Part shown: in pieces, positions 1-64,000 of the stretch | Layout of the letters: every line of letters begins with the position of its first letter | Numbering within the stretch: the stretch's first letter is position 1 | Source of the DNA: Eubacteriales bacterium | Lineage (GTDB): Bacteria; Bacillota; Clostridia; Oscillospirales; CAG-272 | DNA length: 64,000 bases | Reading direction: 5' to 3' | Assembly (NCBI GenBank): GCA_045636465.1 | Contig: JAZTXP010000013.1 | Location: forward strand, 24,686-88,685 | The notes under the pieces: model-generated | Databases searched by the model: none | What the model saw: only the letters and a program-made list of their open reading frames with translations | What the model was told of the DNA's origin: nothing | Translations under genes and position numbers: made by a program

Positions 1-337
1 CACCTATCAGATAGGCGTTATCAAGGCCATGGGAGGCAGAAGCAGAGATATAGCAAAAATATTCGTGCTTGAGAACCTAGTTATAACTGTAGCTATATGG
101 ATAATCAGCTATATAGGCTCACTACTGTTGGTGGATAAGGCAAACCGACTGATCTTGGATTCCTTTGAGGCCATTGTGGGAGAAAAATTCGGCAACCTTA
201 CCATTATCGCATTTTCCAACGAGCTTATACTTGCCGCATTTGCCCTGACATTGGTACTTGGTCTTGCCTCTACGGTAATTCCTCTTTTGATACTGCACTG
301 TATAAAGCCTATAAAGATCATCAAATCAAAGGAATAA
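1..337 (+). CDS. FtsX/MacB-type ABC transporter permease, C-terminal part (gene starts upstream of the window)
   Basis: Frame is open from nt 2 (TYQIGVIKAMGGRSRDIAKIFVLENL...). This resembles the conserved cytoplasmic loop plus last TM helices of FtsX-family permeases. Hydrophobic C-terminus; stop at 335-337. Confidence 0.75.
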   Translation, partial: TYQIGVIKAMGGRSRDIAKIFVLENLVITVAIWIISYIGSLLLVDKANRLILDSFEAIVGEKFGNLTIIAFSNELILAAFALTLVLGLASTVIPLLILHCIKPIKIIKSKE

Positions 338-425
338 TTCGGAAAAGGCATAGGATCACAGCCACCTATTGGTACCGGGGTGACCTTCCTTAAAAGATAA
401 AACAAAATTCCAAGATATAAAAACA

Positions 426-466
426 CGGTAGAGGTGCCATTGGCAATGCCTTTACCGTGCTTTTTT
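426..466. terminator. Bidirectional rho-independent terminator between convergent genes
   Basis: Stem CGGTAGAGG (426-434) / CCTTTACCG (449-457) with one mismatch. T6 run at 461-466, and an A-run upstream that gives a U-run on the other strand. Confidence 0.6.
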
Positions 467-479
467 ATATACTGTCAGT

Positions 480-1001
480 TTATTGAAGTCGCGACATATA
501 TTCCTCGGGAATTTGGCTTTTGTCGGTGAGAGTGCCTATAAGCTTTATCACCAAGGGGGCGATCTCGGGAGAGAGATTCAGATACCAATCAATGCTCTCC
601 TTGATATATCTGACTCTGAACTCCTCGGAGCATTCGTGGGCGCAGGAGAGATTGTGTATTCTGTCTGCCGCCTTAACCCGTCGGGCAATCGGGTTTTCCA
701 AGATTCCTCTCATATAGTCCGCCATTGCGTAGCCCGGCTGCTTTGTAAGAAGCTTTACGGCAGCGAGGACTTCCTCGCTGCTGAGGGCGAGAATTTCAGC
801 CTCGGTAGCATCGGTATCCTCTAAGAGATCGTGGAAGAGTCCTGAAAGAATATACTCCTCGCCAAGGCCGCGATCTGCCATCATTTGCGCTACAGCCATG
901 GGGTGCGTGATATAAGGTATTCCGCCTCTTCTTGTCTGACCCTCGTGTTTTTTAGTAGCAAACGACAATGCTTGTTTACATTTTACAGAGTTTTCTATCA
1001 T
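480..1001 (-). CDS. HD-domain (p)ppGpp pyrophosphohydrolase, small-alarmone-hydrolase type (RelA/SpoT hydrolase domain only)
   Basis: 173 aa with motifs HPMAVAQMM, LFHDLLEDT and KAADRIHNL, typical of RSH hydrolase domains. No synthetase domain. Start overlaps the glgB stop as ATGA (998-1001). Confidence 0.75.
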   Translation of the reverse strand: MIENSVKCKQALSFATKKHEGQTRRGGIPYITHPMAVAQMMADRGLGEEYILSGLFHDLLEDTDATEAEILALSSEEVLAAVKLLTKQPGYAMADYMRGILENPIARRVKAADRIHNLSCAHECSEEFRVRYIKESIDWYLNLSPEIAPLVIKLIGTLTDKSQIPEEYMSRLQ

Positions 1002-2998
1002 TTTTCCACCTTCATAACGAGAGCGCTTCTGGCAGGAAGATATATATTGAAGCCTATTTTTCCACCATCTGTCTTTTTAGCATTATAAATCTCGCGAGCA
1101 ATTCTGCCGTGGCCGCCGAAGCAATAATCGTCGGTAGAAAGAACAGTTTTGTATTTTCCGCGAGGAAGGTTCTCGATAGTGTAATCGGGATAAGAGTTGT
1201 TAGGGCTGAAGTTGAAGGCGAATACGTAGTCACCTCTCCTGTATACCAAGACCTGCCTTTCGTTATCGTGAAGCACGTACTTTTCCTTTTTTTCAAACAG
1301 ACGTCCCTCTCTTATAATACCGATCATCGCCTTATCAAACTCGTTCATATACTCATATTGAAGCTGGGGATTATCAACAAGGCTCCACTGACGGCGGCAA
1401 TAGTAATGACTGAAGCCGTTACCCTCTCTCGGGAAGTCCAGCCACTCGGGATGGCCGAACTCGTTACCCATAAAGTTAAGGTAGCCCTCGCCTCCTGCAG
1501 TAGAAGTAAGAAGTCTTATCATCTTATGAAGAGAAATTCCGCGGAAGATAACGTCAGAGCCCGAGTCCTTCCTCATAGAGGTATACATCTCTGCGTCGCA
1601 AAGGCGAAAGATTATAGTCTTATCTCCTACAAGTGCCTGATCGTGAGATTCCGCGTATGCCACAGTCTTTTCATGTGGACGGCGGTTAATATGCTCCCAC
1701 CAGATCCAGCTCATATCCCACATCTCTGCGGGCTTATCCTTGATATGCTTTATCCAGAGATCGGGAAGTCCCATTGCAAGACGGAAGTCAAAGCCACATC
1801 CGCCATCCTTGATCTTCATGCACATACCGGGCATAGCCGACATATCCTCGGCTATGGTAATCGCGTGAGGATTGACCTCTCTTATAAGCTCGTTTGCAAG
1901 CTGAAGATAGGTGACAGCCTCTGTATCAGTATTGAGGGAGAAGTAATCCGCGTTGGATGTAAACGCCTTGCCAAGACCGTGATCGTGGTAAAGCATAGAT
2001 GTAACTCCGTCAAATCGGAATCCGTCAAAGTGATACTCGGTCATCCAGAACTTCAGGTTTGAAAGGAGGAAGTGGAGGACCTCGTTTTTATTGTAGTTAA
2101 AGAGCTTGGTATCCCAAGCGGGGTGATGGCCCTTAGCACCATCGTGGAAATACTGATAAGGCGTGGTATCAAACTCAAAGAGACCCTCGTTGGGATTCTT
2201 AATAGCATGGGAGTGAACCACGTCGAGAAGAACGGTTATCCCCATCTTGTGAGCGGTATCCACAAGGCTCTTCAGCTCATTGGGATCGCCGTAGCGGGAG
2301 GATGCCGCAAAGAAGGATGAAACCTGGTAGCCGAAGGAGCCGTAATAGGGATGCTCCATTATAGCCATTATCTGAATGGTATTATAGCCCTGCTCCTTTA
2401 TTCTGGGGAGGATATTATCGCGGAATTCCACGTATGTTCCTACCTTCTCCTCCTCCTGAGCCATACCCACGTGACATTCGTATATAAGCACGTTTTTATC
2501 GGGGATAAAGCCATCGTCCTGCCACTGATATTCGGGAAGGTCAACTATCTGGGCGCACCAAGCGTAGTTTCCCTTATCCTGAACTACCCTTCTTGCGTAT
2601 ACGGGAATTCTCTCAACGAATTTGCCATTTCCCTCAACTACGACCTTAACGTGACAGCCGTGGAAAAGATTCTTTTCTGGGGGCAAAACAAGCTCGAAAA
2701 CGCCGTTATCAAGACGGGTCATACGAAGATCGCGAGGCTCCCATCCGTTCATATCGCCGATGAGATAAAGGGCGTCTGCACCCGGCGCCCACTCTCTGTA
2801 GACCCAGGAGCCGTCCTCTCTTTTATGGAAGCCGAAATACTCGTGGGCATTGGCGAAATCAATAAGCCTTCCGCGCTTGCCAACCAGCTCCGCTTTCTTT
2901 CTCTTATAGTTCTCCATACGGAGATTTATATCTGCCTCAAACTCTAAAAGTCTGGGATCGTAATCAAAAATCTTTAATTTTCTGTCTTGAGTAGCCAT
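998..2998 (-). CDS. glgB: 1,4-alpha-glucan branching enzyme (GH13)
   Basis: Full-length similarity pattern to GlgB, with GH13 regions DVVHSH, GFRFDGVTSM, IAEDMS and ESHDQ. The track start at 3016 is a GTG. The ATG at 2998 is preceded by AAAGGAG with 8-nt spacing and is preferred. Confidence 0.9.
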   Translation of the reverse strand: MATQDRKLKIFDYDPRLLEFEADINLRMENYKRKKAELVGKRGRLIDFANAHEYFGFHKREDGSWVYREWAPGADALYLIGDMNGWEPRDLRMTRLDNGVFELVLPPEKNLFHGCHVKVVVEGNGKFVERIPVYARRVVQDKGNYAWCAQIVDLPEYQWQDDGFIPDKNVLIYECHVGMAQEEEKVGTYVEFRDNILPRIKEQGYNTIQIMAIMEHPYYGSFGYQVSSFFAASSRYGDPNELKSLVDTAHKMGITVLLDVVHSHAIKNPNEGLFEFDTTPYQYFHDGAKGHHPAWDTKLFNYNKNEVLHFLLSNLKFWMTEYHFDGFRFDGVTSMLYHDHGLGKAFTSNADYFSLNTDTEAVTYLQLANELIREVNPHAITIAEDMSAMPGMCMKIKDGGCGFDFRLAMGLPDLWIKHIKDKPAEMWDMSWIWWEHINRRPHEKTVAYAESHDQALVGDKTIIFRLCDAEMYTSMRKDSGSDVIFRGISLHKMIRLLTSTAGGEGYLNFMGNEFGHPEWLDFPREGNGFSHYYCRRQWSLVDNPQLQYEYMNEFDKAMIGIIREGRLFEKKEKYVLHDNERQVLVYRRGDYVFAFNFSPNNSYPDYTIENLPRGKYKTVLSTDDYCFGGHGRIAREIYNAKKTDGGKIGFNIYLPARSALVMKVEK

Positions 2999-3022
2999 AT
3001 CAAAAGCTCCTTTCACATAAAA

Positions 3023-3526
3023 TCAATATCCGCTGATGGGAATACCCGTATCATCCTCACCCTTGGTGATCCTTCTGATTTCCACATAATATGAGGAGGT
3101 GGGATTTACAACTACCTCTACTCTGTCGCCTACCTTATGTCCCATAAGAGCCGAGCCTAGAGGCGACTCCTTGGATACGTAGCCGAGAAGCGCATTCTGA
3201 CGGAGGGTGGTAACGATCTCTATCTCCTTCTCCTTACCCATCTTCTCGTTGTATATTAGAACCTTATCAAAAAGGGATACCACGCCCTCGCTCGAATCCA
3301 CATCTATGACCCTCGCAGTCCTGATCATATTTTCAAGATAGCGGATGCGGCTCTCATTTTTGCGCTTCTCCCTTTTCGCCTCCTTGTATTCGGCGTTTTC
3401 GGAAAGGTCACCGTACTCGCGGGTTCGCTTAAGCTCTGCGCCAAGCTGCGGAGCAAGAGTCACTCTGCGGTAGCGTATCTCCTCCTCCATTTTCTGTATA
3501 TCAACCTTGGTAAGCTCGTCGTACAT
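3023..3526 (-). CDS. greA: Transcription elongation factor GreA
   Basis: 167 aa with an N-terminal coiled-coil (LSENAEYKEAKREKR) and a C-terminal FKBP-like domain (SPLGSALMGHKVGD). Confidence 0.95.
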   Translation of the reverse strand: MYDELTKVDIQKMEEEIRYRRVTLAPQLGAELKRTREYGDLSENAEYKEAKREKRKNESRIRYLENMIRTARVIDVDSSEGVVSLFDKVLIYNEKMGKEKEIEIVTTLRQNALLGYVSKESPLGSALMGHKVGDRVEVVVNPTSSYYVEIRRITKGEDDTGIPISGY

Positions 3527-3560
3527 TAAAAGAAAAACTCCTTGTTTTACTTAGAAGAGA

Positions 3561-3594
3561 GGCCATGCCAAATGAATGGCACGGCCGTTTTTTT
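3561..3594. terminator. GC-rich hairpin between ackA and greA (terminator-like)
   Basis: GGCCATGCCA (3561-3570) / TGGCACGGCC (3577-3586). A T7 run follows on the + strand. On the minus strand the U-tract is weak (TCTCTTCT), so read-through from ackA to greA is possible. Confidence 0.45.
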
Positions 3595-3600
3595 GCAAAA

Positions 3601-4800
3601 TTATTTAAGACCGTTCACGATTTCGAGCGTATCTCTTGCGATCATAAGCTCCTCGTTTGTAGGAAGAACGTAAACTTTAATTGTCGAATCAGGGGTAGAA
3701 ATCTCTACTTCCTCGCCTCTGATCTTGTTCTTGGCCTCGTCGATTTTAACTCCCATAAAGGCAAGCTTCTCGCATACCGCGCTTCTGTACTCGCCTGCAT
3801 TCTCGCCGATGCCGCCGGTGAATACGATAGCATCTGTACCGCCCATGCAGGTGATGTAAGAGCCAACGTACTTAGCGATCTGGTGCTTGTACATCTCAAC
3901 TACGAGCTTGCATCTTTCGTTGCCCTCTGCCGCGAGGTTACCGATCTCCTGGTTATCGCTGGTGATCTCGGTTACACCTAGCATACCCGATCTCTTGTTA
4001 AGGAATCTGTCAACGTCGTCTGCTGTGGTAAGCTCGCCCTTTCTCATAAGGTAAGGGATGATAGCGGGATCGATAGAGCCTGCGCGAGTACCCATCATAA
4101 TACCCTCTGCGGGAGTAACGCCCATAGAGGTGTCGTAGCACTTACCACCCTTAACAGCTGCGAAAGAAGCGCCGTTACCAAGGTGGCAGGTAACGATGTT
4201 GCACTGATCAGCGGGCTTGCCAAGGTGAGCGATAGCGCGCTGTGTAACATATCTGTGAGAGGTACCGTGGAAGCCGTAGCGGCGGATGTGGTACTTCTCG
4301 TAATATTCGTAAGGAATCGCATACATATAAGAGGATGCGGGCATTGTCTGATGGAAGGATGTATCAAACACCGCTACCTGAGGAACGGACATGATCTTCT
4401 CGCACTCTACGATGCCCTTAAGGTTTGCAGGGTTATGAAGAGGGCCAAGGTCGCAGCATTCCTCGATGATTGCCTTAACCTCATCGGTAACGAGAACAGA
4501 GCCGGAAAGCTTTGCGCCGCCGTGAAGAACTCTGTGTCCTACCGCGCTGATCTCGGAGGTGGACTTGATAACGCCCTTATCCTCGGAAACGAGAGTATCA
4601 AGAACGAGCTGAAGCGCTACTGCGTGGTTAGGCATATCGGGTGTTGCCTTATAAGTATCCTTTTCCGGAACGGAATATTTGAATCTGGACTTGCCGCCGA
4701 TCTCCTCGCAAATACCCTTTGCAATTACAGACTCGTTCTCCATGTCGATAAGCTGGAACTTAAGGGAAGAGCTGCCTGCGTTAATAACTAAAACCTTCAT
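3601..4800 (-). CDS. ackA: Acetate kinase
   Basis: 399 aa. MKVLVINAGSSSLKFQL N-terminus and conserved GFHGTSH and TGGIGEN motifs. Confidence 0.95.
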   Translation of the reverse strand: MKVLVINAGSSSLKFQLIDMENESVIAKGICEEIGGKSRFKYSVPEKDTYKATPDMPNHAVALQLVLDTLVSEDKGVIKSTSEISAVGHRVLHGGAKLSGSVLVTDEVKAIIEECCDLGPLHNPANLKGIVECEKIMSVPQVAVFDTSFHQTMPASSYMYAIPYEYYEKYHIRRYGFHGTSHRYVTQRAIAHLGKPADQCNIVTCHLGNGASFAAVKGGKCYDTSMGVTPAEGIMMGTRAGSIDPAIIPYLMRKGELTTADDVDRFLNKRSGMLGVTEITSDNQEIGNLAAEGNERCKLVVEMYKHQIAKYVGSYITCMGGTDAIVFTGGIGENAGEYRSAVCEKLAFMGVKIDEAKNKIRGEEVEISTPDSTIKVYVLPTNEELMIARDTLEIVNGLK

Positions 4801-4838
4801 TTTGTTGTTTCTCCTTCTTGGAAATTATATTTTTTATT

Positions 4839-5345
4839 TTACATATTTGTTGGAATAAAGGATATGAGAGTTTCGAAGTCCCTGGTGATAACAAGGTAAA
4901 GCACTACCACGATTATACCGATTCCTACACCGCAAATCACCTGCAAGGGAGTGTGTCCCACAAGGGTTTTAAGCTTTTCGAGCTTGACCTCCTCATCATG
5001 CTCCAGAAGATACTCATTGAATGTCTCGGCAAGCTCGATGATGGAACGCGCATGCTTTCCTGCCTCCTGGCGCACGCCTGTAGCATCGTGCATTACAACG
5101 ATAGCAAAAACCATAGCAATGCCAAAGATCGGATTGTCAAATCCCAGCCTAAAGCCGGTCATCAGTGCCATTGCCGTTACTGTTGCAGAATGTCCTGATG
5201 GCATACCGCCGTCACCAAAAAGGCGCTCAACGTTCAAACGCTTAGTCACGATTGCGTTGATAACTATCTTCGTAAGCTGCGCGATAAGCCAGGATGCCAG
5301 AGAAACTATAAGAACGTCGTTGCCTATAATGCCTAAAATACCCAT
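4839..5345 (-). CDS. Divergent PAP2-family membrane protein (DUF212, acid phosphatase/vanadium-haloperoxidase-related)
   Basis: 168 aa, multi-TM, with motifs GGMPSGHSATV and GHTPLQV. Confidence 0.8.
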   Translation of the reverse strand: MGILGIIGNDVLIVSLASWLIAQLTKIVINAIVTKRLNVERLFGDGGMPSGHSATVTAMALMTGFRLGFDNPIFGIAMVFAIVVMHDATGVRQEAGKHARSIIELAETFNEYLLEHDEEVKLEKLKTLVGHTPLQVICGVGIGIIVVVLYLVITRDFETLISFIPTNM

Positions 5346-5523
5346 TTATTATCTCCCTTTTAAACTTAGCAATTGATTTTTGCTCATACATAGTTATTTT
5401 AACATTTATTTTATATTTTTGCAATAGTTTTTGTAATATTTTTCTCAAATATTTAGAAAACCGCGGTTTTTTGAATTTTTTTTGAATATTTTATTAATAA
5501 TTGTAAATTTGAACGAATATCAG

Positions 5524-5552
5524 TTGACAAGAAAAGGGTTTTTATGTAAAAT
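5524..5552 (+). promoter_or_regulatory. Sigma-A type promoter for the small membrane protein gene
   Basis: TTGACA (5524-5529), 17-nt spacer, TAAAAT (5547-5552). Leaves a leader of about 90 nt before the ATG at 5649. Confidence 0.55.
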
Positions 5553-5648
5553 ATAAATAGGCATGGTAAGCCGCATTTTCTGTGGCTCAAGGACTTTTTT
5601 GATCCCCAGACACCCTTGCTGATTTTATTACTAAAAGGAGACCAAAAA

Positions 5649-5888
5649 ATGAAATTACTCAATGATCTCGTGAAAACTGTTGACAAGCTTCCTCAGCTTG
5701 TTAAGATCATCCTCTGCCTCCCCTTCCTTGACATCGTATGGGCTATCTACCGTATCGTTAAGGGCGTTGCTCACAAGGACTTTGTAGGCATTATTATCGG
5801 TATCATCTGGGTTGTTGGCGGATGCACCATTACATGGGTATTCGACCTTATCACAACCATTATGTACGGCCACCCCAAGCTTACCTAA
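5649..5888 (+). CDS. Small membrane protein, function unknown
   Basis: 79 aa from the ATG at 5649, preceded by AAAGGAG. Two predicted TM helices (LVKIILCLPFLDIVWAIY, IIIGIIWVVGGCTITWVF). Followed by a terminator. Confidence 0.55.
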   Translation: MKLLNDLVKTVDKLPQLVKIILCLPFLDIVWAIYRIVKGVAHKDFVGIIIGIIWVVGGCTITWVFDLITTIMYGHPKLT

Positions 5889-5930
5889 TTTAAGACGCTA
5901 AGTTCAATCTAAAAAACATCAGTTGAATAG

Positions 5931-5980
5931 AAAAACAGCGGTTATTGCTAATTTAAGTTGGCAAAAACCGCTGTTTTTTT
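5931..5980. terminator. Bidirectional rho-independent terminator
   Basis: AACAGCGGTT (5934-5943) / AACCGCTGTT (5966-5975), flanked by an A-run and a T7 run. Sits between convergent genes (small membrane protein + strand, ABC ATPase minus strand). Confidence 0.7.
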
Positions 5981-6155
5981 GCTGTATAGGCTGCGTGACA
6001 AGAAAAGTCGGGTGCGACGACTTTTTTTGATAACTGCAAGACACAACGAAAGAAGATCAAATTTCGCCTTCAGCTACATCTCCATTCTCCGCTTTACCAC
6101 CCTGAAAAGGGACGGCGTGATGCCCGATAAGAGCATCACGCCGTGTAAGTATTTA

Positions 6156-7280
6156 TCAGAAGAGAAGATTCTGCTCTGTCTTGGGATCGAAGAAGTGCAT
6201 TACCTTACCCTCGAAGGTAACGTAAATTGTTGCACCTGCAACGAGCGCGTTTCTGATACCGTCATCAAGAGAAACAGTGGGAACACGAACGATGAGTCTG
6301 TCACCTGTTGCGGTTGCAACGTGGAGGTGAAGCTCGCTACCCATCATTTCATTAACCTCGATCTTGCAAGCGATTGCGCCGGGGTTATTCTTGTTGGTGA
6401 GCTTGATATGCTCGGGACGAACGCCGAGAATGATATCTCCGCCGCCAATATTCTTAGCTCTAAGCATATCTGCCTTCTTGCCGTCAACGAGGATCTTCGC
6501 GCCGTAAGCTGTTACGTAGTGGTGGCCACCCTCGTAATAAAGCTTGGAACGGAAGGTATTCATCTTGGGAGCGCCGATGAACTCAGCAACGAAGAGGTTC
6601 TTGGGCATATCGAATACCTCTGTGGGAGTGCCAACCTGCTGGATGAAGCCGTCCTTCATAATAACGATACGGTCACCGAGAGTCATAGCCTCTGTCTGGT
6701 CGTGTGTTACGTAAATGAAGGTTGTATCGATCTTCTTACGGAGAAGAATGATCTCTGCTCTCATCTGGTTACGAAGCTTTGCGTCAAGGTTAGAGAGAGG
6801 TTCGTCCATAAGGAATACCTTGGAGTCACGAACCATCGCACGGCCGATAGCAACTCTCTGACGCTGACCGCCGGAAAGAGCTCTGGGCTTTCTTGCGAGG
6901 AACTCGGTAATGCCGAGAATCTCTGCTGCGTTAGTAACCTTTGCATAAACCTCTTTCTGAGGCATCTTCTTAAGGCGAAGGCTGAACGCCATATTTTCAA
7001 ATACTGTAAGGTGAGGATAAAGCGCATAGTTCTGGAATACCATGGCGATATCACGGTCACGGGGCTGAAGGTCGTTTACAACAACGCCGTCGATCTCGAC
7101 TGTACCTTCAGAAATGTCCTCAAGACCTGCGATCATACGGAGAGTGGTGGACTTACCGCATCCCGAAGGACCTACGAAAACAATAAATTCCTTGTCGGCA
7201 ATCTCAAGGTTGAAGTCCTGAACCGCAACCGTATTCTTGCCGTATATCTTTTTAACATTAGTTAATTTTACTGAAGCCAT
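6156..7280 (-). CDS. Sugar ABC transporter ATP-binding protein (MsmK/MsmX/MalK family)
   Basis: 374 aa. Walker A GPSGCGKST, signature LSGGQRQR, Walker B FLMDEPLSNLD, and a C-terminal TOBE-like regulatory domain. Confidence 0.9.
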   Translation of the reverse strand: MASVKLTNVKKIYGKNTVAVQDFNLEIADKEFIVFVGPSGCGKSTTLRMIAGLEDISEGTVEIDGVVVNDLQPRDRDIAMVFQNYALYPHLTVFENMAFSLRLKKMPQKEVYAKVTNAAEILGITEFLARKPRALSGGQRQRVAIGRAMVRDSKVFLMDEPLSNLDAKLRNQMRAEIILLRKKIDTTFIYVTHDQTEAMTLGDRIVIMKDGFIQQVGTPTEVFDMPKNLFVAEFIGAPKMNTFRSKLYYEGGHHYVTAYGAKILVDGKKADMLRAKNIGGGDIILGVRPEHIKLTNKNNPGAIACKIEVNEMMGSELHLHVATATGDRLIVRVPTVSLDDGIRNALVAGATIYVTFEGKVMHFFDPKTEQNLLF

Positions 7281-7301
7281 TTTAATTCTCCTATCTTTAA
7301 G

Positions 7302-8186
7302 TTAGCCCTTAACTGCGCCGCCTGTTACACCCTCAACGTAATACTTCTGAAGGAGAAGGAAGACGGTAACTACGGGGATCGCTACGATAACGCCCGCAGC
7401 ACAGAACATAGTATAGTTAGTGTTTACAATAGTTGCCGAAAGCCACTCGTGCATACCAACGGCAACGGTCATACCTGCGCTATTCTCGTGAATGAGGTAC
7501 TTAGCCATCATAAAGTCGCCCCAAGGAGCCATGAAGCCCATAAGTATGGTGTAAATGATGATAGGCTTGGAGAGAGGAAGGATAACCTTGTAAAGCACCT
7601 GGAAACGGGTAGCACCGTCAACTCTTGCAGCCTCGTCAAGGCTTCTGGAAATGGTATCAAAGAAGCCCTTGGATACGTGGTATCCCATACCGGAAGATGC
7701 GCAATAAACGATGATAAGACCGAGAGGAGCCTGCGCCTCAATAAGATGCAAGTCTGCAAACACCTTGTAAATAAGAATCATAGTAAGGAAGCCGGGGAAC
7801 ATGCCAAGAACAAGCATAAAGTTCATCAGGCCCTTTCTGCCCTTGAATCTCATTCTGGAAAGGGTGTAAGACATTGTAAGAACGAAGAATGTCTGAATGA
7901 AAGCGGTTGCAACACCGATTATAGCGGTATTGGAGAACCAGCTAAGGAAGTCGGTTTCATTGAAGAGTCTCATATAGTTATCAAGACCGAATTCCTTGGG
8001 GATAAGATATCCAACCATATCAGGACGCTCAACTCTGAAGGACTCAAGCACGATTCCGAAGAAGGGGAAGAGCCAAACTACAGTGATTGTAATGAGAAGG
8101 ATGTATATCAATGTATTACCAAGTCTTCTGCTTGCCTTTGCGCCGAGACCGGTTTTCTGGATGGTGGAGGTATTATTCTTTTTCAT
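7302..8186 (-). CDS. CUT1 sugar ABC transporter permease (MalG/GanQ-like)
   Basis: 294 aa, 6 TM, with an EAA loop (LDEAARVDGATRFQVLYKVILP). Confidence 0.9.
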   Translation of the reverse strand: MKKNNTSTIQKTGLGAKASRRLGNTLIYILLITITVVWLFPFFGIVLESFRVERPDMVGYLIPKEFGLDNYMRLFNETDFLSWFSNTAIIGVATAFIQTFFVLTMSYTLSRMRFKGRKGLMNFMLVLGMFPGFLTMILIYKVFADLHLIEAQAPLGLIIVYCASSGMGYHVSKGFFDTISRSLDEAARVDGATRFQVLYKVILPLSKPIIIYTILMGFMAPWGDFMMAKYLIHENSAGMTVAVGMHEWLSATIVNTNYTMFCAAGVIVAIPVVTVFLLLQKYYVEGVTGGAVKG

Positions 8187-9745
8187 TATCCGAAGTCCTC
8201 CTCATTCTTTGTTGAAGGAATTACGTTATAAACAATCAGTGACAGGAATGCTACTACTACGAAGATAAGGATACCGACAACCGATGCGTAGTAATACTTG
8301 GAGGAGGAACTTCCGAGAGTCATCTTGAAGAGCCATGTGATAAGCAAATCTGTGTGACCTACAGATGCGCCGCCTGCGAGACCCTTGATGGGGTTACCGC
8401 CTGTCAGAAGGTAGATAACGTTGAAGTTATTAAGGTTTCCTACGAAGCTTGTAAGAAGGTAAGGACCTGTTACGAAGAGCATGTAGGGAAGTGTAATTTT
8501 TGTGAACTGCTGAACAGAGGATGCACCGTCGATCTTTGCAGACTCGTAAAGATCCTCAGGAATGTTCATAAGAATACCGGTAGCCATAAGCATAATGTAA
8601 GGAATACCGATCCAAATATTGATAACAATAAGAAGGATCTTAGCGGTTACAGGATCACCCCAGAGTGTGTAGACGTGGTTTGCTACAAGAGACTCGGGAA
8701 GAAGGTTATTCACCTTAAGGAAGCTACCGATAATACCCGAAGCATCAAAGAGCTTGGATACGTAAAGGAGAGATACGAACTGAGGAATAGCAATGGTCAT
8801 AACCAGAACTGTTCTCCAGAACTTCTTAAGTCTGATGCCCTTCTTGTTAATAGCCATAGCTACGAACATACCAAGGAAGTAGTTAGAGAAGGTTGCAAAG
8901 AAGGACCAGATAAGTGTCCAGGAAAGGATCTCGCCGAAGGCAAGACCGAGACCGCCCTCACCCATATCAAAGATCTCGTTGAAATGCTCAAGACCTACCC
9001 AACCGAAGAGGTTAGCATAACCGTCGTGGGCGCCGTCATAGCTTGTGAAGGCAATGAGGGACATATAGATGGTAGGAATAACTGTGAATACAAGAATACC
9101 GATAAGAGAGGGAGCAAGAAGAGTCTTGTGGAACTGGTCGTCAAGAAGAGACTGAAGGTCTTCCTTGCCGCTCTTGATCTTCTTACCGCTTGCTACGATG
9201 TCCATACAGGTCTTGCACTGCTTAACCTGCATTCTCCATGTCATAATGAAGCCGATGATGAAGAATACTGTAAGCATACCGTAAAGGAGAACTCTTACAG
9301 AGTCGTCACCGGGAACTCTCTCATAAACGTCGTAGATGGGGTTGTAAACAAGTCCGCTCTGTACAGTACCGATGGTCTTACCAACCTGGAACCACTGTAC
9401 CTTTTTAAGCCAGTGAATACCGCCGCTGGGAACTACCATATAAATACCGAAGATTATTTCGAAGATAAGGAAGAGGATACCTCTGAGCTTCTGGCCGTAA
9501 TGAAGATTACCGAGACCGAAGATAAGGAAGGACCATCTTACCGATCTGTTACCTCTTTTGAAGGTATTGAATATGTCAACGATCTCGTCCTTTACCCATA
9601 CGAGAGCGGTTTTGATAATGCTGAACAGCTTGCAGATAAGCCCCCAGATCCAACCGGGTATGGATAAGAAGAACATCAATACGTCGTACATAAACGCTGA
9701 AAATTTATTCAGCTTTAAATACTGTAAATCATTAATTCTTTTCAT
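8186..9745 (-). CDS. CUT1 sugar ABC transporter permease (MalF/GanP-like, extended N-terminus)
   Basis: 519 aa with an EAA loop (LYESAKIDGASSVQQFTKITLP) and extra N-terminal TM helices, as in MalF-type permeases. Confidence 0.85.
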   Translation of the reverse strand: MKRINDLQYLKLNKFSAFMYDVLMFFLSIPGWIWGLICKLFSIIKTALVWVKDEIVDIFNTFKRGNRSVRWSFLIFGLGNLHYGQKLRGILFLIFEIIFGIYMVVPSGGIHWLKKVQWFQVGKTIGTVQSGLVYNPIYDVYERVPGDDSVRVLLYGMLTVFFIIGFIMTWRMQVKQCKTCMDIVASGKKIKSGKEDLQSLLDDQFHKTLLAPSLIGILVFTVIPTIYMSLIAFTSYDGAHDGYANLFGWVGLEHFNEIFDMGEGGLGLAFGEILSWTLIWSFFATFSNYFLGMFVAMAINKKGIRLKKFWRTVLVMTIAIPQFVSLLYVSKLFDASGIIGSFLKVNNLLPESLVANHVYTLWGDPVTAKILLIVINIWIGIPYIMLMATGILMNIPEDLYESAKIDGASSVQQFTKITLPYMLFVTGPYLLTSFVGNLNNFNVIYLLTGGNPIKGLAGGASVGHTDLLITWLFKMTLGSSSSKYYYASVVGILIFVVVAFLSLIVYNVIPSTKNEEDFG

Positions 9746-9792
9746 AAATCAAACATATAAACCGAGTTTATATAACTCCTTTTTAATATGAG

Positions 9793-9892
9793 AAGGCATT
9801 ATTAGCCGATAGACAAGACAACTGTTGTCCTCATTGTACATTGGCTAACAATGCCTTATCTTACCTCGATGGGCGGGGGAAAATCCCCCGCC
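9793..9892 (-). promoter_or_regulatory. Two intercistronic stem-loops between the binding-protein gene and the permease genes
   Basis: Long hairpin AAGGCATTATTAGCC (9793-9807) / GGCTAACAATGCCTT (9843-9857). A second hairpin GGCGGGGGA-AAA-TCCCCCGCC lies at 9872-9892. This is the typical position for elements that stabilise or attenuate the SBP transcript. Confidence 0.5.
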
Positions 9893-9917
9893 ACCAAAGC
9901 TAAAATAATCTGTTAAA

Positions 9918-11462
9918 TTACTGAGCGATGAGCTCGATCTTTGCAGACTGCTCACCAAGAATGGTAAGACGAACAACGTATGTACCTGTTACGTCAACTA
10001 CACAGTTCTTTTCAGCGTTGAATTCGCCGTTAGCGCCGAAGTTAACAGTCCAGGAAGCACCCTGACGGCACTTGAATTCTTCACCCTGGTTGAGTTCAAG
10101 AGGAGCGGACTCGAATACGCCGGGAGCTACTTCTGTCATGCTGATATCTGTATCCCAGTTAGTACCGCAGATGTTACCGATAACAGACCAAGCTGCAAGC
10201 TCTTCGGGAGTCTTCTCGAAGATAGCGTCGATTGTATCTGTGTATGTGTCAAGAGAAGCCTGAAGATCTGCATCAGTCTTAGCGTTCTTTGCGTCTGCGC
10301 CAAGAACCTTAGCGATATCCCACCAAGAGCCCTCGATCTGGCCCTGAGGTCTACCGTAAGCGCCCTGAAGTGCAAGAGCTGCAAGAGACTTGTTAGCCTG
10401 AACCTCGGGAGACTGCTGAGCTGCCTTGTTAGAGGGACCCCACTGATACTCGTTGTATCTAGCCATCTGGCACTCTTCGTTAGTGAGCCACTGAGCAAGG
10501 AGGTGAAGAACTGCATTCTTCTTGGAATCTGTCTGAGGCTTAACACCCATAAGCTTGTTACCTGTGAAGGAACCAAGGTGGTAAGACTGACCGTCAACTG
10601 TGAAGGAAGGAAGATCTGTAGCACCAAGGTTTGCGCCGAAGTGCTCTGCAGCTGCGTTAGCATTCCAGATACCTGTTACGATAGCGCCAGCGTTGGTGAA
10701 GATATCAGCGTTGGAGTCGTAGCAAGAGGACTGAGCGAGCTTCTGCATACCCTTCATAGCAACGAGACCCTCGGGAGAGTTGAAGGTATCGTTTACGGAA
10801 GTGAACTTACCGGTCTCATCCATTGTCCACTCGGAAACGCAACCTGTTGCGAAGAAGAAGGAAGCGGTGTACCAAGCGTTCTCGAGAGCGTAACGGAAGG
10901 TCTTGCCGTTTGCTTCGCAAGCAGCGATGATGTCTTCCATGCTTTCGGGATTGGTGATGATGCTGGTATCATAGTAGAGATAGTAGCCGTTGTCGGAAGT
11001 CATAGGATAAGCGTAGAGCTGACCTGCAACTGTACCTGCAGCAACGGAACCTGCATCGTTGTTAGCCTTAACTGTGTTAGCAGCAGCTTCACCGAGAGGT
11101 GCAAGAGCGGAAGCCTGTACAAGACGAGCGAGCTGGTCCTGTGCGAAGCAGTAGATGTCGGGAGCGGATGCAACGTCGGTAAGAACCTGACCTGCAGCGT
11201 TAGCCTCGGAAACGCCCTCGATGGAAGCGTTGATTACGATACCGGGGTTAGCAGCCTCGAAAGCATCGATCTGCTGAGCTGTGAGATCAGCAACGCCTGC
11301 GATCTCGGAAACCCAAAGGGTTACGTCGTATGTACCTGCGAGCTCGTTGTCGCCACCGTTGTCAGGACCATCGCCAAAGATATCCTTAAGCCAGTCACAG
11401 GATGTCATGCTGAAGAGCATAACAACAACGAGAATAAGGGAAAAAATCTTACTCATTTTCAT
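9918..11462 (-). CDS. Extracellular solute-binding lipoprotein (CUT1 family, MalE/GanS-like) with an extra C-terminal beta-rich module
   Basis: 514 aa. Lipobox LFSMTSC. The body resembles family-1 sugar SBPs. The last ~95 aa (WSVIGNICGTNWDTD...GEEFKCRQGASWTVNFG...) form an additional aromatic-rich module. Confidence 0.9.
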   Translation of the reverse strand: MKMSKIFSLILVVVMLFSMTSCDWLKDIFGDGPDNGGDNELAGTYDVTLWVSEIAGVADLTAQQIDAFEAANPGIVINASIEGVSEANAAGQVLTDVASAPDIYCFAQDQLARLVQASALAPLGEAAANTVKANNDAGSVAAGTVAGQLYAYPMTSDNGYYLYYDTSIITNPESMEDIIAACEANGKTFRYALENAWYTASFFFATGCVSEWTMDETGKFTSVNDTFNSPEGLVAMKGMQKLAQSSCYDSNADIFTNAGAIVTGIWNANAAAEHFGANLGATDLPSFTVDGQSYHLGSFTGNKLMGVKPQTDSKKNAVLHLLAQWLTNEECQMARYNEYQWGPSNKAAQQSPEVQANKSLAALALQGAYGRPQGQIEGSWWDIAKVLGADAKNAKTDADLQASLDTYTDTIDAIFEKTPEELAAWSVIGNICGTNWDTDISMTEVAPGVFESAPLELNQGEEFKCRQGASWTVNFGANGEFNAEKNCVVDVTGTYVVRLTILGEQSAKIELIAQ

Positions 11463-11514
11463 TTTGAGTAATCCTCCTATAAAAAAATTTTATTTACGCT
11501 TATTGCGCGTATAG

Positions 11515-11543
11515 TATTATAACACCATTAGTCAATTTTGTCA
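11515..11543 (-). promoter_or_regulatory. Consensus sigma-A promoter for the ABC importer operon
   Basis: On the minus strand: TTGACA (11543-11538), 17-nt spacer, TATAAT (11520-11515). AGGAGG RBS before the ATG at 11462. Confidence 0.65.
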
Positions 11544-11671
11544 ATAAGAATAAGCTTAAATTCTTCATTTTCGGCGTTTTGTACAAACTGCCCTAACATT
11601 TTTTTAACATATTGACAAGTGTTTTTTTACCTGCTTTTACGTTTTAATGAATTTTTATGCGTTTTCGTTAA

Positions 11672-12766
11672 TTATTTGAATTCATCGAAGGCAGGAAGCC
11701 TTCTTCCCTCATAGTCGAAAAGGCACTGATTTGCCCACTCGTTATGGGTGGATTTCCCTTCCTCGTGAATATATCTCTGCCCTGCCTCGGACGCCCAGCA
11801 TATTCCCTCTCCGGGAAGCCAGATAGGCTCCCAGTAAAATACGCCGTCAATGCTCTCCTCACGAGCGCGTTTCATAATATAATGTATGAAATCTCGCTGT
11901 CCCTCGGGGGTCATGGGATAAACGTCGGTGAAGCCGGGAACACGGGAGAGAGATTCGTCAACCACAAGGCGGCATTCCTTTCCTTTAAGGAAGTATCCCT
12001 CGGTGGTAAAGCCGTATCCAAGCTCAGCTATCATAATCTCCTTGCCGAAGCGGCGGCAGGCGCGAAGGTTATCGAAAAGCTCCTCGGGGAGTCCGTGCCA
12101 GAAGGGATAATAGGATGCGCCGATAACGTCAAAATCAACGCCCGCGCGTTCCATTTCCGAGAAGAACTCCTGATAAACCTCTTTATCGTTGCTTCTCTCA
12201 AGGTGGAGCATTATTTTTGCCTCGGGAAGAAGCTCTCGGCAGGCTCTCGCTCCTGCGGAAAGAAGCTTCGTTAAGTTCTCGTAGTTACCTCTCTTACCGT
12301 CCACCTCCAGCTTTCCTACCGGCCAGAGAATGCCGTTGGTGATCTCATTTCCCACCTGGATCATCTCAGGAGCGACTCCCTCTCGGATAGCCGTCTCAAG
12401 ACACCCACGGGTGAAGCCGTATACCGCATCCACAAGCTCGTCAAGGCTGTAATCTGCCCAGGCCTTGGGAATGAACTGCTTGCCGGGGTCTGCCCAGAAA
12501 TCGGAATAATGGAGATCCATATAAAGGTGGTAACCTTTAGCTTTAGCTAACTTACCGAGTTTTACGTAATTTTCAATGTCGGCAGTACCGGCAAGATAGG
12601 GCTCGCCCTCGGGACTGTAGGGGTTGTTCCACACCCTGATTCGCATATAATTTACTCCGTTTGCCACAAAGGCATCAAGGGGATCTATCTCGGATGAGCC
12701 GTCGTAGTATTTTGCGCCGTTTTCCAGCTCCTCAAGATAGGTAGATGCGTCAATTCCAAGTATCAT
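11672..12766 (-). CDS. Arabinogalactan endo-beta-1,4-galactanase family protein (GH53), cytoplasmic (no signal peptide)
   Basis: 364 aa with GH53 signatures (VNYMRIRVWNNP, LHYSDFWADPGKQ, VGNEITNG, AELGY). Starts directly with MILGIDAS and has no leader peptide. Confidence 0.85.
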   Translation of the reverse strand: MILGIDASTYLEELENGAKYYDGSSEIDPLDAFVANGVNYMRIRVWNNPYSPEGEPYLAGTADIENYVKLGKLAKAKGYHLYMDLHYSDFWADPGKQFIPKAWADYSLDELVDAVYGFTRGCLETAIREGVAPEMIQVGNEITNGILWPVGKLEVDGKRGNYENLTKLLSAGARACRELLPEAKIMLHLERSNDKEVYQEFFSEMERAGVDFDVIGASYYPFWHGLPEELFDNLRACRRFGKEIMIAELGYGFTTEGYFLKGKECRLVVDESLSRVPGFTDVYPMTPEGQRDFIHYIMKRAREESIDGVFYWEPIWLPGEGICWASEAGQRYIHEEGKSTHNEWANQCLFDYEGRRLPAFDEFK

Positions 12767-13023
12767 TGCTCGCCTCTCCTGTGAGGTATGAATTTCGGAG
12801 GCTCGTTATCCTCTCCAAAGTCAACCACGCGCATCTTCATTGCGCGGTAGCGGTATCTTGCCGCCTCGTTAAGACGGAGAACGTCCTCTTCTTTGCCTGT
12901 AAATCCGCAACGGAGACAGTAATACTCGCTCTTCTCGCCGTCAAAGAACATATCGATATCGATATCTCTCATAAAGCATGAGGGACATCTGAAGTTTAAT
13001 TTACCTTTTGAAGCCTGAGCCAT
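12763..13023 (-). CDS. Small CxxC...CxxC zinc-ribbon protein, function unknown
   Basis: 86 aa containing CPSC and CLRC pairs. Strong RBS GAAGGAGGAG 7 nt upstream of the ATG at 13023. Start lies inside the end of the 601-aa gene, and the stop overlaps the GH53 start (ATGA). Confidence 0.6.
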   Translation of the reverse strand: MAQASKGKLNFRCPSCFMRDIDIDMFFDGEKSEYYCLRCGFTGKEEDVLRLNEAARYRYRAMKMRVVDFGEDNEPPKFIPHRRGEQ

Positions 13024-14801
13024 GTCTTTACTCCTCCTTCGCTGATAGTTTTCTTTGTAGCAAGGTGGTATACGGGGGAGAAGGCTATTCCCTCCTCCAC
13101 CAAAGCCTCGTCGTTATCGCCGCCCATTTCAACCACCGTCATAACCTCGGGGATCTCAACGTAGGCGCGGCTTGCGTTTTTGCCCACAATCTTCTTTCCG
13201 TGGTAGGAGAAGGGCATACTCTCGCCGTCAACGCCGAGGGTGATATTAGTCATATCTGCCTGATACTCGGTAGTGCCGAAGCCGCCGGTGAAGTATTCCT
13301 CAAAGGTTACAGACTCGCCACCGAGGTCATTCTTTATGATACGCTCGGTGATAACCTCGCCCTTACCATCATAGATGGTAAATCTAGACTCAACCACAAC
13401 TTCGAGACCGCCGAGATCAAGGGTTACGGGGTTAGTGATGATACGCACGCCGCCCTCTATTCTCTCAAAGCGAGCCATAGTTCTTGTAAGGCAAAGATCG
13501 GCGCTGACGCCTCTTGCGCTTACCTTGCAGGACTTGATAGTACCTGCTCCCGCATAGTGGGTGAAGTAGCCCGCGCGGTAGTTGATCTGAATAAGGTAGG
13601 GGTGGGATGCATCGTAAACGTTATCTGTGCCGATGCCGGTTTTCTGAGGAATTCTCGCAATATAGGGGCGAAGGTCGATCATCGCGCCGCCCTGATTGAA
13701 GTCGAAGCAGGTTCTCATAGCAGGGTCTGCATACCAGAAATACTCCTTCTCGCTTCCGTAAAGGATGTCCTTCCACATAGCGCACTCGCCGCGGGAGTAA
13801 TCCTTGTGGCAGGAGCGATAGAAATCGGCAAACTCGCTCATAGTCATATCAATGAGCTTGCCCTCCTGCTTCAATTTACCGTAATACTTCATTCCGTCGT
13901 CGTAGGACTTGGCAAGAAGCTCGTAAGGAGCCTCCCAGCGGCCGCGCTTATTAAGCCAGCCCGGACCTACGAACATCATATTGTAGCTGTATCCGTCGTT
14001 GTACTTGCCAAGATGGCGGTACTGGTCAACGAGATTGTAAAGATAGGGATATTCAAATTCGCCCTCGTCGTTATAGTAAATCATACCGCGGAGAACGTTC
14101 TGAGGATGAGTTCCAAAGTTAGAGCCGTTTCCGTCAAAGCAAGCCATAAGGTCACGGGAAAGATGAGGAATTGCAACAATGCCGGAGTCATCGTCAGCAT
14201 CGGATGCGGGGCAATGGGAATTTACCTTAGAGGGAATCCAAGGATTCCAAGGGCCGCCGTCCATAAAGGTATACCAAGAGTTATTGCAGGTATGGAAGGC
14301 CTTGGGACCCTCCTCCCAACAAGTAGCTACCGCGCACTTTACGGATGGGTATTTTTCCTTGATATAGTTGATGGTATAAGCATCAAGGAAATAGGAGCTT
14401 GTGGACTCGGGATAGAAGCCGAATTTCTCATAGAATTTACCGAAAACGTCATCGATAATTTCTGTCTTTGTAGCCTCGTCAAACATCCAGATGCAGAAGT
14501 CCTCTGTCTTATACTTCGCTCTGAACTCGGGACAAGGAAGGCCGAGAAGGGAAAGTCCTATCTCGTCTCCGTACTTCTCATGCTCCTCCTTTGCAAGGTC
14601 GATGATCACATCGGAGAAAAGGGATGCGTAAGTGATCTGAATAGTGGTCTTAAGACCGTATTTATGGGCAGTGTCCTGCTGGAAGCGGAAGATGTCAAGA
14701 GACTCATCTCTCACGCCCTTCGCCCCGCCGAGGGCCTTCTCCGCGTACTCGGGAGAAAGCTCGGGGCGATGAATAATATTTACAACAAATTTGTTATTCA
14801 T
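12996..14801 (-). CDS. Uncharacterised 601-aa cytoplasmic protein in the glycan locus (candidate novel glycoside hydrolase or accessory enzyme)
   Basis: Long ORF with coding-like composition, no signal peptide, embedded between GH13 and GH53 genes. I cannot assign a family by eye. Confidence 0.7.
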   Translation of the reverse strand: MNNKFVVNIIHRPELSPEYAEKALGGAKGVRDESLDIFRFQQDTAHKYGLKTTIQITYASLFSDVIIDLAKEEHEKYGDEIGLSLLGLPCPEFRAKYKTEDFCIWMFDEATKTEIIDDVFGKFYEKFGFYPESTSSYFLDAYTINYIKEKYPSVKCAVATCWEEGPKAFHTCNNSWYTFMDGGPWNPWIPSKVNSHCPASDADDDSGIVAIPHLSRDLMACFDGNGSNFGTHPQNVLRGMIYYNDEGEFEYPYLYNLVDQYRHLGKYNDGYSYNMMFVGPGWLNKRGRWEAPYELLAKSYDDGMKYYGKLKQEGKLIDMTMSEFADFYRSCHKDYSRGECAMWKDILYGSEKEYFWYADPAMRTCFDFNQGGAMIDLRPYIARIPQKTGIGTDNVYDASHPYLIQINYRAGYFTHYAGAGTIKSCKVSARGVSADLCLTRTMARFERIEGGVRIITNPVTLDLGGLEVVVESRFTIYDGKGEVITERIIKNDLGGESVTFEEYFTGGFGTTEYQADMTNITLGVDGESMPFSYHGKKIVGKNASRAYVEIPEVMTVVEMGGDNDEALVEEGIAFSPVYHLATKKTISEGGVKTWLRLQKVN

Positions 14802-14852
14802 ATTTTGATATATCTTCGTTTTTTTGTGGTTATTTGTGAAGTTTGGTTTACA

Positions 14853-16475
14853 TTATTTAAGGATTACAGTTGTATAAGCAGGAACAGTGATAAGGTTGCC
14901 GTTAAGAGACGCTTTACCTGTTCCTACGTAATCGCAAAGCTCGTTAATACCCTTTCCGTCAAGAGCCTTGCATCTTGTCAGATCGTATGTAAGCTCAGAG
15001 CCTGAGGTATTGTGGATGATAACAAGGTACTCGCCGTTGTACTCAACGAGGAAGCCGCCGAGCTTGGTGTTTCCGCAGCTGATCGCGGTGTAATCACCTC
15101 TTGCGATAGCAGGATACTTATGTCTGATAGCGAGAACCTTTACGTAATGGCTGTAGACGCTGTTTTCGTCAGCAACCTGATCCGCAGCAGTGGTCTTGAT
15201 CTGCTTATCGGGGGAATATGTAGTTCCAACGGGGTTTTTGGGGGTATATTCGCTTCCCCAGAGCATTGCAAGTCTGCGGTTTGCGTCGGTAGCTTCGCTG
15301 CCTCTGGAGCCTCTCATGCCAAGCTCCTCGCCGTAATATATAACGGGAGTACCGGGAGCAAGGAGATAAAGGCTTGCTGCCATCTTGGTCATATTTTCAT
15401 GGATGAAGGCACCGCCGATTCTATCCTGGTCGTGGTTAGACAGGAAGAGAGAAACCATAGCGTCGGGATTCTTGGACTCTACCATATTCTGATAGTTTGC
15501 GATATATGCCGCATAACTGTACACATTTTCAATACCCTTTGCAGTGTTAGCAATCTTATTTGCGCCGCCTGCTGTAGTGAAGTTAAAGCAGTTCATCGCG
15601 CCGTAATACTGAACGACCTCGTTATCAGCGGACCAGCATTCGCCTATGGCATAAACGTCGGGCTTATATTTGCGAAGCTCTTCCATATACCACTCCCAGA
15701 ATGCAACCGATCTTGTGGTATCGCCATAGTAAATGTATTTGATAGCGTCGAAGCGGAAGCCGTCAACACCCAGGTCGAGATAATACTTTGCAACGTTGAG
15801 CATTTCCTCTCTTACCTCGGGGTTATCGTAGTTAAGCTCAGGCATATCGCTGGTGAAATTACATTCGTAGTACCAATCAACACCTGCTATCTTTTGATAT
15901 TCACGGCCGTTTGGCTGGGTTGATCCTGTGGCGCAGGAATAATAATCGTAATATTTATTTGTGGTATCCCCGTCCGTACGTGCCTGCTTGAACTGAAGGA
16001 ACCATTCGTGCTGGTTAGAGGTGTGGTTGATAGCAAGGTCAAGTATAAGCTTAACGTTACGGGAGTGGCAAAGGTTTACGAGCTCAACGAGATCCTTTTC
16101 CTCGCCGAAGCGCCAGTCAAGCTTGTAATAGTCCTTCGCGTCATACTTATGATAGGAAGGAGACGTGAAGATGGGAGAGAGCCAGATGCCCTGCACGCCA
16201 AGGTCATTGCCGGAGTTGATGTCTCCGTCGTTGAGATAATCGAAGTTATCAATGATGCCGCGGATGTCGCCGAAGCCATCCTTATTAGCATCTGCAAAGG
16301 AGCCAACGAAGATCTGATAGAAGGTTCTGTAGTTATCTGCAATAGGATCTACCATAGGAGGCTCCTTATCCCCTCCCAAGATCTTGTCAAGAAGCTCACA
16401 GGAGGTAAGAGTGGTAAGCGATACGCCGAGAAGCATTACCGCCACAAGAAGGAATGATACAATTCTTTTAGTCAT
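14853..16475 (-). CDS. Alpha-amylase family (GH13) lipoprotein
   Basis: 540 aa. Lipobox LTTLTSC. GH13 regions DLAINHTS, GVDGFRFDAIKY, AIGECW and FLSNHDQDR. Confidence 0.9.
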   Translation of the reverse strand: MTKRIVSFLLVAVMLLGVSLTTLTSCELLDKILGGDKEPPMVDPIADNYRTFYQIFVGSFADANKDGFGDIRGIIDNFDYLNDGDINSGNDLGVQGIWLSPIFTSPSYHKYDAKDYYKLDWRFGEEKDLVELVNLCHSRNVKLILDLAINHTSNQHEWFLQFKQARTDGDTTNKYYDYYSCATGSTQPNGREYQKIAGVDWYYECNFTSDMPELNYDNPEVREEMLNVAKYYLDLGVDGFRFDAIKYIYYGDTTRSVAFWEWYMEELRKYKPDVYAIGECWSADNEVVQYYGAMNCFNFTTAGGANKIANTAKGIENVYSYAAYIANYQNMVESKNPDAMVSLFLSNHDQDRIGGAFIHENMTKMAASLYLLAPGTPVIYYGEELGMRGSRGSEATDANRRLAMLWGSEYTPKNPVGTTYSPDKQIKTTAADQVADENSVYSHYVKVLAIRHKYPAIARGDYTAISCGNTKLGGFLVEYNGEYLVIIHNTSGSELTYDLTRCKALDGKGINELCDYVGTGKASLNGNLITVPAYTTVILK

Positions 16476-16497
16476 TTGTTTTCACCTTTTTAAAATT

Positions 16498-18504
16498 TTA
16501 TTTTACGGAGTTAAGCATAGCGTCGTCAATCTTGCCCCAAGCGCCGTTTCCTGCGCCCTCGCACTTGACGTAAATACCAACAGTAAGAACGTCGCCCTCG
16601 GCAACGGTAATGTTAGAAATAGTCGCTGTGTGCCACTCATTGTAAACAGTTATTGTCAAATCTGCGGTTTCTACCACCTCTCCGTTGATCTTAACGTAGG
16701 AGTAGATCTCTGTTGCGCCGCCGTCGCCACCCATAATGGAGATGGTGTAATTATAGAGACCGGCCTTAAGATTTTCAACGGTCTGCTCAAGCTCAAACTC
16801 AACGGCTCCCGAGCCCCAGAAGTGATAATGGCGATTGCCCGTGATAGAGTCGGTGATCTTATCCTCAACGTAAAGCTCGTCGAAGGTCTTGATAGCATTT
16901 ACTGTCCAACCGTCACCGAGAGGATCATCCTCAAAGCTCCAGTTCTTAAGGAAGTTGTATTCAACCATAGAAACGTAGCAGGTAGCCTCCATACCGCCTG
17001 CAACACCCTTGATGGTATACTTAGCGGGGCCGTTACCCTTCATAGCTGCCTCGTCGTAGGACTCCCATACAACGGGAACTGCCTGCTTGGAGTTATCAAG
17101 CATAACCGCATTAACTGTCTCGGGAAGTACGATATCGCCGTTAAGGTCGACGATGAGGGTCACGTCCTCGATAGCGTCAGGCTTATTCTCTACAACGTTT
17201 CCGTTTTTCATAAGAGAGAATACCTTAAGCGATTCGATAGCCTCGCCCTTTTCATTGAAGAACGCCTGGTTTTCTACCGCGCATCCGCCGTAATACTTAC
17301 CTGCATCGCCGGGATCGTATTCACTGGCATAGGAGGATGCCCAGCCCGAGCCGTACTTTTCCCACTTCGCAGAGTTCTCTTCCCAGCTGGTAGTACCAAC
17401 GGAGATCCAAGTACCTTCCCAATAGAAGATACCGATACAGTCGGTCATGCCGTTAACGCAAGCATCAACAACATTGCGAACAAGATTTGACTGACCCTGA
17501 ACGGTGTAAGGATAATCCTTTGTAACAACGCTTCCATCGCCGATGGTGTTGCCGTTGAAGTCGGTATCAGCGGAGGTATAAGCATAGGAAACCTCTGCAA
17601 CCATTACCTTTTTACCGTAGTTCTTGGTTATATCGTTAAGAACGGTTGTAAGGTTCTCAAGAGTGCCGTGCCAATAGGGATAATAAGAGGAAGCAAATAC
17701 GTCGTAGTCAACCTGCTGAGCTGCAAGATAGTAGGCGTAGTTCTTATAATTGGTAACCTTTTCGGGGTTAGCGAAGTGAACTGCAACAAGGGCGTGAGGG
17801 AATACCTCTCTTGTAGCCTTGGAGCCTGCGTTCATAAGCTTCGCGATATTTGCCCAGGACTTTTCACCGCACATATAATTGTTAGTCTCGTTACCAATCT
17901 GAACCATACCTACGTCAACGCCCGCCTCGGAAAGCTTCTCAAGGCATTCCTTGGTGTAGTTATAGAGAGCCTCTGCCTTCTCGTCAACACTCATGCCCAC
18001 CCAAGCCTTGGGAACCATCTGCTTTGCAGGGTCAGCCCAGAAGTCGGAGTAATGGAAGTTTACAAGAAGCTTAAGGCCGTACTCTGTAGCGCGCTTACCG
18101 ACTGCAATAGCATTCTCGATATCGCAGTTACCGCCGCCGTAGCCGTTGCCCTTGGCATCGAAGGGATCGTTCCAAACGCGAACGCGTATGTAGTTGATGC
18201 CATTCTCGGAAAGGATCTCGTAAACGTCCTTTTCTGTGCCATCATAGTCGTAGTACTTTACGCCGCTGGCTTCAAGGGAGGGAACGCAGGATGCATCCAT
18301 ACCCATAATGAAATTGTCGGAAAGGTTGTCAACCTTTTTAACGTAAAGCGAATCTGACGTTACGTTGGTTTCGATAGCGTTAGGCTCCCAAGTAGGCTCA
18401 TCGCCTCCAAGGATATCGCGGAAGAAATCTTCACAGGAGGTCAAGCTGAAGAGCATCGACACGATAACCGCAAGCAAAATCGCTTTTGTTCTGAATTTTT
18501 TCAT
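16498..18504 (-). CDS. Extracellular arabinogalactan endo-beta-1,4-galactanase (GH53) lipoprotein with C-terminal Ig-like and CBM-like domains
   Basis: 668 aa. Lipobox FSLTSC. GH53 motifs (INYIRVRVWNDP, FHYSDFWADPAKQ, IGNETNN, AEVSY). Followed by a Big-like segment (VPVVWESYD...YTIKG) and a jelly-roll-like C-terminus. Confidence 0.9.
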   Translation of the reverse strand: MKKFRTKAILLAVIVSMLFSLTSCEDFFRDILGGDEPTWEPNAIETNVTSDSLYVKKVDNLSDNFIMGMDASCVPSLEASGVKYYDYDGTEKDVYEILSENGINYIRVRVWNDPFDAKGNGYGGGNCDIENAIAVGKRATEYGLKLLVNFHYSDFWADPAKQMVPKAWVGMSVDEKAEALYNYTKECLEKLSEAGVDVGMVQIGNETNNYMCGEKSWANIAKLMNAGSKATREVFPHALVAVHFANPEKVTNYKNYAYYLAAQQVDYDVFASSYYPYWHGTLENLTTVLNDITKNYGKKVMVAEVSYAYTSADTDFNGNTIGDGSVVTKDYPYTVQGQSNLVRNVVDACVNGMTDCIGIFYWEGTWISVGTTSWEENSAKWEKYGSGWASSYASEYDPGDAGKYYGGCAVENQAFFNEKGEAIESLKVFSLMKNGNVVENKPDAIEDVTLIVDLNGDIVLPETVNAVMLDNSKQAVPVVWESYDEAAMKGNGPAKYTIKGVAGGMEATCYVSMVEYNFLKNWSFEDDPLGDGWTVNAIKTFDELYVEDKITDSITGNRHYHFWGSGAVEFELEQTVENLKAGLYNYTISIMGGDGGATEIYSYVKINGEVVETADLTITVYNEWHTATISNITVAEGDVLTVGIYVKCEGAGNGAWGKIDDAMLNSVK

Positions 18505-18601
18505 TAAATTCTCCTTCTGCCGCTCTATGACGGCGTTTTATTTTGTGCTAGGTTATAATATACGCACCCAGCGCGCCTATGGGCGCATTAGGTCAATATA
18601 A

Positions 18602-18632
18602 ATTATAACACTTTTACTTGAAAAATTCAAGT
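18602..18632 (-). promoter_or_regulatory. Promoter of the GH53/GH13 operon with an overlapping 17-bp perfect palindrome
   Basis: On the minus strand: TTGAAT (18630-18625), 17-nt spacer, TATAAT (18607-18602). The palindrome ACTTGAA-AAA-TTCAAGT (18616-18632) overlaps the -35 element. Confidence 0.55.
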
Positions 18633-18753
18633 TCGCATAATCTACAAAAATATCCCCCCTTTTTTGGTTATTATAACTACAGGGGTATTGTTTTTCCGAA
18701 ATTTCTGTGATATAATGAAGAAAAATCAAGCTTTGGAAGGGGGAAAAGAAAAA

Positions 18754-19701
18754 ATGACAGGTACTATTCCAAGTCTCATTATGCTCATGGGAATACCGGG
18801 CTCGGGAAAAAGCACTCTGGCAAGAAGCCTCGCCCGCGAGGACAATACCGTCCTTTCCTCTGATGAAATAAGGGCGGAGATCTTTGGCGGCGAGGGCTTC
18901 CCCGAAGGTGAAAAGGAAAGAGAGAGACTCAAAAACGCCGTGTATAGCGAGATAAGAAAAAGGGCGAAGGCGCATCTTGAAAACGGCCGCTCTGTGGTCA
19001 TCGACGCCACTAACCTGAATAGAAAAAAGCGGACAAAGCTTCTTTCCTTTTTCGGGCAGATACCCTGCTATAAAAAGGCTGTTCTCTTTGTTACCTCACC
19101 CGAGGTATGCCGGAGAAGAAATTCTCTTCGCCCCGAAGGAAAAAGAGTCCCCGAGGAGGATATGCAAAGGCTGCTTAGGGGCTTCGAGGTGCCGGTGATG
19201 GGCGAGGGATGGGATGAAATTTCCTTGGTTATCGACGAGGAAAAGTACGACTACCCCTTTGACATTCTCCCCGGTTTCAGTCAGGATACGCCTTATCACA
19301 CCCTGACTCTCGGCAAGCATATGGAGGCGGCAAAGGAATATGCCATAGCCCGCGGCTATAGCGATGCGCTCGTCAAAATATGCGCGCTCCACGATATAGG
19401 AAAGCTCTATACCAAGGAATTCAAGAACTACAAGGGCGAGCCCACAGACACAGCCCATTTCTACGGCCACGAAAACTTTGGCGCATATCTCTATCTTGCA
19501 ATGGAGCTTTGCGGAAAGGGGCGAGAAGAGAAAGAGATCAAAGAGATCTTATACGAGGCGGCTCTCATTAATTGCCACATGCGCCCCCTCACCGCTTGGA
19601 GAGACTCTCTCGCCGCCAAGGAAAAGGACAAGATTCTTTTCGGCGAAGGCTTTGTATCGGATATAGAAAAAATAAACGCCGCAGACGGCTCGGCGCATTA
19701 A
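18754..19701 (+). CDS. P-loop polynucleotide-kinase-like domain fused to a C-terminal HD phosphohydrolase domain
   Basis: Preferred start is the ATG at 18754, after GGAAGGGGG. N-terminal half has Walker A GIPGSGKST, SSDEIR and a TNLNRKKR lid. C-terminal half has HTLTLGKH, ALHDIGK and HFYGHENFG (HD motif). Confidence 0.75.
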   Translation: MTGTIPSLIMLMGIPGSGKSTLARSLAREDNTVLSSDEIRAEIFGGEGFPEGEKERERLKNAVYSEIRKRAKAHLENGRSVVIDATNLNRKKRTKLLSFFGQIPCYKKAVLFVTSPEVCRRRNSLRPEGKRVPEEDMQRLLRGFEVPVMGEGWDEISLVIDEEKYDYPFDILPGFSQDTPYHTLTLGKHMEAAKEYAIARGYSDALVKICALHDIGKLYTKEFKNYKGEPTDTAHFYGHENFGAYLYLAMELCGKGREEKEIKEILYEAALINCHMRPLTAWRDSLAAKEKDKILFGEGFVSDIEKINAADGSAH

Positions 19702-19795
19702 TAACTCTTATATTCAAAAGCAAACATCTTATGCGTTTTTGTAAAAATATAGGCATTTTCCCAACTTTAGTTTACAAAAAAACATAATTACAGCA

Positions 19796-19829
19796 TAAAA
19801 AATGCCCGAGACTCGGGCATTTTCTTTTT
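19796..19829. terminator. Bidirectional rho-independent terminator
   Basis: ATGCCCG (19802-19808) / CGGGCAT (19814-19820), flanked by an A-run and TTTCTTTTT. Sits between convergent genes. Confidence 0.85.
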
Positions 19830-19844
19830 AATTTATTTAGCGCT

Positions 19845-21761
19845 TTATCTAGCTTTGATATCTTTTACGATATGGCCTTCCTCACCGTAGGGAACGGAAA
19901 GGTCCAAAACGGTAACTCCTCTGTCATTTACAAGATAGAAGTATCCGTCTCTTAAAATGCCGCGAGATCCTGTTGGCATTCCGTAATAATTGTTGAATTC
20001 CATTACGGAAACCACGTTCAGGTCATAGCCGTCAAACTGAAGAAGGACGTAGCTACTTCCGTATTTGGAATCATAATCAACACCGAAGCCAAAGAGATTT
20101 TCCTCTCTATTGATGAAGTAATCCTTATAGTTCTCGCTGTATCTGCCGTCAAAGATAAACTCGGCAACGGAAACCACCTGACCTGCCTGCTCCTCGTAAA
20201 CCTCGACCTTGCACTGAGACCAATTATCTCTGCCTATGCCGAGAAGGAAGCCCTCGCCAAGATTGATAAGAGAGGTGGAGAAGCCCTCGATGACTCCCGT
20301 GTCGGTGTAGGTAATGTTACTGTAATCCGAGAGGTCGAAGAAGAATACGGGGTCTGTGAAGGTGACAACAACCGCGGTGCAAACGTAGAGAGTATCGCCG
20401 TCAAATCTCACCGATGCAACTTCTTCACCCTGGGGAGCAAAGTCCTCAACAGAGGCAACAGTGCTGCAGCTTGAGAGATCAACTATATAAAGGCTGGCGC
20501 TTTGAGTAATGATAGGAAATGAACCAAAGTCGTTTTTATCGGCGCGCTTATTTGTAGAGGTAACCACTCTTAAGTGTCCTTCCCTCTCGTCAATACTGTA
20601 CTGATTAAGAACCGAGCCCGAAACGGTAATTACCTGTCTTTCAAGACTGCCCTCGGTGTAGCCGAGAACTGCAATATCGGTCTTTGTCTCGATGATAATT
20701 TTGTTATCCTCAGTCTTTGTTTCGTCTGTATACTCTCTTGTAACGTATACGTTATTTTCAGAAACATATACGGTATCTGTAAAGTTAAGTAGTCCATTTG
20801 CGCCTGTTATCTCACGGCTACCAATATCTATGGATGCAACAACTGTGTATCTTGATGCATTAACACCGTCAGGAGCAAAAATCTCATCCATAGTGAGCAG
20901 GGAGTCCTCTCCGTTCCTTGTAACGGTAGGAACATAGGTGTGGGGATCGTCATAATCAACGTTGTGGATAGCAAAATAATACTCGCTCATCAAGAGAAGC
21001 TTATCTCCTACAAGTCTTGATGTGTTATAGTCACCGTCAATAGAGAGCATGCCACTAAAGGAAGGATTGGCGGGATCGGCAACATCCAAAAAGATCACCC
21101 CGACCCGCCCCTTATTATCGCGAGTCGTATAATCAATAACTATGATCGCGGTCTTGCCATCAGCGGTGAGATACATTTCATGTTCATTATAGCTCTTTGC
21201 ATCTAAAACCTTCTTAATATCGAAGATTGCTGTTCTCTCAGTGTTTTCGCCGTTAAGCTCGTAAATCATTATATTGCTGTATGAGTAATGGAAAAGATGA
21301 GTTGTCGTAGTTTTTATGAGATCGCCCTCGATAACGCCCGAAACCTGGTTATCTGTGGTCTCAACATACTCGCTGCCCGCTCCCATCATATCTTCCTCCG
21401 GAACCATAGGCGACATTACGTCAGTGCCGCCGATGAACAATCCTCTGAAAATAGTTCCAATGAGTGATAGTATAAGCTCAAAATTGTTATCGAACGGTAA
21501 AGCCATAGCTTCTTGTCTGTAGGGCTCGATGACCTGGATGAGGGAGTAATACTCCGAATCCTCGTAGGGTGTGGTGTTGATTCTATTGTTATTCAAGGGA
21601 AGGAATAAGAACAGAGCCACGCCAATGAGGATAATAAATCCCGCTACCTTTTTCCAGATTGGTTTTCCGTTTGCCGTCTTTTTCATTTTGCCGCTTGCCT
21701 CCTCAATAAATTTTTCATTAATATTTCCCATTGCGTAAATAAGCTTTTCTTCTTTTCTCAT
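19845..21761 (-). CDS. Single-pass membrane protein with a large extracellular beta-propeller domain (putative anti-sigma/sensor partner of the upstream ECF sigma factor)
   Basis: 638 aa. Short cytoplasmic N-terminus (NINEKFIEEA), one TM helix (VAGFIILIGVALFLFL), then a long beta-rich region resembling the Firmicute/archaeal 'beta propeller domain' family. 4-nt overlap with the sigma gene. Confidence 0.75.
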   Translation of the reverse strand: MRKEEKLIYAMGNINEKFIEEASGKMKKTANGKPIWKKVAGFIILIGVALFLFLPLNNNRINTTPYEDSEYYSLIQVIEPYRQEAMALPFDNNFELILSLIGTIFRGLFIGGTDVMSPMVPEEDMMGAGSEYVETTDNQVSGVIEGDLIKTTTTHLFHYSYSNIMIYELNGENTERTAIFDIKKVLDAKSYNEHEMYLTADGKTAIIVIDYTTRDNKGRVGVIFLDVADPANPSFSGMLSIDGDYNTSRLVGDKLLLMSEYYFAIHNVDYDDPHTYVPTVTRNGEDSLLTMDEIFAPDGVNASRYTVVASIDIGSREITGANGLLNFTDTVYVSENNVYVTREYTDETKTEDNKIIIETKTDIAVLGYTEGSLERQVITVSGSVLNQYSIDEREGHLRVVTSTNKRADKNDFGSFPIITQSASLYIVDLSSCSTVASVEDFAPQGEEVASVRFDGDTLYVCTAVVVTFTDPVFFFDLSDYSNITYTDTGVIEGFSTSLINLGEGFLLGIGRDNWSQCKVEVYEEQAGQVVSVAEFIFDGRYSENYKDYFINREENLFGFGVDYDSKYGSSYVLLQFDGYDLNVVSVMEFNNYYGMPTGSRGILRDGYFYLVNDRGVTVLDLSVPYGEEGHIVKDIKAR

Positions 21762-22318
21762 AAATAAATATCCTCTCTTTCCAGACGTTCCTTTAACAAA
21801 GCTCTCATTCGGCTTAGCGCCACTTTAACCGCAGAGATGCTAACTCCCGTCTCGTCGGAGATCTCTCCGATAGAGCGCATAAAGAAGTATCTTTTCACAA
21901 AAATAATGCGGTTTTGGCTTGAGAGCCCCGAAAGGAATCTATTAAGACAATCGCGAATGGCAATATCCTCTGCCGTATCTCCTGCGGGCGCGGGAATACA
22001 CTCCGCAAGCTCGTCGAGAACTGCCTCGGCAACAAGATTTCTCGTCCTTCTCTTATTTTGATTGTACCTACTGAAGGAAATATTCCTTACGATCTTCGAG
22101 AGAAAAGCGGAAAAATATGTAGGCTTAGCAGGAGGGATTGCTCCCCACGCGCTCATATAGGTATCGTCAACGCACTCCTCCGCATCGGGAGCAGAATGCA
22201 AAATTCCATAGGATATCCCAAAAAGCAGCTTACCGTATTTCGCCTTGGTTTGCTTGATAGCTCTCTCGTCTCTTGCAAAATAGAGGTCGATTATTTTGTT
22301 GTCATCCACGATCATCAC
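21758..22318 (-). CDS. RNA polymerase sigma-70 family, ECF-type sigma factor
   Basis: 186 aa. Region 2 (LFGISYGILHSAPDAEECVDDTYMSAW) and region 4 HTH (MRSIGEISDETGVSISAVKVALSRMR). The exact start (GTG 22318 or ATG 22315) is uncertain. Confidence 0.9.
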   Translation of the reverse strand: MMIVDDNKIIDLYFARDERAIKQTKAKYGKLLFGISYGILHSAPDAEECVDDTYMSAWGAIPPAKPTYFSAFLSKIVRNISFSRYNQNKRRTRNLVAEAVLDELAECIPAPAGDTAEDIAIRDCLNRFLSGLSSQNRIIFVKRYFFMRSIGEISDETGVSISAVKVALSRMRALLKERLEREDIYL

Positions 22319-22578
22319 CTCGCTTAAAATGACTTTTTTGCCCTGATATCATTGGCTTTCACTATATAAGACAACGAAAAGGAAGCAAAGGTTACATAAA
22401 ATTTGAAATTTTTTGAAAAAATTTATTTTTTTGGCATTCTGATGAAAAGGGGGAGATAATCCCTAAGCAAAAAAACTTAAGTCTCGGTTTTTTCCCTTTT
22501 ATTATATCACTAAATTTCCTTTATTGCAAGTTTTTTCTCACAACAAGGCGAGGTGAGCGTCATTTGGAAAAAATACAC

Positions 22579-22607
22579 TTGCAATAATCGCCGTAATATG
22601 ATAAAAT
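22579..22607 (+). promoter_or_regulatory. Sigma-A type promoter for the PI-PLC-like gene
   Basis: TTGCAA (22579-22584), 17-nt spacer, TAAAAT (22602-22607). AAAGGAG RBS before the ATG at 22631. Confidence 0.55.
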
Positions 22608-22630
22608 AGGTATGAAAGGAGATATTTACT

Positions 22631-23536
22631 ATGAAAAATATCGTAAACTACGTAATAAACATCGTACTCATATTCGCTATAGCGGCCTTGGCCGTTGCTC
22701 CTCTTGAAAGCCCTATAACCGAAAAGGGCCTTCGCTGGATGTCCGCCTTAGAGGATGACAGAGCAATTAATGAGCTTTCCATCCCCGGAACGCACGATAG
22801 CGGCGCAACCCATTCCATCGCAGACGTGGCAGGAAAATGCCAATCCCTCTCTATTGAGGATCAGCTTTACATCGGCGTAAGGTTCTTTGATATCCGTCTT
22901 CAGCAGGTTGAGGACGACTTCAACATCGTTCATAGCTTCGTCGATCAGGGCGAGGATTTCGACGACGTGCTGGAGGATATGGCAGAATTCGTGAAGCGAA
23001 ATCCTACCGAATTTCTCTTTGTTTCCATTAAGAAGGATGCCGACGCAAAAAGACCCGAGGGCGATTTTACGTCTCTTCTTGAAGAGGAGCTTCGTGAATA
23101 CGACTGCATCTCAACCTCTACTACTCTTCCCAAAACCGTAGGCGAGGCAAGAGGCAAGATATACATAATTTCAAGATATGAGGGCGCTACTATGGGTATC
23201 CCCGCCTATGAGGGCTGGGCAGATTCTCAGAGCTTTGAGCTTGGCGAGCTTTACGTGCAAGATAACTACAGAGTTGACAGCGCGGAGGAAAAGATCACCG
23301 ATATAGAGGCGACTATGGCTATCGCCGATAGATGCACCTACGGCCTTGTGCTTAACTACACAAGCTGTTATCTCACCTCGGGCTTCCCTCCCTCATACGC
23401 GGCCACCCCCGCAAAGACCATCAACCCCTGGCTTATAGAAAGACTCAATCTTGAATCTCGTCCGCAGGGTGTTCTCGTCTGCGATTTTATGACAAGCGAG
23501 CTTGTTAAATCTATCTGGGAGGTGAACTTCAGATGA
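22631..23536 (+). CDS. Phosphatidylinositol-specific phospholipase C X-domain protein, membrane-anchored or secreted
   Basis: 301 aa with an N-terminal hydrophobic segment. PI-PLC X-box motifs LSIPGTHDSGA and RFFDIRL. Confidence 0.8.
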   Translation: MKNIVNYVINIVLIFAIAALAVAPLESPITEKGLRWMSALEDDRAINELSIPGTHDSGATHSIADVAGKCQSLSIEDQLYIGVRFFDIRLQQVEDDFNIVHSFVDQGEDFDDVLEDMAEFVKRNPTEFLFVSIKKDADAKRPEGDFTSLLEEELREYDCISTSTTLPKTVGEARGKIYIISRYEGATMGIPAYEGWADSQSFELGELYVQDNYRVDSAEEKITDIEATMAIADRCTYGLVLNYTSCYLTSGFPPSYAATPAKTINPWLIERLNLESRPQGVLVCDFMTSELVKSIWEVNFR

Positions 23537-23907
23537 AAAAAGCGGCAAATATAATTTTAGGTATAGTAAGCGTTATAATCGCTATACTTTCTCTCGCCTT
23601 TCTTGTTATCGAGGGCAGGCTTCTCCTCTCCTTCGACTGGACTCTTCACGAGCACGAATTCTTAGGCTTTATACAGTACCTTGCAAGAGTAGGCCTCTCG
23701 CTTCTCTGCCTCGCTACCTCTATAAGCTCCATTGTATATGTGAATAGAAAGACCTCTATCTTTGAGGGCTGCTGCCTTTTAGCTATAGCAATCGCCATAT
23801 CCACCGGCGCAACAAACGGTATAGGACTATATCTTATAATCGCCGCATCGGTATATCTCGCCGCATCGGTATTCCACCTCGTTGCATCAAAGAAGGAAGC
23901 GGAGTAA
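23533..23907 (+). CDS. Membrane protein, function unknown
   Basis: 124 aa with four predicted TM segments. ATGA overlap with the preceding gene. Confidence 0.6.
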   Translation: MKKAANIILGIVSVIIAILSLAFLVIEGRLLLSFDWTLHEHEFLGFIQYLARVGLSLLCLATSISSIVYVNRKTSIFEGCCLLAIAIAISTGATNGIGLYLIIAASVYLAASVFHLVASKKEAE

Positions 23908-23952
23908 ACGCTGTTTACACAAAAAAACACAAAAAAGCAAATAAAACATTAC

Positions 23953-23997
23953 AAAAAGCGCACTGTCAAAGCTTGAAGCTTTAGCAGTGCGCTTTTA
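23953..23997. terminator. Bidirectional rho-independent terminator
   Basis: AAAGCGCACTG (23955-23965) / CAGTGCGCTTTT (23985-23996), with A-run and T-run flanks. Sits between convergent genes. Confidence 0.75.
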
Positions 23998-24011
23998 TAA
24001 ATTTCAAAAAC

Positions 24012-26087
24012 TTAACCTATAAGATTAACGATGAGATCCCAAAGACAGGTGATCTCTGCAAGAACGGGAACGAGAACGAGGGATATTACAGACATGAGCT
24101 TGATAAGAATATCCATCGCGGGGCCTGCGGTATCCTTGAAGGGGTCACCAACGGTGTCACCGGTGATGGCCGCCTTATGAGTTTCGCTTCCCTTGCCGCC
24201 GAAGTTTCCTGCCTCGACGTATTTCTTGGCATTATCCCAAGCGCCGCCTGCGTTAGCCATAAATACAGCCAGCATAATAGCCGATACAAGACCACCGATA
24301 AGCAAACCGCCAAGACCCTCAGAGCCGATGATGAAGCCTGCCGCAATGGGAGATACGAGAACGATAATACCGGGAACGATCATCTCGCGAAGAGAAGCCG
24401 CTGTGGAAATATCGATACATCTGTTATAATCGGGAGCCATCTTACCCTCGAGAATTTCGGGATGGGCCTCGTACTGAGCGCGAACCTCGTCAACCATCTT
24501 ATTAGCCGCTCTACCAACCGAGCCGATAGTGAGCGAGCTGAAGAGATAAGGAAGCATTGCGCCGACGAGCATACCAACGAGAACCTTGGGGTCTGAAAGA
24601 GCAATATCAACCTTTGCCGCCTCGATGAAGGACATAATAAAGGCAAGAGATGTGAGAGTTGCAGAGCCAATGCAGAAGCCCTTACCGATAGCCGCAGTGG
24701 TGTTACCTACAGAGTCAAGCTTATCCGTGATCTCACGAACGCCGTGAGGAAGCTCAGCCATCTCCGCAATACCGCCTGCGTTATCCGCAATAGGTCCGTA
24801 GCCGTCAACAGAAACGGTGATACCAACTGTGGAAAGCATACCTACAGCCGCAAGAGCGATACCGTAGCTGCCGCCGAAGAAGTAAGAAACTGCAATAACC
24901 AATGCAAGGCAAGCGATGGTGAGCCAGGTAGACTTCATACCTACGCCCATACCTGCGATAATGTTAGTACCGTGACCCGTAGTGGATTCCTTTGCGATCT
25001 GCTTAACCGAGGCAAACTCATCGGAGGTATAAAGCTCCGCGATGAAGCCGACGCCGATGCCTGCGAGAAGACCTGCAACCACACAGACGAGAAGCTTCCA
25101 GTTTCCAACGTAGAATATTGCAAGAGTAACAGCCGCCACGATAACAATGCCGGTAGCAATATATGTAGCAATATTAAGCGCCTTATGAGGATCAGCCCAC
25201 TTTCTTGCGCGAACTATAACAACAGAGATAACAGCCGCAAGCGCGCCTATGCCGCAGAGCAGGATGGGGAAAAGCATGTGCTTTGCGGTGAGACCGGGAG
25301 TGAGAAGAGCCATTGTAAGGGCAGAAAGTATAGATCCAACATAGGATTCAGTAAGGTCGGAGCCCATACCTGCGATATCGCCAACGTTATCACCAACGTT
25401 ATCCGCGATAGTTGCGGGGTTTCTGGGGTCATCCTCGGGAATGCCTGCCTCAAGCTTACCTACAAGGTCTGCGCCAACGTCTGCCGCCTTAGTATAAATA
25501 CCGCCGCCAACACGGGCAAAGAGAGCGATGAGCGAGCAGCCCAAGCTATAGCCTGTAAGGATCTGAATGGGCGAATGAATATCCTTGGTAATAGCGTATA
25601 CCACAAGAGTGATAGCCGAAAGACCCAAAAGACCGAAGCCCACAACCGAAAGACCGAGAACCGCGCCGCCGCTGAAAGCGATATTAAGCGCGCCCGACAT
25701 ACCCTCGTCGCGAGCCTTAACGGCTGTACGCGCGTTAGCCTTGGTGGCAACGAACATACCTATCCAGCCTGCCGCCGCAGAGAACAACGAGCCGATGATA
25801 AAGCAGATAGCTGCCTTCCAGCCAATTCCCTCTGCGCCCTGAAGAGCAGGGATAAAGCCCAATACCGTAAGCAATACGCCTATTCCGATAACAAAGGGAA
25901 TGATCAGCTTATACTCACGAATGAGGAAGGTCATTGCTCCGTCGTGAATGTGCTTGTGAATAGTCTCAACCTTGTCATCGTTAATTGCGACTCTTGATAC
26001 TCTGTGGAATAGCACGAAAACGTATCCGAGAGTGATCACCGTAGCAAAAATGACGAGGATCAGCGGAAAATAAATGTTGAATTCCAT
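24012..26087 (-). CDS. hppA: Membrane-bound proton/sodium-translocating pyrophosphatase
   Basis: About 691 aa from the ATG at 26087 ([12 protein letters not shown]), preceded by AAGGAAAC. Motifs [26 protein letters not shown] and [10 protein letters not shown]. The track start at 26207 lies upstream of the predicted promoter and is rejected. Confidence 0.95.
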
Positions 26088-26145
26088 ACTTGTTTCCTTC
26101 TTTTCTTTGTATTTTGATTTTGCTAAATAAAGCTCAATCAACTGT

Positions 26146-26174
26146 ATTGTACCACAAAACGGCGGTAATTTCAA
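26146..26174 (-). promoter_or_regulatory. Sigma-A type promoter for hppA
   Basis: On the minus strand: TTGAAA (26174-26169), 17-nt spacer, TACAAT (26151-26146), with an upstream TG (extended -10). Confidence 0.6.
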
Positions 26175-26249
26175 TAGCTTAAACGCTATATTTTGACGTT
26201 TGCTCAAAAAAAAACGATCTTTTATCTTATTGATTATTAATAATCAGCC

Positions 26250-26293
26250 TAAAAAAGCCGAGGCTGCCTCAAATTCGCATTTGTGACAGCCTC
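26250..26293 (-). terminator. Rho-independent terminator after the MazG-like/flavin reductase/Sir2 gene group
   Basis: On the minus strand: GAGGCTGTCACA ... TTGAGGCAGCCTC hairpin followed by GGCTTTTTT. Confidence 0.7.
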
Positions 26294-26368
26294 TTTCATT
26301 TTCAATTATTTTAATTAACTATATAGGTTTTATCGGATTTCATCAATAGTTATCCGTACCGCCTTTTA

Positions 26369-26674
26369 TTAGTATGTTTCAATAAGGTATATTTTCTCAT
26401 CGAAGCCGCCGCGGCTCTCGCGCTTGGCGATGCGCTTCGCTTCAAGTTCCTCTACCGGCATTCCTCTTGCCTCGGCAAGGGCGTATAACACCTCGAGTAC
26501 GTCGCAAAGCTCGTCGGGGTTCTTATCAAGCTTATACTCGTGTACCTCCTCGGAGAGCTTTCTTTCAAGCTCAAAGACGTAATCCTTATCGGAAAGCACC
26601 TTAGTCTTGCATTTTCTTCCGGATTCGGCTATTATTTCGGGAATCTTGTTTCTAACAAGCTTATTATGTATCAT
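26369..26674 (-). CDS. MazG-like all-alpha nucleoside triphosphate pyrophosphohydrolase (small, house-cleaning type)
   Basis: 101 aa. KLVRNKIPEII N-terminus and EExxE-type acidic helices (EEVHEY, ELCDVLEV), typical of small MazG/HisE-like NTP-PPases. Confidence 0.7.
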   Translation of the reverse strand: MIHNKLVRNKIPEIIAESGRKCKTKVLSDKDYVFELERKLSEEVHEYKLDKNPDELCDVLEVLYALAEARGMPVEELEAKRIAKRESRGGFDEKIYLIETY

Positions 26675-27242
26675 TTTTCTTTACCTCGCAAAGCTTTTTT
26701 CCGTCGGAGAAGGCGCGTCCTGCCACCTCTCCAAGAGTCCAATACAAATGAAGGGAGCTATCATAACAGATAGGGTCAAGCTTCTTCGCATCGATCTTAC
26801 CGTCATCGTCAAGGATCTCCTCCTCTGCCGATACGTTGACTATCTCGCCGATGCAAATTCCGTCCTCGTTGAACTTCAAGAGCTTGCATTCAACAGCCAT
26901 TGGAAGCTCGCCTATTATGGGCGCGTTAACAAACTCGCTCTTTGTTGCGGTAAAGCCGGCCCTCGCGAATTTATCGGGGGTATCGTTTGCCGACACGATT
27001 CCAACGTAGTCGCAGGGGACAAGCCTCTCCCTAGTGGCAAAGCTCAAAGTGAACGCTCCGTTTTTCTTTATGTTTTCGGTGGTTTTATGATCGTCAGCAA
27101 GACATACCATAACCAGATTGGTATCGTATATTCCTCCCCAGGCAGCATTCATGGCATTGGGATTTCCCTCGCCGTCGTAAGTTCCCACGATAAGCACGGG
27201 CATAGGATAAAGCCAGGTCTTTTTACCAAAATTCTTACGCAT
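26664..27242 (-). CDS. Flavin reductase family protein (flavoredoxin-like)
   Basis: 192 aa. PMPVLIVGTYD...NAMNAAWGG pattern, typical of the FMN-binding split-barrel flavin reductase domain. Confidence 0.8.
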   Translation of the reverse strand: MRKNFGKKTWLYPMPVLIVGTYDGEGNPNAMNAAWGGIYDTNLVMVCLADDHKTTENIKKNGAFTLSFATRERLVPCDYVGIVSANDTPDKFARAGFTATKSEFVNAPIIGELPMAVECKLLKFNEDGICIGEIVNVSAEEEILDDDGKIDAKKLDPICYDSSLHLYWTLGEVAGRAFSDGKKLCEVKKNDT

Positions 27243-27264
27243 ATCTCTCCTCCTGAAAATGTAT

Positions 27265-27996
27265 TCAATCTAAAGCTGCAAATTCAAGAACCCTCTCGAT
27301 AGGCTCTCTGATAATCAAAGTGGCATAAGGATCGTAGGGTGTTTCAGTCTTATTTATGATAACGAAATGCTTGCCTCGGAAGGCTCTTACCAGCGATGCC
27401 GCAGGATAAACCGTCAGCGATGTTCCGCCTACGATAAGTACATCTGCCTCCGAAATTGCCAACTCTGCTTTACAAAGCGGCTCGCTTTCAAGCCCCTCTC
27501 CGTAAAGTATAACATTGGGTCTCACGAGATTTCCGCATTTATTACATCGGGGCACACCCTCGCTCTTCATCACAAAATCAAGCCCGTATCTCTCGGTGCA
27601 GACAGTACAATAATTCTGAAGCACAGAGCCGTGAAGCTCTATAACGTTTTGACTTCCCGCCGCCTGGTGAAGGCCGTCTATATTTTGGGTTATGACAGCG
27701 GTGAGCTTTCCTTCGTCCTCTAGTCTCTTGAGGGCAAGATGCGCCCTGTTGGGTCTTGCATCCTTGTAGATCATCTCGTTTTTATAGTAGCGATAGAAGC
27801 CCTCGGGATTTTTCATAAGATACCTGCCGCTGAGAATTTCCTCGGGTCTTGCATCGTATTTATTTTCCTTTTGGTAGAGGCCGTCGCCGCCCCTGAAATC
27901 GGGGATACCGCTGGCAGTTGAAACGCCTGCTCCGCCGAAGAAAACAATGCTTTTCGCCTCCGCGATTATCTCGCGAAGCATCTCGGATTTGTTCAT
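27265..27996 (-). CDS. cobB: NAD-dependent protein deacylase (Sir2 family)
   Basis: GAGVSTASGIPDFRG, TQNIDGLH and a Zn module (CTVC...CNKCG). The ATG at 27996 (MNKSEMLREI) is preferred over the track start at 28008. Confidence 0.9.
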   Translation of the reverse strand: MNKSEMLREIIAEAKSIVFFGGAGVSTASGIPDFRGGDGLYQKENKYDARPEEILSGRYLMKNPEGFYRYYKNEMIYKDARPNRAHLALKRLEDEGKLTAVITQNIDGLHQAAGSQNVIELHGSVLQNYCTVCTERYGLDFVMKSEGVPRCNKCGNLVRPNVILYGEGLESEPLCKAELAISEADVLIVGGTSLTVYPAASLVRAFRGKHFVIINKTETPYDPYATLIIREPIERVLEFAALD

Positions 27997-28188
27997 ACCC
28001 ACCTCCAAAACGAAAAAAATTCATCCAAAAATCACGTAGGCGAAGAAACATATCGCATCGCCCTTTTTGGTATAGCATATATAGTATACCACAAAAAATC
28101 CCCGAGTTCAAGCCATTTTAGGAACAAAAAGGCGACAAATCTCTTTTACCCCATTTTGCACAAATTATGAATCTTTTTCACAAAAGCA

Positions 28189-28217
28189 TTGCATTCGGGG
28201 AAAATAAATGATATAAT
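28189..28217 (+). promoter_or_regulatory. Sigma-A type promoter for the TetR-family gene
   Basis: TTGCAT (28189-28194), 17-nt spacer, TATAAT (28212-28217). Confidence 0.6.
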
Positions 28218-28282
28218 TATATGGGATCTGCCGAAAAGGGGCAGACATCTTTCATTCGGTAACTACCTGAAGGGGAAATAAT

Positions 28283-28864
28283 ATGTCTAAGAAAAGCTTT
28301 AATACAAAAGGAATCAACTACCCAAAGACAAGGCTCGGTATGGCGAAGATGAACAAGCTGGCGGAGGCGGCGGAGGGGCTTTTCTCTACGGTCGGCTTCT
28401 ATAATACCTCCATCGTGGATATTTGCAAGAGGGCTGATACTGCCGTCGGCACCTTTTATATATATTTTGAAACCAAAGCAGACGTTTACCGCTACCTCTT
28501 AAGGAAATACAATGATGATATTTTGGCGAATATGGACGAGGCGATCAGCACCCCCACCGATAAGGCAAAAAGAGGTCGGGAGAGCATCAGGGCTTTTATA
28601 AAATACGTTAAGGAGCATCCAAACGCCTATACTGTTATACTCGGCAGCCTCTCGGTGGATAGGTCGATGTTTTTCGGTTGTATTTCTGCCTTTGCGGAAG
28701 CCTTAGAGGGAGAGCTTGGCGGCGAAGGGGGCGACTTCTCTGCCCTTACCTATTCTCTGATAGGAATTTCGGGTATGCTGGGACTGAAGGCGATATCCGA
28801 GGAAATGACAAACAAGGATATAGACAAAATGTTAGACGGCTTCTCCTTCGCAAGCCTCATATAA
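28283..28864 (+). CDS. TetR/AcrR family transcriptional regulator
   Basis: 193 aa. N-terminal HTH (FYNTSIVDICKRADTAVGTFYIYFETK) and a helical C-terminal ligand domain. Confidence 0.85.
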   Translation: MSKKSFNTKGINYPKTRLGMAKMNKLAEAAEGLFSTVGFYNTSIVDICKRADTAVGTFYIYFETKADVYRYLLRKYNDDILANMDEAISTPTDKAKRGRESIRAFIKYVKEHPNAYTVILGSLSVDRSMFFGCISAFAEALEGELGGEGGDFSALTYSLIGISGMLGLKAISEEMTNKDIDKMLDGFSFASLI

Positions 28865-28866
28865 AT

Positions 28867-28949
28867 AAAAGAGCAGGTTTTATCTATTGAAGTGAATCCG
28901 AAAAATACTTTCGATTGTATATCACTCAAAGGATTCCCTGCTCTTTTTA
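28867..28949 (+). terminator. Long branched hairpin ending in a U-run immediately after tetR (terminator or structured 3' element)
   Basis: Outer stem AAAAGAGCAGG (28867-28877) / CCTGCTCTTTT (28937-28947). Inner stems GAATCC (28894-28899) / GGATTC (28931-28936) and CGAAA..TTTCG. T5 follows. Confidence 0.55.
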
Positions 28950-28985
28950 TTGAGTTTACGGTTTTAACTTTTGGCCTTATTTATG

Positions 28986-29128
28986 GACGTTCATCTTACT
29001 TCAAAATACGTTTATCGTCTATCAAAGACATTTTTCTTACATTAAAAGACGTTTGCTTCAATCAACAGACGTTCATCTTATATTAAAAAACGTTTACTTC
29101 TATCAATAGACGTTTATCTTCTTTTTTA
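28986..29128. repeat. Seven tandem 20/21-bp direct repeats (core GACGTTTATCTT), organised as a 41-bp super-repeat x3.5
   Basis: Units start at 28986, 29007, 29027, 29048, 29068, 29089 and 29109. Odd units end in ...TTAAAA and even units in ...TATCAA(A/T)A. The array is non-coding and lies between convergent gene ends. Confidence 0.85.
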
Positions 29129-29150
29129 TAGGCGACTTTTCGGCGTCTGA

Positions 29151-29639
29151 TCACGTCTCCGAGCGCTTTTTTATCTCTTCCCGAAGCCACCTCATAACGC
29201 CGAGACAGCCCTCGTAAATATCCTCATAAGCGATATCAAATCGGTCGGTATACCAGGGATCTGCCACGTCGCCTCCGCGAGGGGTGAAATCCATCAGCTT
29301 ATGAAGCTTTCCTTCGGGATCGCCTGAGAGAATACGGAGAGAGTTGCGGATATTCTTCTCGTCCATAGCGATTAAGATATCGTATTTTCCATAGTCGTCC
29401 TTCGTAAGCTGAACAGCCCTTTTGCCCGAGGGGTCTATGCCGTGCTTTTTAAGCTCACGAACGGCAGGCGGATAAACGGGATTACCTACCTCGCCCCATA
29501 TTTCCTCTCTAGAGGTGGCAGATGATGCAACCGACGATACCCCCACAAGTGAAGAGTCCTCTATCATTTTTCGCATAACGAACTCTGCCATAGGGCTGCG
29601 GCAGATATTTCCGTGACATATAAACATTATTTTTATCAT
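29151..29639 (-). CDS. Low-molecular-weight protein-tyrosine phosphatase
   Basis: Starts at MIKIMFICHGNICRSP (CX5R(S/T) P-loop), with a DPWY motif near the C-terminus. The ATG at 29639 is preferred over the track start. Confidence 0.85.
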   Translation of the reverse strand: MIKIMFICHGNICRSPMAEFVMRKMIEDSSLVGVSSVASSATSREEIWGEVGNPVYPPAVRELKKHGIDPSGKRAVQLTKDDYGKYDILIAMDEKNIRNSLRILSGDPEGKLHKLMDFTPRGGDVADPWYTDRFDIAYEDIYEGCLGVMRWLREEIKKRSET

Positions 29640-29786
29640 TAACAACTCCCGAAAAACAAGAGAGCAAAAGCTAAAAGCCAAATATGCAAATTTAAGTTGT
29701 CATATTGCGGTCTTTTGCGCTTTCGCTCTTTTTATATTGACACTAATCAAAGCGCGCCCTGATAACTGTATTTTTGCTTTCTCGCC

Positions 29787-31286
29787 TTATTTTAACGTTT
29801 CAGCGCGCCTTCCTTTTGCGGTTTTTTTCTCGCATCGCTGGTAGAATATCTCGGTAGCAAAGGCGATCTTGGTGGCAACGTTTTTCTTGGTGGGATAGCA
29901 ATAGAAGGAATCGTTCTCGGTGGAAACGTCTATGCAATCCTTAAGAGGCTTGATCTTGGGGAAATCATACTCCACGTGGAGGCCGCTTGTCTGAATAGGC
30001 GTTCTGTGAATACAGAAGTCCTCGCCGTTATAATGTCCGCGAACTACGAAGCCATCCACCTCATTATGAACGAGCGTTCCCTTGCCAAGATAGGGGAAGC
30101 TATAGCAGCCGGGCTGGGAATAGATCTCAACATCGTCAGAGAATGAGTATTCTCCTCGCTCGATCTGACCTTTGACCTGCTCCTTTTCCCAATTGAACCA
30201 ATCGGGAACGTGAGAAAACTCGGTCTCGCCCTCGTTTGCCTTAAGCGATCCGTCCTCAAGAAGAGTCCATCTCTTGCCGCACTTCTCGCAGAATATCTCG
30301 CTGCCGAGAGAATTCATCTCCGACTCCGCCATACAGTGAGGACACTGATAAAGAACCTTATGTAAGCCCTCTGCCCTCCCCGGCTCTGTGATGAGAATGC
30401 TGTTTTCCTTCTGATATTTATAGTCGTCGTAGGTCATCTCGGATTTGATAAAATCGTTGATCTCCTTTGCTGACATCCTTTCAATATCCTCCGCTGTGAG
30501 CGAAAGCTTGATGGTGGTGTGAAGAGGAACCTTTCTGTTATTCTTCACGTTCCAGGCAGGCTGAAGAAGATGGTTGCCTCTCTGTGTGACGATAACCACG
30601 GGAACCTTACATCTCTTTATAAGCATGCCCAGAGACTCGGGGAGATAGGAGCTGACACCGCAAGGGGAATATCTCGCCTCGGGGTACATACAAAGCACGT
30701 CGCCGCGGGAGAGTACCTTGCGGATAGACTTGATAAGATGGATATCCGAGGTGAACTTTCTTGTTCCGATAGAGCCGATCCACTCCATGAGCCAGGGACG
30801 AAGGTAATAGCCGTCGATATTTACCACGTTGTTCATTCTCTGGGGATATGTACCTACCGACACAAGCTCGAAGTCAACGAAGGACATGTGATTGGAAAGA
30901 ATCATATAAGGAGGCTTTAGCCCCTCCATGCCTATCCTCTCCACCTTCTTCTTCTTACCCATCAGCATTATCTGAGAAAGAACCCAAATAAGCCAGGTAA
31001 GATAGATAGGCTGCCTTATAGGATATTTTGCAGTTTTATAGTATTTATGAAACCTATAGTTTACATTTTTAGGGATTATTTCTTCTTTTTCGCCCTCGCA
31101 CTCAGAGGGAGAATTTACAGAATCTTCGGATTTTTCGTAATTATTTTCCGAATTTTCCGAGCAAGGCGCCGCATTTTCACCGTTTTTTTCGGGAGATGCT
31201 ACGCCCTCGCAAAAGATTTCATTTTCTTCCTCGGAATGTCTTGTATCAATAGTCGTATCGTTATTTATTACTTTTAAGTTATTCAC
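29787..31286 (-). CDS. Lysophospholipid (PlsC-type) acyltransferase family protein with a C-terminal Cys4 ribbon
   Basis: 499 aa. An acidic, low-complexity N-terminus (the real start may be internal). NHMSFVDF (HX4D) and YPEARYS motifs. CPHC...CEKCG in the C-terminal half. Confidence 0.75.
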   Translation of the reverse strand: MNNLKVINNDTTIDTRHSEEENEIFCEGVASPEKNGENAAPCSENSENNYEKSEDSVNSPSECEGEKEEIIPKNVNYRFHKYYKTAKYPIRQPIYLTWLIWVLSQIMLMGKKKKVERIGMEGLKPPYMILSNHMSFVDFELVSVGTYPQRMNNVVNIDGYYLRPWLMEWIGSIGTRKFTSDIHLIKSIRKVLSRGDVLCMYPEARYSPCGVSSYLPESLGMLIKRCKVPVVIVTQRGNHLLQPAWNVKNNRKVPLHTTIKLSLTAEDIERMSAKEINDFIKSEMTYDDYKYQKENSILITEPGRAEGLHKVLYQCPHCMAESEMNSLGSEIFCEKCGKRWTLLEDGSLKANEGETEFSHVPDWFNWEKEQVKGQIERGEYSFSDDVEIYSQPGCYSFPYLGKGTLVHNEVDGFVVRGHYNGEDFCIHRTPIQTSGLHVEYDFPKIKPLKDCIDVSTENDSFYCYPTKKNVATKIAFATEIFYQRCEKKTAKGRRAETLK

Positions 31287-31336
31287 AGATACCTCTTATA
31301 ACACGTAAAATCAAACAGCTAATTTCACCGTCGAAA

Positions 31337-33085
31337 TTAAATGCTATATTTTCCTTTATATTCCTTATATTTTTCCTCGAATGCCGAGTCCTCTCGCTTG
31401 ATCTCTCTCATATACTTGTGGGTATCGATAAGCTCCCTCTCGGCGATCTCGATAACACACTCCGCAATATTGGAGCAATGGTCGGATACACGCTCAAAGT
31501 TGTTAAGTATATCGGCGAGAATAAATCCGTTTTCGATAGTACATTCGTTGTTCTGAAGACGGCGAATGTGATTGCGCTTTATCTTGCTCTTAAGACCGTC
31601 GATAACCTGCTCAAGAGGCTCGACCAATCTCGCCTTTTCGATATCGTTATTGAGGAATGCTTCCTCGGTTATACCAAGTATCTCGCGTATTGCGTCGCGC
31701 AAAATGGCAAGCTCACGGCGAGCCTCCTCGGAGAATTCCATCTTTTTATCGGCGATTTCCTCTGCCGATTCAACGATATTTACTGCGTGGTCGGAGATAC
31801 GCTCAAGGTCGCCTATAATGTGAAGGAGCTTTGATACTTGCTTTGAATCCTGCTCGTCAACCTCATTTTCAGCGATCTTGATAAGATAACTGCCAAGGCT
31901 ATCCTCGTAATTATCCGCCTTGCTTTCCTGCTTTCTGACCTTTTCGGCAAGCTTCACGTCATACTGCTCGAATACCGAAAGTGCATTGCGCAGAGCCTTG
32001 AAGGAAACCGTTGCCATAGATCCTGTAACCTCTGTAGCGCGCGCTACCGCAACCGCAGGGGTGAGAAGCAAACGCTCGTCGAGGGGGCTTGCCTTCTCGT
32101 CCTCGTCCTCCTCCTTGTCCTTTACCGTAAGAACGGCAAGCTTTTCAAGAAGCTTATAGAAGGGGGCGATAAGGGCTACGGAAAGTATCTTGAATATGGT
32201 GTGTACCGCTGCAACGCCCCACATATTGATGGTTCCGTCGGCAAAATTCGCCACGTACGGAACGAGGGCTTCAACGATGGAGTAAACCGAAAGCCACACC
32301 ACCATACCGATTATATTGAAGTAGAGATGCACGAAGGCGGCTCTTTTACCGTTCTTATTCGCACCGATAGAAGAGATCATTGCGGTAACGCAGGTACCGA
32401 TGTTCTGACCCATAATGATGGGGATCGCCGCGCCGTAGGTGATTGCGCCGGTTGCCGTCAGGGACTGAAGAATACCGATTGATGCGGAGGAGGACTGAAC
32501 TATAACAGTAAGAACAAGTCCTGCAAGAACGCCGAGGATGGGATTCTGGAACTTAAGGAGGATATTTGCAAACTCAGGATCGTTCTTAAGACCGCTTACC
32601 GAGCCGCTCATTATATCCATACCCACCATAAGAACCGCAAAGCCGAGAAGAATATATCCTACATCTTTCTTTTTACCTCTCTTGGCAAACATCGTGAGTA
32701 TTATACCTATCGCAGCAACCAGGGGTATCCAGGAGTCGGGCTTCAGCCATCTCAGAGCATCGCCTACACCGGAAAGACCTGTAAGCCAGGCGGTAACCGC
32801 TGTACCTACGTTCGCTCCCATAATAACGCCAACCGACTGAAGAAGGGTCATAGTTCCCGAGTTTACAAAGCCCACTACCATAACCGTGGTAGCAGATGAT
32901 GATTGAATAACCGCGGTTACGCCGAGACCGAGAAGGAAGCCGCGAAGAGGACTTGAGGTCATCTTGGCAAGGATCTTTTTAAGGCTTGAGCCCGCGCTTT
33001 TTTTAAGCGATTCGCCCATAACGTCCATTCCGTAAAGGAAGAGAGCCAAGCCGCATACCAATTCTAAAATTTCAAAAATTCCCAT
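31337..33085 (-). CDS. Na+/phosphate cotransporter family protein with C-terminal PhoU-like repeats
   Basis: NptA-type TM repeats (QSSSATT / QSSSASIG) followed by two PhoU-like helical repeats (ERISDHAVNI, ERVSDHCSNI). The ATG at 33085 (MGIFEILELV) is preferred. Confidence 0.85.
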   Translation of the reverse strand: MGIFEILELVCGLALFLYGMDVMGESLKKSAGSSLKKILAKMTSSPLRGFLLGLGVTAVIQSSSATTVMVVGFVNSGTMTLLQSVGVIMGANVGTAVTAWLTGLSGVGDALRWLKPDSWIPLVAAIGIILTMFAKRGKKKDVGYILLGFAVLMVGMDIMSGSVSGLKNDPEFANILLKFQNPILGVLAGLVLTVIVQSSSASIGILQSLTATGAITYGAAIPIIMGQNIGTCVTAMISSIGANKNGKRAAFVHLYFNIIGMVVWLSVYSIVEALVPYVANFADGTINMWGVAAVHTIFKILSVALIAPFYKLLEKLAVLTVKDKEEDEDEKASPLDERLLLTPAVAVARATEVTGSMATVSFKALRNALSVFEQYDVKLAEKVRKQESKADNYEDSLGSYLIKIAENEVDEQDSKQVSKLLHIIGDLERISDHAVNIVESAEEIADKKMEFSEEARRELAILRDAIREILGITEEAFLNNDIEKARLVEPLEQVIDGLKSKIKRNHIRRLQNNECTIENGFILADILNNFERVSDHCSNIAECVIEIAERELIDTHKYMREIKREDSAFEEKYKEYKGKYSI

Positions 33086-33210
33086 ATTTTTTCCTTTCGT
33101 AAAAGAAGCGAATAAGAAAATTCGCATTTTTTCACAATACCATTATAGCAAAAGAATGTCTATTTTTCAATAGTTTTTTATAATCGCGCATGTATTGTGT
33201 GCATTTTACA

Positions 33211-33241
33211 TAAAAAGACCGACCAAAAGTCGGTCGGTCTT
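33211..33241 (-). terminator. Rho-independent terminator after copA
   Basis: On the minus strand: AAGACCGACC-GACTTTT-GGTCGGTCTT followed by TTTAT. Confidence 0.8.
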
Positions 33242-33272
33242 AAGAGGAAAATGTTGAAATTATACAAATAAA

Positions 33273-35792
33273 TCAAGCCTCTGCCTTGTAGCCCGCATCG
33301 ATTATAGCGCGTACAAGAGCATCTTTGTCAAGGTTTTCGCCGCTTACGGTAGCGCGGTCCTCCTTGTAGCTAACGTCCGCCTCGCTAACGCCCGGGATAG
33401 CCTCAAGCACGCCCTTTACTCTTGCCTCGCAATGAGGACACATCATTCCTTCAACCTTGATAGTAACTGTCATAATACTGTTCTCCTTTTCGTTTATTTC
33501 TTCGTTTGTATTTTCTAAGTCCTCGCCGCGGGACTCACACTTGTGGCGCAGTGTACGCCCAAAGAGATTAAGGCGAAGAGCATTCATTACTACAATGAAG
33601 CTGGAAACACTCATAGCCGCCGCGCCGAACATAGGTGTCAGGGTAAGCCCAAGACCCGAGAATGCGCCCATAGCAAGAGGAATGCCGATAACATTGTATA
33701 TAAACGCCCAGAAAAGATTTTCCTTGATATTGAGAAGCACGCGTCTGCCCAGCCTGATGGCTTTGGGGATATCCTTCACGTCATCGCACATAAGAACAAC
33801 GTCGCTTGACTCGATTGCAATGTCCGTTCCGCCGCCGATAGCAACGCCCACATCGGCTCTTGCAAGAGCGGGAGCATCGTTTATTCCGTCACCCACCATC
33901 ATTACTCTGCCCTCCTCCATGAGGCGGCGTACTACTGCCTCCTTTTCATCGGGAAGCACGTCGGAGATGATCTCGCAGACCCCGAGAGGCGCGCCGATGG
34001 CCTCGGCAACGCGGCGGTTGTCGCCGGTAAGAAGAACCGTCTTGATGCCCATCTCCCGAAGCTCGGAAAGAGCAGATACGGCGGTATCGCGAAGGGTATC
34101 GGCAACAGATATAACGCCCATAAGACGGGAGTCGGAAATGAAGTAAAGAGGGGTCTTTCCTTCGCCCGAGAGCCCCTCGCCAAGCTCCCTCATATCAGAG
34201 GAAATATCGGCTATTTCCATTGCGGTTTTAAGGTTTACACCATATATTTCTTTCCCAAACACCTTGGCATAAACACCCTTGCCGCCAAGAGCCTTGAACT
34301 CAGAAATATCTATGTTTTGTAAATCATAATTTACATATTTTTTGATTGCAAGGGAAATTGGATGCTCGCTCATTTTTTCTGCCGCGGCAACTGTGCGGAG
34401 AAATTCATCTCTGTCAACCCCCGCCCGGGGAATAACGTCAACCACTCGCATATTGCCCTCGGTGACAGTTCCCGTCTTGTCGAAAACCACGGTCTTAATC
34501 CTGCCCGAAAGCTCTAAGGACGTAGCATTCTTATAGAGTATTCCGCCCTTCGCGCCAACTCCCGTGCCTACCATTATGGCAACCGGAGTAGCAAGTCCGA
34601 GAGCGCAGGGACAGCTGACTACCAATACCGAGATGGCAGATGAAAGAGCCGTATCAAAGCCGGATTTCAAGATGAGATGCAATATTAGGGTAAAAAGAGA
34701 AATTCCAAGAACCACAGGAACAAAAACTCCCGAGACCTTATCTGCAAGCTTGGCAATGGGAGCCTTTGATGCCGAGGCCTCCTCCACCATTTTCACCACC
34801 TTGGAATAGGTGGTCTCGGAGAGGACCTTAGTGGCTCTACATTTAAGATATCCCGACTGATTGACGGTGGCCGCAAGCACCGATGAGCCCACGCCCTTTT
34901 CGGCAGGAATGCTCTCGCCTGTAAGAGAGGCTTCCACGATCTGACTCTCGCCCTCGATAACTACGCCGTCTACTGCGATCATCTCGCCGGGGCGAACAAG
35001 GAATGTATCTCCTACCTTTACGTCCTCTGCCGCCACAATCATCTCCTCTCCGTCTACGATGAGAGTAGCGATTTTGGGAGAAAGCTCCATAAGCGAATTG
35101 ATAGCGTCTGTGGTTCTGCCCTTCGCCAGACTTTCAAGCAGCTTTCCAACGGTGATAAGTGTCAATATCATTGCCGCAGACTCAAAATAGAGGCCGTGAA
35201 GATGATGGCGGGCAAGCTCAATATTTCCGTCCATATACGCTTCGCTCATTGATATAACTATCCACACGCTGTAGACGAATGATGCCGCCGAGCCCAGAGA
35301 AACCAGGGTGTCCATATTGGGAGATCTGTTAATAACGCCCTTCACTCCGTTTATGAAGAACCTCTGATTTATTATCATAACCGCCGCCGCAAGGAGCATC
35401 TCGATAATAGCGATCATCAGGGGATTTCTTGAGATCCTCTCGGGTAGCCAAGCGCCCATCATAACGTGCCCCATAGATATATACATTAGTATGACCATAA
35501 GAACCACAGAGGAGACAAGACGGATAATAAGTGCGTTTTTCTCCTTGTTTTGTAAACTATTATTTTCTTTTTCGGGAGCTTTTACTCCCTTTTCCTTTGC
35601 TGAATATCCTGCATTCACTACCGCATCTATAATTTCAGAGGCGGTAATATCCCCCTCAACGGTCATAGAATTGGCAAGGAGATTTACCTGACATTCATTA
35701 ACTCCAGAGAGCTTGGAAACCGCCCCCTCTACCCTTGCTGAGCAGGCGGCACAGCTCATTCCGAATACGTCAAACGTCATTTTACTCATCAC
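33273..35792 (-). CDS. copA: Copper-translocating P1B-type ATPase with N-terminal and C-terminal heavy-metal-associated domains
   Basis: 839 aa. N-terminal HMA (GMSCAACSARV), CPC in a TM helix (SCPCALGLATP), DKTGT, GDGINDAP, and a second HMA at the extreme C-terminus (GMMCPHCEARV). Confidence 0.95.
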   Translation of the reverse strand: MMSKMTFDVFGMSCAACSARVEGAVSKLSGVNECQVNLLANSMTVEGDITASEIIDAVVNAGYSAKEKGVKAPEKENNSLQNKEKNALIIRLVSSVVLMVILMYISMGHVMMGAWLPERISRNPLMIAIIEMLLAAAVMIINQRFFINGVKGVINRSPNMDTLVSLGSAASFVYSVWIVISMSEAYMDGNIELARHHLHGLYFESAAMILTLITVGKLLESLAKGRTTDAINSLMELSPKIATLIVDGEEMIVAAEDVKVGDTFLVRPGEMIAVDGVVIEGESQIVEASLTGESIPAEKGVGSSVLAATVNQSGYLKCRATKVLSETTYSKVVKMVEEASASKAPIAKLADKVSGVFVPVVLGISLFTLILHLILKSGFDTALSSAISVLVVSCPCALGLATPVAIMVGTGVGAKGGILYKNATSLELSGRIKTVVFDKTGTVTEGNMRVVDVIPRAGVDRDEFLRTVAAAEKMSEHPISLAIKKYVNYDLQNIDISEFKALGGKGVYAKVFGKEIYGVNLKTAMEIADISSDMRELGEGLSGEGKTPLYFISDSRLMGVISVADTLRDTAVSALSELREMGIKTVLLTGDNRRVAEAIGAPLGVCEIISDVLPDEKEAVVRRLMEEGRVMMVGDGINDAPALARADVGVAIGGGTDIAIESSDVVLMCDDVKDIPKAIRLGRRVLLNIKENLFWAFIYNVIGIPLAMGAFSGLGLTLTPMFGAAAMSVSSFIVVMNALRLNLFGRTLRHKCESRGEDLENTNEEINEKENSIMTVTIKVEGMMCPHCEARVKGVLEAIPGVSEADVSYKEDRATVSGENLDKDALVRAIIDAGYKAEA

Positions 35793-36082
35793 TTGATAAA
35801 CCTCGCTATAGTACGAATAAGCTCTTCGATTTTTTCATCGTCTCCATTGCGCACTCCACCTGCAACGCAAGAACGGATATGAGATTCCAGGATCTCCTTT
35901 GAAAAAGAACCTAAGGCGGAGATAGTCGCGGATGTCTGCGTCAGAATATCAACGCAGTATTTATCGTCTGTGAGCATCTCTTTAATGCCTCTTACCTGCC
36001 CTTCTATCCTTGAAAGACGGTTTATCAGGGCGCGCTTCTCCTTCTCGCTGCGTATTTTTGTTTTTTCACCGCAACATTCCAT
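35789..36082 (-). CDS. csoR: CsoR-family copper-sensing transcriptional repressor
   Basis: 97 aa. RLSRIEGQVRGI, C-x...H-x3-C ligand pattern (YCVDILTQ ... ESHIRSC). Overlaps the copA start by 4 nt. Confidence 0.9.
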   Translation of the reverse strand: MECCGEKTKIRSEKEKRALINRLSRIEGQVRGIKEMLTDDKYCVDILTQTSATISALGSFSKEILESHIRSCVAGGVRNGDDEKIEELIRTIARFIK

Positions 36083-36149
36083 AAAGCTTCTAACCTTCCT
36101 TTTCTATAATCTAGAGCGGCCTTACAAAAAGGTCCATATTTCCCTATAT

Positions 36150-36178
36150 ATTATATACCCCCGAGGGGTATTTGTCAA
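36150..36178 (-). promoter_or_regulatory. csoR-copA promoter with a CsoR-type operator in the spacer
   Basis: On the minus strand: TTGACA (36178-36173), 17-nt spacer, TATAAT (36155-36150). The GC-tract palindrome ATACCCC-CGA-GGGGTAT (36155-36171) fills the spacer. Confidence 0.75.
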
Positions 36179-36420
36179 GTGCTTTTTGAGATAATTATTA
36201 TTTTACGATGCGCGAAGCTGTATACAGACGGCGCTCACAATTATTGGGTTATCTCTAATCCTTTTTAATCCTACAACGATTATTATATTATTTCCCACAT
36301 TTTCCCCGAGTCCGTGACAAAAGCGCAAAAATGACCGCCCAAAATAGGGCGGTCGAATTCTGTTTTTACTGACAAGCTCAAATGCCGTTTTCAGTTATAA
36401 GTAAATTTATACTATGATAA

Positions 36421-37953
36421 TTACTTAGTCGCAGTTATAAAGAACACTACGAGATAATAGCCTTCATCGGTATAGTTATAAACAGTGAACTCCACGCTTT
36501 CGTGATCAATAGCATCCTCGATGGACGAATGAACGTTCTTGCCGGTCACTGCGCTTGCGGGATCGAACTTCAAGGTATATGCAGGAGAATCAAGCTCCAA
36601 AGCGTCGTCCAGCATTGTGTCAACCAGAGTATCAAGCTCAGAATAAGAATCGATCTTAAAGTCCAGATCAGATCCAAGATCACACTTGTCATAATAGCTA
36701 TCTGCCATGCTGGCATTATTGTTGTTGTTTTTGAGAGTAGAATCCCAAATGCCGCTGTAGTCATAGACTTTATCCGTTGAATAGCCCTGCTTGTAGGTGT
36801 TAACCGCGCAAAGGAAATAAGCGTAATCAACAACCTCTGCTTTAGCCTTGCCACCATCAAAGCTTACACCTGCATCTCCTGCGGTAGTATCAACCATATA
36901 CCAGGTGCCGTTAATCTTAACGTAGTTCCAAGCGTGACCTGCACCGCCGGTAAGGGATGCTCCAAAATCACGGAGGCACTCGATTCCCTCTATTCTGCAA
37001 AGAAGCACGAAGGCCTTGCTCTTGCCGTCGCAAACCGCGCGATTATATTCGAACACGCCCTCAAGGAAGTAGCAAACATTGTTTGCGGTATCGCCGCTAT
37101 CAATAGCCGCGTAAGCATCGTAGTCGTAATCAACGGAATCAACTATGTATTCGAAGATTGCCAGAGTCTTTTCGTAATCGGTCATATCATCGTTGATGAT
37201 GCGGCGAAGAATGTCCTTTGCCTCCTCATAGAAGGCCTCAGCCTTAGTGTTTTTCGCAGGGAAGGTGGGGAGATAATTATGCTCCAGCGCCCACCAAAGC
37301 GACTCGGAATTATAAACAGCCATCTCGCCCGCGTTGTTCTTGTTGATAGCAAAGTCATCAAAATCGGCAGATCTTGTAGCCTCGCCATCCTTTGCATCGC
37401 GGATAAGCATATTGCCATTCTTGTAGTTTTGATAAGTATGCTCCGCAGTTTTCGGAAGATTGTAGGATGCGGTTTCGTTATCGTACTTCAACTCAAAGGT
37501 TGCCACACTGCCTTCGTAAGTATATTCATATCCCGTGATATGCTCAAGCTCTCTGTTAGTATTTGCAAGATAGCCATTCTTGAAGAAATCGCCGAGTCCC
37601 GCATATCCGTATATCATGGAACCGAAATCAATAGTTATCTCCGAGAGAAGATTGGCAATCGCATAATCAAATACACGGTCAATTTCGTAATAACTTTCAA
37701 CTTCCCAAATATATCCGTCGGGGGAAGCAGGCACTACATTGTAGCCACTATGTAAACCAGAGTAGGGATTTTGGGGGGTGTTTACTCGATTTTCATCAGG
37801 CAGAACCTCTACAGCTCTTTCCTCCGTCTCCCCTTCGCCGCCATCCTGCAGGAAGGCATCAAGTATCTCAAAGATGATGTCGCAGGAGGTCATGGAAAAT
37901 ACCATAACCACGGTGAGAAGCAGCACAAGTAATCTCTTAAGTGTGTTTTTCAT
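36421..37953 (-). CDS. Transglutaminase-like (papain-fold) domain lipoprotein
   Basis: 510 aa. Lipobox FSMTSC. Transglutaminase core motifs CDGKSKAFVLLCR, GHAWNYV and MVDTT. Confidence 0.8.
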   Translation of the reverse strand: MKNTLKRLLVLLLTVVMVFSMTSCDIIFEILDAFLQDGGEGETEERAVEVLPDENRVNTPQNPYSGLHSGYNVVPASPDGYIWEVESYYEIDRVFDYAIANLLSEITIDFGSMIYGYAGLGDFFKNGYLANTNRELEHITGYEYTYEGSVATFELKYDNETASYNLPKTAEHTYQNYKNGNMLIRDAKDGEATRSADFDDFAINKNNAGEMAVYNSESLWWALEHNYLPTFPAKNTKAEAFYEEAKDILRRIINDDMTDYEKTLAIFEYIVDSVDYDYDAYAAIDSGDTANNVCYFLEGVFEYNRAVCDGKSKAFVLLCRIEGIECLRDFGASLTGGAGHAWNYVKINGTWYMVDTTAGDAGVSFDGGKAKAEVVDYAYFLCAVNTYKQGYSTDKVYDYSGIWDSTLKNNNNNASMADSYYDKCDLGSDLDFKIDSYSELDTLVDTMLDDALELDSPAYTLKFDPASAVTGKNVHSSIEDAIDHESVEFTVYNYTDEGYYLVVFFITATK

Positions 37954-38061
37954 ATTTATTCTCCTTGATAAAATTTAGTTTTCTACCTATATATTACCAT
38001 AAATAAATCGTAAATTCAATAATTTTTTGTGAACAGATAATAAAATTTATTTAAATATCAA

Positions 38062-38089
38062 CAAAAAGCGCCCTCGTCTGAGGGCGCTA
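38062..38089 (-). terminator. Rho-independent terminator ending the Opp-like operon
   Basis: On the minus strand: AGCGCCCTC-AGAC-GAGGGCGCT followed by TTTTTG. Confidence 0.8.
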
Positions 38090-38107
38090 AAAGCAACTAT
38101 TTGACTT

Positions 38108-38512
38108 TTATACGAAGGAAGCGAGAATTAATGAAACTATCACCATTCCGACACCTAACCAAAGGTATTCGAAGGGGACTCCCTTTCTCTTTTCCTTCTT
38201 CTGGAGCTTGTATTCATAGAATCCGCCCTCGTCCTTATCCTTTTGCATAGGCGTAAATAGATAAAGAACAGATTTGAATCCGTATCCGATTATATCCAGC
38301 ACTCCGGTGGTGGATATCCACATAATTAGACCGACGCCTGTAAACATTATTCCCGCAACACAAAATCCGTCGCTGAGCGCGTGGATAGGAGGGATGTAAT
38401 CCACACCGTATGGGGGATTGTTTATTCTAAGGAAATACACAAGCACCACAGTGACCACGGATACTGCAACAGCAACACCCCAGTTGATCAGCTTTTTATA
38501 CTTATTTTCCAT
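38108..38512 (-). CDS. Small membrane protein (DUF3899-like)
   Basis: 134 aa with 3-4 TM segments. Last gene of the Opp-like operon. Family assignment is from overall resemblance only. Confidence 0.6.
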   Translation of the reverse strand: MENKYKKLINWGVAVAVSVVTVVLVYFLRINNPPYGVDYIPPIHALSDGFCVAGIMFTGVGLIMWISTTGVLDIIGYGFKSVLYLFTPMQKDKDEGGFYEYKLQKKEKRKGVPFEYLWLGVGMVIVSLILASFV

Positions 38513-38515
38513 TTA

Positions 38516-39607
38516 TTACTTCAATTCCTTCTGATACTTCTTAAATTCCTCAGAGTTGCAATAAACGAAATGTCCGGGCTTTATCTCACGCATAGTAGGA
38601 CCTTCCTTGGAATAGTCGTGGGATGCGAGAGGGTTGTAAACGATTCTCTGTCTCTTCTTCTCGTACATAGGATCGGGAAGAGGAATAGCAGAAAGAAGCG
38701 ATCTTGTATAGGGGTGAAGAGGATTTCTGAAGAGCTCTTCTGCGGGAGCAAGCTCGACCATCTTGCCAAAGTACATAACGCCGATTCTGTCAGAGAAGTA
38801 CTTAACAACCGAAAGGTCGTGAGCGATGAAGAGGATGGTAAGTCCAAGCTCGCGACGAAGGTCGTTAAGAAGGTTGATAACCTGAGCCTGAATAGAAACG
38901 TCGAGAGCGGAAACGGGCTCGTCTGCGATAATGAGGTCGGGCTCCATAATTACAGCACGGGCAACGCCGATTCTCTGCTTCTGTCCGCCTGAGAACTCGT
39001 GAGGATAACGGGATGCGTGCTCCTTAACGAGACCTACAAGCTCGAGGATCTTAAATACCTTGTTATCGATCTCCTCCTTATCCTTCATACCGTTGATGAT
39101 AAGACCCTCTGCGATAATATCGCGTACGGTCATACGGGGGTCAAGAGAAGCGATGGGATCCTGGAAGATCATCTGAATCTTTGTTCTGAGTTTCTTATCA
39201 ATATTCTTCTTATCCTGGATTAAGGACTTGATCTCTCTCTTACAAGTTTCAATATTTACGTATTCCTGCTTGATCTCATCTCTGATTGCTTTGCGATCGG
39301 AGAATCTTGCATGCTTGATCTCCTTCTTGAGCTTCTTGATCTGAACCTCGGACTTCTTGATAGCATATCTGTGGTAGCCTGTTCCAACAGCCATTTTCTT
39401 GCCTTTGAAGGTAACGCTACCGCCGGTGATATCGTAAAGACCGATAATGGATCGACCGGTTGTGGTTTTGCCGCAGCCGGACTCACCAACAAGACCGAAT
39501 ACTTCGCCCTTTCTGATCTCAAAGTTTACGTCGTCTACAGCCTTGGTAGGACCGAAGTACTGACAGAGATGCTCAACTTTGAGCAAAACTTCATTATTAT
39601 TTGCCAT
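38516..39607 (-). CDS. Opp/Dpp-type ABC transporter ATP-binding protein (OppF-like) with an insertion of about 55 aa before the Q-loop
   Basis: 363 aa. Walker [36 protein letters not shown] and the oligopeptide C-terminal extension. A Lys-rich helical insert ([18 protein letters not shown]...KNIDKKLR) lies between the first beta-strands and the Q-loop. Confidence 0.9.
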
Positions 39608-41796
39608 TACTGTGCACCTCCGCGTTTTCTCATTCTTTCAATTCTCTCCGCAACTACCTTGGGCATACCGATCTTAGGCGCCTGGGGATGAAGGAGCCAT
39701 GTTGCTGCCTCATGTGTAGGAGAAATTCTAAACATAGGAGGCTGCATCTCGAAGTCGATCTCGAGCGCATACTTGTTACGGTCTGCGAAAGCATCGCCCA
39801 CGGGAGGATAGATCATGTTAGGAGGTGTGCCGGGAATAGCCTCAAGCTTTTCCTTGGTATCAAGGTCGGGCATGGAGGAGAGGAGCGCCCATGTATAAGG
39901 ATGGGCGGGAGCGTAGAAGATATCTTCTGAAGTACCGCACTCAACGATCTTACCCGCGTACATAACTGCAATTCTGTCTGCCATGTTAGCAACAACGCCA
40001 AGGTCGTGGGTAATGAAGATGATGGAGAGCTGACGCTCCTTCTTGATTTTGTTAATAAGCTCAAGGATCTGAGCCTGAATAGTAACGTCAAGAGCTGTTG
40101 TAGGCTCGTCGCAAATAAGGATGTCGGGGTTAGCCGCGAGAGCGATCGCAATAACAATTCTCTGTCTCATACCTCCGGAGAACTCGAAGGGATACTGTTT
40201 GAATCTCTTTGCAGGCTCGGCGATACCAACCTCATCCATAAGCTTGATAGCCTTACGCTTAGCCATGCTCTTAGTTACGGTATAAACTGTATCGGAAGCG
40301 TTGCGCTTGAAGAAATCAACGAGCTCAACGGTTTCCTTTGCGAAGTTACGGCTTGCGCTTTCGGCAAGTCTCTTCTGATAATGCTTGATAAGTCTTTCCA
40401 CTACGCCAACAACGTCGCGCTTAACGTCCTCAAGGTCGATGAGGGCGGCAGGAATAACCTTCCACTCGGGAGTCTTTCCTCTTCTTACGAGACTGTCATA
40501 CTTAGCCTGCTGCTTATCGTGAGCAGCCTTTGCAACCTTATTCTTCTTGATAGCCTCGAAGTAGCTGTCAATTGTATGAATCAAGCTGGTCTTAAAGGTA
40601 TATGCGATACTGTCCTTATGGATCTCAAGATGGTCAATGGATTCTTCAACCTCCTTGATAAGGGCATTTGCGCAATCATAAACTGTCTTCTTGTGATAGC
40701 GTCCGCTCTTGCCGAAGGTTCTGAGAGATCTTCTCGCGCAGTCAAGCGCCTCTCTCTTTTCCTTATCATAAATAATAGCGGAGTATCTGAGAGCAACCTC
40801 GATGAAGCCGAGGAAGCGAAGCATGAAGTGCTTATCGAGATACTGGAGAAGGAACTCGTTAAGCTCCTTAACAGGCATTTCGGGAAGGGGCTGGTTTGCG
40901 AATGTGAGATAGTAGCCCATTCTGAAGAAGTCGGGAGAATCCTTAGCAACCGCAAACTCAAGAACAGACTTAAGCTCTGCAAGTTTCTTAGCTGTTGATG
41001 CAAACTTTCCGCCTCTTTCCTCGCGGTTATAAGCCTTAGGAAGTGTATTAACAAGGCTCATAAGCTTAACCGAGTGTTCTTTTACAACGTACTCGTGTGT
41101 TGCCTTGCCTGCAAGAGTACAGATCTCCTTGATCTCAGCCTTGCATCCCTTAAAAGCGTTCTTCTCAATGTGGAAGAGCGCGTCCTCAATAAGAGGAATT
41201 GCTTCCTGAGCAGACTCGTAAGACTCGTTATACTTCTGCTCAAGCTCGATGTGCTTGAACTCAAATGTGTCGAAGTCCTTGCAAAGCTGTTCGATCTGCT
41301 GCTCTGTAAGCTTTTCTATTCTCTGACCTGTAAGATTGGTATAGCCGCCCTTAGTAATAGCCGCTACCATCGTCCTCTTAAGGAGAGCGAGAGTATTATT
41401 GAAAGCATCACGGCTAGCCTTCTGTCTTGCCTTGCCCTTAAGGAGCATAGCCTCGGTAAGCTGCCTACCGATCTTCATAATGGGGTTAAGAGAGGACATG
41501 GGATCCTGGAAGATCATAGCGATCTTGTCACCGCGGATCTTGTGGAAGTCCTCCTCGCCGATCTTGAGAAGGTCCTGACCGTCGTAGATGATCTCGCCGG
41601 ACTCAACAATTGCGTTGCCGGAAAGAATACCAAGAATGGACTTGGATGTTACGGATTTACCGGAACCGGACTCACCAACGATAGCGAGGGTTTCACCCTT
41701 GTAAAGGTCAAAGTTGATATTTCTAACGGCCTGAACCTTGCCGTTTACCGTTTTGAACGATATTCTTAAATTGTTAACTTCTAATTTCTTTTCCAT
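39607..41796 (-). CDS. Opp/Dpp-type ABC transporter ATP-binding protein (OppD-like) split by a helical insertion of roughly 380 aa
   Basis: 729 aa. Walker A GESGSGKS (aa 41-48), Q-loop IAMIFQDP (aa ~92-99), signature FSGGMRQR only at aa ~539, then ILICDEPTTALD and the oligopeptide C-terminal domain. Confidence 0.9.
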   Translation of the reverse strand: MEKKLEVNNLRISFKTVNGKVQAVRNINFDLYKGETLAIVGESGSGKSVTSKSILGILSGNAIVESGEIIYDGQDLLKIGEEDFHKIRGDKIAMIFQDPMSSLNPIMKIGRQLTEAMLLKGKARQKASRDAFNNTLALLKRTMVAAITKGGYTNLTGQRIEKLTEQQIEQLCKDFDTFEFKHIELEQKYNESYESAQEAIPLIEDALFHIEKNAFKGCKAEIKEICTLAGKATHEYVVKEHSVKLMSLVNTLPKAYNREERGGKFASTAKKLAELKSVLEFAVAKDSPDFFRMGYYLTFANQPLPEMPVKELNEFLLQYLDKHFMLRFLGFIEVALRYSAIIYDKEKREALDCARRSLRTFGKSGRYHKKTVYDCANALIKEVEESIDHLEIHKDSIAYTFKTSLIHTIDSYFEAIKKNKVAKAAHDKQQAKYDSLVRRGKTPEWKVIPAALIDLEDVKRDVVGVVERLIKHYQKRLAESASRNFAKETVELVDFFKRNASDTVYTVTKSMAKRKAIKLMDEVGIAEPAKRFKQYPFEFSGGMRQRIVIAIALAANPDILICDEPTTALDVTIQAQILELINKIKKERQLSIIFITHDLGVVANMADRIAVMYAGKIVECGTSEDIFYAPAHPYTWALLSSMPDLDTKEKLEAIPGTPPNMIYPPVGDAFADRNKYALEIDFEMQPPMFRISPTHEAATWLLHPQAPKIGMPKVVAERIERMRKRGGAQ

Positions 41797-41800
41797 ATTA

Positions 41801-43396
41801 TCAATCCTCGATTCCCTTCAGTGATGGGTTGAAAGCGTCGCGGAGACCGTTACCGAAGAGGTTGAACGAAATCTCAAGCAGGGAAATGAACAACGCGGGG
41901 AACAAAATAATGTGAGGGAAGGTGCTGAGAACGCCGTTACCGTTAGAAAGAAGTGTACCAACGGATGTCTGAGTGGAGCTCTCAAGGTTAACGATACCCA
42001 GGTATGTCAAGCTGGACTCGGAGAAGATAACTCCGGGGATAGAAAGAACTGAGCCTGTGATAAGTGTACCCATTGCGTTGGGGAAAATGTGCTTGAAGAT
42101 AAGTCTTCTGTCGCTGGCACCGAGAGTTCTTGCGGAAAGAACGTATTCCTGATGCTTGAATCTGTAGAACTGCATACGTGTTCTTGCAGCCATACCAAGC
42201 CATCCTGTAAGCACGAAGGCGAATACCATCGACCATACAGGACCAACCTTCGATGCAAGGTGGAGCTGGAAGAGCGACATAACTACCATTGAGGGCATAC
42301 CGCCGAGAATATCGGAGATTCTTTCCATTACCATATCAACAGCGCCGCCGTAGAAGCCCTCGATCGCGCCGTACATAGCGCCGATGAAGAGGTTAACTGC
42401 GGAAATGCAGATAGCGAGAACAAGAGAGAATCTTGCACCGGCTGCAAGCCTTGTAAGGATATCCTGACCCTTCTGGTTAGTACCGAAGAGGAAGGAAGCC
42501 TCGTGACCGTATCTATAGGTGAAGTAGTTATCGAGAAGAACTCTTACCTTGTAGGAGGTAATAACCTTATCGTTTACTCTTGTTGCAGAAACGAGAGCAT
42601 AAAGATAATCGCCGTTATCGCCATCAATGCGAAGACTGTTGTAATTATAATACTCGGAGGAGTAAAGCAAGCCCTGGAATCTTGCGCTGTCCTTATCTGC
42701 GTAGCATTCTATGAAATTGCCTTTATTATCTAATCTGGGGTAACCGTTACCTGTGGTTGAATACCAAACGTTTGCGTCACCCTTCTTAGCATTGGCGATT
42801 AGATCCTTGCCGTTTTCCTTAAGAGTGGTATCAACTACAGGGAAAATAACCTGTATGCCGGTTTCATTCTGCCATCTCTGAATGTCCTCGAATTGTTCAA
42901 GAGAAAGGTCGATGAACTGCATACCGTTTGCAACGTAGGAGTCAACTCTTACGTCATAGTAGGTTCTGTTATCTTCCTTGTAAGGATCGCCGTAAACCTC
43001 AACCATAACCTCGGAGCCGGTCTCTTTCTCGAGAGCTCTGAAAATGTTATACTGGTTTTCGTTAACGGTTTTGTCCTTCGCACCGTCCCAGAAGCCGTAC
43101 TGAGAAAGAAGCTCGGACTTGGGAAGGAGGTTTCTATACTGAAGATAGGTTGTGTCTGTAAGTGAAAGTGAATATGTGGTCTCGCAGAAAATAGGAACGA
43201 AAATCGCGAAAAGCACAAGAAGGAAAATGATGATAGCCGCTACTACGGAGGACTTGTTCTTGCAGAATCTTCTGAATACGTCCTTTGCGTAGCTCATAGG
43301 CTTGGTATCAAACTTCTTATCACCGGTTCTGCGCCCGGGATCTGCAAAGCGGAGCTTTTCTAATGGTATATTTTTAATATTTATATTCTTTTCCAT
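41801..43396 (-). CDS. Opp/Dpp-type ABC transporter permease (OppC-like) with a large extracytoplasmic insertion after TM1
   Basis: 531 aa. TM1 (AAIIIFLLVLFAIFVPIF), then about 230 soluble residues, then the conserved BPD permease core (EAA-like SARTLGASDRRLIFKHIFPN). Confidence 0.85.
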   Translation of the reverse strand: MEKNINIKNIPLEKLRFADPGRRTGDKKFDTKPMSYAKDVFRRFCKNKSSVVAAIIIFLLVLFAIFVPIFCETTYSLSLTDTTYLQYRNLLPKSELLSQYGFWDGAKDKTVNENQYNIFRALEKETGSEVMVEVYGDPYKEDNRTYYDVRVDSYVANGMQFIDLSLEQFEDIQRWQNETGIQVIFPVVDTTLKENGKDLIANAKKGDANVWYSTTGNGYPRLDNKGNFIECYADKDSARFQGLLYSSEYYNYNSLRIDGDNGDYLYALVSATRVNDKVITSYKVRVLLDNYFTYRYGHEASFLFGTNQKGQDILTRLAAGARFSLVLAICISAVNLFIGAMYGAIEGFYGGAVDMVMERISDILGGMPSMVVMSLFQLHLASKVGPVWSMVFAFVLTGWLGMAARTRMQFYRFKHQEYVLSARTLGASDRRLIFKHIFPNAMGTLITGSVLSIPGVIFSESSLTYLGIVNLESSTQTSVGTLLSNGNGVLSTFPHIILFPALFISLLEISFNLFGNGLRDAFNPSLKGIED

Positions 43397-44448
43397 TATC
43401 TTTCTCCCATTCTGATTCTAGGATCTACAAAGCCATAGCTAAGGTCAACTACGATACCGGAGGCAAGGCCTACAAGGGTATAGAAGGAGTTGAGAAGCAG
43501 GTAAACGTTGTAGTCAAGTGCATTGATAGACTCAAGGTAGAGACCGCCAACACCGGGAATACCAAAGATCTGCTCAACGATAAGAGAACCGCCGATGATA
43601 CCGATGAATTCACCAAGAATCATGGGGAAGATAGGCACCATGGAGTTTCTGAGGGCGTGGCGAACTGTAGCCTGTCCTCGTGTCAAGCCCTTAGTTCTTG
43701 CAAGGAGCATATATTCCTGAGTAAGAACCTCGCAAAGCTCGGCTCTGGTGTATCTCGCAAGACCTGCGATAGTACCGAGAGCAAGGGAAAGCACGGGGGG
43801 AACGATGGATATAAACATACTCATAGAGAAGTAGTCCGTACCGGGGTTCATAGTAAGGGGGAAGCCCCATCCTGTCCATTCAACCAGCTTATGGCAGAGA
43901 ATGTACTGGATAAGGAAGCAGTAAACGTAACCGGGAACCGAAATGAATACCATAACGCCGGTGGAAATAAGGTGGTCCTGCCACTTGTTCTTTTTAAGAG
44001 CTGCATAAATACCGAGAGCAAGACCTGCAGGAACCGCAACGATCATTGTCACTACGTTTACAAGCATTGTGGAGGGAAGCTTAGTAAGGAAAACATCCCA
44101 TATCTCACGGTTAGGATAGAGCTGCTCGGAAAGACCCCAGTTACCGCCCTTGAATACTTTGTTGTTAAGGTCGTAACCTAACAAAACACGTGTCTGTTCA
44201 CCGTTAGCATTTGTACTGAAATCTGTTGCGAGAAGTGTCTTTGTAAGGAATATTCCGTACTGCTCAATAAGCGGCTTATTATAACCCAGTGCCTCACGGC
44301 GCATCATAATAATATTATATGAGTCGGAGCCGGGCTGTGCCTGCGGCGGCTTATCTGGCAGGAGCTTAACGAGGAAGAAGCACATTGTGATGATTACGAA
44401 GAATACGAAGATCATCAGCAAAAGTCGTTTTACTACGTATTTAAACAT
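43396..44448 (-). CDS. Opp/Dpp-type ABC transporter permease (OppB-like)
   Basis: 350 aa. MFKYVVKRLLLMIFVFF N-terminus and EAA loop (LARTKGLTRGQATVRHALRNS). Confidence 0.9.
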   Translation of the reverse strand: MFKYVVKRLLLMIFVFFVIITMCFFLVKLLPDKPPQAQPGSDSYNIIMMRREALGYNKPLIEQYGIFLTKTLLATDFSTNANGEQTRVLLGYDLNNKVFKGGNWGLSEQLYPNREIWDVFLTKLPSTMLVNVVTMIVAVPAGLALGIYAALKKNKWQDHLISTGVMVFISVPGYVYCFLIQYILCHKLVEWTGWGFPLTMNPGTDYFSMSMFISIVPPVLSLALGTIAGLARYTRAELCEVLTQEYMLLARTKGLTRGQATVRHALRNSMVPIFPMILGEFIGIIGGSLIVEQIFGIPGVGGLYLESINALDYNVYLLLNSFYTLVGLASGIVVDLSYGFVDPRIRMGER

Positions 44449-44638
44449 ATTTACCTCCTGTAAATTTTGTTGAAAATGTAAATTTTAATTAGCTTTTTTC
44501 GCTAAAAAACGCAATTAGGATTACCATTGGAAATTGCACTTTAATATTATCTTCATCCCCATAAAGGTAATACCAAAATGCAATTTTAACCGCTGTTTTT
44601 TTGACAGCTGTAGCGATAACCTGCAAATCGCAAGAAAA

Positions 44639-44694
44639 GGGGTTACACCCCAAAAAATGCACATTCCCCCCCGAGGGCCTAAACCCTCGGGGGG
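44639..44694 (-). promoter_or_regulatory. Two GC-rich stem-loops between the binding-protein gene and the permease genes
   Basis: CCCCCCCGAGGG (44666-44677) / CCCTCGGGGGG (44684-44694), and GGGG-TTACA-CCCC (44639-44651). On the minus strand each is followed by a short U-run. This is the position of a partial terminator or stabiliser downstream of the SBP gene. Confidence 0.6.
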
Positions 44695-44753
44695 CAGTAT
44701 GCCAAGTATCACTTACAAGAAGTCATACCTATAAATTCTATCTGTTTTACAGA

Positions 44754-47267
44754 TTACTGGTAGTTAAGAACGCCACCCTTTTCGGTGATGTACTCTTCCC
44801 ACTCAGCGTCGGTGTAGTTGTATGTCATGTACTGAATACCACCACGGCCAACACCGTAAACGTATTCCTGAGTATAGTACTCTACCTGGTAACCAAGAAG
44901 AGAAGCGGAGGAATCACAGTGTGTAGGAATCATATCGTAGTTTCTAAGAACTGCGCCCTCGATAGCAGCGAGAAGGAGAACTCTCTCTTCCTGCTTGGAA
45001 GGATCCTTCTTAACTTCTGCAGTACCGCAAGCATATTCTACCATTTGACCTGTAGCAACGTTACGGATCTCGATTGTCTCGCCTTCGCAAGCGTATGTCC
45101 AGTTAAGAACGGAAGCTTCGTAAGTAACGCCATCGAATGTGAACTGCATCATTTCCTTAGAAGTATCCCAAGAGGGGTCATACTGGTAATCAGGATATGT
45201 GTAAGCACCGATAAGACCGTAGGGGTTAAGAGCGGAACCGGTCCAACCTACTCCGAAGAGCATATCAACAGTGTTAGCGCGAAGAGCATCGGAGAAGCCG
45301 TTACCAAGAGTGCTGTCGTTGGTGAATGTAAGCTTACCTTCAAGCTTTGTGCCCTTAACTGCCTCAGTATAGTTGTTTACGAGGAAGTCATAACCGTTGG
45401 TATAGAACTTAGATGTGTTGTTGGGAGTACCGATGCAGATCTCGATTGTATCTGTACCGTTGTAAACGCCTGCTGCAACAGCTGCGTCATAAGCCTGGTT
45501 GAAGAGCTCCTTAGCACCCTCAAGGTTGTAACCTGTGATGGAAGCGATAGCCTCATCCTTTGTGGGATAGAGCTTGCCTTCACCGATATCGTCCTGAGAA
45601 ACGCCCCAGAACTCAAGGATTGTATCCTTAGCTGCTTCCTCTGTACGGTACATAACACCGTTTTCAGGGTCAGAGCAGATCATGTTGCTGAAGAGTGCAA
45701 GACCGATGGAGCCCATAGGATCAAGTGTGTTAATGAACTTCTGACGGTCAAGAGAGAAGGAGATAGCCATTCTGAACTCCTTCATGCCAAGGATGGACTT
45801 ATCCTTGCCGGGATTCTCTTTTTCCCACTCTACGAAAGCTGCCTCGCTGGGGTTCATAGCGATGAACCAAGTGGAGTCGCCGTCTGTGTAGTAAATTCTC
45901 TCAGAAGATGTGTAATCGGAAACGTGGTCAACGTCGAGACCGTATGCATCAAGCTTACCCTGAAGGAATGCTGTGTAAGCGGTTTCGCTGTCGTACTTGT
46001 CGATAACAACCTTAGTTGTCTGATACTGACCCTCACGAGCGGGATCGGAGTGACCATACCAGTTGTTGTTCTTTGTGAACACGAGCTGCTTATCAAGCTG
46101 GAAGGATTCAAGCTTGTAAGGACCGAAGCCCATGTATGTTTCGGTAGATGTACCGTAAGTGTTAGAATAGAGACCGTTCTCGTCGATAGACTCGCACTTA
46201 TCATAGATGTCAGTCTTTACGAGACCGAAGTTACCTGTAAGGCTGTAGTTGAGGTAGAAGCCATCAAGGGGAGACTCAAGGATAATAACAAGCTCTGTGT
46301 CAGAGAGAGCCTTGATACCAACTTCGTCGAAGGAAACGTCGGGATATGTGATAGTGCTTATGCACCATACAAGGGGAGTGCCTGCAAGAGCCATACCGAA
46401 CTGAGCTGCAGAGTTCCAAGCTGCTGCAAGAGCGGGATCTGCCTTAATCTCAGCAAGGGTCTTACCTTCCATAGCTACTGCTGCCTCGGGAGTGAAAGCA
46501 ACATTGCCGTCTTTATCTGCCATGTAGTTGCCGTAGTTACCGATAAGCCAAGCTGCTGTGTTAGCTACATTGTAGGATGCAGGGAAACCTGCCCAAGTTC
46601 TAACGTAGCACTCTACTTCGCCTGCGCCAAGGTTGAACACGAGAACGTCGTCAAGCTCTTCGGAGTAAGCGCCGTAACCTTCCTGTGCAGGAACGGTAGC
46701 AGTTCTGCCGCTATAGAAACGATCCTTAGCGTTTACAAGAACAAGGTCGCCGGAGTAGAGCTGGTCAGCTCTGTAGTTGATAGCAACGGGATCAAGAAGT
46801 CTGTCTGCGGATGCAACGAAATCGTGCGCTGTGATGGGTGTGCCGTCTTCCCATTTGAGGTCGTTACGAAGCTCGATGAGCCAAGCTCTGGAAGTCTCGT
46901 CTTCGCCGATGCCCCATTCCTCGCCAACGTAGTTAGATGTAACGTCAACGGGCATTGCAGCTGCCATTTCGGGAACAACTACGAAACCGTCTTTAGTTTC
47001 GTTGTAATCGAAGGTGTAGAAACCAACAGTTGTGTAATCAAGAACTGTGGAATCGTTAGCAGTCTGATAAGTGTGGGGGTTCCAAGAGGTACCGAATTCG
47101 GATGTGTAAGTATTGTATGTGTAATGAAGTTCTGCTCTGCACTTATCGCAAACAAGATCTCCATTATCGTCCTTGTGCTTACACTTGAACCAATCGCAAG
47201 ATGTCATAGAGAGCATCATTGCAACTACAAGAACCAAAGTAAGAACTTTAGTGAAGTTTTTGAACAT
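44754..47267 (-). CDS. Family-5 (peptide/nickel/oligosaccharide type) ABC substrate-binding lipoprotein, unusually large
   Basis: 837 aa. Lipobox LSMTSC. The family-5 SBP-like body carries several insertions. A Cys-rich segment (CDWFKCKHKDDNGDLVCDKCRAELHYTY) follows the lipid-anchor Cys. Confidence 0.85.
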   Translation of the reverse strand: MFKNFTKVLTLVLVVAMMLSMTSCDWFKCKHKDDNGDLVCDKCRAELHYTYNTYTSEFGTSWNPHTYQTANDSTVLDYTTVGFYTFDYNETKDGFVVVPEMAAAMPVDVTSNYVGEEWGIGEDETSRAWLIELRNDLKWEDGTPITAHDFVASADRLLDPVAINYRADQLYSGDLVLVNAKDRFYSGRTATVPAQEGYGAYSEELDDVLVFNLGAGEVECYVRTWAGFPASYNVANTAAWLIGNYGNYMADKDGNVAFTPEAAVAMEGKTLAEIKADPALAAAWNSAAQFGMALAGTPLVWCISTITYPDVSFDEVGIKALSDTELVIILESPLDGFYLNYSLTGNFGLVKTDIYDKCESIDENGLYSNTYGTSTETYMGFGPYKLESFQLDKQLVFTKNNNWYGHSDPAREGQYQTTKVVIDKYDSETAYTAFLQGKLDAYGLDVDHVSDYTSSERIYYTDGDSTWFIAMNPSEAAFVEWEKENPGKDKSILGMKEFRMAISFSLDRQKFINTLDPMGSIGLALFSNMICSDPENGVMYRTEEAAKDTILEFWGVSQDDIGEGKLYPTKDEAIASITGYNLEGAKELFNQAYDAAVAAGVYNGTDTIEICIGTPNNTSKFYTNGYDFLVNNYTEAVKGTKLEGKLTFTNDSTLGNGFSDALRANTVDMLFGVGWTGSALNPYGLIGAYTYPDYQYDPSWDTSKEMMQFTFDGVTYEASVLNWTYACEGETIEIRNVATGQMVEYACGTAEVKKDPSKQEERVLLLAAIEGAVLRNYDMIPTHCDSSASLLGYQVEYYTQEYVYGVGRGGIQYMTYNYTDAEWEEYITEKGGVLNYQ

Positions 47268-47983
47268 AAAAATGTCCTCCTTTAAAATTTTGATATCATA
47301 ATCTCAAATATTTAACCCGCGGTCAACGGCAATTTTCTACGGTGTTAATCTGTTTGAAAAAATAATAACTTGTTTTTATTCACTTTCCGCGGAGTGAATG
47401 AAAAATGCATATTATGCATATTTTTTCGTCCAGCAAAAAATAAATATGCCTTATTGTATCACATCTCCAAAGAAATATCAACAGACTATGAGAAACTTTC
47501 ATACCCTTATCTCAAAGTATAATAAGCCAAATAAAAACCTTTGTTAAATATGCACTAAACTCTAGAAAAATGACGGGTTTTATTGTGCATTTTATATATT
47601 TTATTATATTTAGGGGAAAAGTAAGGCTTTTTTTGACATTTTCGAGTATGCAAAAAAGCTTCTGCCGATACCACGCGGCATACAGAAAAATAAAGCCAAA
47701 ATGTGCCCAAAACAAAGATACGTTGTTTTTTGTCATAGTATGCAAAAAGTATGCTATGTGTCCCGGGCATCCCGTATTTTTTCATATAGAGAGAAAATTT
47801 ACAAATCATTTAAGAAATATTTACCTTGTAGGCAGTCTTTTCTCTTTTCGAGGTTAATTTTTCAACCGTTTGAGCTTTTGTTATTCCTTTTGAAATGATA
47901 AACAGAACTCCTCTGCAGCTTTTAAGCCTTATTTTTCCCACCTCCGACGTGCATATACATTTTCATTCCGGGTTCCGCCAAGT

Positions 47984-48026
47984 AAAAAGAAAAAGAGCCG
48001 TTTTTTCTGAAATTACGACTCTTTTC
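47984..48026 (-). terminator. Rho-independent terminator after pepF
   Basis: On the minus strand: AAAAGAGTCG ... CGGCTCTTTT hairpin (one G-U pair) followed by TCTTTTT. Confidence 0.6.
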
Positions 48027-48099
48027 TTCCTTATATATTTTAAAGCGGAGAAAAATGTTGGACATTTTTCCGTTATTTAGCGCTTAAAACATGGGGGGA

Positions 48100-49899
48100 T
48101 TATTTATTGTTATAAATTTCTCTGAACTGACGGACGCAGGATGCGAAGTCCTCGATCGCGCCGTTAATAACCTCGGGAGAGGTCATATCGATGCCTGCAA
48201 CCTTAAGGCTATCAAGAGGAGACTTGGAATCGCCGCACTTGAGGAAATCGATATACTGATTTACGTAGGACGGGCCCTCGGTTTCGATTCTCTTTACGAT
48301 TGCGGATGCCGCGGAAATGCAGGTAGCGTACTTATATACGTAGAAGCTGGTGTAGAAATGAGGAATTCTCATCCATTCGAAGGCGATCTGGCGGTCGATT
48401 GCCACCTTGGGGCCGAAATACTTGCGAACAAGCTTCTTATAATGGGTATTGATAACGTCGGCAGTGAGAGGAGTTCCCTTCTCTGTCATCGCGTGCATAT
48501 CGCGCTCAAACTCCGCAAACATAGTCTGACGGTAGAGAGTTCCCTTATAGGTCTCGATAAGCTGATTGAGGATATAGAGCTTCTCCTCCGCGCTTTCGCA
48601 CTCTGCAAGCTTTCTGTGAGCCATAAGAAGCTCGTTAACGGTAGATGCAACCTCTGCAACGAAGATGGTGTAACCTGCATTATGAGGCTCGTTGTAGGTG
48701 TTTGAGAAATAGGTATGCATAGAGTGACCTGCCTCGTGGGCAAGAGTGGACACGTCGTTGAAGGTTTCGGTGTAGTTCATAAGGATGTAGGGCTCTGTGC
48801 CGGGGCAGCCTGAGCTGAATGCGCCGCCTCTTTTACCCTTTGCGGGATAAACGTCTACCCATCCGCGCTCGGTGAGACCGGCTTTAAGGGTGGAGTGATA
48901 CTCTTCGCCGAATACCTCTGCGGTCTTGATAACCTCTTCAACCGCCTCCTCGTAGGTGTACTTCTTGTCAAGCTCGCCGATAAGGGGCGCGTAGAGATCA
49001 TACATATGAAGCTTGTCAACACCAAGAACCTCGCGCTTGAGATCATAGTAATCATAAAGGGCGGGGAGCCCCTTGTGAACCGACTTAATAAGATTATTAT
49101 AAATGGTAGGATCTACCTCATCACGGAAGGTGGAGGCGGTGATGGAATTTTTAAAGTTGCGAATCTTCGCCATAGCGCATCTTTCCTTAACGTGAGATGC
49201 AAAGAGAGTGGCAAAGGTGTTACCAAACTGCTCGTAGGTCTTGTAAAGAGTGCGGAAGGCAGACTGGCGAACGCGGCGGTCGGGACTCATAAGCATAGTA
49301 ACATAGCTCGCATCCTCAATCTGCACCATATTGCCTTTTTCATCCTTAATCTTGCCAAATTGTAAATCAGAGTTTGCAAAAATGCTACGAACTTGGCTGT
49401 TCGAACCAAGAGCATCACTCACCTTTGTCATAAGCTTTTCACATTCATCGGAGAGAGTGTGCTTCTTTTCAGCCTGGCTTTTCTCTATCATTCTGCGGAA
49501 GGATTCAAGGCGAGGCTCTACTGCGAACCAGGACTCAACAACCTTGGAATCAAGCTTGATAAGATAGGGGGATACGAACCAGGTAGTCTGCCCCATCATT
49601 ACCGAGAGGTTTCTTACTCTCGCATTCATCGCCTGATATGCGTTGTTGGAGCTGTCGGTAGCAAAGTGAAGAGATGCATACTGCCAGAGTCTTTCAAGCT
49701 TCTCAATAAGAGTAGCCATATCGCGAAGAGCCTCATAGAGAGCGGTAGCGGAGCCGGTCATAGTTTTTTCGTGCTTTGCATAGTCACGTGCCATCTCCTC
49801 TGCCAGCTTCAAATCAGCATTAAAATCATCCTCCGTTTTGTATATTACGGTGAGATCCCACTTATATTTTGCGGGAACGTCTTTTCTGTCAAGTGCCAT
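48100..49899 (-). CDS. pepF: Oligoendopeptidase F (M3B metallopeptidase)
   Basis: 599 aa. HEAGHSMH zinc motif and typical PepF N-terminus (KYKWDLTVIY). Confidence 0.95.
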   Translation of the reverse strand: MALDRKDVPAKYKWDLTVIYKTEDDFNADLKLAEEMARDYAKHEKTMTGSATALYEALRDMATLIEKLERLWQYASLHFATDSSNNAYQAMNARVRNLSVMMGQTTWFVSPYLIKLDSKVVESWFAVEPRLESFRRMIEKSQAEKKHTLSDECEKLMTKVSDALGSNSQVRSIFANSDLQFGKIKDEKGNMVQIEDASYVTMLMSPDRRVRQSAFRTLYKTYEQFGNTFATLFASHVKERCAMAKIRNFKNSITASTFRDEVDPTIYNNLIKSVHKGLPALYDYYDLKREVLGVDKLHMYDLYAPLIGELDKKYTYEEAVEEVIKTAEVFGEEYHSTLKAGLTERGWVDVYPAKGKRGGAFSSGCPGTEPYILMNYTETFNDVSTLAHEAGHSMHTYFSNTYNEPHNAGYTIFVAEVASTVNELLMAHRKLAECESAEEKLYILNQLIETYKGTLYRQTMFAEFERDMHAMTEKGTPLTADVINTHYKKLVRKYFGPKVAIDRQIAFEWMRIPHFYTSFYVYKYATCISAASAIVKRIETEGPSYVNQYIDFLKCGDSKSPLDSLKVAGIDMTSPEVINGAIEDFASCVRQFREIYNNK

Positions 49900-50121
49900 T
49901 TTTTATACTTCCTTTCGGGATTATTTTTAAGTATATAAATATCATATCAGCATTTTATGGAAAAATCAATAGCAAAGAACAAAAAAGTTAAAAAATTCAC
50001 ATATTAGTGCTTTGTTTTTACCGCGTTTTCTCCGCCCCTGAATGTTTTTCAAAAACGTGAAAGAGAGTCGAATTCATTTTTTTACGTTTCACTAACCTAC
50101 AGAGCGTGTTTCGGGAGACGC

Positions 50122-50151
50122 AAAAATGCCCCGAACCGCAAGATCCGAGGC
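50122..50151 (-). terminator. Probable terminator after the ZIP transporter gene
   Basis: On the minus strand: GCCTCGGA-TCTTGCGG-TTCGGGGC (8 bp including two G-U pairs) followed by ATTTTTG. Confidence 0.5.
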
Positions 50152-50222
50152 AATCTCAGTATTAAGATTTGTTTGGATTTTTCTAATACTTTTCCACCCT
50201 AACTATTGATAAATAGGCAGAT

Positions 50223-51029
50223 TTATAAGAAGAAATCCATAACCAGCATTACCGCAAAGCCCACCAGAAGCGAATATGTGGCGGCTCGCTGGTATCCGTG
50301 TTCATGTGTTTCGGGAATCATCTCGTCGGAAATAACATAAAGCATTGTTCCGCCTGCAAAGGCAAGAGCAAAGGGGAGAATTGCCGATGCCATGTGCACG
50401 GCAAAGTAACCGATAAATGTTCCGAACACCTCTACAAGTCCGGTCAGGGATGCATAGAGGAAGGTTTTCTTCGGGCTCACGCCTGCGGAAAGCATAGGCG
50501 CGATAATTACCATGCCCTCAGGGATATTCTGCAGAGCAATACCGAGAGCTATCATAAAAGCCTCGGCATTATTTCCCGAGCCGAATCCCACTCCGGCGGC
50601 TATCCCTTCAGGGAGATTGTGGATAGCAATAGCAAGAACAAACAAAAGAACCTTATTGACTCTGGCATCATTATTACTTACACTTAGGAGGGCTTTATCA
50701 ACCACATCATTGCCCCTATGCTCCTCGTTTTCCCCACCGTCGGGGTTATGAAGATGAGGCACCAGCTTATCAAGAAGGCTTATAACGAGAGCGCCAAGGA
50801 ATATACCGGCAACGGTGATAATTATAGCAGGCCAACCCACCATTTCCTCGCCGTATTCCAGTGACGGAATGATAAGCCCAAGTACCGCTGCCGCAAGCAT
50901 TATTCCGGCAGCAAAGGCAAGGATTATATCGCTGAATTTATGAGATATTTCCTTAAAGCAGAAGCCTATAACAGCACCTATGACTGTTGCTCCTCCTACT
51001 CCAAGAGCAGTAATTAAAACTATTTCCAT
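50223..51029 (-). CDS. zupT: ZIP-family divalent metal (zinc) transporter
   Basis: 268 aa, 8 TM. Conserved HNLPEGIA and QNIPEGM motifs. His/Glu/Asp-rich cytoplasmic loop (HLHNPDGGENEEHRGND). Confidence 0.9.
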   Translation of the reverse strand: MEIVLITALGVGGATVIGAVIGFCFKEISHKFSDIILAFAAGIMLAAAVLGLIIPSLEYGEEMVGWPAIIITVAGIFLGALVISLLDKLVPHLHNPDGGENEEHRGNDVVDKALLSVSNNDARVNKVLLFVLAIAIHNLPEGIAAGVGFGSGNNAEAFMIALGIALQNIPEGMVIIAPMLSAGVSPKKTFLYASLTGLVEVFGTFIGYFAVHMASAILPFALAFAGGTMLYVISDEMIPETHEHGYQRAATYSLLVGFAVMLVMDFFL

Positions 51030-51154
51030 ATTTTATTTCCTTTGGTTAACGTTTATTGAAAAACGCGAGACTTTCGCTATTTCATTTTATGCAAAAACAA
51101 GTTTTTGGTGACAAATATGGGATTTTGTAATGCAAAGTTTACATATTCGCAGAT

Positions 51155-54100
51155 TTATCTGAATTTCTTAATCAGAACAAAAGCAATAAGAGCCATTAAA
51201 GCAACAGAGGAGATAACAATCACTACTATGACCAAGGTGCTATCCGAGCCGCCAAGAGGATCGATATGCTCGCTCTCGATCTCGCCGCAGATCTGACATT
51301 CGCGGCTCTTTATTCCTTCGGCATCCTCTGTAGGCTCAAGGACTGTATAATACTCACCAAACCTATGCTCGGAGGGTTCTCTCACCCAGCCGCACACATT
51401 GCATTTTTCGTCACAATCATTATCATACCGATGATGCGAGATCTCTCTTACCTCGCCGCAAAGATTACAGTCCTTATCGCAGGCATTGTCATATCCATGA
51501 CCCAACACTTCTCTTTCGATACTGCATTCATTGCACTCCGAGTCACACACGTTATCGTATACGTGATCTCCTACAGAACGGATAGCTTTACAAAGGTCGC
51601 AATCTATATCACAATTATTGCTGAAGCTGTGAGACAAAGACGGATTTAGTGCCGCACCGCAGGAATCGCAGACCTCGTCGCACCCCGAGGCAGGAAGGTG
51701 AGGTATGTTATTCCTCGCTGTGCCACAATTTTTGCAGCTTGCCGAGCAATGGCTTTCATATTCGTGCTTAGTATCCTCTCTCACTGCATGGCACTCGTTG
51801 CAAATGCTGTCGCAGGAGCCGTCGTAAACGTGATCACTCCGAAGTCTTTCTTCAGAGCAAACGTTACAAATCGCATCACAGTTATTATCATAGGTATGGG
51901 ATGCAGAAGCTTGATGCCAAACTCCGCAAATATCGCAATGTTCGTCACAAACGTAGCTATAAACATGCCCCTCTGTCTCGCGTATAGATTCGCAAACGTT
52001 GCAATCAATATCGCAGGCATTGGTGTAGGTATGGGACGCGCCGTTTGTATCGCGCTCAAGACCGCAGTCTTTGTTGCAAATGGCATCGCAGTCGCCGCTG
52101 AAACTATGCTCGGTAGAACGTGCAAATTCGCATTCATTACATTCACTGTCGCAATCGTTGTCGAAATTGTGAGGAACATCTATGCGGATATATCCACAGC
52201 CGAGACATCTGTTGCCACAGGGCTCGTTATACGTATGGATTATCTCACGGATCGTACCGCAAAGGTCACATATCTCATCACAAGAGCCCGAATAGGAGTG
52301 ATCAGAGGGGACGCGCGCGGCTCCGCATACAGAGCATATCGCATCCTTACAAGAGGCAAAGCTATGGGGCTCGGATTCTCTCACTTCACCGCAATAGACG
52401 CATTCGGCAGAACAGGCATGAGGGTAAAGATGCTCAGAGGAAATCCTCTCCGCTCCACAGAGATCACACCGGCTATCGCACTCATATTCGTAGCTATGAG
52501 GCTCTGCCTCGCGCACCTCGCCGCACTCGCTGCAATCAGTGTCGCAATCAGATAAATAGTAATGATCTCCAACCTCTCGGGTTTGTCCGCACACGTTACA
52601 GTCGCTATCGCATAAATTAAGGTAGGTATGCTTCTCTGCTTCACGGATGGCTCCGCACACGGCGCAAGCCTCGGAGCAGGAGTGCGGATAAACGTGAAAA
52701 TCATCTCTTATTTCACCGCAAACATTGCAGTCCCCGTCGCAAACGTTATCGTACTTATGACCGATAACCGACCTAGAAAATCCGCAAAGATTGCAATCTA
52801 TATCAAAGCAAGATGAGAATTTATGAGGCGCGCTGTCACGAAGTGCAGAACATATATTACAATCGGGATCACAATCGCCGTCGTAACTATGCTCTACTTT
52901 TCGAGTAAGTCCACAGCCTCCACAGGTATCATCACAGATCTCGTCATAATAATGTATCGCTTCACGCATCTCACCGCAAATATCACAACTTTCGTCGCAA
53001 TTGTCAATATAAGTGTGCATTTTTGTGGCGTTTCTCTCCAAATTACAAAAATCACAAAATTGAGAGCATTCAAACTTGTATAGATGATCGGGATAAATTA
53101 CAGTATCGCCTTCGGTATTTGAATAAACCTCATTGCGAGACTCCGATCCGGGGCAATCGTATGTATAAGAGACAAAAACCCTGTTTCCGAAGAAGGCGGG
53201 CAACCCGCATCCGACGGTCTGGAAATAGACCTCTCCGCCGCTGTTCAGAAGATAGCAAACCTCGCCGGAAAGAAAGGCATCTCTAGTCCTACAGCTTGTC
53301 CCGCCTATATTGTCAAGCTCTTCATTTGCAAGGTAATAATTGTCGGTATGCTCCCCGCCCGCTCCGGGCGCTGAGATGATCGGTCCGTTTATTTCTCCTA
53401 TAACATTTCCTGCGAAATAGCAATATTTTATTTCTCCTATAGATTCCGCGGCAATTCCGCCTGCATGTCTCAGCGATCCTGCCACCGCATCAAAGCCGCC
53501 AAAGCAGTAGCTGATAACGCCGCTATTAAGCCCTGCAATGCCTCCGGCATAATCTTGAGCTTGCGCACCGGCAGCAAATTCGGTTTCAATAATCGTTCCA
53601 TAGTTTAGCCCTGCTACACCGCCTGCCCATTCTTCGGCATAAGCGCCGCCCTACAGTAACTGTGACGTCTCTGATTTCTCCGCAATTCACACCCGCCAGA
53701 GTACCCGCGGTATTTGCCGACGTATAAACGTAAGAGTCGCTTACAGTAAGATTTCTAACCGCGCCTCCCTCCTCGATAATGCGTATCATACCGACGTTAT
53801 CGGAATCGGCTTTTGCATAGATACCGCTGACGGTATGTCCGCCGCCGTCAAGGACACCAGAGAAGGAGGGGATCATAGCCCACTCACGAATACGTAAGCC
53901 GAGAGGCAAGCTGGGCTCACCCGTCACGGGATCAATGATAATGCTAGCGGTAAGATCAGCATTTATTTCAATGTCGGCAACCATAAGACCACATATATCC
54001 GAGTTGGTCTTCGCCTCATTTGCAAACCAAAAAAGATCGTCCGCATCAGCGATCCTGTAGTATCCGAAATATTCCTTGCCAAGCTCCTCGTAGCTCCCTT

Positions 54101-54254
54101 GCCCAATGATCGCGGGCCGATCCTCTGCCGCAAGAGAAGCGCCATCGCCTATACCAAGCGACAGGGAGGCCACAAGGCAAAGCATAATCACCGCCCCCAT
54201 TTTAGTCAGTGCAAGAATAATTTTTTGAATAAATCCTTTTAGCAGTCTGTTCAT
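51155..54254 (-). pseudogene. Large surface protein gene (signal peptide, GLUG-like region, ~26 His/Cys3 repeats, C-terminal TM anchor) interrupted by a single +1/-1 frameshift near 53650
   Basis: ORF 53586-54254 carries the signal peptide and head domain but ends in out-of-frame-looking residues (GRRLCRRMGRRCSRAKLWNDY). The neighbouring frame is open from 53650 down to 51155. It continues with GGAYAEEWAGGVAGLNYG..., matching the repeat pattern of the N-terminal part. A 1-nt change in the GGG run (53649-51 on the + strand) restores one ORF of about 1030 codons. Confidence 0.75.
51266..53086 (-). repeat. About 26 tandem coding repeats of ~66 bp (21-25 codons): H-x-[YF]-x3-C-D-x2-C-x2-C-G-x2-R
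   Basis: Counted directly in the 776-aa translation from HLYKFECSQFCDFCNLER to HRYDNDCDEKCNVCGWVRE. H-x6-C-x3-C-x2-C spacing is conserved in nearly all units. Confidence 0.9.
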
Positions 54255-54381
54255 CTAAGTCACCTTCTTAATCTTCATAATTTTCAAGTCGCGGAAGTAC
54301 AAAGGTCCGCAAAAAGCAACAGAGGCTGTCTCAAATCAATTCTGAGGCGGCCTCTCTTGCTTGGAATATGGTCTTTTAAAA

Positions 54382-55341
54382 TCATTCGGTCTTTATCTTT
54401 TTGCCCTCATATTTTCTGTTCAGCCCGGAAAGAAGCCTTGCCAAAGCAATTCCTGCCGCTATGCAAAGCGTATTTATCACGGCCGAAAGGATGGATGTAC
54501 CAAAGCTCTCAAAGGGAATAATAACCGCAGTAGCCGCAATAACCACACCTACCACGATATTCTGTGCCACCGAATAATGCTTGTCAAAGAGACCCGATAT
54601 AAGCCTAGAGAAGGCTATGAAGGTTACCAGCGCACCTATTCCTGCCGGTATAAGAACTGCCATGTCAAAATCGCCTATGCCCTGCACAAATGGAGTATAA
54701 AGTCCAAGAGGCATCAGCATAGTGGAGAAGCTCATACCCGGCACGATGACGCTGAATGCAAGAGCGCAGCCGCAAAGAATATACCAAAGGAAATTCGGCT
54801 GTATCTCAACACTCATAGCGCGAAGGGATACCAATATACTAAGCACAACAACACAGGAAAGAGCAAGTCCAAGATAAGAAAGCACTCTGTTTTTCCCCTT
54901 GCCTACAGAAACAAAAAGCGAGGGGAGCATACCTGCAACCAGGCCTATGAAAACGCAAGTACAGGGCGCTTCAAATCTTGTAAGAAGCATTTCCAGCATT
55001 TTTGATACGCCCCAGAATCCTATGAATATGCCAACTATATAGGGCATAAGTATTTTCAGCTTGCTTTTGAGATTCAAGAAGGGATGTGATATAAAATCCA
55101 TAACCACAGGGTAGATGCCAAAGATTACGCAAAGAACTCCGCCGGAAACGCCGGGCAAAACCGCACCCACGCCTATGAGAATTCCGCACAGAAGCTTCAG
55201 TGCAATCCTTGTCATAAGACTTCCTTCATTGCTCTCAAGCCGCTCTCTAATCTTATCAAGCTCGTTTTTAACCCCGTGAACAGCGGCCCCGTTCTGTCGA
55301 TCCGCCTCGCCGGGTTCTTTAACCTTTTTAGATTCTTCCAC
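54382..55341 (-). CDS. DUF368-family membrane protein (family recently linked to polyprenyl/undecaprenyl-phosphate translocation)
   Basis: 319 aa, multi-TM, with duplicated G(V/M)SGG-type motifs (LPGVSGGVLCVIFGIY, VPGMSFSTMLM). The N-terminal ~40 aa are hydrophilic. Confidence 0.75.
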   Translation of the reverse strand: MEESKKVKEPGEADRQNGAAVHGVKNELDKIRERLESNEGSLMTRIALKLLCGILIGVGAVLPGVSGGVLCVIFGIYPVVMDFISHPFLNLKSKLKILMPYIVGIFIGFWGVSKMLEMLLTRFEAPCTCVFIGLVAGMLPSLFVSVGKGKNRVLSYLGLALSCVVVLSILVSLRAMSVEIQPNFLWYILCGCALAFSVIVPGMSFSTMLMPLGLYTPFVQGIGDFDMAVLIPAGIGALVTFIAFSRLISGLFDKHYSVAQNIVVGVVIAATAVIIPFESFGTSILSAVINTLCIAAGIALARLLSGLNRKYEGKKIKTE

Positions 55342-55428
55342 CTTGTTTTTTCCTCTATTTTATAAAGTTTTGTTTACATTTTGCCTTATTAAGCAAAGCC
55401 AAACATTCTCAACTTTTTTGAGATAAAT

Positions 55429-55983
55429 CTATTTTACATTTCTCTTTGAGGGAGTAGTGAAGTCCTCCTCGGTTCTTGTATCGCTATGATCGCAAAAGAA
55501 GAACATCATATCTATTATTGACTTGTCATAGGAAATAAATTCCCTGCGGTCGATCATTTCGTGGATCTTCTCCCTCGATGCCCAAGCGACCCTCTCAACC
55601 TCCTCGTACTGAAGAGAAAGACTGTCAAGATCCACGTCCATATTAAGAAGATAGAAATCGGCAAATACAGAATCAAATGTAAATGCCACCTTTGGAGCAA
55701 TACCCGCGAGAGATATCTCCAAGCCAAGCTCCTCCCGCACCTCGCGCTCTGCTGCAGTTCTGTTATCATCTCCGGCGATTGCCGCACCGCCTACGGTAAT
55801 ATCCCATAGTCCCGACCAGCCCTGCTTAAAGGGTTGTCTTTTCTGTATAAGCATCTCGCCTTTAGAATTAAAGATACAAATTCCGACCACCAGGCGGTAA
55901 TACCCTTCCGGCGTTTTTTCACCTCGAACCATCTTTTTATCTGTGAGTTTTCTGTCTACGTCGTAGAGATCCCAAATCTCCAT
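55429..55983 (-). CDS. NUDIX hydrolase
   Basis: 184 aa. Nudix box GGAAIAGDDNRTAAEREVREELGL. Confidence 0.85.
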   Translation of the reverse strand: MEIWDLYDVDRKLTDKKMVRGEKTPEGYYRLVVGICIFNSKGEMLIQKRQPFKQGWSGLWDITVGGAAIAGDDNRTAAEREVREELGLEISLAGIAPKVAFTFDSVFADFYLLNMDVDLDSLSLQYEEVERVAWASREKIHEMIDRREFISYDKSIIDMMFFFCDHSDTRTEEDFTTPSKRNVK

Positions 55984-56061
55984 AGCTTAAGTTCTCCTAT
56001 TATAAAAGCGGTAAATTGACCGGTTTAGTTGTCTTTTTGTATGTTTTTTCTTAAGAGACCT

Positions 56062-56937
56062 TTATAAGGCGCTGTCCTCTTCTGCAATTTCTGCTTCAGC
56101 CTCGGGAGCCACATCGTCCTCAGGCTCGTCAGCGCTATCCGTCTCCTCTGCTTCCTCGGGTTGTTCACCGGACTCTTCGAACTCTGCCACGTCCTCTGTG
56201 ACGGGCTCTTCTGCATCTTCGAGCTCAATAGCTTCATCGGTTTCAGCCTCCTCCGGCTGCACCTCTGCCTCGCAATGACTCTGTGCTTCGTCACTTTCTG
56301 GTGCGTCCTCTTCCCTCTCGTGCTCGCAAGCCTCGGCAGCAGCTTCATCGGGAGAATCTATGCTAAAATTAGGATCAGGCTCTGCATAATCAACCTTCAA
56401 TTCGCCATAGCCCTCCTCTGCGAGAACCTCGTCTGCCCAGGTATCATTTTCATCGGGAACAAAATCTTCGCCGGGGTTATATTCATCAGCGCGGGGCTCA
56501 GCCTCAGGCTGAGATGCCTCTTCCACTACAATCTTTTTCGCATTTTTCTTAGCTTCTCTTGCCTTCTCCACTCTATCCATCTTCGCGAAGGTAAAGCCAA
56601 AGAGAGATGCAAGCGCACCTATTACAACAAGGGCAATCGAGAACGTGCCGTAGGTTGCCCACTCAACGAGAGAGATACCCACGCCGTAAGCGATAGGCAA
56701 AAGCCACATCCAGCCCTTGGGTGCTTTCTTTATGGTTGCTGTATAGGATGCGACCAATGCGCAAACGGGCAACACCAGCCATCGCATCGCCACAAGATAT
56801 ACCTTAACCCATTCCACGTCCGGTAATATACGAAACAGTATTATAGCCGAAAGTGCAAGAACTCCAAAAATAGCTGAAAAAATTATAAGGGGTAAATTTC
56901 TTTCCTTTGTAGATCTATTTTCCATAATAACCTCCAT
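56062..56937 (-). CDS. Membrane protein with a long polyacidic, disordered C-terminal tail
   Basis: 291 aa. Four TM segments in the first ~125 aa, a basic juxtamembrane patch (KAREAKKNAKK), then about 155 residues dominated by E/D/A/P. Confidence 0.6.
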   Translation of the reverse strand: MEVIMENRSTKERNLPLIIFSAIFGVLALSAIILFRILPDVEWVKVYLVAMRWLVLPVCALVASYTATIKKAPKGWMWLLPIAYGVGISLVEWATYGTFSIALVVIGALASLFGFTFAKMDRVEKAREAKKNAKKIVVEEASQPEAEPRADEYNPGEDFVPDENDTWADEVLAEEGYGELKVDYAEPDPNFSIDSPDEAAAEACEHEREEDAPESDEAQSHCEAEVQPEEAETDEAIELEDAEEPVTEDVAEFEESGEQPEEAEETDSADEPEDDVAPEAEAEIAEEDSAL

Positions 56938-57075
56938 TTTTATACAAAAAATCCATTTTTTCTATAATTTCAATTATATTATACACCAAATAAACGATAA
57001 ATGCAAGTTTTAAGGAATTATTTTATGTATTTTTATAGTTATTTTAATGTTTTTCGTAAATAAATCCGTATTTTG

Positions 57076-57120
57076 CAAAAAAATAGAGGCAATCTTAGCT
57101 TCACACGCAAGAGTGCCTCT
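57076..57120 (-). terminator. Rho-independent terminator after the Crp/Fnr gene
   Basis: On the minus strand: AGAGGCA ... TGCCTCT hairpin followed by ATTTTTTTG. Confidence 0.65.
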
Positions 57121-57126
57121 AAATAA

Positions 57127-57789
57127 TTACTGCGCTACCTTGCGCAATTTAGCCTTATCTACAATTTTTATACCGCCGCGGAACAGCTCCACGATACCCT
57201 CTATCTGGAAATACTTCAGCATTCTCGTCACGACCTCTCTTGCGGATGCCATATATTTCGCTATCTGCTCGTGAGTGAGCCTTACCTCATCGGAGCCGCT
57301 TTTCGCTATCTCGTCAAGAAGGAAGATGGCAAGACGCTTGTCGAAGCTCATAAACATTATCTGCTGCATTACCCACATAACCTCGGAGAAGCGGCTGAGA
57401 GCGCACTCCTGAGAGAAAATCTTAAGAGCGGGCACCCGTTCTGCCACATCGGCAAAGGCACAGCCTGCAATAACCTTGCATCGGCTATCCTCCTCGGCAT
57501 CCACGAACACGTCAAAGGTAATACTATCCAGCACGCAGGATGCGGAGAGCATACAAATATCACCCGCATAAAGACGATACAGAGTTATCTCCTTGCCGTC
57601 ATCGGACAGCATATAAACTCGCAGAGAGCCGCTTTCGATCAGAATAACTCCCGTGCATTCGGCGCCATCGTGAATATTAGTTCCCTTCTTATAAACCAAG
57701 TCAAAGGTGTTGTTTCTTATTGTGCTTTTTTCTTCCTCGGGCATATCCCCAAAACAAGGAAATGCATCCTCAAATATCTTGTCGCTCAT
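57127..57789 (-). CDS. Crp/Fnr family transcriptional regulator
   Basis: 220 aa. N-terminal cNMP-binding-like beta-roll and C-terminal HTH (THEQIAKYMASAREVVTRMLKYFQIEGIV). Confidence 0.85.
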   Translation of the reverse strand: MSDKIFEDAFPCFGDMPEEEKSTIRNNTFDLVYKKGTNIHDGAECTGVILIESGSLRVYMLSDDGKEITLYRLYAGDICMLSASCVLDSITFDVFVDAEEDSRCKVIAGCAFADVAERVPALKIFSQECALSRFSEVMWVMQQIMFMSFDKRLAIFLLDEIAKSGSDEVRLTHEQIAKYMASAREVVTRMLKYFQIEGIVELFRGGIKIVDKAKLRKVAQ

Positions 57790-57879
57790 ACTTCCCTCCC
57801 GAGAATTACGTTTATATACAAATTATACCACTAATAAAATTTTATGTCAACTTTATTTTTTTATTTTTTCTCAAAAAAA

Positions 57880-57921
57880 TGTAACCAAGTTACAGAATCA
57901 TTCACATTTTGATGGTATAAT
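57880..57921 (+). promoter_or_regulatory. dfx promoter with an upstream palindrome (candidate Crp/Fnr-family site)
   Basis: TGTAAC-CAA-GTTACA (57880-57894) is centred 29 nt upstream of TATAAT (57916-57921, preceded by TGG). This places the centre near -41 relative to the expected transcription start. Confidence 0.5.
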
Positions 57922-57965
57922 AAGAGTACCAAAACAAAAAAACAACTCGAAAGGTGATATAAATT

Positions 57966-58346
57966 ATGAAAGATGTTAAATTCTATATTTGTGAAACATG
58001 CGGAAAGGTTATCCAGATCGTTGAGGACAGACGCGTTCCCACTATCTGCTGCGGAAAGCCTATGCAGCTGCTTGAAGCAGGCACAGTTGATGCCAGCCGC
58101 GAAAAACATATTCCCGAGGTAGAGATCGACGGCGACCTTCTCCACGTAACTGTAGGCGCAGTTCTCCATCCTATGACAGAGCCTCACCACATCGCTTGGA
58201 TCTACGTCCAGTTTGAGAACGGCGGTCAGCTCGTTTACCTTGATCACGAGGGCGAGCCCAAGGCAACGGTTGCTCTTGGCGGCAAGAAGCCCGTAGCAGT
58301 TTACGAATACTGCAACCTCCACGGTCTTTGGAAGAAAGAGCTTTAA
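57966..58346 (+). CDS. dfx: Desulfoferrodoxin (2Fe superoxide reductase)
   Basis: 126 aa. N-terminal desulforedoxin-like CxxC...CC (CETCGKV...TICCG) and a C-terminal SOR domain (KHIPEV, HPM, HHIAWI, CNLHG). Confidence 0.9.
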   Translation: MKDVKFYICETCGKVIQIVEDRRVPTICCGKPMQLLEAGTVDASREKHIPEVEIDGDLLHVTVGAVLHPMTEPHHIAWIYVQFENGGQLVYLDHEGEPKATVALGGKKPVAVYEYCNLHGLWKKEL

Positions 58347-58380
58347 TATTCAAAATATAACCTCAAAAAGCGAAAGCTTT

Positions 58381-58413
58381 ATCCCCTGTCGATTTTCGGC
58401 AGGGGATTTTTTC
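58381..58413 (+). terminator. Rho-independent terminator after dfx
   Basis: ATCCCCTG (58381-58388) / CAGGGGAT (58400-58407) followed by TTTTTT. Confidence 0.85.
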
Positions 58414-58531
58414 TTTAACCGTTTTTGAGCATACATCAAAGCAGTACCTTAATTTCTCATTTCTAATTTCTCATTCCTCATTTGTTGTATAGCAACAGAA
58501 ATTTTTCATTTTGCCCTGTGGGCAAGCAAGG

Positions 58532-58566
58532 CGAAAAAACGACCCACTCTTTCGAGCAGGTCGTTT
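58532..58566 (-). terminator. Rho-independent terminator after the GPH transporter gene
   Basis: On the minus strand: AACGACC-TGCTCGAAAGAGTG-GGTCGTT followed by TTTTCG. Confidence 0.7.
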
Positions 58567-58603
58567 TCGTTTTTCACCAAAATGTATCAATCAAAAGATT
58601 GAA

Positions 58604-60163
58604 TTAGTCGATTGTGATGTTTGCAACCTCGGGAGCAACAGCATCTGTGCCTGCTGCTGCAGGAGCTGCTTCGTGACGAGCTTCAAGCTCTTCGGTCATC
58701 TGAGCGAGCTTCTTCTTATCAAGGTTATAGATAAGACCAAGACCAACGAACTGCATAATGCCGGCTACAAGGTAAAGAACTGCAACAAGCATACGGATCT
58801 TGGAAGAAACGTCCCAACCAAATGCAGAGGGGTCAATAGCGTCGAAGGGAATACCCTCGATAAGTGTGTGGCTGTATTCGCCTGTTACGGGATCAAGGTA
58901 AGCATTGTTCTGATAACCAAGAGTGCCCATGATAGCGATAGCTACTGCAGGACCAACGCCCTGAGCGAGCTTTCTGAAGAAGGAGTGAAGGGAGTATACG
59001 ATACCCTCGTCTCTGCTACCTGTCTTCCACTCGTTGTAGTCAATAGCGTCACCCATCATAGCCCAAGATACTGTGGAATAGATACCAAGACCGAGAGCAC
59101 AAACGAGCTGACCAACAACGTAAACGATAAGGTCAAGACCTGTGTTGCCTTCGCTTACAGGAATAATACCAAGCGGGCCTGCGAAGAGAATGATAGCACC
59201 CGCGATATAAGCAACAGAACCAATAACGGAAAGCTCCTTCTTACCATACTTCTTAACCATCTTACGAGCAAGAGGTGTGAAGAGGATGATAGGAAGCATA
59301 GCAAATGCGGATACAAGACCGGAAATGCTGGTGTTCTTGAAGTAGGACTGGAATGTTACGGTAACTGCTGTGGTAGCACCCTGCATACCGATGAACATAC
59401 CCATAGCTGCAAGTGTAGCACCTACTGCAGGACGGTTCTTGAGGAAGTTCCACATTGCCTTGAATACGTTGAACTTAGGCTGTTCTTCGTTAAGTGTAAG
59501 ATCCTTTTCAACACGGATCTCTGTGTTCTTGATCATGAACATGAAGCAGAAGAATCCGAAAATACCCATGATGAATGCGGTACCGAATGTCTTATAAGGA
59601 TTAAGAACGTTGTTATCGTAAATGAGCATGGGGAGAAGGATCATAGGAACCATGTTACCCACAAGACCACCGATAGAACGCCATGCGGAAAGAGAAGCAC
59701 GGTCAGAAGGATCGGAGGAAATGAGGGAAAGGAGTGAACCGTAAGGAACATTCGCGATGGTGTAGAATGCATCCCATACTACATAACCGGCTACGAAGAT
59801 GATAGCCTTTGCGATAGGATGTAAGCTGGGAACGGGAATAAATACGCAAGCACCGCCTATGATAAGACCGATAGAACCAACGAATATGTACTGAAGGAAC
59901 TTGTTTCTCTTATAAACGCGCTTATCAGCGTCAACCATAGAACCGATAATAGGATCGTTGATAGCGTCCCAAACCTGAACGATGATAAGGAGAAGCGAAT
60001 ACCATGCCTGCATACCCATGATCTGGGTCCAGAAGATGGCCATTGTGCCCTTGAGAGCAAAGCTCATGTTACAGCCAAGGTCGCCTGCAGCATACGCGAC
60101 TGAGTCGCGAATACCAAACTTGCGATGGCCGTTTGCGTCAAGATTTTTTTGTTTTCTTGCCAT
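58604..60163 (-). CDS. Glycoside-pentoside-hexuronide (GPH):cation symporter family MFS transporter
   Basis: About 519 aa from the ATG at 60163 (MARKQKNLD), preceded by AAGAGG. 12 TM. GPH-like N-terminal motif (FGIRDSVAYAAGDLGCNM). Hydrophilic C-terminal tail. Confidence 0.8.
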   Translation of the reverse strand: MARKQKNLDANGHRKFGIRDSVAYAAGDLGCNMSFALKGTMAIFWTQIMGMQAWYSLLLIIVQVWDAINDPIIGSMVDADKRVYKRNKFLQYIFVGSIGLIIGGACVFIPVPSLHPIAKAIIFVAGYVVWDAFYTIANVPYGSLLSLISSDPSDRASLSAWRSIGGLVGNMVPMILLPMLIYDNNVLNPYKTFGTAFIMGIFGFFCFMFMIKNTEIRVEKDLTLNEEQPKFNVFKAMWNFLKNRPAVGATLAAMGMFIGMQGATTAVTVTFQSYFKNTSISGLVSAFAMLPIILFTPLARKMVKKYGKKELSVIGSVAYIAGAIILFAGPLGIIPVSEGNTGLDLIVYVVGQLVCALGLGIYSTVSWAMMGDAIDYNEWKTGSRDEGIVYSLHSFFRKLAQGVGPAVAIAIMGTLGYQNNAYLDPVTGEYSHTLIEGIPFDAIDPSAFGWDVSSKIRMLVAVLYLVAGIMQFVGLGLIYNLDKKKLAQMTEELEARHEAAPAAAGTDAVAPEVANITID

Positions 60164-60383
60164 TTTGTTTTTTACCTCTTTCTTTTTTTCGGTATTTTTC
60201 ATTAAAAAAAGCAATTTATGAATTGAAGTTTGCCTTTTGGGGGTTCGCCGAAATACATAAGTTGCTCGCTTTAACTAGTCATTTACCGTATTTTATTATA
60301 TCATATTTAATAGTTTTGTCAACATTTTTAATATATTGTTAACAATTTATTCACACTTTTTTGGCTCATTTTACTATATCGAA

Positions 60384-60421
60384 AATAAAAAAGGTACAAA
60401 TGTGAAACCACTGTACCTTTT
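60384..60421 (-). terminator. Rho-independent terminator after the LysR gene
   Basis: On the minus strand: AAAGGTACA ... TGTACCTTT hairpin followed by TTTTAT. Confidence 0.8.
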
Positions 60422-60445
60422 GTCTGTAAAATTAATGAACTTATG

Positions 60446-61327
60446 TTAAATTTTAGGAACGTATGCTCTTGCCGCTTCCTTGGTTATGGCAATGAGTCGC
60501 TTCATAGGAAGAGTCAGCACCTTATCAGATTTCACTGCCACGCAGATGTTACGGGAAATGAAGGGAGAAATAGGCACTATACGGACGTTATCGTGGCGAT
60601 CTGCGATAGTCAAGGCGGAAAGCATACTGATGCCCAGGTTATGCTCTACCATTGAAAGGATAGCGGGGTCATCAACGTATGTAGGGGTAACGAAGGGGTG
60701 CACCTTATGCTCGTTGAACACCTGGCCGATATCATCGTCGTAGCCAAGGCCGGGCATGAGGAACTTTGTTCCGTTGAACTGCTGAATTGGGAAGGTATCA
60801 GAGCTTAAGGGATATTCCTTTGGCAGGATAGCATAGTAACGGTCGGACATAAGGGATGTCCATTTGAATTCATACTTATTATTCTTTGTACCGTAGCAGA
60901 TATCAAATCTCTCGTCGCGCAGGCCGCCGTAAAGCTCAGCAACCGTACCGGTCTGAATATTGAGGGTAACGCTTGGGAACTCCGCATTGAAGCGCTCAAC
61001 GATAGCAGGCAGAATACTTCCCGCCAGGCTGGAAAAGGCACCGATCCTGATAACGTTATCGCCGTAGGATTTAACCAGGTCGATCTCGTTCATAAGAGCG
61101 TCCTCACAGTTAACAAGCTCGCGGATTCTGGGGATTATTCTCTCTCCGCCGGGTGTTAACTTAACACCAAAGTATCCGCGCTGAAGGATGGAAAATCCAA
61201 GCTCATCTTCAAGGGCATTCATCATGTGAGTAAGTCCCGATTGGGTATATCCAAGTTTATTTGCAGCGGCAGAAAAGCTTCCCATATCCACAGCGGCAAG
61301 CAATGCTTTATATTTTGAAATATTCAT
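60446..61327 (-). CDS. LysR family transcriptional regulator
   Basis: 293 aa. N-terminal wHTH (ALLAAVDMGSFSAAANKLGYTQSGLTHMMNALE) and a periplasmic-binding-protein-like effector domain. Confidence 0.9.
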   Translation of the reverse strand: MNISKYKALLAAVDMGSFSAAANKLGYTQSGLTHMMNALEDELGFSILQRGYFGVKLTPGGERIIPRIRELVNCEDALMNEIDLVKSYGDNVIRIGAFSSLAGSILPAIVERFNAEFPSVTLNIQTGTVAELYGGLRDERFDICYGTKNNKYEFKWTSLMSDRYYAILPKEYPLSSDTFPIQQFNGTKFLMPGLGYDDDIGQVFNEHKVHPFVTPTYVDDPAILSMVEHNLGISMLSALTIADRHDNVRIVPISPFISRNICVAVKSDKVLTLPMKRLIAITKEAARAYVPKI

Positions 61328-61425
61328 TTAATACTCCGTTTTTGTAAACTTTTATTTTCAATTTACCTGTTTTTTGATCTTCAATTCAAAAACCGTTTTG
61401 AGTTCATAGATAAAATTTATTGCGG

Positions 61426-62517
61426 TTACGCTTTGGTAATATAGCCCTCGCGGCAAAGAAGCTCGGCAATAAGCACTGCTCCGCCTGCCGCTCCCCTAAG
61501 GGTATTATGAGAAAGGGCAACGAATTTATAATCGTAAACAGAGTCGGGACGAAGCCTGCCTATGCTGACTCCCATTCCGCCATAAATGTCGCGGTCAAGA
61601 CCGGTCTGAGGGCGGTTCTCTTCCTCAAAATAGGTAAGGAACTGCTTCGGGGCTGAAGGGAGCATAAGCTCCTGGGGCGCGCCGCGATATTCCTTCCAAT
61701 CTGCGAGGATCTCTTCTTTTTCTGGCTTATTTTCAAACCTCACAAACACAGCCGCCATGTGGCCGTCGGTTACGGGAACGCGAATGCACTGAGTCGTTAT
61801 TACAGGCTCTTTAGCGGGAATTATCTCACCGCCAACCACCTCACCCCATACTCTGAGGGGCTCACGCTCGCTCTTTTCTTCCTCGCCGCCTATAAAAGGA
61901 ATGATGTTATCTATCATCTCGGGCCATTCGGCAAAGGTCTTGCCCGCGCCGCTGATAGCCTGATAGGTGGTAGCCACGATCTCCTTAATGCCGTACTTGC
62001 GAAGGGGGGTCAGGGCGCCCACGTATGACTGAATAGAGCAATTGGGCTTAACTGCGATAAATCCGCGCTTTGTTCCAAGACGGGCTCTTTGGGCTGAAAT
62101 TACTTCAAGGTGATCGCGGTTGATCTCGGGAATGACCATAGGAACGTCGGGAGTCCATCTGTTGGCAGAGTTATTGGATACCACCGGGATCTCCGCCTTT
62201 GCGTAAAGCTCCTCAAGGGCAAGGACGTCCGCCTTCGGCATATTGACTGCGCAAAAGACGAAATCAACCAAGGGAACCACATCCGCTACTCCTTCGGCAT
62301 CCATCACCTTCATATCAAGCACCCATTCGGGGCAGGGCGATGCAAGCTTCCATCTACCCGAAAGGGCCTCTCTGTAGGTCTTGCCTGCAGATCTTTTGCT
62401 TGCCATAAGAGCAGTGATTTCAAAATAAGGGTGATCTTCAAGGAGAGTGATAAATCTCTGCCCCACCATTCCGGTAGCGCCGATAATACCTACTCTCAAT
62501 TTATCACTTTTGTTCAT
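61426..62517 (-). CDS. asd: Aspartate-semialdehyde dehydrogenase
   Basis: About 363 aa from the ATG at 62517, preceded by AAGGAG. GIIGATGMVGQRF Rossmann motif, active-site NCSIQ, and SHNTLRGAAGGAV near the C-terminus. Confidence 0.9.
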   Translation of the reverse strand: MNKSDKLRVGIIGATGMVGQRFITLLEDHPYFEITALMASKRSAGKTYREALSGRWKLASPCPEWVLDMKVMDAEGVADVVPLVDFVFCAVNMPKADVLALEELYAKAEIPVVSNNSANRWTPDVPMVIPEINRDHLEVISAQRARLGTKRGFIAVKPNCSIQSYVGALTPLRKYGIKEIVATTYQAISGAGKTFAEWPEMIDNIIPFIGGEEEKSEREPLRVWGEVVGGEIIPAKEPVITTQCIRVPVTDGHMAAVFVRFENKPEKEEILADWKEYRGAPQELMLPSAPKQFLTYFEEENRPQTGLDRDIYGGMGVSIGRLRPDSVYDYKFVALSHNTLRGAAGGAVLIAELLCREGYITKA

Positions 62518-62743
62518 AAGGATTCTCCTTTTCTGCCGCGCAATTGCGGCCTCGTTAAATGACGCTTCATACACTATGAATATTTTTCATAAGGTGATGA
62601 AATTTTCTCATCGACTATATTCTACCACACATTTTTTTAATAGTCAATAGTATTCAAAAATATTTAACATTTTTATCTATAAGCTTTATCTGTAAAAGCC
62701 GTCCGCACTATTTTGCAAATTTCGCTCACGTGTATCTATAAAT

Positions 62744-62774
62744 ATCGCCCACACCTTTTTGAGGAGCGGGCGAT
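62744..62774 (-). terminator. Possible terminator hairpin after spoIIIAH
   Basis: ATCGCCC (62744-62750) / GGGCGAT (62768-62774). The U-tract on the minus strand is weak (ATATTTAT). Confidence 0.35.
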
Positions 62775-62859
62775 TGGAGGCTTTTTATTAGTTTGCCTTT
62801 TATCTTTTTTGCGATGACCTTTTTTATCTTACTTATATTCGCTATTTTTCAGAAGTTTT

Positions 62860-63420
62860 TCATTTCGCCTTGTTGATGATGCTTACGTTTTCGGGAGAAA
62901 TACCCGTTGTCTCGTAAACAATAGTTAGAATCTGAGCGGTCTGAGAAGCCATAAGCTCATCCGCACTAACAATGACAGTTACAGCCCCCTCGGAAATAAC
63001 GGCTATACATTCGTCAAAGCCCTTAGCCTTCACAAGAGTCTCGATATTAGCCTCATTCTGTATATCAAGAGCGATCTGCGAGATCTTTTCCGCCGCTTCA
63101 GCCTTTGCCTCCGCAGAGGATTCCTCGCTCTCGCTGATGAGCTTCAAAACGTCGATAGCCTCGTCTCTCGCCTCTTGTCTGTCAAGGGCTGTTGCGGTGA
63201 AGTAATCCTCGGTTGCGCCCGAATCGGCATTCTGAGAATCGTCGTAATTATCCTCCATATTATTATCGCCGTAGCCGAGATTGCCGTCGGGATTATAAAA
63301 CCAGGTATAGTTTAAGTACACCGCAAGACCGATCAGAAGGGCGGCTGAGGCTACTATTACCGACTTTCCTGCCTGGGAGGTCAAAAACTTTTTGAATTTT
63401 TCGATTTTTTCGTTTTTCAT
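62860..63420 (-). CDS. spoIIIAH: Stage III sporulation protein AH (SpoIIIAH-like)
   Basis: N-terminal TM helix (SVIVASAALLIGLAVYL), an acidic linker, and a C-terminal YscJ/FliF-like region (ALDRQEARDEAIDVL...KGFDECIAVI). The ATG at 63420 has better AGGAG spacing than the track start at 63429. Confidence 0.75.
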   Translation of the reverse strand: MKNEKIEKFKKFLTSQAGKSVIVASAALLIGLAVYLNYTWFYNPDGNLGYGDNNMEDNYDDSQNADSGATEDYFTATALDRQEARDEAIDVLKLISESEESSAEAKAEAAEKISQIALDIQNEANIETLVKAKGFDECIAVISEGAVTVIVSADELMASQTAQILTIVYETTGISPENVSIINKAK

Positions 63421-63640
63421 AATATGCATCTCCTAAAAAAATTGTTACTGTTAATATCTATGCCTGCAGTACCCCACATATTCCTCTTTTTTTCGGAGCC
63501 GCGGGATTTTTTCTTTCGGACTGAACGTCGGTGATAAGCTCTTTTGTGCGCATTTTTCTGCGAAGCCTTTTGGCAGGCATAGACCAAATAACGATGTGAG
63601 GCTCGCGTGTTGCGCATTTATTATCACCGGAAGCTCCCCG

Positions 63641-63991
63641 TCAGGTCATGGGCTGAATGCTGACTCGGTTTGCACCGATGCCGTAAATGGAGGTTATCAG
63701 CTCGGTCAGCCTCTCCCGTACCCGAGGGCTGTCAGCTCCGCGGCAAACTACCGCCACTGCATATACCTCGCCGTCACGGTAAGTCACCATAACTCGGCAT
63801 TCCCCTACTCCGTCTATCCTCGAGCATAGCTCCTCCAGCCTGGTCGCTTCATCGACGGGAACCTCCTCTTCTTCCTTTTTATTCGATGAGGGGATAAGCA
63901 GGATAGCCAGAACCAAAATTCCCACCAACAGTATGATAAATTTTGAATCCTGTTTTTTTATAAATGAAAGAAAGCTAAAATCAGATTTCAA
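63641..63991 (-). CDS. spoIIIAG: Stage III sporulation protein AG (SpoIIIAG-like)
   Basis: 116 aa. N-terminal TM helix (FIILLVGILVLAILLI). Conserved C-terminal block (LEELCSRIDGVGECRVMVTY...VAVVCRGADSPRVRERLTELITSIYGI). Confidence 0.8.
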   Translation of the reverse strand: MKSDFSFLSFIKKQDSKFIILLVGILVLAILLIPSSNKKEEEEVPVDEATRLEELCSRIDGVGECRVMVTYRDGEVYAVAVVCRGADSPRVRERLTELITSIYGIGANRVSIQPMT

Positions 63992-64000
63992 TTTTCACCT

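Follow-up and report, generated by a model that had tools for sequence, protein, structure and literature searches.

A 22-residue His/Cys3 repeat absent from the family libraries searched, and the metal-stapled surface stalk it may build in gut Clostridia

The locus and its interrupted gene

The window analysed here is a stretch of 64,000 nucleotides from a Eubacteriales bacterium of the order Oscillospirales, and all coordinates refer to it. On the minus strand, positions 51155 to 54254 carry the gene of a repeat-bearing surface protein in two reading frames rather than in a single open reading frame, as translation of the window makes clear. Translation from the ATG at 54254 ends at a stop at 53586 and yields an N-terminal ORF of 222 amino acids. 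The repeat ORF comprises 776 amino acids, is closed upstream by a TAG at 53653–53651, and is completely open over its 776 codons. A preliminary description had read the region as one protein and thereby tacitly joined the two frames, which a surplus G in fact separates. The features of the region are as follows.

54132–54254, minus strand: start codon and Sec-type signal peptide, about residues 1–41 (MNRLLKGFIQK...SLGIGDGASLA; from translation, cleavage site approximate)
53652–54131, minus strand: N-terminal part of the head, in the ATG frame (residues 42–201 of the repaired protein)
53649–53651, minus strand: frameshift site, GGG where intact reading needs GG; the one surplus base splits the gene
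53087–53650, minus strand: C-terminal part of the head, in the second frame (residues 202–389; motifs AGGVAGLNYG, AGGIAGLNSG and AGGIAAESIG)
51368–53086, minus strand: 26 tandem units of 21–25 residues, H-x-[YF]-x3-C-D-x2-C-x2-C-G-x2-R, each with one rubredoxin-type CxxCG knuckle
51266–51367, minus strand: degenerate C-terminal cap unit, HRFGEYYTVLEPTEDAEGIKSRECQICGEIESEH, with a His and a CxxCG knuckle around an inserted hairpin; the first Cys is missing
51158–51241, minus strand: transmembrane helix STLVIVVIVISSVALMALIAFVL (51241–51173) and basic tail IKKFR, from translation; stop codon at 51157–51155
50223–51029: ZIP-family permease gene (Pfam E = 3e-32), directly downstream of the stalk gene
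57966–58346: desulfoferrodoxin gene

Removal of one G from the GGG at 53651–53649 restores the sequence VTV-GGAYAEEWAGG, which aligns with VVV-GGASSGYLAGG of P0001, an intact orthologue of 989 amino acids; the junction comparison sets VVVGGASSGYLAGG of P0001 against it. The repaired protein has 1032 residues, the first 202 of which are 60% identical to P0001, and the gene is unbroken in four syntenic orthologues. The frameshift appears to be present in the deposited assembly itself, because a separate NCBI-derived protein entry, P0227, corresponds to the 222-residue fragment (100% identity over the 46% of the head query that is covered). Behind the interruption lies either a mutation that recently inactivated the gene or an error in base calling. 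That the extra G is real, so that only a secreted 222-residue fragment is made and the stalk has recently ceased to be expressed, has a little under an even chance in our judgement. In its favour, the frameshift is part of the deposited record, the five neighbouring genes checked against the orthologous loci are all full length, which makes the local error rate look low, and surface proteins are often lost. Against it, the 776-codon frame is open and none of the 26 units has lost a ligand, so any inactivation must be very recent; a single-base error in the G run is a possible alternative. Programmed frameshifting and phase variation at the GGG were rejected, because no slippery heptamer is present and the run, with only three nucleotides, is too short. 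The full-length protein may therefore not be made from this frameshifted copy.

The protein is 39–60% identical to its orthologues, against 70–97% for the products of neighbouring genes (PepF 92–97%, Zip 84–90%, NUDIX 87–90%, VCA0040-like 70–76%). Rfam gave no match in the window. Firmicutes-type Zur boxes follow the pattern TCGTAAT-N-ATTACGA; this sequence was not seen upstream of the ZIP gene, where a different palindrome is conserved.

A GLUG-type head on a stalk of short repeats

The repaired gene, from an uncultured lineage of anaerobic gut Clostridia, is predicted to encode a type-I membrane protein of 1032 amino acids, consisting of a signal peptide, a head of about 350 residues, an acidic stalk of about 615 residues and one transmembrane helix. 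This architecture of Sec-type signal peptide, GLUG-type head, long repeat stalk and single C-terminal membrane helix is borne out as first described, and each of the signal peptide, the GLUG-like motifs and the C-terminal helix was found where it had been placed. The translated leader contains no twin-arginine motif, and an N-terminal hydrophobic segment is present in 191 of 225 family members.

Pfam Glug (PF07581) matches the segment 53486–53641 with 19.3 bits (E = 0.0014), just under the gathering score of 20.5 bits, and precomputed PF07581 matches exist for the orthologue P0004 and for most of the remote head homologues. An AlphaFold2 (AF2) model of the P0001 head (pLDDT 93, pTM 0.91) superposes on solved GLUG domains: Foldseek aligns it over the whole head with 3n6z (E = 5e-7, TM 0.57–0.59), and also matches it to 6xjb, the beta-helix domain of the Streptococcus pneumoniae IgA1 protease (E = 2.6e-4). 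The head is thus modelled as a GLUG beta-helix of the kind that forms the non-catalytic domain in IgA1 proteases, and presumably binds a ligand. It resembles 6xjb and 3n6z (BACOVA_03286, a 'putative IgA1 protease' of Bacteroides ovatus) in the beta-helix fold and GLUG-like motifs, whereas the M26 metalloprotease domain of the IgA1 proteases has no counterpart in the window protein. An identity as an M26 IgA1-specific metalloprotease was rejected, as the HExxH motif is absent throughout the repaired 1032-residue protein and no Pfam peptidase family matches it.

The 22-residue repeat is real. The pattern H.[YFP].{2,5}C.{2,4}C.{2,4}C, applied to the minus-strand translation, finds 26 consecutive units from 53086 to 51368, directly followed by the degenerate cap, while 2000 shuffles of the same protein give 0.12 matches on average and two at most. 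The count agrees with the roughly 26 tandem His and three-Cys units first reported, to which the cap is added. The His and three Cys are retained in 26 of 26 units, 23 of which hold the canonical H1/C7/C11/C14 register; the exceptions are two units with the first Cys at position 6 and one whose knuckle reads C-x3-C. Protein identity between units is 45%, or 29% once the ligands are left out, DNA identity is 50% (maximum 70%), and TRF detects no DNA tandem repeat. This divergence at both levels, together with the TRF result, excludes the assembly artefact that had been named as a possible refutation, and the low identity outside the ligands agrees with the near-invariant spacing and variable intervening residues noted at the outset. 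The spacing between His and first Cys, given there as x6, is in fact x5.

The unit can be written H-x-Y-D-N-x-C-D-x2-C-N-x-C-G-x2-R. Among 595 canonical units from 106 independent representatives, a set in which the selection pattern fixes His1, C7, C11 and C14 so that their invariance is not scored, the non-ligand residues D8 (98%), R18 (97%), Y3 (94%) and N12 (89%) are strongly conserved; in an alignment of 71 five-unit blocks (A1), 20 of 20 ligand columns are invariant. The cap, HRFGEYY...ECQICGEIESEH (51367–51266), is conserved across P0001–P0010. Homologues also contain longer variant units of about 45 residues, in which a single hairpin lies between the first Cys and the CxxC.

The repeat is absent from every family and structure library searched and no paper on it was found, yet it is common in uncultured gut bacteria. 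The unit has no above-threshold match in Pfam, NCBIfam, PDB sequences or PDB folds, just as the preliminary description had been unable to place it in a named family; Pfam at E ≤ 1 gives no repeat match in the window protein or in five homologues, and literature searches, which included the literal motif strings, returned nothing relevant. It is nevertheless carried by 2,270 cluster representatives, the named ones all being gut MAGs of Clostridia, and is fused to BspA-type LRR, dockerin, cohesin, SLH, SH3, NlpC/P60, M23, CAP, fn3 and Big_2 domains. The repeat is therefore a widespread module of Oscillospirales-type gut Clostridia that is combined with many different heads and is not peculiar to the window protein. 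Among proteins with the GLUG head the number of knuckles ranges from 14 to 27 and differs between species-level orthologues. Repeat loci in genomes were scanned for with a profile from a 6-block alignment; a genome scan with the window protein as single query gave no match, and neither did a scan of viral contigs for the repeat.

Ligand bookkeeping and the predicted architecture of the stalk

AF2 predicts units 7–11, modelled without ions, with a pLDDT of 93 and a pTM of 0.59 and with almost no regular secondary structure, as would be expected of small metal-stabilised knuckles; DSSP pairs unit positions 10 and 17 in a beta bridge. Four conserved ligands and a tolerated Cys/His exchange, the hallmarks of a structural Cys3His zinc site, emerge from the sequence statistics, and one four-ligand metal site per unit is favoured. 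The question is then which unit supplies each ligand.

Three lines of evidence bear on Cys7. Among units that have a following unit, and with a tail Cys defined as lying 2–3 residues before the next His, 1196 have the first Cys and no tail Cys, 3 have both, 15 neither and 21 the tail Cys only (Fisher p = 8e-33; here as in the other ligand statistics, related and internally duplicated sequences are counted and the p values overstate independence). Most of the 15 units with neither have a His at position 7 or H-x-H before the next unit. An independent set gives 1042, 8, 13 and 20 in the same order (p = 1e-27), with a substitute His in 10 of the 13 'neither' cases. Where the first Cys is lost, a Cys or His two positions ahead of the following His takes its place, and such swapping of the two residues at a ligand position is characteristic of metal sites, not of disulfides.

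The ends of the array behave differently from its interior. Cys7 is missing from 62 of 73 and 66 of 74 last units in the two sets (85–89%), versus 36 of 1252 and 33 of 1083 units that are not last (3%; replicate p = 6e-73). Conversely, the 6 residues upstream include an additional Cys or His in 63 of 110 and 57 of 86 first units, about 10 of those scored with an upstream Cys being lipoproteins in which the Cys at −6 is the lipobox Cys, versus 24 of 1202 and 15 of 1050 internal units (p = 7e-57 and 6e-60); 47 of the 110 first units lack an evident upstream ligand. A conserved C-P-G Cys lies in the head 27–28 residues upstream of the first repeat His. In the window, the stalk holds 80 Cys for 27 knuckles, or 3n−1, a rule that fits most GLUG-head orthologues by our own count of variant knuckles.

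Covariation (MI-APC over 623 three-unit blocks, Neff 440, background s.d. 0.018) sets Cys7 of one unit against the knuckle of the next. Position 6 of unit i covaries with position 13 of unit i+1 at 0.10 in both independent column pairs, versus −0.02 to −0.04 for the same positions within one unit or in reversed order. Signals are also found between position 20 of unit i and position 13 of unit i+1 (0.08–0.09) and between position 6 of unit i and position 2 of unit i+1 (0.06). Within a unit, positions 4 and 12 reach 0.13–0.18, and the hairpin pair 10–17 defined by DSSP, a positive control, 0.05–0.075.

We consider it reasonably probable, on this comparative evidence, that the Cys3His sites interlock, most likely around zinc, and form a continuous rod that serves as stalk for the head. 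The stalk would comprise 27 miniature metal sites, provided by the 26 units of 22 residues and the cap. Each unit would contribute His1 and, from a tiny hairpin formed by residues 10–17, the rubredoxin-type knuckle C11-x2-C14-G, and the fourth ligand, Cys7, would most likely come from the preceding unit, such that site i+1 consists of Cys7(i), His1(i+1), Cys11(i+1) and Cys14(i+1). Successive sites would thereby be cross-braced into one metal-stapled rod that keeps the head tens of nanometres off the membrane, past the cell wall. Both the ligand bookkeeping and the covariation indicate that each unit's Cys7 completes the site that follows, so the beads-on-a-string stalk originally envisaged, with its independent units, probably gives way to an interlocked rod. 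We also rejected a site in which His1(i+1) joins C7, C11 and C14 of unit i: terminal units have no following His yet keep their own His and knuckle, and it is with the knuckle of the same unit that positions 2 and 4 covary. An extracellular spacer role of the stalk is suggested by the hydrophobic N-termini, the varied fusions, the knuckle number of 14–27 and an identity between orthologues below that of neighbouring genes. That metal is bound at all, its identity as zinc, the exact ligand set, the rigidity and the spacer function are what we infer from these patterns.

It is conceivable, though unlikely, that each 22-residue unit is instead a self-contained mini zinc finger with its own His1, Cys7, Cys11 and Cys14, joined to the next by flexible linkers. 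All four ligands lie within 14 residues, the zinc-ribbon-style flanking of a hairpin by the first Cys and CxxC in the variant units would, taken alone, suggest an intra-unit site, and the AF2 pTM is low despite the high pLDDT. Self-contained units, however, leave unexplained the terminal loss of Cys7, the upstream Cys or His gained by first units and the missing first Cys of the cap, nor do they account for the residue beside Cys7, whose covariation is with the next unit's knuckle and not with that of its own unit. Still less probable is that the array is not a structural stalk and captures or stores metal for the adjacent ZIP transporter. The ZIP gene lies directly downstream in the window and in 4 of 4 orthologous loci, and the array would carry some 27 metal ions per molecule. 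Yet the neighbourhood is collinear in those loci, which reduces the adjacency to one observation, and a ZIP gene occurs within 4 kb at 0 of 79 other repeat loci, so linkage as a general feature of the repeat was rejected. The ZIP gene also has its own conserved palindrome and −10-like element, the repeat is joined to many unrelated heads and anchors, and the conserved non-ligand residues Y3, D8, N12 and R18 indicate a fixed fold.

An extracellular, Cys-rich protein could also have its cysteines oxidised outside the cell into disulfide-stapled modules in the manner of EGF or furin-like domains. This is highly improbable in view of the three Cys per unit and 3n−1 in the stalk, the invariant His and its substitution for Cys at ligand positions, and an anaerobic host with a desulfoferrodoxin gene. 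The suggestion that metal ligation is at least as plausible as disulfides is thus strongly backed by the comparative ligand statistics. As to the metal, zinc or iron had been proposed; zinc is the more likely, to be acquired as Zn2+ outside the cell after Sec export, and iron is disfavoured, because a Sec-type leader lacking a twin-arginine motif would imply export in unfolded form. Rubredoxin-type knuckles are able to bind iron, and CxxCG is the rubredoxin motif while C-x3-C-x2-C has radical-SAM spacing; iron sites, whether rubredoxin-like Fe(Cys)3His or CX3CX2C clusters, could in principle relay electrons along regularly and closely spaced centres in an anaerobic habitat. Such a redox chain is equally hard to credit. 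Export unfolded speaks against it, redox partner genes are absent nearby, the dockerin, LRR and wall-hydrolase fusions suggest a passive spacer, and a 22-residue unit would be unable to shield an Fe-S cluster. We accordingly give very little credence to 27 iron-loaded Cys3His centres acting as an extracellular electron-relay wire from the membrane through the cell wall; were it true, the wire would be a cytochrome-free analogue, in gut Clostridia, of multihaem nanowires.

Relation to known systems and implications

Among known metal-binding modules, the rubredoxin-type zinc knuckle and the zinc-ribbon group share with the repeat the C-x2-C-G turn on a short beta-hairpin (DSSP 10–17), and the predicted site can be likened to the tetrahedral four-ligand site and Cys/His interchange of such knuckles. 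The zinc-ribbon families proper (Pfam Zn_ribbon_*, DZR) were rejected, as neither their two CxxC or CxxH knuckles per zinc nor an HMM or fold match was found, in agreement with the initial view that this is no CxxC...CxxC zinc ribbon. RING, PHD and FYVE domains, like the cysteine-rich domain of DnaJ, interleave the ligands of adjacent sites along the chain, so that the sites brace one another. The interleaving proposed for the repeat is similar, but those modules are closed intracellular domains with two metals and bear no sequence or fold similarity to the repeat, which would form an open-ended extracellular rod of 14–46 sites.

Other Cys-rich candidates fall away. Like the window repeat, the Myxococcus cysteine-rich repeat (DUF4215) and EGF or furin-like repeats are short Cys-rich tandem units of secreted proteins; unlike it, they place an even number of Cys in disulfides and have no invariant His. 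The Myxococcus repeat (PF13948; CGDG..ECDDGN) has no Pfam match at E ≤ 1 in the window protein or five homologues, and EGF, furin-like and TNFR disulfide repeats were rejected on the three Cys and one His per unit, the 3n−1 count and the His-for-Cys substitution. The early exclusion of both groups therefore stands. Radical SAM and other Fe-S proteins with CX3CX2C have an identical spacing, but neither PF04055 nor any other Fe-S family matches, and no twin-arginine motif is present.

In overall design, the protein parallels the 'periscope' surface proteins of Gram-positive bacteria (SasG/Aap G5-E, Rib, SHIRT), which have the same order of N-terminal head, rod-like variable repeat stalk and C-terminal anchor; the stalk described here would presumably be rigid. 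Their stalks are built of beta-rich domains of 70–130 residues that have no structural metal per unit, in contrast to the 22-residue, Cys/His-rich units described here. Their DNA repeats are often near-identical, whereas those of the window share 50% DNA identity and form no TRF array.

If the interlocked model holds, the repeat would be among the smallest repeating structural units that build a bacterial surface stalk and a rare case of extracellular structural sites of the zinc-finger type, and its open-ended series of cross-braced metal sites would be without a counterpart among the solved structures searched. It would raise the questions of how a protein exported by Sec comes to be loaded with dozens of metal ions in a strict anaerobe, whether metal availability or oxidation controls the integrity of the stalk, and whether rigid spacers could be designed from the 22-residue unit. 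Thousands of surface proteins from uncultured gut bacteria of the Oscillospirales type, so far without annotation, carry the module; adhesin-like, cellulosomal and cell-wall-hydrolase types are among them, and a curated model of the repeat would improve the annotation of rumen and gut metagenomes.

The tandem array and its reading frame

The features that the preliminary description assigned to one surface protein at 54254-51155 (minus strand) are all present, but they are divided between two frames and do not form a single ORF. The N-terminal frame runs from an ATG at 54254 to a stop at 53586 (222 codons), while the repeat frame is open from 53650 to 51158, with a TAG at 53653-53651 closing its upstream end; the 776 downstream codons are fully open and all ligands are intact. 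The frames overlap at GTT ACT GTA GGG CGG, and removal of one G from GGG (53651-53649) yields ...DVTVTV-GGAYAEEWAGGVAGLNYG..., which matches residue for residue the ...DVKVVV-GGASSGYLAGGIVGENQG... of the intact 989-aa homologue P0001 and gives a protein of 1032 aa. As the 222-aa fragment is on record as a protein of its own (P0227, from a 122-kb contig, in an NCBI-derived collection), the frameshift appears to be part of the deposited assembly; it may be either a genuine, very recent mutation or a base-calling error. The five compared neighbouring genes are all full length. The target gene is broken in the window's genome, and here the earlier interpretation needs correction.

The tandem repeat itself is real: a loose regular expression retrieves 26 consecutive units, each 21-25 aa, at 53086-51368 (minus strand), against a mean of 0.12 and a maximum of 2 motif matches in 2000 shuffles of the target protein. 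The unit consensus is H-[VTI]-Y-D-N-[AD]-C-D-x-x-C-N-x-C-G-x-x-R-x-[VP]-x-x, with His1, Cys7 and the CxxCG knuckle (Cys11 and Cys14) as candidate ligands. Units have 45% of their residues in common (29% when the four ligands are left out) and 50% of their nucleotides (maximum 70%), and Tandem Repeats Finder detects no DNA tandem array; assembly collapse or expansion, the artefact of which the first description had warned, is therefore not at issue. The stalk is strongly acidic (net charge approximately -82; 13% Cys, 5.7% His), and a five-unit AF2 model (pLDDT 93, pTM 0.59) displays hardly any regular secondary structure except a beta bridge that joins unit positions 10 and 17. Two elements follow the array:

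51367-51266, minus strand: degenerate cap, a His and a CxxCG knuckle around an inserted hairpin, without the first Cys
51241-51173, minus strand: TM helix, followed by the tail IKKFR

Distribution of the repeat

As had been suspected, the repeat lacks a curated family. Neither Pfam-A nor NCBIfam gives an above-threshold match, whether the query is the window protein or homologues that adhere strongly to the consensus, phmmer and profile searches of all PDB sequences return no match at E<=10, and full-text searches of the literature, literal motif strings included, retrieved no description of the repeat. With a five-unit-block profile, 1.84 billion cluster representatives contain 2,270 matches at E<=1e-3 (535 of them at E<=1e-30), and some of the matched proteins are longer than 6,000 aa. 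Six giants of 4,400-6,700 aa (P0121, P0123, P0131, P0158, P0165 and P0208) contain as many as ~46 of the short units, with a maximum of 34 matched five-unit stretches. In one search, the 510 proteins with the repeat combine it with BspA-type LRR, dockerin, cohesin, SLH, SH3, NlpC/P60, M23, CAP, transglutaminase-like, fn3 and Big_2 partners, and an N-terminal hydrophobic segment is found in 191 of 225 members.

Two 8-residue patterns alone, searched in one genome per GTDB species, identified 333 confirmed stretches; the best 80 of these all lie in MAGs labelled Acutalibacteraceae, Oscillospiraceae, Eubacteriales, Faecousia, Ruminococcus, Clostridium sp., Bacillota or 'Clostridia bacterium', many of them from ruminant guts. 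Viral contigs scanned for the repeat gave no match. In five homologues (P0015, P0020, P0022, P0027 and P0030), the 22-aa unit alternates with longer variants, namely, one of ~45 aa, H-x-[FW]-...-P-x-x-C-(hairpin)-C-x2-C-G-...-A-L-x-H, and another of the form H...H-W-x-x-C-x2-C, both without a Pfam or NCBIfam match.

A proposed metal site shared between units

The module had been proposed to be stapled by either metal or disulfides, alternatives that can be weighed by following the fate of units in which one ligand is missing. Among units with a following unit, the first Cys and a tail Cys are complementary and nearly mutually exclusive (first only 1196, both 3, neither 15, tail only 21; Fisher p=8e-33). 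Where the first Cys is missing (21 units), its substitute lies 2-3 residues ahead of the following His (C-x-H), and most of the 15 with neither Cys have a His at position 7 or as H-x-H. Furthermore, the first Cys is missing from 62 of 73 true last units vs 36 of 1252 non-last units, and a Cys or His lies within 6 residues upstream of 63 of 110 true first units, of which ~10 are lipobox cysteines to be discounted, vs 24 of 1202 internal units. The compensation, last-unit and first-unit patterns recur in a replicate set of 106 representatives outside the first (p=1e-27, 6e-73 and 6e-60), all p-values being optimistic because the sequences are related and internally duplicated. The stalk cysteines number 3n-1, which for the window's 27 knuckles means 80. 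This odd count, the invariant His, the exchange of Cys for His and the relocation of ligands are what a four-ligand metal site would predict and what paired cysteines would not; the ligand statistics thus favour the metal half of the original proposal over the disulfide half.

That Cys7 is expendable without a following unit, and that the first unit needs a surrogate, suggests that Cys7 may serve the unit after its own. Covariation was scored as MI with APC over a set of 623 three-unit blocks, no two of them identical (Neff 440; background sd 0.018, 99th percentile 0.060), and the method recovers a known contact, since the DSSP hairpin pair 10-17 scores 0.05-0.075. Within a unit, positions 4 and 12 score 0.13-0.18 and positions 2 and 13 score 0.03-0.06. 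Between a unit (i) and the next (i+1), position 6(i), beside Cys7, scores 0.10 with position 13(i+1) in both independent column pairs vs -0.02 to -0.04 with position 13 of its own or the previous unit, and 0.06 with position 2(i+1); positions 20(i) and 13(i+1) score 0.08-0.09. Within a unit, positions 5 and 6 also covary with 20 and 21, which explains how a Cys near position 21 is able to replace Cys7.

The simplest reading of these patterns is that site i+1 would comprise Cys7(i), His1(i+1), Cys11(i+1) and Cys14(i+1). Each knuckle would then be looped out between a pair of ligands belonging to the next site, generating an open-ended cross-brace in which Cys7 of unit 26 would supply the missing ligand of the window's cap (His and CxxC, no first Cys), and the first unit may draw on the head's conserved C-P-G Cys, 27-28 residues upstream. 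On this inferred assignment, end effects and covariation speak for interlocked sites in place of independent beads; with this revision and that of the broken gene, the preliminary interpretation is largely right.

Head, stalk and locus

An AF2 model of an orthologous head is a beta-helix (pLDDT 93, pTM 0.91) that matches 3n6z ('putative IgA1 protease' BACOVA_03286) over its full length (E=5e-7, TM 0.57-0.59) and, with E=2.6e-4, the beta-helix of pneumococcal IgA1 protease, which is non-catalytic; PF07581 is found on most remote sequence relatives of the head. The repaired 1032-aa target contains no HExxH motif. The head is thus a putative GLUG-type ligand-binding domain rather than a protease.

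Intact homologues of 855-989 aa (P0001, P0002, P0003 and P0006) reside in collinear loci ordered NUDIX, (peptidase S51), VCA0040-like, target, ZIP, oligoendopeptidase F and SBP_bac_5. The neighbours (48100-51029 and 54382-55983) are 92-97% (PepF), 84-90% (Zip), 87-90% (NUDIX) and 70-76% (VCA0040-like) identical to the window proteins, whereas the target (51155-54254) is only 39-60% identical to its syntenic orthologues. Judged by these identities, it is a fast-evolving, exposed surface protein whose divergence is strongly accelerated with its ligand positions unchanged. The orthologous loci have a 241-242-aa gene between NUDIX and VCA0040-like (annotated peptidase S51 in three of four) that is absent from the window, since the two genes are just 87 bp apart there (55342-55428). 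At 56062-56937 (minus), a 291-aa protein that begins with membrane segments and ends in a long E/A/P-rich tail of extreme acidity has no Pfam match, nor do its positional counterparts of 284-354 aa. A 126-aa ORF at 57966-58346 (plus) reads as a desulfoferrodoxin-type superoxide reductase (N-terminal CxxC...CC; PF01880 in the orthologous gene), which fits an oxygen-sensitive anaerobe. In the gap that separates the VCA0040-like gene from the target, just upstream of the target start region, a GC-rich hairpin (agaggc...gcctct) and T-run at 54300-54360 (minus), not in the consensus scanner's listing, is probably the VCA0040-like terminator, and the surface-protein gene therefore probably has its own promoter.

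The target leader has no twin-arginine motif, and the chain would therefore cross the membrane unfolded. Unfolded export speaks for a metal that can bind spontaneously once the chain has left the cell, and thus for Zn2+ over Fe-S clusters, although mononuclear Fe may occupy the sites. A zinc store feeding the adjoining ZIP transporter is unlikely: their adjacency is one syntenic observation, of 79 other repeat-encoding loci, none has a ZIP gene close by, and the ZIP gene here has its own conserved palindrome and -10-like element. Between the target stop codon and the ZIP start, the inverted repeat TGTAAA-N6-TTTACA (TGTAAACTTTGCATTACA in the window; 51126-51143, minus) is kept in the window and four orthologous loci, with TTTATCAC, likewise conserved, and a -10-like CATAAAAT after it. 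It looks like the operator and promoter of the ZIP gene, and is unlike the Firmicutes Zur box. Proteins sharing the target's head have 14-27 knuckles, and this variable unit number, together with the variety of heads and anchors and the conservation of non-ligand residues, suggests that the array is a generic rigid spacer on which the head would reach through and past the wall, a role analogous to that of Gram-positive stalk repeats. The repeat is a widespread, uncurated and probably zinc-stapled stalk module, a variation on the familiar ideas of the zinc knuckle and the surface stalk repeat, and it deserves a family model.
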